Assembly (NCBI GenBank): GCA_951406725.2
Contig: OX597817.1
Span: 27,900,001 to 27,964,000, forward strand
Direction: 5' to 3'
Length of the DNA stretch: 64,000 nucleotides
DNA from: Octopus vulgaris
Taxonomy: Eukaryota
The translations under genes and the position numbers were made by a program. Below are positions 1-64,000 of this stretch, in pieces. The notes under the pieces were generated by a model. The model did not search any database. It saw only the letters and a list, made by a program, of their open reading frames with translations, and was not told the DNA's origin. Positions within the stretch are counted from its first letter, which is position 1; each line of letters starts with the position of its first letter.

Positions 1-120
1 CAAGATTAAATGGAAGCTCCTGGAACAACTCGGATCATACCTTAATGAGAGTAGACAATGTATATTATATTTGTCCAAGTGGGCAATACTTCAAAGGAAT
101 TTTCTTGATCCGGGAACTTT
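1..120 (+). mobile_element. Possible Tc1/mariner transposase C-terminal remnant
   Basis: gggcaatacttcaaagga reads GQYFKG, similar to the mariner C-terminal GxYFEG ending; the rest is heavily decayed. Confidence 0.25.
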
Positions 121-959
121 CTTAAATTCCAAAAGTGGGGTGTTTAGTTGTTGCCTTCATGAAAGAAAATTCTCGCTCGCTCACTAGTAAGCAGAAATCG
201 TACCTGAACTGATGCTTTTTTCGACACAACTGGAACCGCCCAAATGGAGATCCATCACCTTCTCGTCCAGAAGCGGCTTCGCTTGGAAGAATTTCGTTTC
301 AGTGTTTTCTCACAACTTTGGATGAAAATAATATATTTCTACCTTAACTATATATATATATATACATATGTGTGTGTGTGTGTGTGTGAGTGTATGTGTG
401 TGTGTATAAAGTATGTGGGCATATACATGAACATGCATATGCACCTATAGATACCTATAAATAGACGCATACCACACACAGACGCACACACATACACATG
501 AATGTGGACTGGAATATGTGATGGGTATGCGTGCGAGAGTGTAGTTACCTGTTAATAAAAACGAATATCAAATATTAATATTTCTATAATATTTTAATTG
601 GAATCTTGAAATCTTGAACAAACGATTAAGGTATTTTGAGCAAGTTATAAAATCTCTCCAAATCGCATATGGGTTGTGTACGTATGTGTTCGCGAGCGCG
701 CCTGCGTGCGTATCGATTTTTCTACGGAGAAATACATTACTATGGTAAATGCAAGACAGGAAAGTTAAATAACAAAAGAAAGCAAATAATGATAAAAACA
801 GAGATGAAACACTAAACTTTACTGCACCGACTTAATGCACATACGCCGTTAAAGAGAATCCAATTTACGTATATACCAGTACACACTTTTATACAAAGAC
901 AAATGAACATAGACATATGCGCGCTCATACACGTGAAGCGTGCACACTTGATTTAAAAA

Positions 960-1051
960 TAATATACATACATATATATATATATGAATATACACATATA
1001 TATAAATATGTATATGTACAGATACATATGTATATGTGTGCATATACATAT

Positions 1052-1093
<42 letters not shown>

Positions 1094-1151
1094 ATATGTA
1101 CATATACATATGTATATGTGTGTATATACACATACACGCACACACATATAT

Positions 1152-1208
<57 letters not shown>

Positions 1209-1344
1209 TCCATATGTATATATATATATACATACATACATACATCCATACATACATACATACATACATACATACATACATACATACATACATACATACA
1301 TACATACATCCATACATACATACATACATACATACATACATACA

Positions 1345-1375
<31 letters not shown>

Positions 1376-1380
1376 GCATA
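960..1380. repeat. Compound (TA)n/(TACA)n microsatellite
   Basis: Direct inspection; explains the MYVC/YIHT-type ORFs at 849-1447. Confidence 0.95.
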
Positions 1381-1863
1381 TGTGGGATTAAGTGTATCGT
1401 TTTGTAACAAACGGCAGCTACAACATGCGATTAGACTTCAGACGTGAGCACTACATAACACGTACGGAAGCACTTCCCAGAAAATAAAAAGTGAAATTAA
1501 ATAATAACAGCATATAATTAGCTGATATCTTTATTTAATCATTTCCATCTACTTATTCGCATTTATTTCCGAAAAACGTAATTAAATTCTACATATCATC
1601 TGAAAGTAGTTTCTTCTTTTCATTTTTGATTATTTGTAATTCATACCCAATGTTTGACAGGACGAATACTTTTGTGAAAAATCGATAATATTAATTAAAT
1701 AGATTAATCGCTAGTTTGAGCAAAAGAATTAACCGAATCGATATGGATTTGCTGACATAATTAATGAATTTAATTTTTTTTTTATTTTGTTATTCAACAG
1801 TGAACTATAATTATATATATATATATATATATATGCATGTATGTATGCATATATATGAATGTG

Positions 1864-1918
<55 letters not shown>

Positions 1919-2440
1919 GTAATACACACACAAACACACAAACCTTGCTTGCACACGCACACACATATATATGTATAATTTTCCTATACACTGTCTTGGT
2001 ATTGTGTCTGACTTAGTATCTCTCTCTCTCTCTCTCTTTTTCGTCCTCAGTCTCTTTGTCTTTCTCTCTCTCTCTCTCTCCCTCTTTATCTATCTGTCTA
2101 TCTGCCTATCTCACTATCTAGCATTCTTGCTATTTATCTATCCGACTATTCATCTGGCTAACCTGTGATTTCATATCTATCTTGACAAAACGTCATTCTG
2201 ATATGATTATATGTTAATACGCATTTCGATTCATCAATTGTTTTAATAATTTTTATCTTCTCTTTGGATACCTGAATATTTTTCACTATTTTCACACACA
2301 CACATATACATACGTGTATATCTATCTATATATAATATATATATATATGTGTGCGTGTGTGTGGCTGTAATATATATGTATGTATACATGTGCGTGTGGA
2401 TATATATATATATACCTACACGTATGTGTGTCTGTGTATG

Positions 2441-2472
<32 letters not shown>

Positions 2473-2657
2473 CAGGAGTGGAATAAAGTATGTATACTTT
2501 TCAAGCAATCAGTCACGGTCTCCAGAAATCAAAGACGGCATCACTCGCAGATCTCTCAGTCGACTTATGAATTGCTTCAGTTTGGAAAAGAAGTAAAGAA
2601 ATGAAACGAACATTTACCCATATCAAGCAACTGTATACATACTTTCCTCCAATCCAA
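2473..2657. mobile_element. Small Tc1/mariner-type MITE
   Basis: Imperfect terminal inverted repeats ggagtggaataaagtatgtatac ... gtatacatactttcctccaatcc, preceded by TA. Confidence 0.5.
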
Positions 2658-2774
2658 ATTCATATATATTCATATAATGAGTTCTATTTTTCCTGCTTGC
2701 ATCACGAAATCCACAGATATATACGCGCGCGCATGTGTGTGCGTGCGTGCATGTTTGTGCAATCGAATGGCCGT

Positions 2775-3185
2775 TGTATTCTGAGAATCATCAGAAGAAG
2801 AAACCGCGAAAGTATGCGGTTCTATGGAGGACATTTGTAATTAGCAGTCTGGATTTCTGCTCTCGACTGTGGTCACCGCAAAGTGTCAAATTAACAGGGG
2901 AACTTGAAGCAGTTCAGCTGTGCTACGCCAGGAAATTTGCATCTGTAGAACAGCTTGATTACTAGGAGTTACTCAAAGAGCTACCACTCCACTTCCTGAG
3001 GCAAAGACAGGAGAGATATGTAGTGATATACGTATGGAAGATTGTGAAAGTCTTGGTACCAAACTTTGGCATTGAGAGTTATACAAAACCCCGAACTGGA
3101 CATCACCGCAGTTTCAAAGGTTTCGAAGGTTCCGCCTAAAGTGAGGACCATGTACTGCTATAGCTTTGGATTCAAGGGCCTATTT
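2775..3185 (+). mobile_element. Decayed CR1/L2-group LINE ORF2 C-terminal fragment
   Basis: LWRTFVISSLDFCSRLWSPQSVKLTGELEAVQ...RQERYVVIYVWKIV...PNFGIESYT is a diverged copy of the protein encoded at 31991-32554. Confidence 0.8.
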
Positions 3186-3199
3186 AATTTAATACCATT

Positions 3200-3730
3200 T
3201 CAACACAAATCCAAGAACCCAAATGACCTATATCACGGCAAGAATGACAAAATAGCGCAGCAGTGTTTAAATCCCTCTTTCTCCAATGGTTAATCGCATA
3301 AGAATGGCCATTGAAAAGGTGATTAAACTGCCAATTTTGTGTCAAAACTGCTTTCAGCTGACAACGTAGCTGCCCGTCTAGCGGAGCTTGTGTAGCAGGT
3401 TTTGACTAGGCACAGCATTCGCCAGGTTTGACAGCGGCCGTATACCCTAGATCGCGCTCCTTGCGACTTTGTCCTCTTTCCAAAATCAAATCCTGCTTGG
3501 AAAGAAGAAGATTTCTGGACTTCGAGGAAAGCAAAGTGAAAGCCTCGTGCTAGCTGCTGATTATCCCAGAAAACGAGTTCCAGGAATGTTCCCATCGATT
3601 GAAACAGCACTCGCTTAAGTGTGTGACTTCCAAGGGGACTACTGTGAAGGAGATTAAATGCCAAATTGGTACGTGTTGAAATTTTCTTTTTATAACACCG
3701 GTCAGGACACTTATGTATCCTCTTATCGTA
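3200..3730 (+). mobile_element. Decayed mariner transposon, 3' part
   Basis: PYTLDRAPCDFVLFPK (mariner YSPDLAPxDF motif) near 3438-3485, GDYCEGD-like end, and a TIR-like terminus ending cgta resembling the TIR fragment at 21960. Confidence 0.8.
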
Positions 3731-3764
3731 TATATATCTACATAGATATCCGTAGACATATACC

Positions 3765-3802
<38 letters not shown>

Positions 3803-5683
3803 CATACATACATACATACACACACGCGCGCGCGCTATCACATACACACATATATGTATATATGTATCTTTGTAATGAATGACTTAGAAATGGAGAAAGA
3901 CATAGATCTTAGATATAAAAAATGAGCCATTTGGGGTTAGAAACATTGCGGAAAAATGTGAAGTTCTTCGAGCCGATTGGCCGACTTCTTCATTGAAAAC
4001 TAAAGTTGGAACTCGAACAATCCAGATAAAATAGTATTAAGAGATTGATGGCATTGTGCAAGTAGCGTCACAGAGAAACTCTACTGCTGGCCATGTTTGT
4101 TGTGTCAACCAAAAGCTAATTAGTCGTGGACAGATGGAGGCTATAATAATTATAAAAGAATCCTGAGTGACTGTAAGCATCACGGTAAATCAGTGAGTCA
4201 TTTAAGTAGTTATAACAGTTTGAAAACTTTCGAACTGTACAATATTGTGACAGCTATTACTGAATTTGCTAAACTGCAGAAAGAACGGTATTAAAAAAAA
4301 GCAGCTGAAGAAAATAGACAATGTTTAAAGCAGTTAACAATTGCAGTGCTATATCTGTGTAAAAAAGAGTTGCCTTTACGCAGACATGAAGAAGGAAGTC
4401 ACAGCCTTAATAGAGGAAGTTGCCGTGCACTATTGCTGTGCTTTGCTGAAATCGGCAGCGTGTTTCCTTCTAGAATTTTAACTAAAGTGGTGTCGAAACA
4501 GTTTTCAGGAGTCTCAAGTGCAACACAAAATACTCTAATACAAGCGATTGGAAATGATGAAATTAGAAGCGAAGTTGATAAAGCTCAGTTTATGTCTGTA
4601 CAATCCGACGAAACTACAGCCTGTGCAATGCATGGCCAACTGTCGATCATAATAAGATATGTATATGAAGACAAAGCATGTGATCGATTTCTTGGATTCT
4701 ATGAAGTGTTGATGATAAAAGTGCTACATGACTGGCTGATGTGATCGCAGCTGCGTTGAACGACAGTGGAGCTACAGTTAAATTAGTGAGCCAGAATTAC
4801 GACGGAGCAGTTGTAGTAGCACGAACGCTAAACGGAGTACAGAGTAACCTAAGAGAAAAAGGATTTATATGTGCGCACTTCATTCACTGCTATGCACTTA
4901 AATTTAACTTAGTCTTGAGTAAAAGTACCGAGAAGGTGAGTAGAGTAAAAATGTTGTGTTTTTTTTTTCTTGTCATTTACGCGCATTTACTAAATATATT
5001 ATCTACCAGTACCATGGAGAAAAACTTTTTCAAGCAGTTTAATATCAGTATTCCAATCACTGTACGAAAGAAGATGGTGGTATAGATCAAGAACTGTGTC
5101 ATCAATAAAACTATCGCATGAAAACTTGAAAAATGCCTTCTAGTATTCTAGGCTCTAGAGATGAAGATAAACTTTGTCAAACACAATCTATTGGCAAAGT
5201 TGAATGATTTCACATTTATGTTTTTTTTTTTATCAAATGCTTTCATAACATAATTTCTCAGGTTGGAAAAGTCTTTGATATCCTACAGAGTAAGTTACTC
5301 GCCATAAAGTATGGACAGAGAAAACTAAATGACTCCATTCATTGTGCTGAAGGTTGTCGTAAGGACGAATATTATAAAAAAAACATTCTGCGCGATACAA
5401 CAGCTGCCATTGAACAGGCAGATAAGTCCAATCTTCCTCCTAGAAATACTCAGTGGTGCACAAATTAATTACAAAACTACCTATTTTGAGATAATTGACA
5501 ACATTCTAATGACTTAACGACAGAGATTTTCTGGCAGTCAGGAGTATGCATTGTTTGAATTACTAGACAATAATAAGTTTGAAGAGTTTGTTAACTCGTT
5601 TCCCATGCAACATATAAACTCTCTAGAAAACAAGCAACCCTTTAGTTTTTAGTGTAAGTGCTTAGTGAACGAGCTAAAATATA

Positions 5684-6087
5684 TACTCTTTTACTCTTTT
5701 ACTCTTTTACTTGTTTCAGTCATTTGACTGCGGCTATGCTGGAGCACAGCCTTTAGTCGAGCAAATCGACCCTGGGACTTATTCTTTGTAAGCCCAGCAC
5801 TTATTCTATCGGTCTCTTTTGCCGAACCGCTAAGTTACGGAGACGTAAACACACCAGCATCGGTTGTCAAGCAATGCTAGGGGGACAAACACAGACACAC
5901 AAACATATACAAACACACATATATATATACATATATACGACAGGCTTCTTTCAGTTTCCGTCTACCAAATCCACTCACAAGGCATTGGTCGGCCGGGGCT
6001 ATAGCAGAAGACACTTGCCCAAGATGCCACGCAGTGGGACTGAACCCGGAACCATGTGGTTGGTTAGCAAGCTACTTACCACACAGC
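5684..6087 (-). mobile_element. tRNA-derived SINE, family A (octopus OR-like, CORE-type)
   Basis: Minus strand: A-box/B-box head (gtggtaag...ggttcagtccc), ttgggcaagtg core, internal CA/TA repeat, tail gctccagcatagccgcagtcaaatgactgaaacaag plus (TAAAAGAG)n; near-identical copy at 35590-35960. Confidence 0.85.
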
Positions 6088-6317
6088 AATATGTGACAAT
6101 TATTCGGTTGCCACAATAAAACTCCGAGTTATCGAGACAATCAGAAAATGCTGCTTTGGGATTGCCTCGATAACTGACGAGAGCAGTTATCCGTCCCGAC
6201 ATCCGAAACTCGGAGTCTTATTATGGCAACTGAATAATTGTCACATATTATATTACAGATAACTTCCTCTATTTACATAATATTGAGGTCTCATTCATTC
6301 TTCTGTTGTCTTAGCAT

Positions 6318-6320
<3 letters not shown>
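6088..6320 (+). mobile_element. Short PLE-like fold-back element with hammerhead motif
   Basis: ~43-bp inverted repeat (6088-6130 vs 6207-6249) bracketing an HHR core; 3' end runs into (TA)n. Confidence 0.6.
6169..6222 (+). ncRNA. Type I hammerhead ribozyme motif (weak stem II)
   Basis: GATAA-CTGACGA-[stem II]-GAAA-CTC g GAG-TC-TTATT; predicted GUC cleavage after 6217. Confidence 0.6.
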
Positions 6321-6378
<58 letters not shown>

Positions 6379-6638
6379 TAGCAATTAAGGACAACTACTT
6401 AATAAGGAAAACTTAACAAGAAATTGTCAGGTAGATAGCGTAAAAACCTCATAAGAGAAAAAATTTCGAAAATAATTATTTCTTATTGAACATAATAATT
6501 TATATATAGGGATTATACATACATGCCAGAGCATTATACATACATGCCAAACGCTAAGAGGGACAATTAGTCATTTCTACAAAAATATTACTAATCCCAC
6601 CGAATGCAATTTTTCAAAGTAAGACATTTAAAAAATAT

Positions 6639-6686
6639 AGACCTGTATCACAGTGATTTCATACTTACGTACTCATCAGCAGGCCT
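6639..6686 (-). ncRNA. Type I hammerhead ribozyme
   Basis: Reverse complement of the motif at 7317-7364. Confidence 0.85.
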
Positions 6687-7316
6687 GAATGCATTATAAA
6701 TAAACAACGACCCTGCCCGCTTAAGTCGATCAGCTAACTGTTCAACATCAACGAAGCACATGGGTGAGTTTACATATATTACATCCGGTCAAATGGCAAA
6801 CTTTTACGAATTGCATTTCGGGAGAGGAAAAGTTTTTTCGGAATAAAAATTTAGCAATTAAGGACAACTACTTAATAAGGAAAACTTAACAAGAAATTGT
6901 CAGGTAGATAGCGTAAAAACCTCATAAGAGAAAAAATTTCGAAAATAATTATTTCTTATTGAACATATTAATTTATATATAGAGGGCATTATACATACAT
7001 GCCAGAAGGCATTATACATACATATATATAAATTAATATGTTCAATAAGAAATAATTATTTTCGAAATTTTTTCTCTTATGAGGTTTTTATATCTACCTG
7101 ACAATTTACTTGTTAAGTTTTCCTTATTAAGTAGTTGTCCTTAATTGCTAAATTTTATTCCGAAAAAAACTTTTCCTCTCCCGAAATGCAATTCGTAAAA
7201 GTTTGCCATTTGACCGGATGTAATATATGTAAACTCACTCATGTGCTTCGTTGATGTTGAACAGTTAGCTGATCGACTTAAGCGGGGCAGGGTCGTTGTT
7301 TATTTATAATGCATTC

Positions 7317-7364
7317 AGGCCTGCTGATGAGTACGTAAGTATGAAATCACTGTGATACAGGTCT
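7317..7364 (+). ncRNA. Type I hammerhead ribozyme
   Basis: AGGCCTG-CTGATGA-GTAC gtaa GTAT-GAAA-TCAC t GTGA-TA-CAGGTCT: 7-bp stem I, intact core, 4-bp stem II, palindromic stem III, AUA cleavage after 7357. Confidence 0.88.
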
Positions 7365-7796
7365 ATATTTTTTAAATGTCTTACTTTGAAAAATTGCATT
7401 CGGTGGGATTAGTAATATTTTTGGTAGAAATGACTAATTGTCCCTCTTAGCGTTTGGCATGTATGTATAATGCCTTCTGGCATGTATGTATAATGCCCTC
7501 TATATATAAATTAATATGTTCAATAAGAAATAATTATTTTCGAAATTTTTCTCTTATGAGGTTTTTACGCTATCTACCTGACAATTTCTTGTTAAGTTTT
7601 CCTTATTAAGTAGTTGTCCTTAATTGCTAAATTTTTATTCCGAAAAAAACTTTTCCTCTCCCGAAATGCAATTCGTAAAAGTTTGCCATTTGACCGGATG
7701 TAATATATGTAAACTCACCCATGTGCTTCGTTGATGTTGAACAGTTAGCTGATCGACTTAAGCGGGGCAGGGTCGTTGTTTATTTATAATGCATTC

Positions 7797-7844
7797 AGGC
7801 CTGCTGATGAGTACGTAAGTATGAAATCACTGTGATACAGGTCT
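7797..7844 (+). ncRNA. Type I hammerhead ribozyme (second tandem copy)
   Basis: Identical to 7317-7364, 480 bp downstream. Confidence 0.88.
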
Positions 7845-7980
7845 ATATTTTTTAAATGTCTTACTTTGAAAAATTGCATTCGGTGGGATTAGTAATATTT
7901 TTGGTAGAAATGACTAATTGTCCCTCTTAGCGTTTGGCATGTATGTATAATGCCTTCTGGCATGTATGTATAATGCCCTC

Positions 7981-8012
<32 letters not shown>

Positions 8013-9234
8013 GATATACATATATATATATATTGACACTGGTTTCAAAAGGTAGAAGTCAATCAACTCCATTTTAGAATTACTGTATAAATAAGAGTTG
8101 GCTTCCGCTATGCCGGAATCCATTAAACTAATTGAGCTAGTGCTGGCCATCCCCTTAACATCAGTCACTAATGAGAGAAGTTTCTCAACGTTGGATAGAA
8201 TCCGCTCATACCTGAGAAGCACAATGGCCCAAGAATGGCTGTCTTCACTCGCTCATTTTTCCAGTGAGATAAAACATCTTGAACGACTTAGACAACAAGA
8301 AGGAGCTGCATGGCAAGATATTACATGAATTCACCATGAAACCAAGACGACTGGAGTTTCAGTATAAATGAAGTAATTTTTATATTAAAACTATATTTCT
8401 TTCGCATTCTTTCGTTAGAAGCGGCAAACTTGCTTGCTGTTGAAATATCAGTGCACAAATAAGCCTACGATGTGCACATTATAAGCCTTACCTTCTTTTA
8501 CATGTGTCTTACGCGAAATCTGTAATGAGCCCGAGTGACGCTGATGACCTGGTGTTGACTCTGATATGGGTTATGCTTATACGTTTGTTTGTGTGCGCGT
8601 GTGTGTATATATAAATATATATATATATGTATGTAGTTGTGTACGTGTATGTATATGTATGTGCAGATATAAATATATGGATATGTGTATCTATATGTCT
8701 ATATTTAAGTGTGGATGTATGTATGCATGTATATGTGTATATATAGGTGTAGGGAGGTGTGATTCGCCATTGGCGATATAGATGTGGAGCGATCAGACTG
8801 TATGCAAGCTGCCTTAGTCTTGAGGTCTCCGATGACAGATTTCTGGCGAGGTTGTCATCCGACCATAAATTATACGAACTACGGATGAAATTGACCATAT
8901 GGGCGGGTGGGCTAACGTCCCTTGTGTGAGCGTATGCACGGCCGGGTATGTGTGTGAATGTGTGTAGACGCATCCCGATTTAAACTACTTAGCCAAACAA
9001 CCTTTCACCCGCCAGACATTTTAGCCAGCATATATATCTTTCCCTTCCTTTTTCTAGTACCATTCATTGTCTTAAGCCTAATTTAACTTAATCTCTCCCT
9101 GTCCATTCGTTCAATTCCCCTACATTTTTTTTAATCAACAGTTATTTGTCTATATTTACAAATTTTTGCAATTCTTATTATGGAAAGATAATTATAATTG
9201 AAACTTGTTGCAACGTTTCATTCCCTAACCAGAC

Positions 9235-9590
9235 GGGCATATAACAACACGACAGCCTAAACTCAAGATCTTTAGCGAAACACAACTTCATATGTCGATG
9301 TATCTGATGAAACCCAGACTGCAAAATTACCCAGACTTCAACACATGTTGAACGGAGTCCCATCCATAAGGGACAGTAGCAGGATGGGTCAAAACAACTG
9401 TTGTACAAAATAAAGATAAATACCAACTCCATCTTGTTGCTCAAGAAATTCTTATTTCAACTAACACTACGGAGTTCCTGATGTAGATTCAACGGAAATA
9501 TACTCCGACTGCGGATGACACCAGGTAGCCCAAACGCTGCCAGTTCTCTGTTCAACACTTCAACACACTAATTGACATATACCTGCAAAA
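9235..9590 (+). mobile_element. Possible heavily decayed Penelope-like GIY-YIG region
   Basis: Frameshifted pieces ITTRQPKL and VDST/GNILRLRMT resemble PLE xRQPxNL and YVGxTxxxLRxRM motifs; ends at (TA)n. Confidence 0.35.
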
Positions 9591-9593
9591 TAT

Positions 9594-9677
<84 letters not shown>

Positions 9678-9679
<2 letters not shown>

Positions 9680-10323
9680 AGAGGAAGTGAAAAGTTATTC
9701 GCACTTTCACCATAACATATCTTTATTATTGCCACACTGCCTTTTGCGCATGCGTGCTTATAGTTGGTACTATTGTGGTTAAGTGATCGTAGTTTGAGCC
9801 TGATCGCTTCATTTTTCTTTCTAGCTTTACATTGTAAGCATGGCCGCTTCGCTAGCAATGTGCACCAAAGAAGAACAAAGAGCAGTGATCCGAGAGATGG
9901 TAATGGTGAACCGATTCATGATTACCATCTCTCGAGCTTGCTGAATCTTCTCGTCGGTAGTTGCGGTTAATGGGCGTCCTGATCCTTCTGCACGCGTTAT
10001 GTTTCTCCGGTCACTTTTAAACTTTTCGTTCCACTCATACACACTTCTACGCTACCATGCACTGTCCCCATATTGAGCTAAAAACCTGACAAATCTTCCA
10101 ACAAAAGAAATCGGATCACTGCTCTTTGTTCTTTGGTGCACATTGCAGGTGGAGCGGAAATGCTTACACTGTAGAGCCAGAAAGAAAAATGGCGCGACTA
10201 AGCTCAAACTGCGATCTCGTGACCGCAATAGTACTAACTATAAGCATGCATACGCAGAAGGCTGTGTGACAAGAATAAATATATGTCATGGCGAAAGTGC
10301 GGATGACTTTTGACTTCTCCTCG
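9678..10323. mobile_element. Non-autonomous mariner derivative with ~215-bp inverted arms (two left ends)
   Basis: Arms 9678-9893 and 10111-10323 are diverged inverted copies, both encoding CTKE(E)QRAVIR; the minus-strand centre encodes mariner HTH YEWNEKFKSDRRNITRAEGSGRP. Confidence 0.8.
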
Positions 10324-10549
10324 TAGATATACCTTTCCTTGCCTCGTATGCAAGCTTCCCAGTGTATCAGTTCTCATGCTCATATAGAGATATATCGTAT
10401 ATTTATATTTAGAATAACCTAGGAAAATTATTATTCATAGCTTTATATAACGCTATTACAAGTAACCACAAATAACCATGATTTATTCAAATTAACCCAC
10501 TAATCACTTAATTTACTCGTTGTACTTAGGAGCATTGTGTTACTGCTAA

Positions 10550-11040
10550 GTGCTGTTTTAGGTTCAAGTTAGCCTCGATCGAGTCGATCGATGATGAAAG
10601 GTGTTATATCTATGACTAATTAGACTTAGTACATGTCGATAAATCCATTCTTCGATTATTAAATGTCTCCAAAGACAATATAATGTGATTTGAGGAAAAC
10701 ATGCCTACTATCCTAACAAAAGAAAGTACCTACGTAGCGGCTCCCTCAGTATTTTGTTGTCTTGCATTTCTGAGTTCAGCCCTTCTGAATGGACTATTAA
10801 TGTTGACTGGCATCCACTCGAGAACGAGATTTGTCTTTCCTTTGCTTGAGTTTTATCAACCAGCTTTCAAACCTTCATGTGGTCAGCAGATCTGCTACAA
10901 ATAGCAGTCAAACCTCTCTTAAATCACACCCTACAGTTATGGGAAATGGAAAAACACATCAGATAATGAAATTATAGATACAAACCGAAGATTTTTTTAT
11001 CATAGATTACCTCGATTTGCCCTGAACGAATGATAAGGTA
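10550..11040. mobile_element. Old fold-back/MITE-like repeat
   Basis: Degenerate inverted arms gtgatttgaggaaaacatgcctactat vs atagcagtcaaacctctcttaaatcac; related sequence near 34945-35090. Confidence 0.35.
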
Positions 11041-13539
11041 CCACAGCATAAATCGGTGAAAAGATTGACTCGTTAATCATGTACAAATGTATGAAGTTCA
11101 TTTATCCGGATCGAGCAAAACACTCCTGTGTACTCGTTTAATGGGCCATTGACTGAAGTTATTTACTCGTTCCACCTTTCTTTCTATACTTTATTTTTCA
11201 TTCAATCTTTCTTCGTGTTTGTTAATGAAGTAAAATTGAAAATCACACAAAACCTAACAAGATGTTTTCACAGAATTTAATTACATAAAATCGAAAAATG
11301 TTTAGATTTTATAGATGACTATAACAATCTCAATATAGTTAGCTTAGTTAAGCCCTTCATCAAATATACTTGATAGAAGGAGCTTGTAAAAGTCTTCACA
11401 TGATGTATGGATCACAAACAGATATATCATCCATTCACTACAATCCCTATTCTATCTCACGCAATTTTTATGAAGGAAAGAGTGTTTGTAATACTTTCCA
11501 TTTTCTTCTCTTCGCTTTTTCTTCTCGTTTCCTCTTTTCTTCCTCTTCTTATCAATCTTTGCTTATGTTATTTTCCTTGTCTTTAACTTCTTTATGAACT
11601 TCTTTTTTCTTTTTGCTTCTCTTTTTTCATTCATTCCATTAAATTCCTTCCTCTTTTTATTATTATTATTCTCTTATTATTTTATTAAAGTCACCGCATA
11701 TCAAACATGCCTGATGCTTATTCAAAAAGTTAAAGTTATTATACTCATGCTCTCTTTGCGGGCCCTTTAACAAGATTAATGCTGTTGTCATTATATAAGA
11801 TATCAAATATCATCATTATTATCATATTCATCGTGAGTGACGTAAATAAATCAAGAATACGTATATGTACCTTTCCGTATACATGACACGTGTATACGGC
11901 ATATATATAGTCTTAGATGTGTAAGAACTGCTGAAACATTTTTGTATATTTGAGCATGCTTCATAAACATACTGCAGCAGCAATATTATTGGCAGAAATG
12001 GTTTTCCAAAAATACGTGTCCTACGTCATAAAAACAACATGATTATCAAAAACTTTTTTTTAATCGAGTTTTTTCTTGCTGTTGATCTTAATATTATTGC
12101 CAACACACGAATACATATTAATTTCTATGACATGGTAGCATTTATATTCTTCCATTTTATTTCTTTAAAAACTTGATTCAGCTGAAATTTTGAATCTTTA
12201 TTTATTTATTTTTTTTTTTTGTATCAATTGATCATGAAATACGAAATCTTTGACATTAATATTCACGTGTTTAAACTACACGGATAACCAATTAGTTTCT
12301 TTTAATGATTGGGCATATATGTACTGTGGATTTTCACTATTATTTTCAAACCATTACATTCCAAATATGTACAACTACGTTTACGTATATTAATAATTTA
12401 GATGCATGTGCTTGTGTTTCTGTCTCTAAAATGGTGTGTTAAAATATTTTAATCAATAGTTCCGCTATGTATATGCATTGGTACCAAGATGTGCATGCTA
12501 AAGTATGTATTGATAAAGCATCTTACTCTCAGATTTCAGGTGTATTTATTTGTTTGTCCAAGCTAAGTAGATCATTTTAAGTTATAATTGTGCCCGCTTA
12601 AAATTTCATACTTGAATATGTAAATGCAGATTTGGTTCTGCTAATATAAATTTATCAGAATAATTAACAGAAACACCTACGTTTTCAATTCCTGCACAGT
12701 CAACAGATGTGTCGTATATCAGAGTAATAATATTATGTTTTTCTAATAGGAAAGTTGTTTCGTAGTATTTTGATATGTATTTTCTTAACCATCTTTAACA
12801 ATTCCAAAAATGACTTTCGTGTTTTCTGCTGATATTTTATTGTGGCAATGTATTTTACTAAAATGTTTTGTTCTTTTTGTATGGTCTTCTATCATTTCTA
12901 ACGTAAGAAACCGGTTTCTACACCTCCAACGATAAGTATTGAATTTCTGTAGTTTTTCAAAACTTTTATTCGGTTTCATTCAAAAGCTTCTCGCTTACAA
13001 ATTACAATGACAGATTGTTTATTATTCTAGTGCGTTTGCATGACAAGGAATGTATTAGAGCTTTCGTCAACTATATTGTATATTTTTTGCGTTTTTTTAT
13101 ATCTCCCATGACTTTAAAATTAATTTTAATTAATTTGAAGTAATACATTTCCTGTGAATATGTTTAATGTTTTATGTGTGCGCATAATGAGGAATATGAA
13201 GTAGTTTAGATCTTTTATAGCTATATTTTGTTCAGTGTTTGAATAAATTTTTCTGCATTAAGCGGATAAATTTTGTAATGTGGTATATACTTGTTAATAT
13301 AACTTGGTAATATTAGTATGTATCTTGGAGTGCAAGCATGAGTATGCAGTTTAGGGTTCAATGCTAATACCGTATCTTCTCGCAAGCAGCTCTATCTATC
13401 AGAGCCATCTGAATGAAATTTCGTAAACAAACTAGTTCAATCACTTCAACCAATCTTTGGCTGCCCTAACGAAATCTTCTCGAAAGAGCTTTGGCATGAG
13501 GGAATATATCAGAATAATCCTTCCACATCTAAATAATCT

Positions 13540-14200
13540 GTGCTGCCCAATTACATGAAATACAGAGTAGACCACAAATCAGATAGTGATAAGTGCAAGA
13601 TATGTGGACAAAATGGTGAAACCATATGGCTTATTACCTGTCAATGTACGCCACTAGCCCAAAAAGAATATAGGAAACGTCATGACAATATAGCAAGGAT
13701 TGTCCATTGGAAATTTTGCAACGAGTTTGAGCTTGACAGAGCAAAACAGTGGTACGAAGGAATCATCGAAAATGATAACGCAAATATCCTGTAGGATTTT
13801 ATGATTCAGTACAACCATGAGATAGAGAATAGGAAACCAGACATAGTCTTAATTGAGAAAGAAAGCAAACTATCCTGGATCAAAGGTATAGAATGCCCAG
13901 CTAACAACATGGTATGCGATAAGGAAGTAAGAAAAGTAGACAGGTTAGCTTGGGAGATTAAGCAGCTGTGATCGTTGAAAAGGAGCCCTGGGATAGTGAG
14001 TAAAAATCTTGAGAAGTGCATGGAACAACTAGAGGCTGCAACAAGAGTGGAGCACTTGTAGAAAACAGCAGTGTTTGGAACTGCGCTCGAAAGCTCCGGA
14101 TGGTGCTTGAAAAATAAGCGGTATTTACCTTAGTTCACTGACAGTGGATAGCTGAAACCGTAGTACATCACCAGAGTTAGAAGCTGTGCAAATACAATAA
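13540..14200 (+). mobile_element. R4/Dong-like non-LTR retrotransposon 3' fragment (zinc knuckle plus restriction-like endonuclease)
   Basis: CKICGQNGETIWLITCQC, YRKRHDNIARIVHW, ENRKPDIVLIEK; short 3' UTR followed directly by (TAA)n. Confidence 0.85.
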
Positions 14201-14204
14201 AAAA

Positions 14205-14212
14205 TGATAATA

Positions 14213-14283
<71 letters not shown>

Positions 14284-14291
14284 TGATGATG

Positions 14292-14375
<84 letters not shown>
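14205..14375. repeat. (TAA)n microsatellite
   Basis: Direct inspection. Confidence 0.95.
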
Positions 14376-14376
<1 letters not shown>

Positions 14377-14394
14377 TAGTATCGCTACTTAGAT

Positions 14395-15850
14395 ACTGAG
14401 GATTAAAGTATCGTTATTTAGATACTCAGCAGTTTTTGTAGATTGGACAAAATCTAAATTAACAAATCTGGACAGAAGAACTAGGAAGAAATTCAATAAG
14501 AAAAGAAAGAGTAACAAGATAATACTTACCTAGAAAGTAAGGTGGAAGAGGGCTAACATCAGTAGAAGACTGCGTGGAGTTTGCTAGATTAGATATTGTC
14601 TCTTATGTAGGTAATAGTGAAGAAAGTTTATTAAGAGTTGCTAGAGTTATAGTAGGGCATAGGGAAACCCAAAAAGCCAAATGAAGTTAAAAACCAAGAA
14701 ACGGAAGAAAGATTATCTAACTGGATGCTGTGGTTTGTGTGCAAACACGAAAGCAACAAAGAACGCATTCTGTTGTCAAGGAAGCTTGCAAATTCGCAAG
14801 TGTATTTAGCAATAACCGCGAATTAGATGAAGAATATGAAACCATTGCCACTAAACAAGCAAAACGGATCAAACAGACTGCAAAAAAGAACGAGCAGAAA
14901 CAAATTGAGAAGCGGTGGAGCCAGAAACCGCTGCATGGACAGTATTTACTTCGATACCGAAATGCTGATGTGGACCAAGCAAAAACTCATCAGCGTTTGA
15001 GAAGCTCAGAACTGAAAGCAGAAACTGAAGGTTCCATATTTGCGGTACAAGATCAAAGCTAGCTTACCAAAAACTACCAGGATAACGTTCTTCAAAACGG
15101 TTCTGACCTAAATGCAGATTCTGCCATATATTTGATGAAACAATAGACTGTCTCGGCTCGGGAAGATAAAAAGCGAGAAAGGTTATCTAACTGGCAAGGG
15201 AAGGCTTTGCAAGGTAGATTTCCAAATACAGTTGCAAGAAATAGTGATAGCGATACATGGTTATGGCTGCAGACAGGAAGGCTGAAATGTGAGACAGAAA
15301 GTTTGTTAGTACTAGTATAAGATCAAGCATTGAGGTCGAATTGGATAAAAGCCAAGACAGACAAAAACCAGGCTCATTCCCAATGTAGGTTATGTAAATC
15401 AAAAGAGGAAAGTGTTACTCATATAGTAAGTGGCATAGAAAGAATACAAGAAAAGATACAACCTAGGGAGAATAATCCAATGGGAGTTAAGTAGAAAGCT
15501 AGGATTTTATCATACTGATAAACGTTATGAACACGGACTTAAGTAAAGTACTAGAAAATAAGAAATATAAGATGTTGTGGGACCTTAATATTCTTATCTA
15601 CTCTAGGCACAAGACCTGAAATTTTGGGGGCATGGTCTAGTCAATTAGATCGACCCCAGTACGCAATTTATCGGCCCCGAAAGGAAGAAAGGCAAAGTAG
15701 ACCTCCACAGAATTTGAACTTAGAACGTAAAAACAGACGAAATACCGCTAAGCATTTCACCCGGCGTGCTAACGTTTCTGCCAGCTCGCCGCCTTAGGGA
15801 TCTTAATATTCTGACGGACAGTTATAGATACGAAACGGTCTGATCTAGTA
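14395..15850 (+). mobile_element. Mosaic R4/Dong-like LINE fragments
   Basis: LDRRTRK..GGRGLTSVEDCV; WSQKPLHGQY..LKAETEGSIFAVQDQS; WLWLQTGRLKCETES..CRLCKSKEESVTHIVSG..MLWDLNI; interrupted by the SINE at 15595-15796. Confidence 0.8.
15595..15796 (-). mobile_element. SINE family B with 16-bp target-site duplication
   Basis: ggcggcgagctggcagaaacgttagcacg head and tttgcctttc..cctttcgggg domain; flanked by gggaccttaatattct / gggatcttaatattct. Confidence 0.85.
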
Positions 15851-15870
15851 GTAGTAGTAGTAGTAGTAGC

Positions 15871-15924
<54 letters not shown>

Positions 15925-16093
15925 TATTTGTCTTCTCATAGTTGATTTTACGGAATATGGAATAAATATTCAAGATGGAATCTTTCCCCAATGATAACGC
16001 TCAGGGACAATATAGCATGCATACATACATTTATATTTACATACATACGTACGTGCATACATACATACATACATACATACATACATACATACA

Positions 16094-16124
<31 letters not shown>

Positions 16125-17129
16125 TCGTCGTGCAAGTTTGTGTGTCGTTAAGCAAAATTAATCAAAATGGTAATTCTAGTTTTTCTTCGACGTTACGTTC
16201 GTTTATATAAAATAATTTAAAGATATATTTAATTGAAAACAGCTTTTACATACTTGTCTTATGACCGAATAATATCAATGTTGCTCTACAATGAATAATT
16301 TAAAGCTGAATTAATGAATTAATTAAAATTCCATATAATGCAGATAAGAGTAAGCAATGGAAATTATATCCCATGAACTGATATGCATGCCATCATCCCA
16401 TATTAGTTATTCCAGTTTTCTGTAGAGATGAAATAGATATCATAGGTTGCATTACATTATTTAGGTTAGTGGTTCAATGTTCTGGTATACCTTAACGCTG
16501 GTTCAGTGTTCTGATGTAGCTTAACGCGATTACAACCGGTTTTGTCTTTTAAAGTTATTCTCAATGAAATATCTACATGCATAAGGAAATGTTGAGCACC
16601 TGAGCAACTTTCCGTAACATCCAGTATCGTAATACAAAAAACTTATTTTCAATTGACTTTTATGTTACGTGGAAGACGTTGTTGTTACATTTTGTTTTAC
16701 AGCATCAGTAAAGCAACAGAGCAAAAACCTTGGCGTTAATACCCTCAGTTATATATGTATATTTTACATTAAACGTATGTTTTAGTCCAGTACCATTATG
16801 CTTTCACTGAGGCGTAATTATTTCTCGGTTGGGTTAATTTCTTTTGCTTATGTGATTAAGAGTAGTAAGAAGGATTAACACATTATAACAATAGTATTTT
16901 AATGTTGTTTCATGTTGCTTATTACAAAGCATTAATTGCAATTTTCTGTTACATTTTCGTTTCATTATGACCTAATTAAACTGCCGGTTTCAGGATAAAT
17001 ATATCTCTTATTCCGACCAATCTCGATGACGCTGGAAAGATTCATGGGCTCCGTTGACTAAGCCAGATATAAATGCATTGTAAACCGCATCCTCGTTTTC
17101 TGACTCCCATTTTTCTCTGTGCTTTTATC

Positions 17130-17561
<432 letters not shown>

Positions 17562-18844
17562 TTATGTGCACTTATATACCGAGAGACAGCCAAACAGAGT
17601 GTGAACGTGAGATGCTTTTGTATATGGCTATATTCGTATGTATGTCTACATGTGTCGTATCTACATCATTTAAATCTTTATTCATTTCCTTCAATTGGAA
17701 ATACACTTTGAAGAGTTCCTAATTTCATTATAACTATCAGACTTCACATTCATTTATGTTCAATAAACAAGATCCAAGGTATATCTGACGTCTTAAACAC
17801 ACACACACACACACATATATTGTATGTGTGTGTATATACCATAAATGTATCACCGATGAAACAATATATAGCGTGTGTCTTTACTACGCATAACTATTTT
17901 TCAAATCCTGTATGCCTAGCTAAAGCATTATATTGCATTAAGAAAACTAAGGAAGAGTCGGCAAAGCTGATTAACAGAAATTACATAGTTACAGCTTTTG
18001 AGATTTGTACAAGGGAAATGTAATTTCCGGTATGATATTAGCAGCGTGGAGGAAGTGAAATAGCTGCATCCGGATTTTAGACTTCGTTTCTTAGCAGCTA
18101 GCATCCTCTGCAAAGGCTTGCCTCTAATCAATTCAATATTTGTTGCTTCTTGATTAAGTGAAAGTACCTCCGATATATAGAACTTTGAAGGATTAAGCGT
18201 TTAAAGGCAAATTACGTCCTTTTTATCCGCCTAAACTGATTTCAAGGATTTTATGCTACAATGAACGCATTAGACAGTTGCAGTTTAAAGAATTTAGTAA
18301 GACAGGAAGATGAATTTGCTCCACACACATTCACTACACATGCATTACGATACACGTCACTGAGAGACTTCAATAGTACTAGCTTCGATCTGGGAGTTAA
18401 ACAAGCTTATTTCATTGACCTTGTTTTACACATACAAATGCTCTGACACACACGTATATGTATTATGTACGTGTACACAAAAATGTGTGTGTACATGTAT
18501 ATCTGCATATATATATATACAGACATACATACACACACATTTGCACATACATGCATACATATAGACAGATAAACAGAGAATACATATATACAAAATGAAG
18601 CAAATCTTTTGATTCGTTCCGTCCCTTAAGTAGTGTCGTGTCTATATTATCCTTGCTCAAGCATCTAGTATAACGCATGTGATCAGTGAAGTTTGGGAAG
18701 AGTGTTGCAGTGGCTCATAATTTGTAGTCACTCAATTTCATGCTTTGAGTACTTTTCTTCCTCTTTCTGCCCCTCAACACACGAAATACCTGCATACGTA
18801 AACATTAATGCAAGTACATTCATACATACATACATACATACATG

Positions 18845-19540
18845 ATGGCTGCCCTTTCGTTATCGTGTATGGTCATTGCACGAAGCTTAACTGTTATTGA
18901 TGCTGTGATCGAATGTGACTTTTATTTGCTTTTTAAGGCTACAGCCAGCCTTTCAGTTGAGACTCACAGCACCATCAACAATCATGAACAATTTTGTTAT
19001 CGTGCAATGCCTGTGCAAGAAGATTTTTTTTAAAGTGAGGAAAACTGTGCACTGTGTCAATCCCACTCGCTAAGCAACAGCAGTCATAATCCGAAAAGAA
19101 GAACAAGTCAACATCATAGGAAACCACTGAGCCGCAGGTTTAATATCGGAGTTATCCCAGTTACCTGAGTTACCTTCACCTAGAAGGATGCCCTAACAAA
19201 GGCTAGAAGTCCTTCATTCCAAATGTTTTAACCGCGCGATCGGGTATTCAGTCCGATCATTTCTATGTCCCCGCGCATGATACAGCCTTAAGCTTTGAGA
19301 AGAAAAAAAAATAATAATTTTTTTTTTCTTTAATTACACATTAATTGGATGGCCGTTGACTCTCAAGAGTTCCTCCGCCCTTTGACGGGTTTCGTTTTTC
19401 ATCCCGCAGGGTGTCCAATAAACACCCTCCTCACCAAGCAAGTTTGGTGGGGTTGCCGTTTTAGTCGCTGACGGCACGACCGTGCAACAGGTTGTACTGT
19501 GTTACATGTTACCAGTAGCACTCGAAAGTGACCTGACATT
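18845..19540 (-). mobile_element. Decayed interspersed repeats, possibly RTE 5' end or RTE-related SINE pieces
   Basis: GC-richer blocks such as ccttcacctagaaggatgccctaacaaaggctag resemble RTE 5' UTR motifs; recognition only. Confidence 0.3.
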
Positions 19541-19559
19541 ATACACATACATACATACA

Positions 19560-19604
<45 letters not shown>

Positions 19605-19612
<8 letters not shown>

Positions 19613-19711
19613 ATCACGTGACCGACCAGACCATCAGATGTTGTTACACATTGCCGGTCACAATGCGTTCGCATTGTTTTAACCAGCGGGGTGGCGTCAT
19701 TCAAAGGCTAA

Positions 19712-19717
<6 letters not shown>
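19605..19717 (-). mobile_element. SINE family C, truncated copy with inverted 5' segment
   Basis: Matches 39197-39300; the last ~36 bp are the reverse complement of the next consensus segment. Confidence 0.8.
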
Positions 19718-19777
<60 letters not shown>

Positions 19778-20402
19778 ATATATATATATCGGCGTACGTA
19801 CACTTTGGTTTCTTATATGTAAGTACGTATTTACCTAAATCTTGTACGACTCTATTCATTCTTTCTATCAGCCCCTTCACGCTCATTCGTTCATTCCACT
19901 CTTCGTTCTTTCCTTCCTCCTCTCTCACATTTCCCTGCCTTCTCTTCTTGCTCACTTTCCCTCCTCTTTTCGCTTCACTGTATCCCTGTCATTTTTCTCG
20001 CCCCTCTTTAATTCTTCTTAATTCTTCTGTCCCTCTGACTCTACCTCTCTCTCTTCTCTCCCCACGTCACTGGTGTTCGGCCAAGTCTGATCTTTTTTTC
20101 TTGGTTCGGCTCTCGTCCGCGCAAAATCTATATTCCTCCCTGTGCCTGTGAAATCCAGTATCCCTGCCGTAAGGCTTTATTTCCACACTGCTTGATTCAT
20201 CCTTAGTCGAAATACACCTGTTGTTGTGTTCCGTTATTTGTATTTGTGTAACATACACCGTTTTTTCCGTCCTTGTTTTCATATACATTCGCTGCTTTCT
20301 TCCATGGAATCTAATGCTTTTAGCTTAGTTTTTCCTTGGAGCTGACAAGATTGGAGTAACCTCGAGTATAATCAGCCGAAATTATAAAGATAATTTGGAA
20401 CT

Positions 20403-20434
<32 letters not shown>

Positions 20435-20436
20435 CG

Positions 20437-20480
20437 AAACTGCCCGACGAACGAGAACATGAAACTCTGAGTAACAGTTT
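20437..20480 (+). ncRNA. Degenerate hammerhead motif in a short (TA)n-flanked insert
   Basis: AAACTGc-CCGACGA-ACG agaa CAT-GAAA-CTC t GAG-TA-ACAGTTT. Confidence 0.5.
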
Positions 20481-20509
20481 TTGTGACATTTTTGCTGTTT
20501 TTTAATAAA

Positions 20510-20543
<34 letters not shown>

Positions 20544-20550
<7 letters not shown>

Positions 20551-20661
20551 AATCACGTGACCGACCAGACCATCAGATGTTATTACACATCGCTGGTCAC
20601 AATGCGTTCGCATTGTTTTAGCCTTCGAATGACGCCACCCCCCTGGCTAAGCGAGCAGGCC
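20544..20661 (-). mobile_element. SINE family C, 5'-truncated
   Basis: Matches 39197-39307; preceded by (TA)n. Confidence 0.8.
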
Positions 20662-20702
20662 ACTTTCGTCTCGATCTCTTCAAATATATATTTATATATA
20701 TA

Positions 20703-20775
<73 letters not shown>

Positions 20776-20868
20776 CATATGTATGTACGTATGTATGTAT
20801 GTATGTATGTATGTATGTATGTATGTAGGCATGTATGTATGTATGCATGTATGTGTGTGTAGATAAAC

Positions 20869-20914
<46 letters not shown>

Positions 20915-21304
20915 CCATATATATCTGAGTGTGTGTGGGCGTGGTATGTTAATCCCGTTTGTCATTTCAATTAACTCGTTATGCATTGATATATTGCCAT
21001 GCTTTTTGCATTTATCTATCTATTGTATTGCTTTTTCTTTCTTTTGTCAATATATTAATTTATTTTTATCTATGAATAACTTATATTTATCGACCAAACA
21101 AATATTTTTCTATAGGATGGATGAATGGCCAAATAGATATATGGATACGTAGGTAGGTAAGCAGGTAGCTAGGTAAGTGGGTGAGTGAGTGTTTATGTAG
21201 GTAGGTAGGTAGGTAGGTAGGTAAGTAGGTAGGTAGGTAGGTAGTTGGATGTGTGGGTGAGTGTTTAGGTAGGTAGGTAGGTTGGTAGGCAGAAATATAG
21301 ATTG

Positions 21305-21349
<45 letters not shown>

Positions 21350-21439
21350 TTAGATAGATAGACTGAGTGATTGATAGGTGGATAGATGACATCATTCTTT
21401 GGCGTTACCTGCTCAATACACCTAAGACTATCTTGGTTT

Positions 21440-21665
21440 GCAAGTTAAATTATTACTGGATATACAAAAACCACCACCATTTCACGGTTTCCGATTTGCT
21501 GCGAACTTTACCTGCCAAGCTGCTGCTGAGCAAATTGCTTTGCAGCTTAGGTGACTGAAACAATGTTTCAGAAGGTGTTTCAGTCAAAGACACAACGAGC
21601 CACTGATCAGGGAATCGATCTCCACTATCTCATTATGGTTGCCCACACAACCCAATGGTCATTTT
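21440..21665 (-). mobile_element. Old CORE-type SINE remnant
   Basis: aaggtgtttcagtcaaagacacaacg...gggaatcgatctc resembles 62580-62640. Confidence 0.45.
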
Positions 21666-21959
21666 GCTATTTTGATGCCTTTCTGGCTATTTCTGTATCA
21701 TTTTGTTGATGTGTATACACATATGCGTAATTCTACCTAAGTGAATATATATACATATTTATATATACATACATATATTTATTTATATATATATATATAT
21801 ATATGCGTGTGTGTATGAATATATATATATATATATATATGTATATGTGTATGTATATGTATGTGTAAGTATTTGTATATATGTATATAAATTTATATAT
21901 GTGTATGTATATATATATATGGATATATATATATATGTGTGTGTGTGTATATATATATA

Positions 21960-22010
21960 CACGAGGCCTGATCAGTAAGTATCCGGACTGTTGCCATAGT
22001 AACGAAGCTA
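21960..22010 (+). mobile_element. Mariner-type TIR fragment
   Basis: cgaggcctgatcagtaagtatccggact between TA repeats, similar to the end of the mariner at 3200-3730. Confidence 0.45.
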
Positions 22011-22888
22011 TATATATATATATATATACATGTCTATGTATACGGCTTTCTTCTTCCTTTCTTCCATACCGGTACATGTCCTACTTTCTTCTTCGATATT
22101 CAATCAACCTCGAAAAACAATAAAAAGTGTTAAAGTGACAATAGTCAATTGGTTTTCTAATAAAAGATCGTTGCATTTATAGTTTAATTTCATTAGCGGT
22201 TTTATGGCCGACTCGTATGTCATTTTTACTATAAGAAAATAACTGACGTAAATATTTCAGCTACCCACTAATCACATATATTGGACACTCCTATCAGTTT
22301 TCTCTCTAATGCAATGTTAATCTATCCAGCCAATATTGATTGTAGCCAAACCCGTCGTTGAATTCTTATTATAGTTCGATCGACGCGGATTGTATTCATC
22401 TTATTTCCTTTTATTTTAAAACATTCGCTTCTTTACGTATTTATGGTAATCTTCATATCCGTTGAATTAAAGAAAATCAATTTTGAAGATTAATTTCATA
22501 ACCGTTGCAATATATATCACATCATATTAGCTTCAGCTGGCTGAGACAAGTAGTTGCCTGGATTTTGTTGAATTAGATACGACAATCGTTTTCATTATGC
22601 TTTGAGATCAATAAAATTATTACTAGTAAGATACGTGTGTCGATTCAATAGTGTCCATGCCTTACCGAAGTCACTTAGCGAAAATCTATAATTAGTTAAT
22701 TCTCTTTGTTTTCTGACTGCAAACGTTTCATGCTCATTTTGTCTTCCATACTTACTCACAGAATTGTTAATATATATATCAAGCACTGGAATTTTTTAAC
22801 ATATGTCATTGAGGTCAATGGTAGGAATACTCAGGTACATGGTAAAAACAAACATAATGGTTTGCAATATTTAGTGATGTTACGTTAA

Positions 22889-23330
22889 GGCAGTGAGTTG
22901 GGAGAATCTTTAGTATGCCGGAGAAAGTGCTTAGCGGCACTTTGTCACTCTTTACATTCTGAGTTCAAATTCTGCCGAGGTCGACTTAGCCTTTCATCCT
23001 TCCGGGATCAATACAATAAATAATTGTCAAGAAGTGAGGTCTATGTAATCGACTTATCTCTCACCTTCAAAACCTGCTGACTCGATGCCAAAACTTGAAA
23101 TTATTATTTTGTTAAGTTCTTCCCTTTTAAGTCTGCCAGCTCGCAGAATAGTTAGCATGCTTTGCGACATTTTGTTGGTCTTTACGTTCTTAGCTCAAAT
23201 TCCACAGAGGTCGACTTTGCCTTTCATCCATTCGGACACGGTAAAATAAGTGCCGGTCTAACCCTGGGATTGATGTAATCGACAACACTCTTCCCCGATA
23301 GTTTCCGGTTTTGTGCCTATTATAGAAATT
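22889..23330 (+). mobile_element. Two adjacent diverged SINE family B copies
   Basis: gagttcaaattctgccgaggtcgacttagcctttcatcc at ~22960 and a homologous segment at ~23192. Confidence 0.75.
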
Positions 23331-23989
23331 AATTGTTAGTTATGTTTTCTGTGACACGCCGAGTTCAAACTCCATAGGAGTGACTTTTAATTTCCATCCT
23401 TCCGGTGCTGATAACACAGAAACCACCACGGTACCTATTTCACTCTAGTATTCCCTTTCCTTGTTTTCCCTCAATATGTGTCATTGCTTTGTTTTTATTG
23501 TAGTTTTTACAAATCAAACAGGCTGCTTTTCCTTTACTTTCTTTTTTTATAACACCTTCGGCAAATGTTTCCCACCGGTAATCAAAAGGTATTCAGATCT
23601 TCAAATAATACTGGAAAGGAAAAAATGTTATGCATTTTAATTGGTGATTATTAACACTGTTAATACCGTTTGATTTTGACGATGAAAGGGCATAGCATAT
23701 CCTGCCTATGACATATGCATTGACATTGGGTCAAGCTGACATGTATTAGAAACAAACATGCTTTCAAAGCTACACATTTAAAGGATTTTTGTAAGATTAA
23801 TAAAATATGTAGAGGTGTAAGAAATTTATATTTTTATTACCAGTCTCTAATGGTGAACATTTTACAGATCGATCAAGTACCAGTCATATATTAAGTTTCT
23901 TTCAATGTCGTCAAATAGGGATTAGTAATTGTCTAATGAAGAAAATTCTGCGCTTTCTCACCAGTTATAAATATCCTTGCTTCCTGCAT

Positions 23990-24590
23990 TATAATCATCA
24001 CTCTCATCATCCCCATTTATTAGATTGTTCATCATAATCATTATCTCTATGTCTTTCTTTCCGTCACTCTCAATTCTTCCATCGCCGTTCTCGTCATCTT
24101 TACTACTCTGTCTTCAGCAAGAACATCCAACAGCATCAACATTTCACCACCCACCAGCCCAATCTCACCACCACCACAACTGCCACTGCTAAGATTATTG
24201 CCAACACTACGACTATTTCTAACAGCAACATCAGCGCTACAACTGTTACTACACCAACACCACCCTTAACATATCTTCATTATCTTCATCACCACCTTAG
24301 TCATTTTCCCTATAACCATCACACCAAAGTTATCTCTGTACCAAAGTTATCTTATAACCATCCACACCAAAGTTATCTTTGTACCTACCTTTCTGCATCA
24401 TCACCACTATTACCACCATCGCTATGGTGGAATGTGAGCTAAGAACGTAAAGACCAACAAGATGTCGCAAAGCATGCTAACAAGTACCACTGCTACTATC
24501 ACTATCGTACCTTGACATAACCACTTTCTCTACTCACAACAACAACGACAGCAGAATTCCTACCATCAGCATCACCATCATAACCATATG
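23990..24590. repeat. Degenerate (CAT/CAC/ACT)n low-complexity tract
   Basis: Direct inspection; includes three copies of accaaagttatc. Confidence 0.7.
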
Positions 24591-24889
24591 AGTTTCTACT
24601 GCGCCTGTTTAATTGACGTGCAGAAAGCAGTATGTTGCTTTATTAGAATGCTTGATGTTTTGTTTTGTTTTGTTTTGTTTTTCTAGTGCTGATTTGTAAA
24701 CTAGAAGAGACAGAGAGAAAAGAACTTCAATTCATAGCGACAAAATACAGATCAGCTATATTCGTATCAGGCTGATTTAGTGTTTACTCTTCTCTTTAGA
24801 ATATGTCCAATACGAATTGTGATAAATTTTCAAAATATTTACCTTGGTGGAACATTTAGAAATTAATATTGTTATGACGTTTTTTTTTA

Positions 24890-25645
24890 TTTTTTACTGG
24901 CCGCAAGGGGCTACACAGAGGGGACAAACAAAGACAGACAAACTGGTACTTATTTAATCGACCTCAAAAGGATGAAAGGCAAAGTCGACGTCGGCGGAAT
25001 TTGAATTCAGAACGTTAACGGCAGGCGAAATACCTATTTCTTTACTGCTCACAAGGGGCTACACACAGAGGGGACAAACAAGGACAGACAAAGGCATTAA
25101 GTCGATTACGTGCGTAACTGGTAACCTCAGTGCGTAACTGGTACTTATTTAATCGACCCCGAAAGGATGAAAGGCAAAGTCGACCTCGGCGGGATATGAA
25201 CTCAGAACGTTAACGGCAGACGAAATGCCTATTTCTATTTCTTTACTACTCACAAGGGGCTAAACACAGAGTGGACAAACAAGGACAGACAAAGGGATTA
25301 AGTCGATTACATCGACCCTAGTGCGTAACTGGTACTTATTTAATCGACCCCGAAAGGATGAAAGGCAAAGTCAACCTCGGCGGAATTTGAACTCAGAACG
25401 TAACGGCAAACGAAATACCTATTTCTTTACTGCCCACAAGGGGCTAAACACAGAGAGGACAAACAAGGACAGACAAACGGCTTAAGTCGATTATATTGAC
25501 CCAGTGCGTAACTGGTACTTATTTAATCGACTCCGAAAGAATGAAAGGCAAAGTCGACCTCTGTGGAATTTGAACTCAGAACGTTAGCCGTAGACGAAAT
25601 ACGGCTACGCATTTTGCCCGGCGTGTTAATGTTTCTACCAGCTAG
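24890..25645 (-). mobile_element. Head-to-tail array of four SINE family B units
   Basis: cacaaggggct..acacagag..ggacaaacaaggacagacaaa and gaaaggcaaagtcgacctcggcgg each recur four times; only one 5' head (near 25645). Confidence 0.85.
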
Positions 25646-26439
25646 TTTCTAGAAAACTGGAAGACACATAAATTCATCTATAAAGTGTATTGATGTATGT
25701 GTTGTTGGCATTTAAGCATATGCCAGCTTCTGTTCAGCTGTTCATGTGCATACATTAACCTGTTCAGCTTTATACTTCCGGCTCTGTATCGACAAATTTC
25801 TGATCTACATAATTTTGCATGATACGAATATAGCTGATCTACATTTTGTCGCTATGAAGTGTTTTTTTCTCTCAGTTTCTTGTAGTTTACAAACTTTTCT
25901 TGATTATTTACCACTGTCTGATATTCTCTGCATTAAGTAGTTATTTCACAACCAGTATGTAAAAAAATGGAAAAACTTGCTTCTTCCATAATTCTTTATT
26001 TTATTAATCAGTTTGCAATTTTCTCTCCTAAGACTTTTTCGGCGCCAGCACCATATTTTATAATTTACCTTTTACTTCAATGGCTGCTCTTCCCTGATAA
26101 GAAAGTTATAAGAATGAAAAATACTAATTTTTTTAACGGCATTGTTGTATCGCAAAATCGTTAGTTGTTTAATAGTTTCAGTTCAGAATTACCATCAACA
26201 CTTGGCCAACCTTTTTAATACAAGAGTGACATGATGATTAAAATATGACATTTTTCTTGATGACCTTAGATAAATAATGAAATAGTTACAATTGAAAATC
26301 GGACTTAATTATCACGCCGGTTGACCTGTAGCATATTGTTACTTCTACACAACTCTTCTCTTGGCAGGGATTATTATACACATCTCGCTTGCAGTCTCAT
26401 TCTTTCAGTTTGTTTTTTTTTTAAAGTTGTCACAGGAGG

Positions 26440-29210
26440 AAGGTCAACGCCCATAGCACTCCGGATATAGTAATGTCGGCGGCGATTTATCGTGTGTCCG
26501 ATAATTTATTTGGTTTCTTTTTGACCACTTCTTCGCCTCTGTCCGTATGTATACCTCTGATGACTAATGCATAGAAGCGTTTGTTGCATCGTTCACAAGA
26601 GATCCGTGGTGGAGGCTTTGGTTATTATAGCCTCCATTTTATACCTTGTCCTTTCTCTTCCTCTTTCCTCTGTTGTTCAGCTTCAAAATGTTCTGTCACA
26701 GTGGAGATGGTATGATGTCATCCGGGCCTGTCCTGAGATTCAATGTCCCAGTCTTTGGGATCGATTCCAGTCAGTTTTAGTCTTTGCTTCAGATGATCCA
26801 TGTATCGACGGAGGGGACGGCCACGGAGTCTTTTTCCAGTGTATTGTTCACCATATAAAATTTGACACGGCAACCCGGTCTCTTTCATTCTTGCTACGTG
26901 GCCCGCCCATCTCAGACGATGTTTCAGGATGTTAGCCTCAATGCTGCTGCTTTCGTTCTCTCCAAAACGGAGACACCGAGCACATAGTCGTTCCATTTTA
27001 TATTCATAACAGAGCAGACCATCTGATGGTGAAATTGTTCTAGTCCAGGTTTCATAACCGTAGAGGAGAGTGGAAATCGTGACTGCTTGGTAGACACTCA
27101 ATTTCATTTGGTTGTTCAGATCGTTGTTCTTAAAGCTCCTTTTCGCTATCTACCAAACGCAGTGTGAGCCGCTTTTAATTGGTTCTCAACGTCCTCTTCC
27201 AATGTGCACTTATCTGAAAACAAAATTCTTAAGTATAAAAGGTAGTTAACTTTCTCCATTGACGACACCAAGATGGCAATGCTGAAGTCTGGTGTTTCCT
27301 GATTTAGAACGGTTTGTGCCAGGATTTTTGTCTGTTTTGATGTTGACTTTTAGGCCGAAATGATTGTAAGCATTGGTGAAGTTATTCACCGATTGTTGAA
27401 GCTGTTCACTGGAGTGACAAACCGGTACGTTGTCATCACCATACTGAAGTCCATTTATCTTTTACTTCCAGGTCAATCTTCGTAACTTCAATCTGATAAG
27501 ATTGAAGCATCTCCCACCGTCATATCGGTACCTAATGCTGACCCCTGGATTGTCTGGAGGCGGTTCATAAAATATTGCTGCAAACTACAGGGAAAGGACA
27601 GTTGATTTTGATGAAAGATGGTTTCAGAACCGTCATGTAATCCCTGTACTGGGGAAATTAATTGATCGGGCAGCCGAAACGTCGGAAGGCCTAGTACATT
27701 GCAGGACATGGGACGGTATCAAAGGCCTTTTCGAGGTCGTAGTAAACAAAATGGAGGTTTTTGCTGTTCTCTACTCGTTTCTTGTATTTATCGAGCGCAA
27801 AAGATCATGTCAGTTGTCCCTCTGGATGGTCGAAATCCACATTTTGATTCGGGTAGGACTTCCTTAGCGATAATTTGGAGACGATCCAGAAGGTGCCTTG
27901 CAAAGATTTTCCCTGCAGTGGAGATCAGTAAGATGCCACAATAGTTCCCACGGATCTTTCTGTCTCCTTTTTTGAAGATGTTGATAATAACAGCATCTTT
28001 GAAGTATTTGGGAACATTGCAATTCTTCCACATTCCGATAATCAAAGTGAACAGACTGATGTTTAATAGTAGTCCACCATGTTTTAGAAGTTCCACTGGG
28101 ATGTCATCTGAGCCATGAGACTTCCGCTACTTCATGCGGTTGAGGGCAATCTTCGTAGGATGGTGGCGTGTTTATCCAGTGTCGAGTTGGATGCATGTAT
28201 ACGTTCTTCAAGAAATATTCCGCCACGTTGGAGTCTTGGTTCAGAAGACACGGCAAGAGCTTTCTTCAGCGTTGAAGGATATGTTGTGTATCAGTCAGGA
28301 TGGTGTGGGATTCTACTGATTGAAAACACCCTGTTGATGATCTCACGGAACCAAAAAGTTCCTTTGTTCCTGCGTAGAAGCATCTGAGGTCACGAATGTC
28401 AGCATATTCCTGGAGCTCAACGACTTTTTATTGCCACCAGTTATTCTGCAACTCACTCAATTTTGTTTGGCATTATCTTTTGAAGTCTTGATATCTCACT
28501 TTGTTGTGCCTCGATCTTGGATCTTGCTCATGAGAGAAGAGGGCTTGCCGTTTTGCATCGATCAGCTGGCTGATTTCTTGATCACTTTCATCAAACCAGT
28601 CCTGATGTCTCCTTTTGTTATTCCTTCAGGGATGCTTTTTCGAATTCTGTTTCATTCCTTATCCATATCCTGGTTGTCAGATGGGATGGAATGAAGGTGT
28701 TTGGGAATGGAAGATGCAAAAAGGGAACTGATCTCTGGGTTGTTAAGCTTCGATATGTCAGATTTTCTTCGGACCGGTTTTATTTTTTCAGTCTTTAGTT
28801 TCTTGCTAAACATTATTCGAAGGTGGGTGATGTCTAGACGATGTCCAGCTATCGTCAGCGCTGTTAGCCATTTGCGTGATGAGGACGTTTCTTTAATAAC
28901 TTTGCCAGAGGATAAACTAGTTCGGGAGGTGGCAGTGTTTCGACCTGGGGTGCTTGCAGGTGGTCTAGAAGTGATTTGGGGATCGAAAGTAGGTGTTGGG
29001 GATGAAGAGAGAGTGTTCAGCCCACAGCCGAAGGAGTAAGAGTCCATTTTCATTGCAGTTTCCAACTTCTTCTTTGTTAATTATATTCTCTCACAGCCTG
29101 TAGTCTTACCCCACTCTTGCATTGAAATCCCCGAGGTGGAGATTGAGGAGCTTGTCATTTGGTGGTACATTAAGGATCAGGTCACTAAAGCTGTTGGTAG
29201 AAGATGTTTT
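26440..29210 (-). mobile_element. Decayed RTE-clade (BovB-like) LINE
   Basis: KDAVIINIFKKGDRKIRGNYCGILLISTAGKIFAR...LPESKCGFRPSRGTTDMIF (RT), VYQAVTISTLLYGYETW...LRWAGHVARM...GKRLRGRP, and endonuclease-side fragments at 28652-29150. Confidence 0.92.
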
Positions 29211-30136
29211 ACACATTTATCGACCCCGAAAGAATGAAAGGCAAGTGGACCTCGGATTTGGCGGCTATTTCTAGTAGATCATTGTTGAAACCACCCTTGT
29301 CGATTCGTCCATTTTATCAGCTTCATTTTACAGGTTTTTAATTACTATACTTTTTCCGTTACATTAAGCTCTATTTCCAGACATCTGCAATTAACTGATG
29401 CTTTTTAGGTTGTCTCTGACACATTTCTCTATTTCTTCTCATTTCCATGAAAATGTATACTAGTTGCTAATCAGGAATAACTATGCATTGAAATTTCAGC
29501 AGTTTGACGTTTCTTGTTTAGTTTTATAGATTTTTGCTCTCAAGCAAATAGATGTCGAACCTACTGTTAAGTATTGACATCAGACCTGAGCAGGATATTA
29601 GTAAGCGATTAATTATCCAATCGGTTTTAAAATCTTTTGTAATTTCATCTCATTAATTAATTTAATTTCAATCTTCATTTGGTCCTTATCTAATTTTACG
29701 ATTTCTTTCCTCGGTTTTCTGTTATCATTCATTCGGTATTTCAAACTAATATCGACTGTACGCATACATCTCCTAAAACTACTACAGATGCTTGTATATT
29801 AATCAATGGCTAAATAGATGAAATATTATAATAAAAACTATGGTACTCTTCAACTTTATCTCGTACTTTGTGTAAAATTCTAGATTATTAATCGTCTTAT
29901 TAGCAAAAGTAATATTTCACTTCTTAATATTGCGGAAGGCTTAAAGTTACTACGTTTGTAGACTATGAGTCTCTTGAAGCGCGCCAAGACGATAGCTTCT
30001 AAGACTATAAGAAATAAAGGCAAATTACTAGCTGTTGTAGGAAAGTATTACCCGTCACATGATAGGTAACTTTGTAACCGTACTCTTGCCACATGGGTAA
30101 TATCAGGAAATATGGCATACACACATTGATTATAAT

Positions 30137-30340
30137 CCTTCCTACTATAAGCACAAGGCTTGAAATTTGGAGGAGGGGGCCAGTCGATTAGAGCGAGCCC
30201 AGTACTCAAATGGTATTAAATGTATCGAACCTGAAAGGTAAAGTCGACCTCGGTGGAATTTGAGCTCAGAACATAGCGACAGGCGAAATACCGCTAAGTA
30301 TTTCGTCCAGTGTGCTAACATTTCTGCCAGCTCGCCGCCT
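30137..30340 (-). mobile_element. SINE family B, full length, 19-bp TSD
   Basis: Flanked by tacacacattgattataat / tacacatattgattataat. Confidence 0.88.
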
Positions 30341-30425
30341 TACACATATTGATTATAATGGAACTGTTGAGAAATTCTTGGTGCTTATACAAAATTATGA
30401 AATAAATACGAATTTACTATATATA

Positions 30426-30655
30426 CAAGGTTGGCCAAATGTCACCTAACAGTAATTCAAGACCATTTAATTCCAAGGTTCATTTATGTTTAACAACGGA
30501 ATCAATTAAAATCATATAAATATGAAACATCATGGAAATTGCTCAAACTGAAGTCCTTCTTGGGCGACACCTTTATCCCATTCGAGCCACTATAGAATTA
30601 CAGAGAGTATTTAGGGAATTTTGAATTACTGTCGGGTGACTTTTGGCCAACCCTG
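30426..30655. mobile_element. Tc1/mariner-type MITE
   Basis: TIRs caaggttggccaaatgtcacctaacagtaattcaa / ttgaattactgtcgggtgacttttggccaaccctg with TA on both sides. Confidence 0.85.
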
Positions 30656-30926
30656 TATATCTTTTATCTTTTCCTTGTTTCACTCATTTGACTGCGGTTT
30701 TGCTGGGGCACCGTCTCGAACAAATCGACCCCAAATTTCTATTTTGTATATTTGCAATACATGTACCTTAATATTTTCGTAAATTTTATCAGTATAATCG
30801 CAATTTACTACATCCGAAACTTATCTTACCAGAATTTCGAGAATAATTCTCTATTATTCAGAAAGTTATACGAATCAACATATACGATGGTGGTGTGACA
30901 AACTAGACTTATGTCTCTTTTCTCTC

Positions 30927-30975
<49 letters not shown>

Positions 30976-31025
30976 TGCATATATATATATATATACATAC
31001 ATACATACATACATACATACATACA

Positions 31026-31062
<37 letters not shown>

Positions 31063-31063
31063 G

Positions 31064-31115
<52 letters not shown>

Positions 31116-31175
31116 CATACGCAGACATATAAGCAGGCACGTACATGTGCAGACTCATACACACAGTGATATATA

Positions 31176-31403
31176 TTTCTTTATTGCCCACAAGGGGCTA
31201 AACACAGAGAGGACAAACAAGGACAGACAAACGGATTAAGTTGATTACATCGACCCCAGTGCGTAACTGGTACTTAATTTATCGACCCCGAAAGGATGAA
31301 AGGCAAAGTCGACCTCGGCGGAATTTGAACTCAGAATGTAACGGCAGACGAAATAGGGCTACTCATTTCGCCTGGCGTGCTATCGTTTCTGCCAGCTCGC
31401 CGC
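31176..31403 (-). mobile_element. SINE family B (Tx1-like tail variant), TSD TGATATATA
   Basis: Full head to tail; flanking 9-bp duplication. Confidence 0.88.
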
Positions 31404-31909
31404 TGATATATACACATGCGTATGTATGTGTGTGTGCGTGCGTGCGTGTCTGCGTGCGTGCGTGCGTGTCTGCGTTCGTGCGTGCATGCATTCGTGCGTG
31501 CCTGTACAAAATTAAGCTGCAAATTGACAAATCGCTTTGAAATATCACCAAAGATATTATTTGCAAATTGTGAAGAGAAATTTGAAAGCGTTCCTTTAGT
31601 CGTTGCTTGCCACTAAGCCTAGACAAAATACGTGACTGGAAAAGTCAACAAACCAACAGACATCTATATTGGATATTATGTATATATATATATATTATCT
31701 TTTACCATTTACTTGTTTCAGTTATTAGGCTGTGGTCACGCTTGGGCACCGCCTTGAATAATCTTTTGTGGAATGAATGCTCGTATGTTTCTGTACAATC
31801 TTTATTAATATAGCGATAAACGAGATAAGCATTTGCTACACAATCAAAAATTCTTGTATCTTCCACGTTGATTACCACAACAAGAATAATTTTTGGTTAT
31901 TTGATTGAT

Positions 31910-32592
31910 TGATTGATTGATTCTAGTTTCAGCTCATGAGCTGTGGCCATGCTGGGGCACCGCCATTTGGTGTTGCTACTTGGTTTTACTTCACGAAAGC
32001 GTTTTAGCAACTGCCATTTGGTGCATGAGAGAGTTCGATGCAGCTGCCCTCATCTGCACCTCCTGCCGTGAAGTTGGTTCATCTGGGACACCTGACAGGA
32101 AGAGATCCAGTTCCATTTTAAAGACATCTGCATCCACCCCATGCAGGTCTCTCAGGTTCTTCGGGAGGATATTGAAGAGCTGTGGGCCACGGAAGCCCAG
32201 GCTATCACAGTATCTTGTCCTACATCTTGATGGCAAATTTGGAGTCCTAGACACCACGCAGTGGCGCCCAGTTCTGGCATTTGTGTAACTCTCGATGCCA
32301 AAGTTTGGGACACGTCCCTCCAGGATCTTCCAGATGTATATTATGGCATATCTTTCCCGCCTACGCTCCAAGGAATATAGTTTTAATCTCTTGAGTCTTT
32401 CCCAGTAGCTTACATTCTGCATAGAGGCTATCTTCTTCGTGTAGCTACGCTGGATCGCCTCGAGCTCTGTGATCAACTTGACACTGGATGGTGACCATAA
32501 CTGAGAGCAATAGTCAAAGTGGCTTAGGACAAGTGTCCTCCAGAGGACCATCATGGTTTCTTGTTCTCTTGTTCTAAAGGTTCTGAGAATCT
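31910..32592 (-). mobile_element. 5'-truncated young CR1/L2-group LINE
   Basis: Open ORF 31991-32554 (LSHFDYCSQLWSP...YWERLKRLKLYSLERRRERY), short 3' UTR and (CAAT)n tail. Confidence 0.88.
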
Positions 32593-33109
32593 ATACATCA
32601 TATAGTTTTATTTTATATCTTGGTTTACAACTAAGTTCCAAACTAAAATAACTCGTAGTTGAAAGCAGAAACGCTCGGAATGAAGTATAAAAATGCAAAT
32701 GAACTACAAGTTGCTAAGTAACAAAAAATTAAATAAAGTTGATTGGAGCAAATTTGAATTAGTGGAAAATAAACTAACATAACCTGATATATCAGCTTTT
32801 GATATTCTTTGAGAATGTTTATTTAAATGTCTTTTTCAGTCAGTCGCTCAATTATTTATGGTTGAACAACGTAAATGTATGTATTGTGATAATAGCCACT
32901 GCGTCAATATTGATTGGTTCTGACACTCTAACTTAGCCTTGTCACACTTCATAAAAAGGAAAGCGGTATCCAAACTTATACACACACACACAACCACATA
33001 CATACAAATACACAAACGCACACTCACGAACACACATACCCGCACGCACATACTCACACACAAACACACCCATTGACTATATTCAGGCGCAGAGATATCT
33101 GTACACATG

Positions 33110-33189
33110 CAGATACACAGACAGACAGCTAAACAGACAGATACACAGACAAATAGCTAAACAGACAGACATACAGACTGATAGATAGA

Positions 33190-33223
<34 letters not shown>

Positions 33224-33250
33224 TACAAACAGACAGACAGACAGACAGAC

Positions 33251-33328
<78 letters not shown>

Positions 33329-33330
33329 AT
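33110..33330. repeat. (GACA)/(GATA)n microsatellite
   Basis: Direct inspection. Confidence 0.95.
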
Positions 33331-34857
33331 AGATAATCTATCTATGAATCTATCTAAATATATATATATATATTTACATTTATATATATATATATGATTA
33401 CATATGAAATGCATATATACATATAGTATTATTTATTCGTTTATACGTGCAAGTAACAAGGAAGGATATTCCTAGTTATCTTTAAGAATACTTTGATCTT
33501 TATCGCAACATGAAAGTAATTTCAGGATATTATCTGTACCACTGTGGAAAATGTCAATGCTCTTTTCACGATTAAAATAATTACAATATCTTCGAAAATG
33601 TTGCTTGGCTTATCACAAAATACTGCAAGAGCAATGTTTAAGAACAAAGAGTGACTACGGGCAATCCTCTACGAGTCAAAATTTATTTCCGTTTTTACTT
33701 GTCTAATTTCCGTCAAATGTGGTGCAGTAAGATACCAAAGGTTTCGAAATAGTGATAAACCAACCTATATAACATAAGGTAAATTTATATCATTTTATAT
33801 ATATGTAGCTGTATTAACTGTCTGGTTATTTTCTTCTCCTTAGTTATATTGCATTCATTTACTTTTTTTTTTCGTTGAAGAACCAAAGATAAAGCAAATA
33901 CAACATATATTGAGAATATCCTAAATATAAATTCGTAAGAAAATATTTCGACCTGTAATCGTCTCCTTCACTTTCTTTATATATTTTCGATACTAGACAA
34001 CGTAAAACTATTATTTAAACTTTGTTTTGTTTCATAGTATGATTATTTAACGCCTTGAATTTCGCTTGATATGATTATGAGCTGCAGATGAGAACAGCAA
34101 GCATCATTAGACAACAAGTCATTAAGCCATGTAGAACGTACTTTAAAGCAGGTTTAAGGAAAAGAATGGAATTTTTAGTGGGGTCGTGACTCAATGCTGA
34201 GAATCAAATTTATCGTAACATTGTATTGAATGGGACTTTAAGTTTCACTGACGGCCTTTTGAATTCAAACTCGCTGAATAAGAAGTCAGGTGAAACTTAA
34301 ACTGCAACTCAACACAAATTTACTTGACATCATTTTAGACATTTAAGTAACAAGGTAAATTGTCAGTCATTCGAATCTATAAGAAATATCAGTAAATTTT
34401 CCTAAAATAACAGCCTATTATCATTTTTTAAAAGAATCATCTTATAATATAGTTCTAGCAAATCATGCTTGTAGAAAAAATGGATGGTTACGGCCAGAAA
34501 ATCCTTGATTATTATTTTTTGTCGATGCGTGTTAGTAAATGGTTATAATAATCGTAGCAGTTAACATAAAACATTCTGAGCAAACCGGTTTCGGATTAAG
34601 AAGATGAGTAGTGTAGACTATACGAAGCAATGAGAGTATCGAAATAATTAATTAAGGGAAGACAAAAAATTTTAAAGATGCATAGAATAAAGTGTAGTTG
34701 GACACAAGATAAAGTTTCAAAAATTCAATATAGCAAAGACCCATAGCATAGTTTTATTAGAACCTATACTGATTCTATAAATCATCTCTCTCACCCTCAC
34801 TCTCTCTCTTTCTATCAGTCTATTTATCTATTTATCTATCTCTGTCTGTCTCTATTG

Positions 34858-34895
<38 letters not shown>

Positions 34896-35339
34896 ATTCA
34901 ATCTGGGACTCGTACCAATGAACGACGCTTAACGTGGTCTTTGAAAAACTAGATTTAGCAGCCAAATATCTCTCAAATCATACTGTTTCAAAATGAAAAA
35001 GGCAAACTGGATTCTGCTCCAAGGTGACACCCAAGAAAATGAGTGCTATCTTTGGTTATTGTTGATTGAGGCTGAACTTGGCTTAAACATCAACAAGTTG
35101 TTATTAAAATATTCTCGTTTTATTTCATATGTCTGTTGCATGTGTAACTATTATTTTTAAACGTCTCTCATTAAAAATAACAACAGCAAATGCAGAGTAC
35201 GTGACAATGTCAAACAAATACTTGTTCTCATAGAAGTTTTTTTTCTGTATATTCAAACAAAAATTAAATATGGAAACATATACACCATTTTCGGTAACTA
35301 TTTACTCTGAAATTTGTGGTAATATAGCTAAATAAGCCA

Positions 35340-35560
35340 AAAAATTAACTCCAGTCCACTCAGGTTGCAAAAAATAAGCTGTACTTGTAATTCAAAGGAC
35401 CAGATTTGTCATACTCTGTGCCATGTTGAATCTCTCCAAGAACTATTTTAACGATGCGCTTGTCGGCAAAGTGCTCAACCACTTTCACGTTAATTTCACC
35501 CGAAGTCTGTTCCGTTGATCGAATCAGCTAGAACACTCGTTGCCGTAAGTCACGGAAAAC
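35340..35560 (+). mobile_element. Old SINE 3' part (Nin/Deu-domain-like)
   Basis: tgtacttgtaattcaaagg...agtgctcaaccactttcacgttaatttcac resembles the conserved Nin-type domain; recognition only. Confidence 0.4.
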
Positions 35561-35589
35561 TAGGCAATTAATATATATATATTTTTTCA

Positions 35590-35960
35590 TTTACTTGTTT
35601 CAGTCATTTGACTGCGGCCATGCTGGAGCACCGTTTTAGTCGAGCAAATCGACCCCGGGACTTATTCTTTGTAAGCCCAGTACTTATTCTATCGGTCTCT
35701 TTTTGCCGAACCGCTATGTGACGGGGACGTAAACACACCAGCATCGGTTGTCAAGCAATGCTAGGGGTACAAACACACATATATATATATATATACATAT
35801 ATACGACAGGTTTCTTTCAGTTTCCGTCTACCAAATCCACTCACAAGGCATTGGTCGGCCCGGGGTTATAGCAGAAAACACTTGCCCAAGATGCCACGCA
35901 GTGGGACTGAACCCGGAACCATGTGGTTGGTTAGCAAGCTACTTACCACACAGCCACTCC
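35590..35960 (-). mobile_element. SINE family A, near full length
   Basis: Near-identical to 5697-6087. Confidence 0.88.
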
Positions 35961-36313
35961 ATAGTTATAGTATATGAGTATATGTGTTTGCATATGTGGC
36001 GTCTGCCTACGTAAGACACTGCGCATTAAAACAGAAATATCGTGCAACATGTTTTGTCGAATGAATTTCCTTGATACCAATGATCATCCTGTATGTCGTG
36101 AATTATGAGTATGTTGAAATAAGAACCACGCAAAGTATTGAGTTTGTATACATGACTAAAACCACCGTTAAAGACTGATCGCCAGTATAATCACATTCAA
36201 ATGCGTATGCGCACCAAGAGAAACAAAAGTACATACATACATACACATAAACGTACATACACACATTCACACACACATACATGCATACATATATACGTAT
36301 AGAAGTGAATAGG

Positions 36314-36349
<36 letters not shown>

Positions 36350-36430
36350 GAGATAGATGATAGATAGATAGATAGATAGATAGGTAGATAGATAGATAGA
36401 TGATAGATAGATAGATAGATAGATATATAA

Positions 36431-36461
<31 letters not shown>

Positions 36462-36462
36462 T

Positions 36463-36962
36463 GTTTCTTTATTAGCCACACAGGGCTGCACACAGATAGA
36501 ACAAATTACAAGGTAGAGCTTTTCTTTTGGGGGTTAAAAAAAAAGAGAGTGGTGGTTTTCGATCAAAAGGGATCGTAAAAGGAAAGAAAAAGGACAAAAA
36601 AAAGGGAGGGGTTAAAAAAAAGGGGTGGGGGAGAAAAAAATGAATAATAGGGATCGTTATCACAGAAATGTCAATATGAAGTGTAAAGGGGAGGACAGGT
36701 GAGGTTTACCCGTGGAAAGAAAAGCCTACGGAAAAGACCACGGTAACCTCGGTCAATGAAGTCACATGTTATATTTCTCTTTTTTTTTTTTGCAAACAAG
36801 CAACTCTCTGTATTAATTTTTATGGTTCATAGAATCATAGTCAAGGTGGCTTCGTCATTCATACGTGCCATTCTTGCTACATTCACCCAGCTTTTTTTAA
36901 AACATTCACTAGACAAAACTTGCCTCTCTACTCTCACTTTCCTCTTCAAGTGATACTTGAAG

Positions 36963-36964
<2 letters not shown>
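36463..36964 (-). mobile_element. 5'-truncated L1/Tx1-like LINE inserted in (GATA)n
   Basis: ORF end FFKYHLKRKVRVERQVLSSECFKKSWVNVARM*, pyrimidine-rich 3' UTR, AATAAA at the 3' terminus, (GATA)n on both sides. Confidence 0.65.
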
Positions 36965-37038
<74 letters not shown>

Positions 37039-37909
37039 CAGACAGATAGATGACAGAGAGAAATAGACAGACAGCAGTATACATTTCAAATTGAAACATT
37101 AGATTAACCAGAGTATTACATTTGTAAATTCACGTTGCAATACTTTTGTAATGACAATTCATTACATTTCATTTTAGAAGGAAATACATTATAGCATTTA
37201 AATTAGTCTTTCTTCCTTCTGGTTTCGAGTTTCAATGCTGTCTACTTTGCTTTTCAACCCTCGATGGTTCGTAAAATTCAAAGTGACAATAATACATTTA
37301 ATTGAATTCAGCTTGCTATACTGATGTAAAATTTGGTCTTGAGCTTAAGTATAATTTACTTTCGTCCGTAAGTAATAAATCGATATTCTTTTATTCTATT
37401 TTTGTCTGATTTTACTTAGACGTTCCATCATTAAAATTTGGTTTCTATTGTTGAAATATTAAAATATTAATTGCAACAGTGACATAGTATATTTTCCACT
37501 TAAAATTTACTTGATTATAAGCTATGAAGCTGATGTATTTAATTATAGTGAATGGTAGTGATGTATGTTGAGACGAGATGCAACAACAACAAAAAATGTA
37601 AAGCAGAAGTTACGAAATCTAGAAAAGAATATTGAGAAAATTTAATGGAATCTATAATATAATTGTAGTAAGAATCTACAGGGAAAACCTGTAAACTTCA
37701 TTAATGATATATTTAAGGTGTTTTCGTTTTGTAATTTTGAAATAGTGAAGAGTAGCTCAGTGAATAAGAAACTCATTTTTCTATTTTGATTTATGTTAAT
37801 TATCTAACAGAGACATACAAGATATCAAGCTCCACACTGTCGCCTTTATGCACATCCATAGATACATATATTTACATGTATATGTATACATGTATATATA
37901 TATAAAGTT

Positions 37910-38100
37910 AATCCAAATATGAAAACACAAAGACGTGAGGACGTGGAACAAGTATAGTGTTATTGGACGCTCAGAAAAGGAAAGAAAGAAGGAAGATTTA
38001 ACGTTTCGAGCGGAGGGCTTCGTCAGAAACATAGGAAAAGGAAAGATCCAAGGAAGGGAAGACGGAGGAAAAAATCGCCAGCGATACACACGCGGTCACA
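37910..38100 (-). mobile_element. Short dispersed element with a minimal PLE-type hammerhead (37997-38029)
   Basis: TTT-CTGACGAA-GCCCTCCGCTC-GAAA-CG-TT-AAA on the minus strand; homolog at 61040-61250. Confidence 0.65.
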
Positions 38101-38131
38101 CATACACACACACACACACACATACACACAT

Positions 38132-38203
<72 letters not shown>

Positions 38204-38269
38204 TACACACATAAATATATCTATATACATATGTATATATATATATATACATATATACTCATATAGAAT

Positions 38270-38510
38270 TATACATAAGAATAAATGAATTAGGCAGGTC
38301 AATATAAAAAGTATATTAAATACATGAAATATAAAAAATGTATTATGTTTACCTACAAAAATGTCCGATTACAAGCAGTAGAAATTATTTCAAGAGTTAA
38401 AGAGGTTGAAGAAAAGTACTCTAAATCCAACAAATGTTTCTCGGGGCTCGGTGATCCAAAATAATGTATGTAAAGTGATTTCTTCGTCGGATGAGATGAG
38501 CGTCTCATAT
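38270..38510 (-). mobile_element. Dispersed repeat homologous to 61545-61790, with a decayed HHR-like motif
   Basis: Shared taagaataa..aattaggca.gtc.atata and tccaaca...gtttct blocks. Confidence 0.5.
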
Positions 38511-38535
38511 CTCTCTCTCTCTCTCTCTCTATATA

Positions 38536-38569
<34 letters not shown>

Positions 38570-38572
<3 letters not shown>

Positions 38573-39153
38573 AAATTTAGGGTAAAAATTGATATTTATC
38601 AATTAGAACCAGTGGTCTAGCATATTAAAAAAGAATCCGAAGATTAAAATATTTATATATACCAATTAAGGACTGCACACGAAAAGTGGACAGTCAACAT
38701 GCTAGATATAGACGTCAAATCGCCATTCTCCACAAAAAAGTTTATGTTCTCAGATCAAACTCAACAAAATTCTCTAACCGATAAATTAACTGCTGCTAAC
38801 TATTAGCTGCAGGCTAATTTTCTCGGGTCTCATCGCGCCATGGTGGCATTTGAAATATATATTTCAAATGTAATAGGCCGGACTCCATGCATATTTTGGT
38901 GTCGTGTTGGCATTTAGTCCAGCAAATTACATTTTATATGGGACCATGCTGATGATACTGCACTTTTCCTTGCGGAAAATAACAGCTGAAACTAAATTTA
39001 GTACATGGGTAAATATTTATTTCGTATATTTTTCACTTGTTTATTACTTTGGTTTTGTTGAGTTTGATCTGAGAACATAAACTTTTTTGTGGAGAATGGC
39101 GATTTGACGTCTATATCTAGCATGTTGACTGTCCACTTTTCGTGTGCAGTCTA

Positions 39154-39158
<5 letters not shown>
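38570..39158 (+). mobile_element. PLE-like fold-back element with ~99-bp inverted arms
   Basis: 38671-38769 is the reverse complement of 39053-39151; HHR between the arms; (TA)n at both outer ends. Confidence 0.8.
38944..39008 (+). ncRNA. Type I hammerhead ribozyme
   Basis: CCATG-CTGATGA-[tactgcacTTTTCC ttgc GGAAAAtaacagct]-GAAA-CTAAATTTAG-TA-CATGG; palindromic stem III, GUA cleavage after 39003. Confidence 0.8.
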
Positions 39159-39196
<38 letters not shown>

Positions 39197-39199
<3 letters not shown>

Positions 39200-39499
39200 A
39201 TGGTGACTGACCAGGCTATCAGATGTTGCTAGACATCGCTGGTCACAATGCGCTTCGCATTGTTTTAGCCTTCAAATGACGCCACCCCTCTGGCTACGCG
39301 AGCAGGCAAACAGGAGAAAGCGTGAGAGAATGGTGTGGTGAAAGACTATAACAGTTTTCGCCACCACCTCCTGCCGGTGACTCGTAGAGCTTTTAGGTGC
39401 TTTCGCTCAATAAACACTCACAACGTCCGGTCTGGGAATCGAAACTGTGATCATACAACCGCGAGTCCGCTGCCCTAACCACTGGGCCATTGCGCCTCC
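39197..39499 (-). mobile_element. SINE family C, full length (tRNA-derived head)
   Basis: Minus strand ggaggcgcaatggcccagtggttagggcagcggactcgcgg...gtttcgattccc (A and B boxes); (TA)n on both sides. Confidence 0.88.
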
Positions 39500-39519
39500 A
39501 TATATATATATATATATAT

Positions 39520-40386
39520 GTATAGGAAAATAAGTAAGTTGTCATAATAGGACTCAGAGTTTCAAATGACAGACCTAAGAGTTAGGATGCACTTTCATCG
39601 GCTATTGTGACAATAGACGCTATGAAAAAAACATTGAATAAAAGTGAAGTTACTCTAATAGACAGGAAAAATTATAAAAGTTAGAAAAAAAAATTATAAT
39701 AAATACATGCAACCATATTCTCACAATACCTATAAAACCTTCTGCGTTCATAAAGTCTACATACGTACACACTCACGCAAATATGTATATATATATATAT
39801 ATATAAGCCCATACTCACACAAAACATATACGTGCATATACGTGCTCATATATACATCTCTACACGCACACACATTAGGTTGGGTGTAGAGGTGGGGTAT
39901 GTGGGTAGGCTGAGGGTGGGGTTTGAGGTGGGGTGTGTAGGAGTGGATGTAAGTGATGGAGTGGGGGTGGGATGGGATGGATAGGGAAAGAGGGGTTGGA
40001 TTGTGTGGGATGGGGTTACGTGGGAGGGGTGAATATGAAGGGAGAGGGGAAGGGGAGAATGTGGGTAGGAGTGAAGAGAAGAGAGAAGAATAGTAGGAGT
40101 GAAGAGAAGTTGAAGTTAGAGCAAGAAAGGAGAGGTGGGTGGGTGGGTGTAAGTAGGTGAGAGAGAGAGAGGAAAGGGGAAGAGAGTTGAGCGCATGTGG
40201 CACAAAGGAGCGAAGAGAGACGATTAATCCCTCTTTACAGTGCAAACGGAAGTCCGGGTGGCCCCTGTGCAAGGACAATCCAAACAGAGGTTGCAAAGAA
40301 TGACCGGTAGTGCGGAAATGGCGCGAGAACGGGGTGTCATTGCCGAGTCGAATGTCTCGAAGATGTCCCCGAACTGGTCAGCCAAG
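39520..40386 (-). mobile_element. Penelope-like element 3' fragment (GIY-YIG endonuclease C-terminus, pyrimidine-rich UTR, HHR)
   Basis: LADQFG/HLRDIRLGNDTPFSRHFRTTGHSLQPLFGLSLHRG...LIVSLRSFVPHALNS matches the PLE LxxRFxEH...PVxxHF...H...LIxxLxxxxPxGLN pattern (one frameshift). Confidence 0.75.
39546..39606 (-). ncRNA. Type I hammerhead motif with CCGAUGA core variant
   Basis: AATAG-CCGATGA-AAGTG..CCTAA ctc TTAGG..CATTT-GAAA-CTC t GAG-TC-CTATT. Confidence 0.7.
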
Positions 40387-40396
40387 CTTGTGTGTG

Positions 40397-40428
<32 letters not shown>

Positions 40429-41611
40429 GTTGTGTATATAGATCGTCTCGTTGAATTACCCAGATTAGTGGATGTGTATCCATCCTGTGATCAGACATAA
40501 AAATTTGATAAAACGTCCTAAAGCTAGAAATGATTTTTACGACAGGGTATACATAGTACAAGTTATATCAAATAGTAATAAACAGAGTATAGTGAGATTA
40601 TTTGATATTAACCTCCTTATGGATTAAATGTTACCTCAAATATAGAAAAGATGTTCCTAACACTGATTAGTGCGAGTTTATTCGCTTCAAATATATATCA
40701 CAAAAATCTTGAATAACAATTTGTTAAGATTTTGTAACTGTTGAAACATATATGCTAATATATATATTGAGCTACAAAAACTTCATCTATATCACACACA
40801 CGCACACAACACTGCACAGGAATGTAATTGTAGAAATATGACAAATTGTCTTCTTATAATATATGTCTGAAGAATTAATATGCCAAACAGAGGTAGTATC
40901 AGAGGATATCATGAGCAAGACTATGTATGTCGGTAAATTGAGGAAACTTTTTGGAACATATATCTCATATATATATATATATTTTTTTTTTAGCTAGGAT
41001 AGTAGAATCAGTGATTCTTCACTTTCGAAGACGACAATGGGGAATGTAATTCTACAATAAAATTGAGTATTGGCACAGAAACGTCTTTCACTTAAGTATC
41101 ATCTACGCGTAATTGAAAAACTCTAGTTACTGATACTAAGCGGTGATGTCTTGAATTCGAGAGAAAAAAACTTTTCATTTATGTTTTCATGCAGAAATGC
41201 TAACTCTAATCTTTCCAGCATATTATATCCCCGTTAATGTAGTGGCAAGTCACTGGCAAGCCATATAGTGATATTTACCAGTTGCAGTTATTTCACTTCC
41301 TTTTGTACAAATTGCGCATTCTGAAGGAAGAAATGTTACAACTAAAATGTATTTCTGTCCAGAAATCGTTAGGTGATTCTAGGTCTAACTTAGTGAATGG
41401 AAATAATTCTTTTTCTTTAGATTACTGGATTTTATAGAGCTACTTTCACCGTAATAAAGATCACAATAAAATAATCCGCCTGCCAAGTAGGAAACTAATG
41501 TTCTTGAAAATGACATTTAGGGGTCAGCTTATAAATCTCTCACTCTCTCAAAGACATACGCACGCATATATATAAATATATAGATATATATATGTGTGTG
41601 TGTGTGTATAT

Positions 41612-41713
<102 letters not shown>

Positions 41714-41811
41714 TCACATATACACATACATATATATAAGTAAAAATTCTAGTTCTAAAATCTCTCTAAATGATTAACACAGTAGTTGTACCGACAAGTG
41801 ATATTCGTAGC

Positions 41812-42062
41812 CACTTAAACATGGCTGTCCGTTCGAACGGACTCTACTGTGATTGTTTTAACCACAAGAGGACATCTCTTATAGCTGGTTAACGATGCAG
41901 AGCCGCATCCGATAAATTGCGAACAGGGACCGAAGCTCTACCACATTCTAGTAGCGGGAGCAGTAAATCAGCTCTTCATCGTGAACCAGCTAGAGGAAAT
42001 GACCTCTTGGGATTAAAACCATCGCAATAGAGTCCGTTCGAACGGCCAGCCATGTTGAAGTG
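41812..42062. mobile_element. MITE with ~90-bp imperfect TIRs
   Basis: cacttaaacatggctgtccgttcgaacggactct... vs ...agagtccgttcgaacggccagccatgttgaagtg. Confidence 0.8.
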
Positions 42063-42091
42063 TGTACATATATTTATACATGCACACACAC

Positions 42092-42124
<33 letters not shown>

Positions 42125-42221
42125 AAGAGAAAGTGAGAGAGATACATACATACATATATGCATACATACATAATTTGTTTTTGTGCACTCGTGCATATGT
42201 TTGAATTTATGTACACATAGC

Positions 42222-42380
42222 TGATTAGATCTACCCCAGTACTCAACTGGAAGTTATTTCATCGACCCCCGAGAGTATGAAAGACAAAGTGAATATCGGC
42301 GGAATTTGAACTCAGAACGTAAGGATGGACGAAATGCCGCTAAGCATTTTTCCCGGGGTGCTAAGGATTCTGGTGGCACG
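42222..42380 (-). mobile_element. SINE family B, diverged
   Basis: ggcggaatttgaactcagaacgtaa motif. Confidence 0.75.
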
Positions 42381-42404
42381 GTGCTCCAACAAAAAGAATA
42401 ATAA

Positions 42405-42600
42405 TGATAAGTTAGAAAATAATAAACCGGACATAGCAATTATGGATAAAGAAAAGCGGCGATGCATCGGCATGGCCGCAGCTCTGAGCTGAAGCAAGAA
42501 AAAAAAGCGATGTTGCTTACTAATCGACCCATCATGCATGTTAGATTCCAGGGTCGTAAAGAAAGAGGAAGAGAAACATAGAAAATACAATCTATTGAAA
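42405..42600 (+). mobile_element. R4-like endonuclease fragment carrying a ~45-bp LINE-tail insertion
   Basis: KLENNKPDIAIMDKEKRR / CLLIDPSCMLDSRVVKKEEEK; insert gcatggccgcagctctgagctgaagcaag(A)n flanked by duplicated gcgatg. Confidence 0.65.
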
Positions 42601-42909
42601 TTTTATTGTTCCTTTCCCCCTTTTATTTTATTTGTTTACTTTTCTTTTTTTTTTTTTCTCTCCGTCTTCCCTTTTTTCTCTATTACATGACAATCTGGTG
42701 TGTTCGTTTTAATGGCCTACCAATGCGTACAGTACGTTTCTCTGTCCTAGGTGTCAAGGAAACAGCAAGAAATGGAAACCAAATTGAAAGAAGATGCTAA
42801 TGAAAAAATAAAGAAGCAGAAGAAGAAGAAGAAGAAGAAGAACAACAACAACAACAGCAGCAGCAGCAGCAACAACAACAACAATTCGCAAAAACTGAGC
42901 TACTCACGA

Positions 42910-43880
42910 AAACTGAGGCAGGACTGGACAGCCTAGTCCAGTCTGTGCGGATTTTCGCCGGTGGTATTAAGATGGAGTTTGGAATCTCACAATGTGCTAC
43001 GATGTTGATGAGAGGAAGAAAGCTTGCCAGGACGGAAGGCATATGGTTGCCAAGTGGTGAAGTGATGAAGTCAAATCAACTTCAATCCAGCTATAGATAC
43101 TTCAGAATACTCGAGGCAGACGGAATCAAAATCTATGGCATGAATGAAAGCACAAAAAGAGAGTACCTGCGGTGACTGAGAAAAACATTGGCTCAAAATT
43201 GAATAGTTTTGGAGATAAACTCGCGCGCAGTCGCCGTAATTTGGTATGACGGTGTAATCTTGAAGTAGAGAGAGAAGGATCTAAAGGAGATGGACAGGAA
43301 GTCAAGAAATCTTCTAATGATGCATGGAGCTCATCATCCACGTGTAGACACTAATCGCCTATACATAAACAGAGTAAATTGAGGAAGGGGACAGATAAGG
43401 GTGGAAGACTGCGTCCATATCGAACTCGAGAGCTTAATGAGATATCTAACCCAAAGTAAGGTAAACTTGCTAGTAACAGTCAGGAACGAAGGAGTATTAA
43501 GAGCAGAGGAAAAGGGGAAAAAAAGGAAGAAGTACAAAAAGGGCATGAAGAAGAATTACGCAAGAAGGGGCTACACAATCAATTCCATGTAGCTTCAACA
43601 TAAGTTGTTGGAACAAATAGATGGGATCGGCTGATGAAAGGCTCCCTAAAAAAGAGACTGAGAGTACTATACTAGCAGCGGAAGACCAAACTTTGACTAT
43701 GAATTGGAGGGTCAATCGCGGGAACAGCATCAGAAGGCATCAAGAGGAATATAAAGGAAATTGGAATAGAGTGCTCAGTAGAATTATTAAAAGGGTTTGC
43801 CTCCTTGCCACCGACAGAATAACCAGGAAAGTATTAGATAGCGGGAAAAAGCGAATAGCATAGTACCGTAGTCTCTAGGT
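42910..43880 (+). mobile_element. Decayed R4/Dong-like LINE with internal deletions
   Basis: IKMEFGISQCATMLMRGRK...YRYFRILEADGI, MHGAHHPRVDTNRLYI..GRGQIRVEDCV, LPKKETESTILAAEDQ; followed by (CAA)n(TAA)n. Confidence 0.8.
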
Positions 43881-43903
43881 ATTATAACAACAACAACAAC
43901 AAC

Positions 43904-43945
<42 letters not shown>

Positions 43946-43947
<2 letters not shown>

Positions 43948-44505
43948 ATGCCCTGATGCAGTACCAGGCAGTGGCTCTCATGGCGTCTGATCTTAACTGA
44001 TTGGAAGTGTTATCATGTACATTGTTTTGTCTTGGTATAAAAGATGGGATACAGCAAATATTCTGCTCAATACCACAGATTTGCTTGTCAGTTGTTTGAC
44101 CTTAACCAGTTGAGCATGTCCCTTAGTGGTTGACGATATGTGCATTTCTGGTCGCGAGCAGAAGTAGTGGGGAAGCATCATAGCCGTGTGTTGACAGGGA
44201 TTCTCTGGGGGTTTGAATAATTCACCTCTGGAAACATGGGTATTCCGTTCAACCTCCTTAAACAACCCTTATTCAGAGACCTTTTGAGCGGGATGGGTTA
44301 CTCGACCAGAAAAAATTTCTAACTGGGTCCCGCATGCAAGGTCATACGCTGTTTATATTGATATGAGATCATTATGTCATGCACATATGGTTGTGATGCA
44401 TGTACCTGGTGTACCCTAATCAGACTGGTACTTATGATGGGTATACTGAGCTTCGCATATTTTACCCCAGTGTCACTTTGATGGCATGCTCTGCTCTCTC
44501 ACTCA
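43946..44505. mobile_element. ~560-bp non-coding element embedded in (TAA)n
   Basis: Complex, GC-richer block with (TAA)n immediately on both sides; no informative ORF. Confidence 0.55.
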
Positions 44506-44515
44506 ATAATAATCA

Positions 44516-44577
<62 letters not shown>

Positions 44578-44645
44578 CAGCAACAATAATAATAATAACA
44601 ACAACAACAACAACAACAACAATAATGATAATAATAACAATAATG

Positions 44646-44720
<75 letters not shown>
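44505..44720. repeat. (TAA)/(CAA)n microsatellite
   Basis: Direct inspection. Confidence 0.95.
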
Positions 44721-44722
<2 letters not shown>

Positions 44723-44925
44723 CTTTTCTACTACAGGCACAAGGCCTGAAAGTTTAGGAGAGAAGACTAGTCTATTACATCGATTCCAGTGTTTCAGTGG
44801 TACTTAATTTACCGACCCCGAAAGGAAGAAAGGCAAAATTGGCCTCGGCGGAATTTGAGTCCAGAACGTTCAGACAGACGAAATGTTGCTAAACATTTTG
44901 CCGGTTGTGCTAACGATTTTGTCCC
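44723..44925 (-). mobile_element. SINE family B
   Basis: ggcacaaggcctgaaa tail and ggcggaatttgag motif. Confidence 0.8.
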
Positions 44926-45761
44926 TTATAACATCCATCATAGTAAACCCTCAAAAATCATACCAGGGGTATGACCGAACCTGAACCAAACCAAAATGAC
45001 AATAATGTGTAAAAGTGAAGTGTATAACCAATGTCTATGCTGTATTTTCGGTGCAATAAGTATTGTACAACACATGCACAAGCCGTTGCACCATATAGAA
45101 GTGACACGGAGATGAATCAATGTAAAATATCTGGTGTTGATAAAGGTCAGAGGCTAGTAGTGTGAGAGCATCACGTCCTCAACATAGCACTGAATATTCC
45201 CAAACCAAAATTGTTGTGAAGACCATTCCTTTTGGAAGGAATAATATATCAATGTAAGCTTCCACTACAGACATCGTTTTATGAAATTTAAGGGGCTTTT
45301 CATAAAGGGACGAACATTAATTCTAGAATCTCTTACTTCACGCTCCATTATGATATAGCATAATACAATATATATGTACATATGTACATACATAACTACA
45401 TACATATGTTTGTATGTGTAAGTATGTATAAATGCACAGCCGCTCTTTAACGACTGAAAGTAAAAGATTAAAGATAACAGGTATATATACATACATATAT
45501 ATATACATACATAGATATATGTATCTTTTATTGAACTTTTAATACTTTTGATATAAAAAAAAATTAATTAATTAATTAATAAATAAAATAATATATAAAT
45601 ATAAAAATATACATACATACATATATATATATAAAAAAATTTATAAGTTTAAATTATTTAAATCATTTTTTATTTTTAACTGTTATATTTTTTAATTAAT
45701 TTTATGTATTGGCTTATGTTTTTCACTGTTTGATTTGCCTAATAGTGGTTTTATCTCTAAT

Positions 45762-45809
<48 letters not shown>

Positions 45810-47784
45810 AGATGAAATAAATGAAAAAGAAGATAAAACGGTGTATTTTCTCATTTTTGCCTCATCTACGCCTTCTCGAATCAGCTCTTCATGTTTAATA
45901 ACGACAACTTAGGAATTGCACTAAAATTAGAATTATTTTTTGAAGTATTTCTCTAATATGGGATCTTAAGTTTTATCAACTGATTAAAATTGTTTTAGTA
46001 TTAAAAATAATGATACAAAAATAGATAGCAGCTTCCCGAAATTCTAATATTTAATTTTACGTTTCGCTTGATGTTTCCTTTTGCTATACTGTCACTTTTT
46101 CTGTGTATATTTTTAACATGATTCCCATATTATTGAAGAATAAGAAACTGTACAGAATTTTATTTCGCGATGTTAGCAAATATTTATTTCATACCGTGTC
46201 AGAAATCGATTGGTCGCTATGGAGTATTTGTTTGATTCAATTGCATCCAGTTTAAAAGTGAGACTTCTCTTATCAAACCCAGTGGAAAGAAAGACAATCT
46301 CAGCACCAGTAGGATTTGAATTCAGATGGGAGAGGGAGATACGAAAATATTTGAAAGTATTTATATACACACTTTATTGGTTAGTAATATTACATCTGCT
46401 CAACAACTTGAGGTCAGGCGATTAAATCGCTTGCAGCTCTTTTAATAAGTTAGATGTAGAAATAACAGTATCAACCAATATACTTTACAGTTCTAAAGAA
46501 ACTGGTGAGGTAAGATGAAACCAATCCCTAGATTTGAAGCCTACTCTGTTCTACATACACAAGGACCAAGTGCTGGTGTACATTGAGCCAAGGATTAAAA
46601 GTATCCCTGTGATGGACACACAATGAATAAAATGGAGTGTGACCATACACTGGTGGGCCTGTGTGACATATGTCTAAGATACAGATATCTTCCGTGATCT
46701 GTGTGTCTTAGCAGTGACACATAATTGAGACCTTAATATCGATACTCCAAGCAAGAACGATCCTGGGAGTAGCATTGTTTCAAGACTACCTCTATAACTA
46801 TTGAATTACCCTGAGCTAGAACCTCCCCACCTGATGCATTTACTATCTTGAGCAGGAATAATACTTCAAATATTGTTATTGAAAAAGATTTTTTTATGAA
46901 ACAGTTGTTTTCGAAATTTTTGTGAAAATGAACCCACAAATGGCGAATGGCCGAGTAAATATAGACGAAGGTACGCAATCAACCTTAAAAGAGATGTGTA
47001 TATGCATACATACATACACACACTATGCCGCAAGTATTAACTCTTCCCACCTTTTCACAAGCTTTACAAACATACCTCTTCCTTAATTCGCTCGGAATTA
47101 CATAAAATTCGTATGCAAATTTAATAATTCAAATCGGGATTTCCATCGTTTTTCTCACTTTTCTCACCATTCAATGACATTCTAAAGACAATAACACATC
47201 TTCCTAAAAGTTTTCAAAAGGGAATTGTTTCCCATAAAATGTATCTCAACATGGAGGGTATAAGATACTTTATGCACTTTTCAAGACTTGAAATAAAATA
47301 TGCAAAATCTAAAGCTCTGTATAAATATGATTCTACAGGCGTCTAGATTACACTTCGTAGAAGGTGCTGTTCTTGTATCGCCCAAAGACTGACTGTGATA
47401 GTCTAACTCAGACGAGAACCTATTAAGATGTGCATGTATTATATCAACAAAGAGAACTTTTACTTTCCTGTGAGCTATATTTTTGTTTATGTAAATTTCT
47501 TAGTGTATAATATACATAAAGTGTATACATGTGTATGCGCAAGTATCTATACTTGTGTATGTATATATTCATGTATGTACATGCAGTATTTGAGAATACC
47601 AACATTTAATTTTCTGTTGTTGGTAGCACAATGATGGGAATAAGATTATTTACTATTTAGTTGTAAATTTATACAATGGTCCAGCAGAGTATATGTAAAA
47701 TTATAATCGTTTCTATTAAGCTGTTGAATCGTTTAGCTTTTCTTCTCGACATCTTTTCGAGGTAGTTATTGTCAGCATTTATCT

Positions 47785-47985
47785 TTTATCGTTACTTATT
47801 TCATTCGTTAGAGGGCAACCATACTGGAGCACCACCATGAGGAACTTTAGCCGAACGAATCGGCCCCAGTACATTTAACATTATCGATCACTTTCGTCGA
47901 ACCGCTAGGTATACGGAGAGATAAACATACCAACACCGGTTGTCTTGTCAAGCCGTGATGGGGACAAAACAAACACATACACACA
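47785..47985 (-). mobile_element. Diverged SINE family A, 3' half
   Basis: cgaaccgctagg..acggaga..taaacat.ccaacaccggttgtc. Confidence 0.65.
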
Positions 47986-48018
47986 CACACATATATACAT
48001 ACATGCATTCATACATAC

Positions 48019-48101
<83 letters not shown>

Positions 48102-48283
48102 AAAGGGCTTAGTAAAATAAATTACTTTGCCGCATACTGAACTCATTAGAAATAGCAGCTAAAAAACTTTTTTAAAAACTATTTCTAATACTTAAAGAAA
48201 ACCTCTCTCATATAGTGCTTGCTCAACTCAACTCACGAAAGTTTGGGGGTAAAGACATCAAAAAATCAAATGCAAAGTTTATT

Positions 48284-48335
48284 TGAGAACGTACGTTTCA
48301 AGATTAGTCAACACGACACTTCTATCATCAGCTCA
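48284..48335 (-). ncRNA. Type I hammerhead ribozyme, first of ten minus-strand copies spaced ~560 bp
   Basis: Reverse complement of the motif at 53838-53889; core appears invariant across all units. Confidence 0.75.
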
Positions 48336-51300
48336 GAAACTCCTTGGTTTGGATTTGAAAACACTGAAAGTGAGAGCATACCCTTTCGGCTTCTCATCGC
48401 TTTCGAAGATCTGCTCGTAACTGACAGTGCCAACAAACTCAAATATGCAAGCGAAGAATTTCTGTTCTCCCCTTTCCACCAGCGTGGGTTAAAATCAGCA
48501 AACACTATGCTTATTTCGGTAAAATCCGAAGCATTAATTAGAGGGAGATTAATTATAATTTCAACAATTGAGGGTAAAATTAATTAATTATTAATCAATT
48601 TCACCAAGTGTTCAGTATGCAAAGGGACCATTTAAGGCGAATTCAAATTATTACATTATATAAAAGGGCTTAGTAAAATAAATTACTTTGCCGCATACTG
48701 AACTCATTAGAAATAGCAGCTAAAAAACTTTTTAAAAACTATTTCTAATACTTAAAGAAAACCTCTCTCATATAGTGCTTGCTCAAATCAACTCACGAAA
48801 GTTTGGGGGTAAAGACATCAAAAAATCAAATGCAAAGGTTATTTGAGAACGTACGTTTCAAGATTAGTCAACACGACACTTCTATCATCAGCTCAGAAAC
48901 TCCTTGGTTTGGATTTGAAAACACTGAAAGTGAGAGCATACCCTTTCGGCTTCTCATCGCTTTCGAAGATCTGCTCGTAACTGACAGTGCCAACAAACTC
49001 AAATATGCAAGCGAAGAATTTCTGTTCTCCCCTTTCCACCAGCGTGGGTTAAAATCAGCAAACACTATGCTTATTTCGGTAAAATCCGAAGCATTAATTA
49101 GAGGGAGATTAATTATAATTTCAACAATTGAGGGTAAAATTAATTAATTATTAATCAATTTCACCAAGTGTTCAGTATGCAAAGGGACCATTTAAGGCGA
49201 ATTCAAATTATTACATTATATAAAAGGGCTTAGTAAAATAAATTACTTTGCCGCATACTGAACTCATTAGAAATAGCAGCTAAAAAACTTTTTTAAAAAC
49301 TATTTCTAATACTTAAAGAAAACCTCTCTCATATAGTGCTTGCTCAAATCAACTCACGAAAGTTTGGGGGTAAAGACATCAAAAAATCAAATGCAAAGGT
49401 TATTTGAGAACGTACGTTTCAAGATTAGTCAACACGACACTTCTATCATCAGCTCAGAAACTCCTTGGTTTGGATTTGAAAACACTGAAAGTGAGAGCAT
49501 ACCCTTTCGGCTTCTCATCGCTTTCGAAGATCTGCTCGTAACTGACAGTGCCAACAAACTCAAATATGCAAGCGAAGAATTTCTGTTCTCCCCTTTCCAC
49601 CAGCGTGGGTTAAAATCAGCAAACACTATGCTTATTTCGGTAAAATCCGAAGCATTAATTAGAGGGAGATTAATTATAATTTCAACAATTGAGGGTAAAA
49701 TTAATTAATTATTAATCAATTTCACCAAGTGTTCAGTATGCAAAGGGACCATTTAAGGCGAATTCAAATTATTACATTATATAAAAGGGCTTAGTAAAAT
49801 AAATTACTTTGCCGCATACTGAACTCATTAGAAATAGCAGCTAAAAAACTTTTTTAAAACTATTTCTAATACTTAAAGAAAACCTCTCTCATATAGTGCT
49901 TGCTCAACTCAACTCACGAAAGTTTGGGGTAAAGACATCAAAAAATCAAATGCAAAGGTTATTTGAGAACGTACGTTTCAAGATTAGTCAACACGACACT
50001 TCTATCATCAGCTCAGAAACTCCTTGGTTTGGATTTGAAAACACTGAAAGTGAGAGTATACCCTTTCGGCTTCTCATCGCTTTCGAAGATCTGCTCGTAA
50101 CTGACAGTGCCAACAAACTCAAATATGCAAGCGAAGAATTTCTGTTCTCCCCTTTCCACCAGCGTGGGTTAAAATCAGCAAACACTATGCTTATTTCGGT
50201 AAAATCCGAAGCATTAATTAGAGGGAGATTAATTATAATTTCAACAATTGAGGGTAAAATTAATTAATTATTAATCAATTTCACCAAGTGTTCAGTATGC
50301 AAAGGGACCATTTAAGGCGAATTCAAATTATTACATTATATAAAAGGGCTTAGTAAAATAAATTACTTTGCCGCATACTGAACTCATTAGAAATAGCAGC
50401 TAAAAAACTTTTTTAAAAACTATTTCTAATACTTAAAGAAAACCTCTCTCATATAGTGCTTGCTCAAATCAACTCACGAAAGTTTGGGGGTAAAGACATC
50501 AAAAAATCAAATGCAAAGGTTATTTGAGAACGTACGTTTCAAGATTAGTCAACACGACACTTCTATCATCAGCTCAGAAACTCCTTGGTTTGGATTTGAA
50601 AACACTGAAAGTGAGAGCATACCCTTTCGGCTTCTCATCGCTTTCGAAGATCTGCTCGTAACTGACAGTGCCAACAAACTCAAATATGCAAGCGAAGAAT
50701 TTCTGTTCTCCCCTTTCCACCAGCGTGGGTTAAAATCAGCAAACACTATGCTTATTTCGGTAAAATCCGAAGCATTAATTAGAGGGAGATTAATTATAAT
50801 TTCAACAATTGAGGGTAAAATTAATTAATTATTAATCAATTTCACCAAGTGTTCAGTATGCAAAGGGACCATTTAAGGCGAATTCAAATTATTACATTAT
50901 ATAAAAGGGCTTAGTAAAATAAATTACTTTGCCGCATACTGAACTCATTAGAAATAGCAGCTAAAAAACTTTTTTTAAAAACTATTTCTAATACTTAAAG
51001 AAAACCTCTCTCATATAGTGCTTGCTCAAATCAACTCACGAAAGTTTGGGGTAAAGACATCAAAAAATCAAATGCAAAGGTTATTTGAGAACGTACGTTT
51101 CAAGATTAGTCAACACGACACTTCTATCATCAGCTCAGAAACTCCTTGGTTTGGATTTGAAAACACTGAAAGTGAGAGCATACCCTTTCGGCTTCTCATC
51201 GCTTTCGAAGATCTGCTCGTAACTGACAGTGCCAACAAACTCAAATATGCAAGCGAAGAATTTCTGTTCTCCCCTTTCCACCAGCGTGGGTTAAAATCAG

Positions 51301-53837
51301 CAAACACTATGCTTATTTCGGTAAAATCCGAAGCATTAATTAGAGGGAGATTAATTATAATTTCAACAATTGAGGGTAAAATTAATTAATTATTAATCAA
51401 TTTCACCAAGTGTTCAGTATGCAAAGGGACCATTTAAGGCGAATTCAAATTATTACATTATATAAAAGGGCTTAGTAAAATAAATTACTTTGCCGCATAC
51501 TGAACTCATTAGAAATAGCAGCTAAAAAACTTTTTAAAAACTATTTCTAATACTTAAAGAAAACCTCTCTCATATAGTGCTTGCTCAAATCAACTCACGA
51601 AAGTTTGGGGGTAAAGACATCAAAAAATCAAATGCAAAGGTTATTTGAGAACGTACGTTTCAAGATTAGTCAACACGACACTTCTATCATCAGCTCAGAA
51701 ACTCCTTGGTTTGGATTTGAAAACACTGAAAGTGAGAGCATACCCTTTCGGCTTCTCATCGCTTTCGAAGATCTGCTCGTAACTGACAGTGCCAACAAAC
51801 TCAAATATGCAAGCGAAGAATTTCTGTTCTCCCCTTTCCACCAGCGTGGGTTAAAATCAGCAAACACTATGCTTATTTCGGTAAAATCCGAAGCATTAAT
51901 TAGAGGGAGATTAATTATAATTTCAACAATTGAGGGTAAAATTAATTAATTATTAATCAATTTCACCAAGTGTTCAGTATGCAAAGGGACCATTTAAGGC
52001 GAATTCAAATTATTACATTATATAAAAGGGCTTAGTAAAATAAATTACTTTGCCGCATACTGAACTCATTAGAAATAGCAGCTAAAAAACTTTTTTAAAA
52101 ACTATTTCTAATACTTAAAGAAAACCTCTCTCATATAGTGCTTGCTCAACTCAACTCACGAAAGTTTGGGGTAAAGACATCAAAAAATCAAATGCAAAGG
52201 TTATTTGAGAACGTACGTTTCAAGATTAGTCAACACGACACTTCTATCATCAGCTCAGAAACTCCTTGGTTTGGATTTGAAAACACTGAAAGTGAGAGTA
52301 TACCCTTTCGGCTTCTCATCGCTTTCGAAGATCTGCTCGTAACTGACAGTGCCAACAAACTCAAATATGCAAGCGAAGAATTTCTGTTCTCCCCTTTCCA
52401 CCAGCGTGGGTTAAAATCAGCAAACACTATGCTTATTTCGGTAAAATCCGAAGCATTAATTAGAGGGAGATTAATTATAATTTCAACAATTGAGGGTAAA
52501 ATTAATTAATTATTAATCAATTTCACCAAGTGTTCAGTATGCAAAGGGACCATTTAAGGCGAATTCAAATTATTACATTATATAAAAGGGCTTAGTAAAA
52601 TAAATTACTTTGCCGCATACTGAACTCATTAGAAATAGCAGCTAAAAAACTTTTTTAAAACTATTTCTAATACTTAAAGAAAACCTCTCTCATATAGTGC
52701 TTGCTCAAATCAACTCACGAAAGTTTGGGGGTAAAGACATCAAAAAATCAAATGCAAAGGTTATTTGAGAACGTACGTTTCAAGATTAGTCAACACGACA
52801 CTTCTATCATCAGCTCAGAAACTCCTTGGTTTGGATTTGAAAACACTGAAAGTGAGAGCATACCCTTTCGGCTTCTCATCGCTTTCGAAGATCTGCTCGT
52901 AACTGACAGTGCCAACAAACTCAAATATGCAAGCGAAGAATTTCTGTTCTCCCCTTTCCACCAGCGTGGGTTAAAATCAGCAAACACTATGCTTATTTCG
53001 GTAAAATCCGAAGCATTAATTAGAGGGAGATTAATTATAATTTCAACAATTGAGGGTAAAATTAATTAATTATTAATCAATTTCACCAAGTGTTCAGTAT
53101 GCAAAGGGACCATTTAAGGCGAATTCAAATTATTACATTATATAAAAGGGCTTAGTAAAATAAATTACTTTGCCGCATACTGAACTCATTAGAAATAGCA
53201 GCTAAAAAACTTTTTTAAAAACTATTTCTAATACTTAAAGAAAACCTCTCTCATATAGTGCTTGCTCAAATCAACTCACGAAAGTTTGGGGTAAAGACAT
53301 CAAAAAATCAAATGCAAAGGTTATTTGAGAACGTACGTTTCAAGATTAGTCAACACGACACTTCTATCATCAGCTCAGAAACTCCTTGGTTTGGATTTGA
53401 AAACACTGAAAGTGAGAGCATACCCTTTCGGCTTCTCATCGCTTTCGAAGATCTGCTCGTAACTGACAGTGCCAACAAACTCAAATATGCAAGCGAAGAA
53501 TTTCTGTTCTCCCCTTTCCACCAGCGTGGGTTAAAATCAGCAAACACTATGCTTATTTCGGTAAAATCCGAAGCATTAATTAGAGGGAGATTAATTATAA
53601 TTTCAACAATTGAGGGTAAAATTAATTAATTATTAATCAATTTCACCAAGTGTTCAGTATGCAAAGGGACCATTTAAGGCGAATTCCACGCTGGTGGAAA
53701 GGGGAGAACAGAAATTCTTCGCTTGCATATTTGAGTTTGTTGGCACTGTCAGTTACGAGCAGATCTTCGAAAGCGATGAGAAGCCGAAAGGGTATGCTCT
53801 CACTTTCAGTGTTTTCAAATCCAAACTAAGGAGTTTC

Positions 53838-53889
53838 TGAGCTGATGATAGAAGTGTCGTGTTGACTAATCTTGAAACGTACGTTCTCA
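53838..53889 (+). ncRNA. Type I hammerhead ribozyme (inverted arm)
   Basis: TGAG-CTGATGA-tAGAagtGTCgtgttGACtaaTCTt-GAAA-CGTACG-TT-CTCA; palindromic stem III ACGTACGT, GUU site after 53885. Confidence 0.75.
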
Positions 53890-54475
53890 AATAACCTTTG
53901 CATTTGATTTTTTGATGTCTTTACCCCCAAACTTTCGTGAGTTGAGTTGAGCAAGCACTATATGAGAGAGGTTTTCTTTAAGTATTAGAAATAGTTTTTT
54001 TAAAAAGTTTTTTAGCTGCTATTTCTAATGAGTTCAGTATGCGGCAAAGTAATTTATTTTACTAAGCCCTTTTATATAATGTAATAATTTGAATTCGCCT
54101 TAAATGGTCCCTTTGCATACTGAACACTTGGTGAAATTGATTAATAATTAATTAATTTTGCCCTCAATTGTTGAAATATATATATATATATATATATCCA
54201 CTAATTATTTCAGTCTACTGGAGGAATAAAGAAGGAATGAGGTATTTTTGCCTCTTGGCTGAAACAGCTGTAAGACATTTTCCCAATTTATATTCCTGTA
54301 TGTTATATTTTAACAATTACTGGTATCTTTATATATTAATATATTATATATGTAAAGCATATGTTATACATGTATGTATATTCTTGAAGTTGTCATTTTG
54401 GTAAATAAATAAATTGACATAATATAGTGTCTAAAAGTTGATGAACCACCTATTGATCCCCTCTATTTTCTTACT

Positions 54476-54510
<35 letters not shown>

Positions 54511-54527
54511 ATATATATATATATATA

Positions 54528-54655
54528 TACGATGGGTTTCTTTCAGTCAACCAAATCCACTCACAAGTCTTTGGTCGATCCGATGCTCTAATAGAAAACA
54601 TTTGCCCATGATTCCACGTATGGAGTGAAACCGAAGCCATGTTATTGAGAAGCAA
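54528..54655 (-). mobile_element. SINE family A, 5' half, diverged
   Basis: ccaaatccactcacaag..tttggtcg motif; could be the other half of the SINE at 47785. Confidence 0.65.
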
Positions 54656-55413
54656 CGTAATACTGAGATGCTAAATTAAATAATCAGACATAGGTTGCTG
54701 ATGGAGGTTTGATGCTATATTTTGGTTTAGCAGAAATATAATGTAAATAAAAATATTAGTCAATCATTGTCTGTAAACATGTCAATAAATTTGTCAAAGA
54801 AATAAAGAAAATATCTTGTTTTTTAATTATATTTTGGTCGATAGGAGTACAGCAAAACAGAAGTTAGATATGGTAATTAAGCAACTTGTGTTGTTCCATG
54901 GAAGCAGACTATACATGATACTTATATTTCTTGAAGAATCTATATTTGCTTCTTATTTCAAAAGTTTTTGTACGATATGATTCTTAATATTATTATTGCT
55001 GCATCTAATAACTATTTCTCCCATCCCTGCTGCTGCTAATTCTGTTTCTAATATTGACATCTCAAGCTATTTTTAATACTGTTGTAATTAGAAACGTGAG
55101 AGTTAAGCAGTTATTCGCACGGAAAGTTTAATTATTATCGGTTATTAATACGAATGTAACCTACTTCGATTTATTGGGGTTTATATAAGTTAGAGGCTAA
55201 CTGAATAATCGTGTCTTTCACTCGCATTTAAAATAAAGTTTTCTAGAGTTTCACCATTATCCAGTAGCATCAGATTTCATAATTACAAAGTGTAAACATC
55301 TTGCTCGAACCAATATGCATAAAAACATACATATTTACACACAAATATATGTTTACGTGCACACATATATAGACAGAAGTACAGAAAGACAAAAAGACAG
55401 ACAGAAAGATAGG

Positions 55414-55459
<46 letters not shown>

Positions 55460-55460
55460 T

Positions 55461-55548
55461 GTTTTTATTATGGCCACACAGGGCTAAACAGACGAAATGC
55501 AATGTAGAATTTTTCTTTTCGAGGTGGGATGGGTGGGACTGTGTTGTG
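55461..55548 (-). mobile_element. Third Tx1-like 3' end in (GATA)n
   Basis: tttattatggccacacagggct...gtagaatttttctttt matches 17315 and 36463. Confidence 0.65.
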
Positions 55549-55747
55549 TATAGATAGACAGATAGATAGATAAATTCATCAAAAATTTAGATTCAGATGA
55601 ATATGGTACTTAAGTTGAGGCACCAGAATTTAGCATGGTATTGTCCATACAATTTCAAAGTAAGGTGATTAAAATCAAAATAAGCAATAAGGATATCCAG
55701 AGGGAATGCAGCACGATCGTTTCATGCAACTCCATTTAATTGAACAA

Positions 55748-56013
55748 TGCAATCATTACATCAATTTAAAATGCAGAGCATCTGCAAAAAGGCATAGAAT
55801 TTAATAAAATTAGAACAGATGGAACATTAGTATAATTATACCAAAAATCTCCAAGAAGTTAAGGAGACAGCATGTTCTTTGTCTATCCCCTTAACTTCTT
55901 GGAGATTTTAGGTATACTTATACTAATCTGTTCATCTGTTCTAATTTAATTAAATTCTATGTCTTTCTGCAGCTGAGGGTTTCTCTGCATTTTAAATTAA
56001 TGTAATGATTGCA
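55748..56013. repeat. Imperfect palindrome with ~120-bp arms
   Basis: tgcaatcattacatcaatttaaaatgcagag...aatctccaagaagttaagg vs ccttaacttcttggagatt...ctctgcattttaaattaatgtaatgattgca. Confidence 0.85.
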
Positions 56014-56239
56014 GTATAAACCAACATCCTTTTCAGTTCTAAAGAAACTGGTGAGGTACGATGAAGTCAATCCCTAGATAAAGAAAAAATAATTTTGCTA
56101 TTTCATTTCTGCTAAAGCACAAAATAACTACGAGCCACACCAACAACATATATTTCCACTTTCATTTTAACGATTCAGCATTTCCTAATGCTATTTTGAA
56201 TGTAGTCATTTATTTTTAATTAGCCAATTTTTTAAATAT

Positions 56240-56385
56240 TGATTTCATATTTTGGCACTAGGCCAGCAATTTCAAAGAAGAGGGTAAGTCGATTACTTCG
56301 ACTCCCAATACTCAAATGGTACTTATTTTGTCGACTCTGAATGGATGAACGGTAAAGTCGACCACAGTGGAATTTGAACTCAAAA
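56240..56385 (-). mobile_element. SINE family B, partial and diverged
   Basis: aaagtcgaccacagtggaatttgaactc. Confidence 0.65.
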
Positions 56386-58035
56386 AACATACACATGAAT
56401 GTATGTGTATATTTCTGCATGTTTTACGCATGGTAAAATATATAACTAAGCGTACTCTACACTCAAGGATTTCGCGAGCTGCTATAGAATATTGTAGTTA
56501 AAGATTAAAAAAAAATACTTCAGTATAAATATATTTAAAGATTGAAATCAACGTTGACCATTTGAGTGTCTTTATTAGAAAATAGATGAAAAATGTCATT
56601 GGAAAATAATGAAATAAATCAGCAAAATATAAATGATTCATAACTTTAAAATATGGGATATAAATATTTGAAAGATTTAAATAATATACTTTAAAAGCTT
56701 CTCTTGATACGTTTTTGTCTATATTATAAGTCTGTCCTCTACTTGTATTCCTAGTGTTAATGTATTGGTGTTATAAATTTAATGCTTAGCTGCGATTATC
56801 ATTTTTCTTTTTTTTTTACAATAAGAGTATCTTGAAATATTTATTTAGTCTGAGAGTGAAGCTTAAAATTTGGAGAAAATGTAGAACATATACAAGACAG
56901 AAAACCTCCGATGCATCATGTTTTGGCAATAAATGTTACATAAGAAATCCAATTTAAACATTGTTTCGTAGAATAATTATTTAATTCGGTGTGCGACATT
57001 ATGTGAATATTTACAATAAATGAACTAAGATTTATTTATGCGTTCATGTGTGTACAGTGTTTGTGTGTGAGAGGGTAAGTAGTGTGTTTGTGTGTATGAG
57101 AGACAGAAAGAGAACAGGATATATTGTCTGTGTGTTAAAAGTAGAAAGATCGACAGAGAGAACACGAATACGTCTGTTGGAGAACTCAGACAAGTGACAG
57201 TATAAAAATATACTTAATGATATCAGAAATATCAGTCGCAATTGGAAAGAAATTGGAATAATTTTACACAATTTTCCTGTTGAAGTGGGTCTTTCATTTG
57301 AGATTGATTCCTTGTGTTTTGGAACACAGCCCATGAACTCCAATATCAATTTGGGATACGAGTAATTGAATTATTAACCTAAAAGTTCACACTAAAATTT
57401 AAAGTTCAAAGATGATGAAGTTTTGCTCTTCACGAAGCATAGACCTAATTCCCTTACGTACTTTTTCGCTTGTTTTGATATTTATGCAACAGGCTGAGAT
57501 TGTATAATTACAATACACAATAATCAAAGCAATATTTTGGAATGTCTTCTACGCGATGTTCAGAATTTATCATAAGTTTTAAGTGGTTTCAGCACTTGAA
57601 TTACTGTTATTCAACAATACTGTTTCGATATAATAACAGACCACATTGTTAATACTTTAGTAGAACGTTTAAAATTAATTAAGACTACTCTCAAGCCAAA
57701 TTTATGATGAAAGAAAAGAAAATGGCATTTTTTCTCAGATATCAGATTAAATTTTTATCTCTAAGTATGTGCTATCTATGAATCGTGGCTACTTACTACT
57801 CGTATATCAATCACAGTTATCGTTGCTTCCTTCATTATAATACCATTTATGGCTGCGCTAGGTTATAGAAACTTAACGTATAACGTATAAGATTACACGT
57901 ACGTGTATGTGTACATTAAACATAGTTGTATATATAGAGGTGTAGTGGTACTATCTAGCTACCAAATTTTTTCGCCAATTTTTTCTCAATATATAATCAC
58001 TACAGAGGCAAAACGGCCGCCGGTGCCGAGACATA

Positions 58036-58276
58036 GTATGTATGTATATATGTATGTATGTAGGTAGGTAGGTAGGTAGGTAGGTCGGTAGGTAGGTAGG
58101 TAGGTAGGTAGGTAGGTAGGAAGGTAGGTAGGTAGGTAGGTAGGTAGGTAGGTAGGTAGGTAGGTATGTAGGTAGGTAGGTAGGTAGGTATGTATGTATG
58201 TAGGTAGGTAGGTAGGTAGATAGGTAGGTAGGTAGGTAGGTAGGTAGGTAGGTAGGTAGGCAGACAGGTAGGCAGG

Positions 58277-58310
<34 letters not shown>

Positions 58311-58332
58311 TGTATGCGGGCATGTATGTATG
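58036..58332. repeat. (TAGG)n/(TATG)n microsatellite
   Basis: Direct inspection. Confidence 0.95.
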
Positions 58333-59462
58333 AGACGCGAGCCGTGGGAGTAGGTTCATTAGTTCATATACCGGTACAAGTATGAATGGGCAAAAGAATT
58401 TTATGTGGCCTCTCAACCCACTTCATGTGGTGCACTAAAAGCTTCTATGGGCTGAGACCACTTGGCACGCTAGTATCATATTCATATATGCATATGTATG
58501 TCTGTATATTGTTAGGGGGTTAGACAAAGAAATCAACAAACCCGTGTGAGTCAGTCATGTATTGAGAAAAGATTGGTTAAACTCACATCAAAGAGAGCGC
58601 ATATTAATGTTTGAGACCAAGGCACAAGGCCGTCACAAAATATTTGAGTCCAAAGCACTGAGCTATTACAAAAATGTTCTTAGTTTGTTAGTCCTTATTG
58701 GTTGAAAATCCAATGTTGGAGATCGGAGTCGTCAATTTCCTTCGTTTATTCCAAATTCTTAAAATGTCGATCAAAACAAAAGGGAGGTCACTCTTTTTAA
58801 CTTCTTGTGTTGTTACCGTGCTTATGCTGGACTTAGTAGTAAGCCAAAGACAGTGATAAAATTATAGCGAGAAGGAGGAAAACAATGATACTTTCGCGCT
58901 GCCTGTCACTTAGGCAGCAGCGGAGAGACAGACAGACAGAATGGCCTTTGTTAGAGAAAGGTGAGCTTATGAAAGGTGTATGCCTGTCTGCTTGCGGTTG
59001 TCTTCTTTCACAAACCAACTTTTCCCTGTGGAATGTTAGTATTTATAATTATTGCAGAATAGCGAAACAGAGAGACATATCGCCGAGAACAATGGGAAAC
59101 TGACGTAGGTGGCTCTTATTCAATTTCAACTTTTGGTAGCATAGAAGAGGTCAAAAGGGTTAAGTGGAAAAGACATAAATCGACTTGATCCAACCTTGGA
59201 ACGCAAAGATCGTTTCTGATCAACAAATCGACACGTGGAACTGGGAGAGAGTCAAGAACACCTACGTGAGGCTGATGACGTATCGTTTAGAGAAACTGAA
59301 GAGATGTCTAGTCCACGCTAGATATGAAGCCAATGAGTTTTTTTTCTGAAACTTTTGTATGTTACACATACAAAAATAAACAACTGCTCTATATTTTATA
59401 GGGTATACTCTACTCCTGATTTATGATATTGTAACGAAGATATATATATATATGTGTGTGTG

Positions 59463-59506
<44 letters not shown>

Positions 59507-60813
59507 TGTGTTTGTGTGTGAACTTGTGTACATTCTTAAACATTACCCAACGTCTCATCCAACGAACGAGAGTATTAATTCTATAAACGAAATGTATTTA
59601 ACTTTGTACACTTCTGGTCAAGTTTTCTCTCGCAGAGAAGCAAATCTAGTTATTATCATAGGCTTATTTCCATAAATTTGAGTAAAAACAACCTAGTTAA
59701 AAGTTGCGCGCGTTCCATAGCACTATTAAACATATTCTTACATACAATGCATGCATTTATGCAAATCTAAATGAATATGTGTATGTTATTAAACAGGAAT
59801 ACATTAAACTCCACGTGCTCTCAGATGAGTTACAGAAAAGCTCATAAAAAAATGTTATGAAAATACTTAAATAACTAATACAGCTTAGACATATTTCATT
59901 TCTAAACGGATATAGCAATCTGCAGAACCACCCATCAAGAAAGACTTCAATTAATCCACGTATTAATAATATGGATGACATGTTTGTAATATGAAGTGCA
60001 GTGGAGCGAAAGACAAAGTACAAAGACAGATTGGATAAAATGAAGGACTTATGGCTTATTAGTTGTTAAAAGAGGCCTAACATTGTTGAACAAGTCTCAT
60101 ATTCTTTTCTAAAAACATCTATGGCAAATTAGAAAACAAAATGATAATATATTACGTTTGATTCATTTTATATAATTTTTTTTATATCAACTTTGGCTCA
60201 TACTAAATTAATTTTAAACGCAACCAAAGCGTTGCAATACATTTGGAACATTTTATATTTTTTGTCTTCGGAAAAATGATTTCTTCAAAAGATTTTTTTT
60301 CTTTCCGAATTTCAGAGGAACCGTTTGTCGAAATCTTTGTTCTTAACTTTGTTTCGAATAATCCTGTAATATTTTTCCTTCTTCCTTAAAATAAAAAAAA
60401 AAACTAATATTCTTTTAGTTTTGGAGTTCCTACAAGAAATTATATTAAATCCCTTTCTGTTTTATTCGAAACACTATTGATGAGCGTTGAAATGTTACAC
60501 TTTCTTCTTTTCACTCGCCAATGTATTTATTCTGCTTTTCTACTTTGAACTTTATTCATTATTATACAAATTTCTTTCTTCTCGCTTGATTAAACAATTC
60601 ATTCCTAGTTTTCCTACACATTGTTCAGTTTTTTCCCCTTTTTTCACTTGTCACTAGCTGTCTATGTTTCTTTCTCTCTATCAATTTTTCTCCCCCTCTT
60701 TCTATTTCGTAGAACAAATCTTGTAAAAGTTATTTCTTTCTATGAATTTCTACGTTGGTAGCACATGTATAAATGTGATTGGGAGTGTATATGTGTGGAC
60801 GTGCAAACGTATG

Positions 60814-60845
<32 letters not shown>

Positions 60846-61039
60846 AGCGGAAGTGATGTAAATCACTGTATGTGTTTTTTGACGATATGTGGGTGTTCGT
60901 ATAAGTAGATGGGTTTGTAGACGGATATATATCTGTGACGACTCACTCACAACAATATTAACACAGTATATTTCTACATACCTGTATGGTCATACTCATA
61001 CACGCATAAACACACACTCATGCATACATACATACATGC

Positions 61040-61250
61040 ACGCGACCGCGTGTGTATCGTTGACGACTTTTTTTCGTCCGTTTTCCCTTCCTTGGGTCTT
61101 TCCTTTTCCTATGTTTCTGACGAAGAGCTCTGCTCGAAACGTTAAATCCTCCTTCTTTCTTTCCTGTCATGAGCGTCCAATAACACTTGACTTTTTCCAC
61201 GTCCTCGCGTTGTTGTGTTTCCTCTTTGTGTCTTTATGTTTGGATTAACT
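61040..61250 (+). mobile_element. Short dispersed element with a minimal PLE-type hammerhead (61114-61146)
   Basis: TTT-CTGACGAA-GAGC tct GCTC-GAAA-CG-TT-AAA; 3' end runs into (TA)n; homolog at 37910-38100. Confidence 0.7.
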
Positions 61251-61251
61251 T

Positions 61252-61337
<86 letters not shown>

Positions 61338-62349
61338 TAGTGAGAATTTAAGAAAAAAAACGAGAGACGAAGACTGGTGTGTAAACAACAAACAGATGTA
61401 TTAGTTTAACGCTCGGGAAGTGAAAAATTCTAAAACGTTTCAAGCCCACGCTTGGAACACAGAAATATATATATAGACGAGAGACACATATTCTCCATAT
61501 AGAATACACTTCGTAGTGCTCAAGAGGTTTAAACCTAGGCAGGTAATGTAAGAATAAGCAAATTAGGCAAGTCGATATACAAAACATATAAAATACATTT
61601 TATACCCAAAGGTGTACATGTTTGCATATAAAAAGGTCCGACTTACTCAGATTAGAAATAATATCGGGAATTAAAAGGATTCAAGAAGATTTTTACGAGT
61701 CCAACAGCTGTTTCTGTGGGCAGTGGGCTTGGAGGTCTAAAATAATGATTGTAAATTGATTCCATCATTGGATAATACCGGCCACCATCTTTACAATTGT
61801 TATTCTCGCAGATCTTGTTGGATTATTAGTCCAAATCACACCCAAGAGGAGCAGTTCACAATAATGCTTGATGGAGAAAACAGATAATTTTATGCAATTA
61901 TATACTTTCACATCATAAATAATTCAGAAATTAAAAAATCTTCAAGTATCATGTCCAGGATATATCTATTACCTCTTGTCGGACTACAGCTAAGATGTTG
62001 GAAATACTTTAGGTCTCATGATCGGAAAATGCTACTCCTCTAACAGCCCAATGATGATAATGTCTATACTCATAGATACCCCAAGTAACATTTATAAACT
62101 ATTTCATACCAGTTTAAGAATCTTCGATCTATATTTTATAGAGGTAATTTCGAAAGTCGCAGCGAAAATCAGATAGGATTTTGTGGCTTTAATGGAAAAT
62201 TAGTAAAGATGGGGTATCTCCTATCCGCCCCTCCGAAGAGAGGTAGGAATAAGAAAATTTACTGCTACAATTTTCTATTCAACTCCGAAAATGTCTCCAG
62301 GAACATAACCAGGGATATTTTATACCTAATTTCTCAAAACATACCAAAG

Positions 62350-62692
62350 GGTGGCTCCCTTCGGGCATGAATGACTATGGTATTGCACCTAGAAAGTTAC
62401 CCTCCGAGACACCTGTCCGGGAAAAGCTGTTTATGGAAGACCAGTAGTCACCCATGCATACCAGCCTCCCTTCTCCATGCCACTGATGTTTTCCAAGGGA
62501 AAGGCAAAGGGGCCGATACGGCTCAGCACCAGTGACGCCGCAACTCATTTCTACAGCGTAGAGAAATGGAGCAACGTGAAATAAAGTGTCTTGCTCAAGA
62601 ACACAACACGCAGCCCGGTCTGGGAATCGAACTCACAACCTTCTCACGATCGTAAGCTCCACGCTCCAACTACTGAGCCATGCGCCTTCACT
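62350..62692 (-). mobile_element. tRNA-derived CORE-type SINE, family D
   Basis: Minus strand gtgaaggcgcatggctcagtagttggagcg...gagttcgattccc...ttcttgagcaagacactt. Confidence 0.8.
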
Positions 62693-63717
62693 TCAAAACA
62701 TACTAAGTCCAAATAATTACCACAACGTTTTTATGTGAGTAATGTTATGCTAAATTACTCTTGCTTAGTTAATATCACTTCCCAAATCGCACAACAGAGA
62801 AATATGTATCCACGCAAGCCTCACATCAAAATTCTTACCTCCAGGTCCTAAAATCAAACCACTTGTCAACGGAGAAGATTCTATTTGTTATATGATTCTA
62901 CGTTTTCTTTTAAGAACACATTTAATTAGATTATATATGGATTTCACCGCTGCGAAAATTAGATTCCGTTAGTAGAGAATTACCTCCCAGTGAACGGATA
63001 CAATTAACAATGAATCAGAGAGTTGCTTGCCAGCGACATAGCATATTATTTATATTTTTTATTATATTTATTGCTTACTACAAAACTAATACAAACTTTC
63101 ATAGAAGGAAAAATATTATAATTGTCGTAACCTCACAAATCAAAGTAATTTTTTCCTCCAGTAAATCATGTGTTCAACCACACGGAAAGAACTACAAGAA
63201 AATAAACCTGTTCCAATTTGTAATCTTCTTAAGTCATTTGCATTTAATTTTCAGAAAATAAATCCTGCAACGTTAAATTTGTCAGAAATAATTTTCGAAA
63301 CATTTTTGTAAACGTCATTAAAAATTTATATGTGGACAATAGTAAACTTAACTTCAACTCAACAATTAATGAAAGAGTACACAGGTAAATGAAGTGTAAG
63401 AAAAATTACATATGTTTTGACGATGCGCCAGAAGTAAGCAAATATATACGGTGCGAGAGAGAATGGATGACGGCAAATTCTTGTTGTATATGGTTGTCCG
63501 AATTTAATATATGCGTGTGTTTGTATAGCAATTACTATGTTTTGCTTCTGCTCCTTGTAGATATATCTAACAAACATGGTGTCAGCAACTGCTAAATAGA
63601 GTGTGCGTCAAAAATTACGAACTGTAACATTACACTTGATACTACAACTAAAGGCACCAGATTATATCCAAAGATTGCATTATACCAGACGGCGTGACAT
63701 TTGGCCTAATATCTATC

Positions 63718-63774
<57 letters not shown>

Positions 63775-63814
63775 TCTCTCTCTCTTTCTCTTTCTCTCTT
63801 TCTATATATATATT

Positions 63815-63961
63815 TATTTATTGCCCACAAAGGGCTAAACATAGAGGGGACAAACAAGGACCGACAAACGGATTTAAGTCGATTACATCGACTCCAGTGC
63901 GAAACTGGTACTTTATTTATCGACCCCGAAAGGATGAAAGGCAAAGTCGACCTTGGCGGAA
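63815..63961 (-). mobile_element. SINE family B (Tx1-like tail), 5'-truncated
   Basis: tttattgcccacaaagggctaaacatagaggggacaaacaagg...gaaaggcaaagtcgacc. Confidence 0.8.
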
Positions 63962-64000
63962 TATATATATATATATGACGCAGGAGAGACTTTGTGGTAA

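Follow-up and report, generated by a model that had tools for sequence, protein, structure and literature searches.

The window analysed here is a stretch of 64,000 nucleotides of the Octopus vulgaris genome (contig OX597817.1, positions 27,900,001 to 27,964,000), and coordinates given without a locus name are positions within it. Between two (TA)n tracts lies an insertion made of two arms of a 480-bp repeat set head-to-head, with a minus-strand arm at 6379-7023 and a plus-strand arm at 7023-7991. TRF reports a tandem period of 480 bp with 2.0 copies across 7023-7991, and the GC fraction is 0.32 across 6001-8000. The features of the locus are listed below, with unit positions counted from the predicted cut.

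6321-6375, no strand: left half of the (TA)n target microsatellite (TRF)
6379-7023, minus: inverted arm of ~1.3 units (locus L059), with its 3' end at 6379, which is site B (unit position 272)
6639-6686, minus: type I hammerhead copy of the inverted arm, with cleavage predicted at 6646/6645
7023, no strand: head-to-head junction of two 5'-truncated arms, one base common to both (junction gap -1)
7023-7991, plus: direct arm of 2.0 units, with its 3' end at 7991, which is site A (unit position 154)
7317-7364, plus: type I hammerhead, first direct copy, predicted cut at 7357/7358 after AUA
7358-7837, plus: complete 480-nt unit bounded by predicted cut sites, the putative monomer or circle
7455-7501, plus: 23-bp internal duplication immediately upstream of site A
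7507-7632, plus: segment between the fixed arm ends, counterpart of the Penelope "tail"
~7507-7513, plus: site A, TA-like (unit 150-156)
~7629-7632, plus: site B (unit 272-275)
7797-7844, plus: second direct hammerhead copy, predicted cut at 7837/7838
7992-8033, no strand: right half of the (TA)n target microsatellite (TRF 7981-8033)

The unit at 7358-7837 carries 0 substitutions relative to the family majority, and the monomer boundaries proposed in an earlier note on this DNA agree with the predicted cut sites. A frame scan found no open frame of at least 150 aa overlapping 6379-7991. An open frame with reverse transcriptase (RT) and GIY-YIG domains is absent at the locus and inside the arms of every insertion that we fetched, and no LTR pair is apparent in the arm structure. 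The repeats flanking the locus are ones that we take to resemble octopus SINEs.

We searched the genome (2.8 Gb, 227 contigs) for further copies. The 480-bp unit gave 217 matches, mostly at 95-100% identity, in the 39 best loci scored of 976 candidates. In these loci, full units (n=89) carry on average 3.0 substitutions relative to the window unit, in a sample biased to young copies. A tight pattern of the hammerhead core has 492 exact matches genome-wide, compared with 0 for the reversed control, and the insertions are short and scattered across most large contigs. Conservation of the core and covariation in stems I and II, described below, support the earlier suggestion of a young family of hammerhead arrays. 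The locus represents a single insertion of this dispersed, young, non-coding hammerhead family. The family's relatives include a subfamily with a 476-bp form and an A-U pair closing stem II, as well as a subfamily, 82% identical, in which G-C closes stem II and stem I has two double changes. A related 470-bp family has 65-73% identity and a long stem II (40 scored of 3175 candidates).

Assembled contigs from four runs, whose type we guessed, reach 12-21 of the 30 bins, and neither joints nor pile-ups of ends appear in them. One 513-nt run contig holds one unit plus ~30 nt, as expected alike from tandem DNA, a multimer or a circle. The junction sequence of a circle equals the genomic tandem junction, so the back-splice reads that the earlier note had hoped for cannot reveal one. 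Run X5 (guessed type, other individual) contains one low-depth contig with five A>G differences in 36 nt, corresponding to 7391-7426. G is rare at these five sites among genomic copies (4/240, 0/247, 0/250, 0/251 and 1/251), and the cluster, seen in one contig, hints that the hammerhead strand may undergo A-to-I editing.

The hammerhead motif, its folding and its conservation

The motif is present with complete type I cores at all three reported places, namely 7317-7364, 7797-7844 and, inverted, 6639-6686. In the first direct copy, stem I pairs AGGCCTG (7317-7323) with CAGGTCT (7358-7364) over 7 bp and is open at its ends. The core consists of CTGATGA (CUGAUGA, 7324-7330) and GAAA (7343-7346). 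Stem II (GTAC-GTAA-GTAT, 7331-7342) consists of 4 bp capped by a GUAA loop, and its closing pair, 10.1-11.1, is G·U. Stem III (TCAC-T-GTGA, 7347-7355) lies in a palindromic span (7346-7356) around one U, with TA at 7356-7357. The term "textbook", used previously for this hammerhead, holds for the complete core but not for the rest: the cleavage triplet is AUA instead of GUC, stem II closes with G·U, and an Rfam scan of the window returned 0 families at gathering score. A loose core pattern matches the window 19 times, compared with 3.4 +/- 1.8 in shuffles.

The isolated 48-nt motif folds no better than shuffles (z -1.4), and the lowest-energy monomer fold has stems I and II with stem III missing. 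When two copies were cofolded, the minimum was a double hammerhead at -30.5 kcal/mol, versus -12.4 per inactive monomer. An active monomer with a 4-bp stem III and one pair opened is feasible in folding at -9.4 kcal/mol. Within a folded two-unit transcript, stems I and II have probabilities of 0.89-0.99 and stem III of 0.02; a kissing form that keeps stem I in cis would be a pseudoknot, which is beyond what the folding program can score. The idea that the one-nucleotide loop of stem III favours dimeric folding between adjacent units is thus matched by the in silico cofold minimum, but a monomer is also possible and the partners are not restricted to neighbours. In these models, the stem III palindrome would pair any two molecules.

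The earlier note suggested looking for stem covariation and core conservation among genomic copies. MAFFT failed to co-align hammerheads with short and long stem II, and pairs were counted in two separate alignments whose rows are hand-picked distinct haplotypes (11 and 21 of 58) of related copies. In the 11 short-form rows, 97.7% of cells are paired and 3 pairs have two-sided changes (4/500 shuffles), all of which come from a single subfamily row. The 21 long-form rows have 95.5% of cells paired, with two-sided changes in 4 pairs and 24 cells (0/500 shuffles for cells, 104/500 for pairs). Controls with slid alignments gave 17-46% paired. Stems I and II covary across sister subfamilies; stem III has no two-sided change in either the short-form or the long-form alignment. 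Its palindrome is retained, with a centre of 1 or 2 nt, in 657 and 1017 genome matches, compared with 25 and 1 in controls. The core is almost invariant in the young family, with 1 substitution in 2467 cells versus 1.0% elsewhere, in loci partly picked by the core pattern. In the 470-bp family, whose loci were selected independently of the core, core substitutions amount to 2.7% versus 5.9% elsewhere. Judged from these alignments, the hammerhead motif is under constraint, and its ribozyme activity is predicted.

Paired arms with two fixed ends

We scored insertion ends in three samples: the 39 best loci, 20 stretches from the core-pattern list and 8 further insertions. For L022, L031, L044, L095, L109 and L233, which automatic classifiers mis-scored, blast ends were used. 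Among the 39 best loci, 29 have one A and one B end, 2 have a B end with another end, and 8 are one-armed; L031, counted with the A+B loci, has its B end shortened to unit position 260. The 20 stretches comprise 14 A+B insertions (two with a B arm of few bases), 3 with a fixed and another end, and 3 stretches holding single arms, and the 8 further insertions comprise 5 A+B, 1 with A and another end, and 2 single. Overall, 48 of 54 two-armed insertions are A+B, the other 6 have one fixed and one other end, and there are no AA or BB combinations. Independent 50:50 end choice would give 0.5^48, or ~4e-15. The two sites are ~120 nt apart.

(TA)n is the target of nearly all family insertions. A target duplication longer than 4 bp is scorable at one locus only, since (TA)n sites are unscorable: in L044, which is not in a TA tract, 14 bp of target are duplicated, the last 4 nt of them in common with the A end, and the B end shows no overlap. 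The 5' starts of the arms are scattered over the unit, and where the arms join there is either an overlap of 0-9 nt or a short filler. Of 90 arm starts, 0 fall on the cut itself (unit position 1). Positions 1-13 hold 7 of 90 starts, versus 2.4 expected (p 0.011), a weak excess in an interval chosen post hoc; the 90 include 4 starts contributed by L022 (a relic) and L108 (a secondary junction). As a separate observation, different hammerhead-repeat families lie side by side in TA-rich neighbourhoods at L022:128-1081 and L165:96-840.

If the repeat were a satellite spread by DNA-level recombination, its hammerhead would be incidental or dead. The tandem organisation, one long array, the lack of an Rfam match in the window and the weak monomer folding agree with a satellite. 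However, the insertions are dispersed and short with fixed 3' ends and variable 5' ends, and the 14-bp target duplication, the TA targeting and the stem covariation also speak against such an origin, which is largely refuted and which we consider extremely improbable.

The substitutions carried by the units bear on how many templates were used. Across 46 loci, at sites covered by at least 2 units, 67 substitutions are found in all units, 104 in one and 16 in some. There are 49 substitutions that occupy every unit of both arms, and 5 of these 49 are private to one locus. In L225-L226, a single insertion, a 517-bp A arm is joined to a B arm of ~31 near-uniform units (15 kb), and both A-arm marker substitutions are present in all B-arm units except the first, partial one. 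The array at L047:1849-6016 has the haplotype order X Y Y X Y Y with two apparent recombinant units, a period-3 order that is compatible with a trimeric template or template switching. Together, the one-A-one-B rule and the shared haplotypes point to priming of both target strands on one RNA. Because the arms cross intact cleavage sites and none starts at the cut, the template was either a circle or a multimer left uncut; a linear monomer that had already been cut does not fit. The uniform arrays could alternatively reflect a uniform source locus or later homogenisation.

Shared haplotypes would also be accounted for by fold-back or self-priming of the second arm on the first cDNA, as suggested for Adineta Penelope elements (PMC3846280), and some junctions do have short palindromes or duplications (L025, L032, L034). 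We regard this origin as improbable, as the place in the unit where one arm starts bears no relation to where the other does, either arm may be the longer one (A 3560 and B 400 in L038; A 446 and B 3340 in L021), and a self-primed arm would still have to stop at the other fixed site.

Penelope-like elements and a proposed route of insertion

Passages on Penelope-like elements (PLEs) describe copies with an inverted 5'-truncated copy, a tail on one end and a microsatellite bias (Craig et al. 2021, 10.1101/2021.04.23.441226). Two internal RT starts define the tail, both strands are nicked at AT-rich sites, and a protein dimer is predicted (Frangieh et al. 2024, PMC11167929). To look for partner enzymes, we queried the octopus genome with PF01541, a Neptune-like fragment and an endonuclease of a third type. 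This yielded three young Penelope-like families, whose intact frames measure 753 aa, 781 aa and 775 aa (loci L140-L157, L188-L204 and L264-L278). The 753-aa family matches RVT_1 and GIY-YIG and has a Cx4CxxC motif before the nuclease, a motif assigned to Neptune, Nematis and Naiad (Craig et al.).

All three autonomous families end in (TA)n at two sites. In the 753-aa family, one end of each kind is present in 3/3 loci with both ends scored, the ends being 53 nt apart, and in the 781-aa family this holds for 2/2 two-armed loci, with ends 38 nt apart. The 14 two-armed loci of the 775-aa family include 11 clear and 2 probable cases and 1 unscored, with ends 32 nt apart. These elements likewise form tandems with the same ends. 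As the footprint of the 480-bp family is that of autonomous Penelope-like elements, copying by a Penelope-type enzyme is likely. Our comparison of termini covered the three young families, out of thousands of PLE candidates; between them and the 480-bp unit there are only short AT-rich matches of 40-110 nt and no related termini.

Some features of the autonomous families are recorded in their own right. In the 753-aa and 775-aa families a second, distinct frame lies upstream (380 aa and ~420-450 aa, respectively), unlike the single ORF described for canonical PLEs, and the 380-aa frame has 0 Pfam matches. The terminal repeats of the same two families contain hammerhead-like folds (L142 ~4920-4965, L257 ~2430-2470) whose cores depart from the canonical sequence: UUGACAA, in which U3 and A8 may be swapped, and CCGAAGA. 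The hammerhead core is canonical in an older copy, L161.

We propose that the 480-bp repeat is a non-LTR retrozyme of the animal kind that reaches TA microsatellites by borrowing a Penelope-like enzyme (RT/GIY-YIG) to copy it, with both cut strands priming on one RNA, probably a circle; we give this reading a probability of roughly 0.65. The paired fixed A and B ends are observed, and we infer the acting enzyme and the paired priming. Read-through tandem transcripts would be cut at each hammerhead, predicted to act probably as a double hammerhead, and by analogy with other retrozymes a host ligase would close the 480-nt monomers into circles. The enzyme would nick (TA)n on both strands and start at A on one strand and at B on the other, both being fixed internal sites. 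Each cDNA would pass the cleavage site for a variable length, in keeping with the read-through observed in the arms. The cDNA ends would then be joined head-to-head through 0-9 nt of microhomology or short filler by a presumed pathway, the junction structure itself being observed. Several findings sit poorly with our proposal: the three autonomous families show no related termini, the ~120 nt between A and B exceeds the published tail of 30-40 nt, stem III has a probability of 0.02 in the folded two-unit transcript, 1/9 of the predicted Xenopus retrozyme dimers cleaved in vitro (10.64898/2026.07.22.740005), the anole PLE inserts uncleaved RNA in vitro (PMC11167929), and a monomeric circle leaves the period-3 order of L047, with its apparent recombinants, unexplained.

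The same enzyme and two start sites might instead have copied an uncleaved linear multimer, the hammerhead being a retained pLTR feature that serves some other step and the circle being unnecessary. Arms that cross intact cut sites and the count of 0/90 starts at the cut suit such a template, and L047 would suit the copying of a mixed source array. Autonomous elements too make tandems with the same ends, and the anole PLE inserts unprocessed, uncleaved RNA in vitro, where its hammerhead is dispensable (PMC11167929). On a linear template, however, 5' truncation should shrink arrays in each round, yet there are arms of 8 to ~31 near-uniform units; five locus-private variants fill both arms, and the hammerhead core is strongly conserved. 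We think this explanation unlikely, though it deserves to be taken seriously.

Relation to known elements and to other repeats of the window

Animal non-LTR retrozymes were defined by Cervera and de la Pena (2020, PMC7229834), who showed circles and dimer action and named PLEs as likely movers; retrozyme circles are known from coral, mussel and axolotl (PMC7229834). Li, Clavereau and Pollet (2026, 10.64898/2026.07.22.740005) tied retrozymes to PLEs by distribution and pLTR similarity, and 1/9 of their predicted Xenopus retrozyme dimers cleaved in vitro. Like metazoan non-LTR retrozymes as these passages describe them, the octopus family consists of AT-rich, non-coding tandem units with one type I hammerhead each, occurs as monomers to multimers, has a target duplication longer than 4 bp where seen, and shares its genome with PLEs. 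Like axolotl retrozymes, it has a weak or palindromic stem III suited to dimer action. The unit length of 480 bp is inside the range of 51-972 bp given in 10.64898/2026.07.22.740005 and just over the 150-450 bp of PMC7229834.

Unlike metazoan retrozymes as described, the octopus insertions, known here from DNA alone, have head-to-head arms with one A and one B end and are targeted to TA. The words "inverted" and "opposite" are absent from the passages of PMC7229834, and the two-arm design is likewise absent from those of 10.64898/2026.07.22.740005. No PLE pLTR homology was detected for the 480-bp family against three families, compared with 21 PLEs matched by Xenopus families.

With Neptune/Naiad-type endonuclease-positive PLEs the family shares a bias to microsatellites, tandems that are partial, a 5'-truncated copy in inverted orientation, a tail confined to one end, internal RT start sites and a hammerhead within the repeat. 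It differs from them in having no ORF and in repeating the whole unit; the tail is also longer (~120 nt versus 30-40), and the arms reach tens of units. Non-autonomous Chlamys elements such as MRC1 resemble their autonomous partners at the 3' end, whereas the 480-bp family shows no such match in three families. Unlike the 480-bp family, the Chlamys clade reportedly has no hammerheads (Craig et al. 2021).

In full-text literature, we found no report of cephalopod retrozymes or of retrozymes with paired priming; the family may be listed in repeat databases, supplements or subscription papers. The 480-bp repeat likely adds to the known animal retrozymes, an element class already known. Mobilisation of retrozymes by PLEs has so far been argued from co-occurrence and pLTR similarity, and here the insertion footprint itself matches autonomous elements of the same genome. 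For the question of how inverted, tailed Penelope insertions arise and whether they need the hammerhead and a circle, the system offers three candidate enzymes with intact frames and a 480-nt substrate on which two start sites are predicted.

The window holds a second hammerhead insertion of the same two-arm, two-end, TA-target design at ~48091-54177, made of a 560-bp family. There, ~10 minus-strand units end at an A site of their own and a short plus arm ends at a B site. The A and B sites of this family are ~100 nt apart, and it has 1889 candidates genome-wide. At 20 other loci, found with a query that favoured B arms, 12 insertions are A+B, 2 have B with another end and 6 are single-armed. 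By eye, the 560-bp ends look like those of the 480-bp unit.

The earlier note saw no similarity between the two units outside the core and called the families independent. We also obtained no real match between them with blastn, and there are indeed two families, but their independence is not established given the shared design and a weak colinear similarity. When aligned from the cut site, the 480-bp and 560-bp units are weakly colinear, which is not significant (22/300 shuffles as high), and similarity in the segment between A and B is not significant either (106/1000 shuffles). The 470-bp sister aligned with the 560-bp unit scores above all 300 shuffles (0/300 as high).

We offer a bolder model only tentatively, with confidence short of even. 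A Penelope-like enzyme dimer would hold one 480-nt circle at A and B, prime both nicked TA strands and roll both ways, laying down up to 15 kb per event without partner homology, and the 480-, 470- and 560-bp families would be of one ancestry. If true, this two-site circle model would explain both the movement of retrozymes and the inverted Penelope insertions with a tail on one end.

Further repeats were noted elsewhere in the window. Another repeat contributes minimal hammerhead-like motifs, their stem III palindromic, at 38004-38026 (minus) and 61117-61139 (plus), and we take them to be probable pLTR remnants of an older Penelope family. The frame at 39757-40377 (minus) has no Pfam match at E 0.1, and its start presumably resembles the end of a Penelope GIY-YIG domain. 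A C-terminal fragment of a LINE-type reverse transcriptase, similar to frames in L092, occupies 31991-32590 (minus), and a SINE-like unit is repeated in 3.5 tandem copies of 184-191 bp at 24941-25602.
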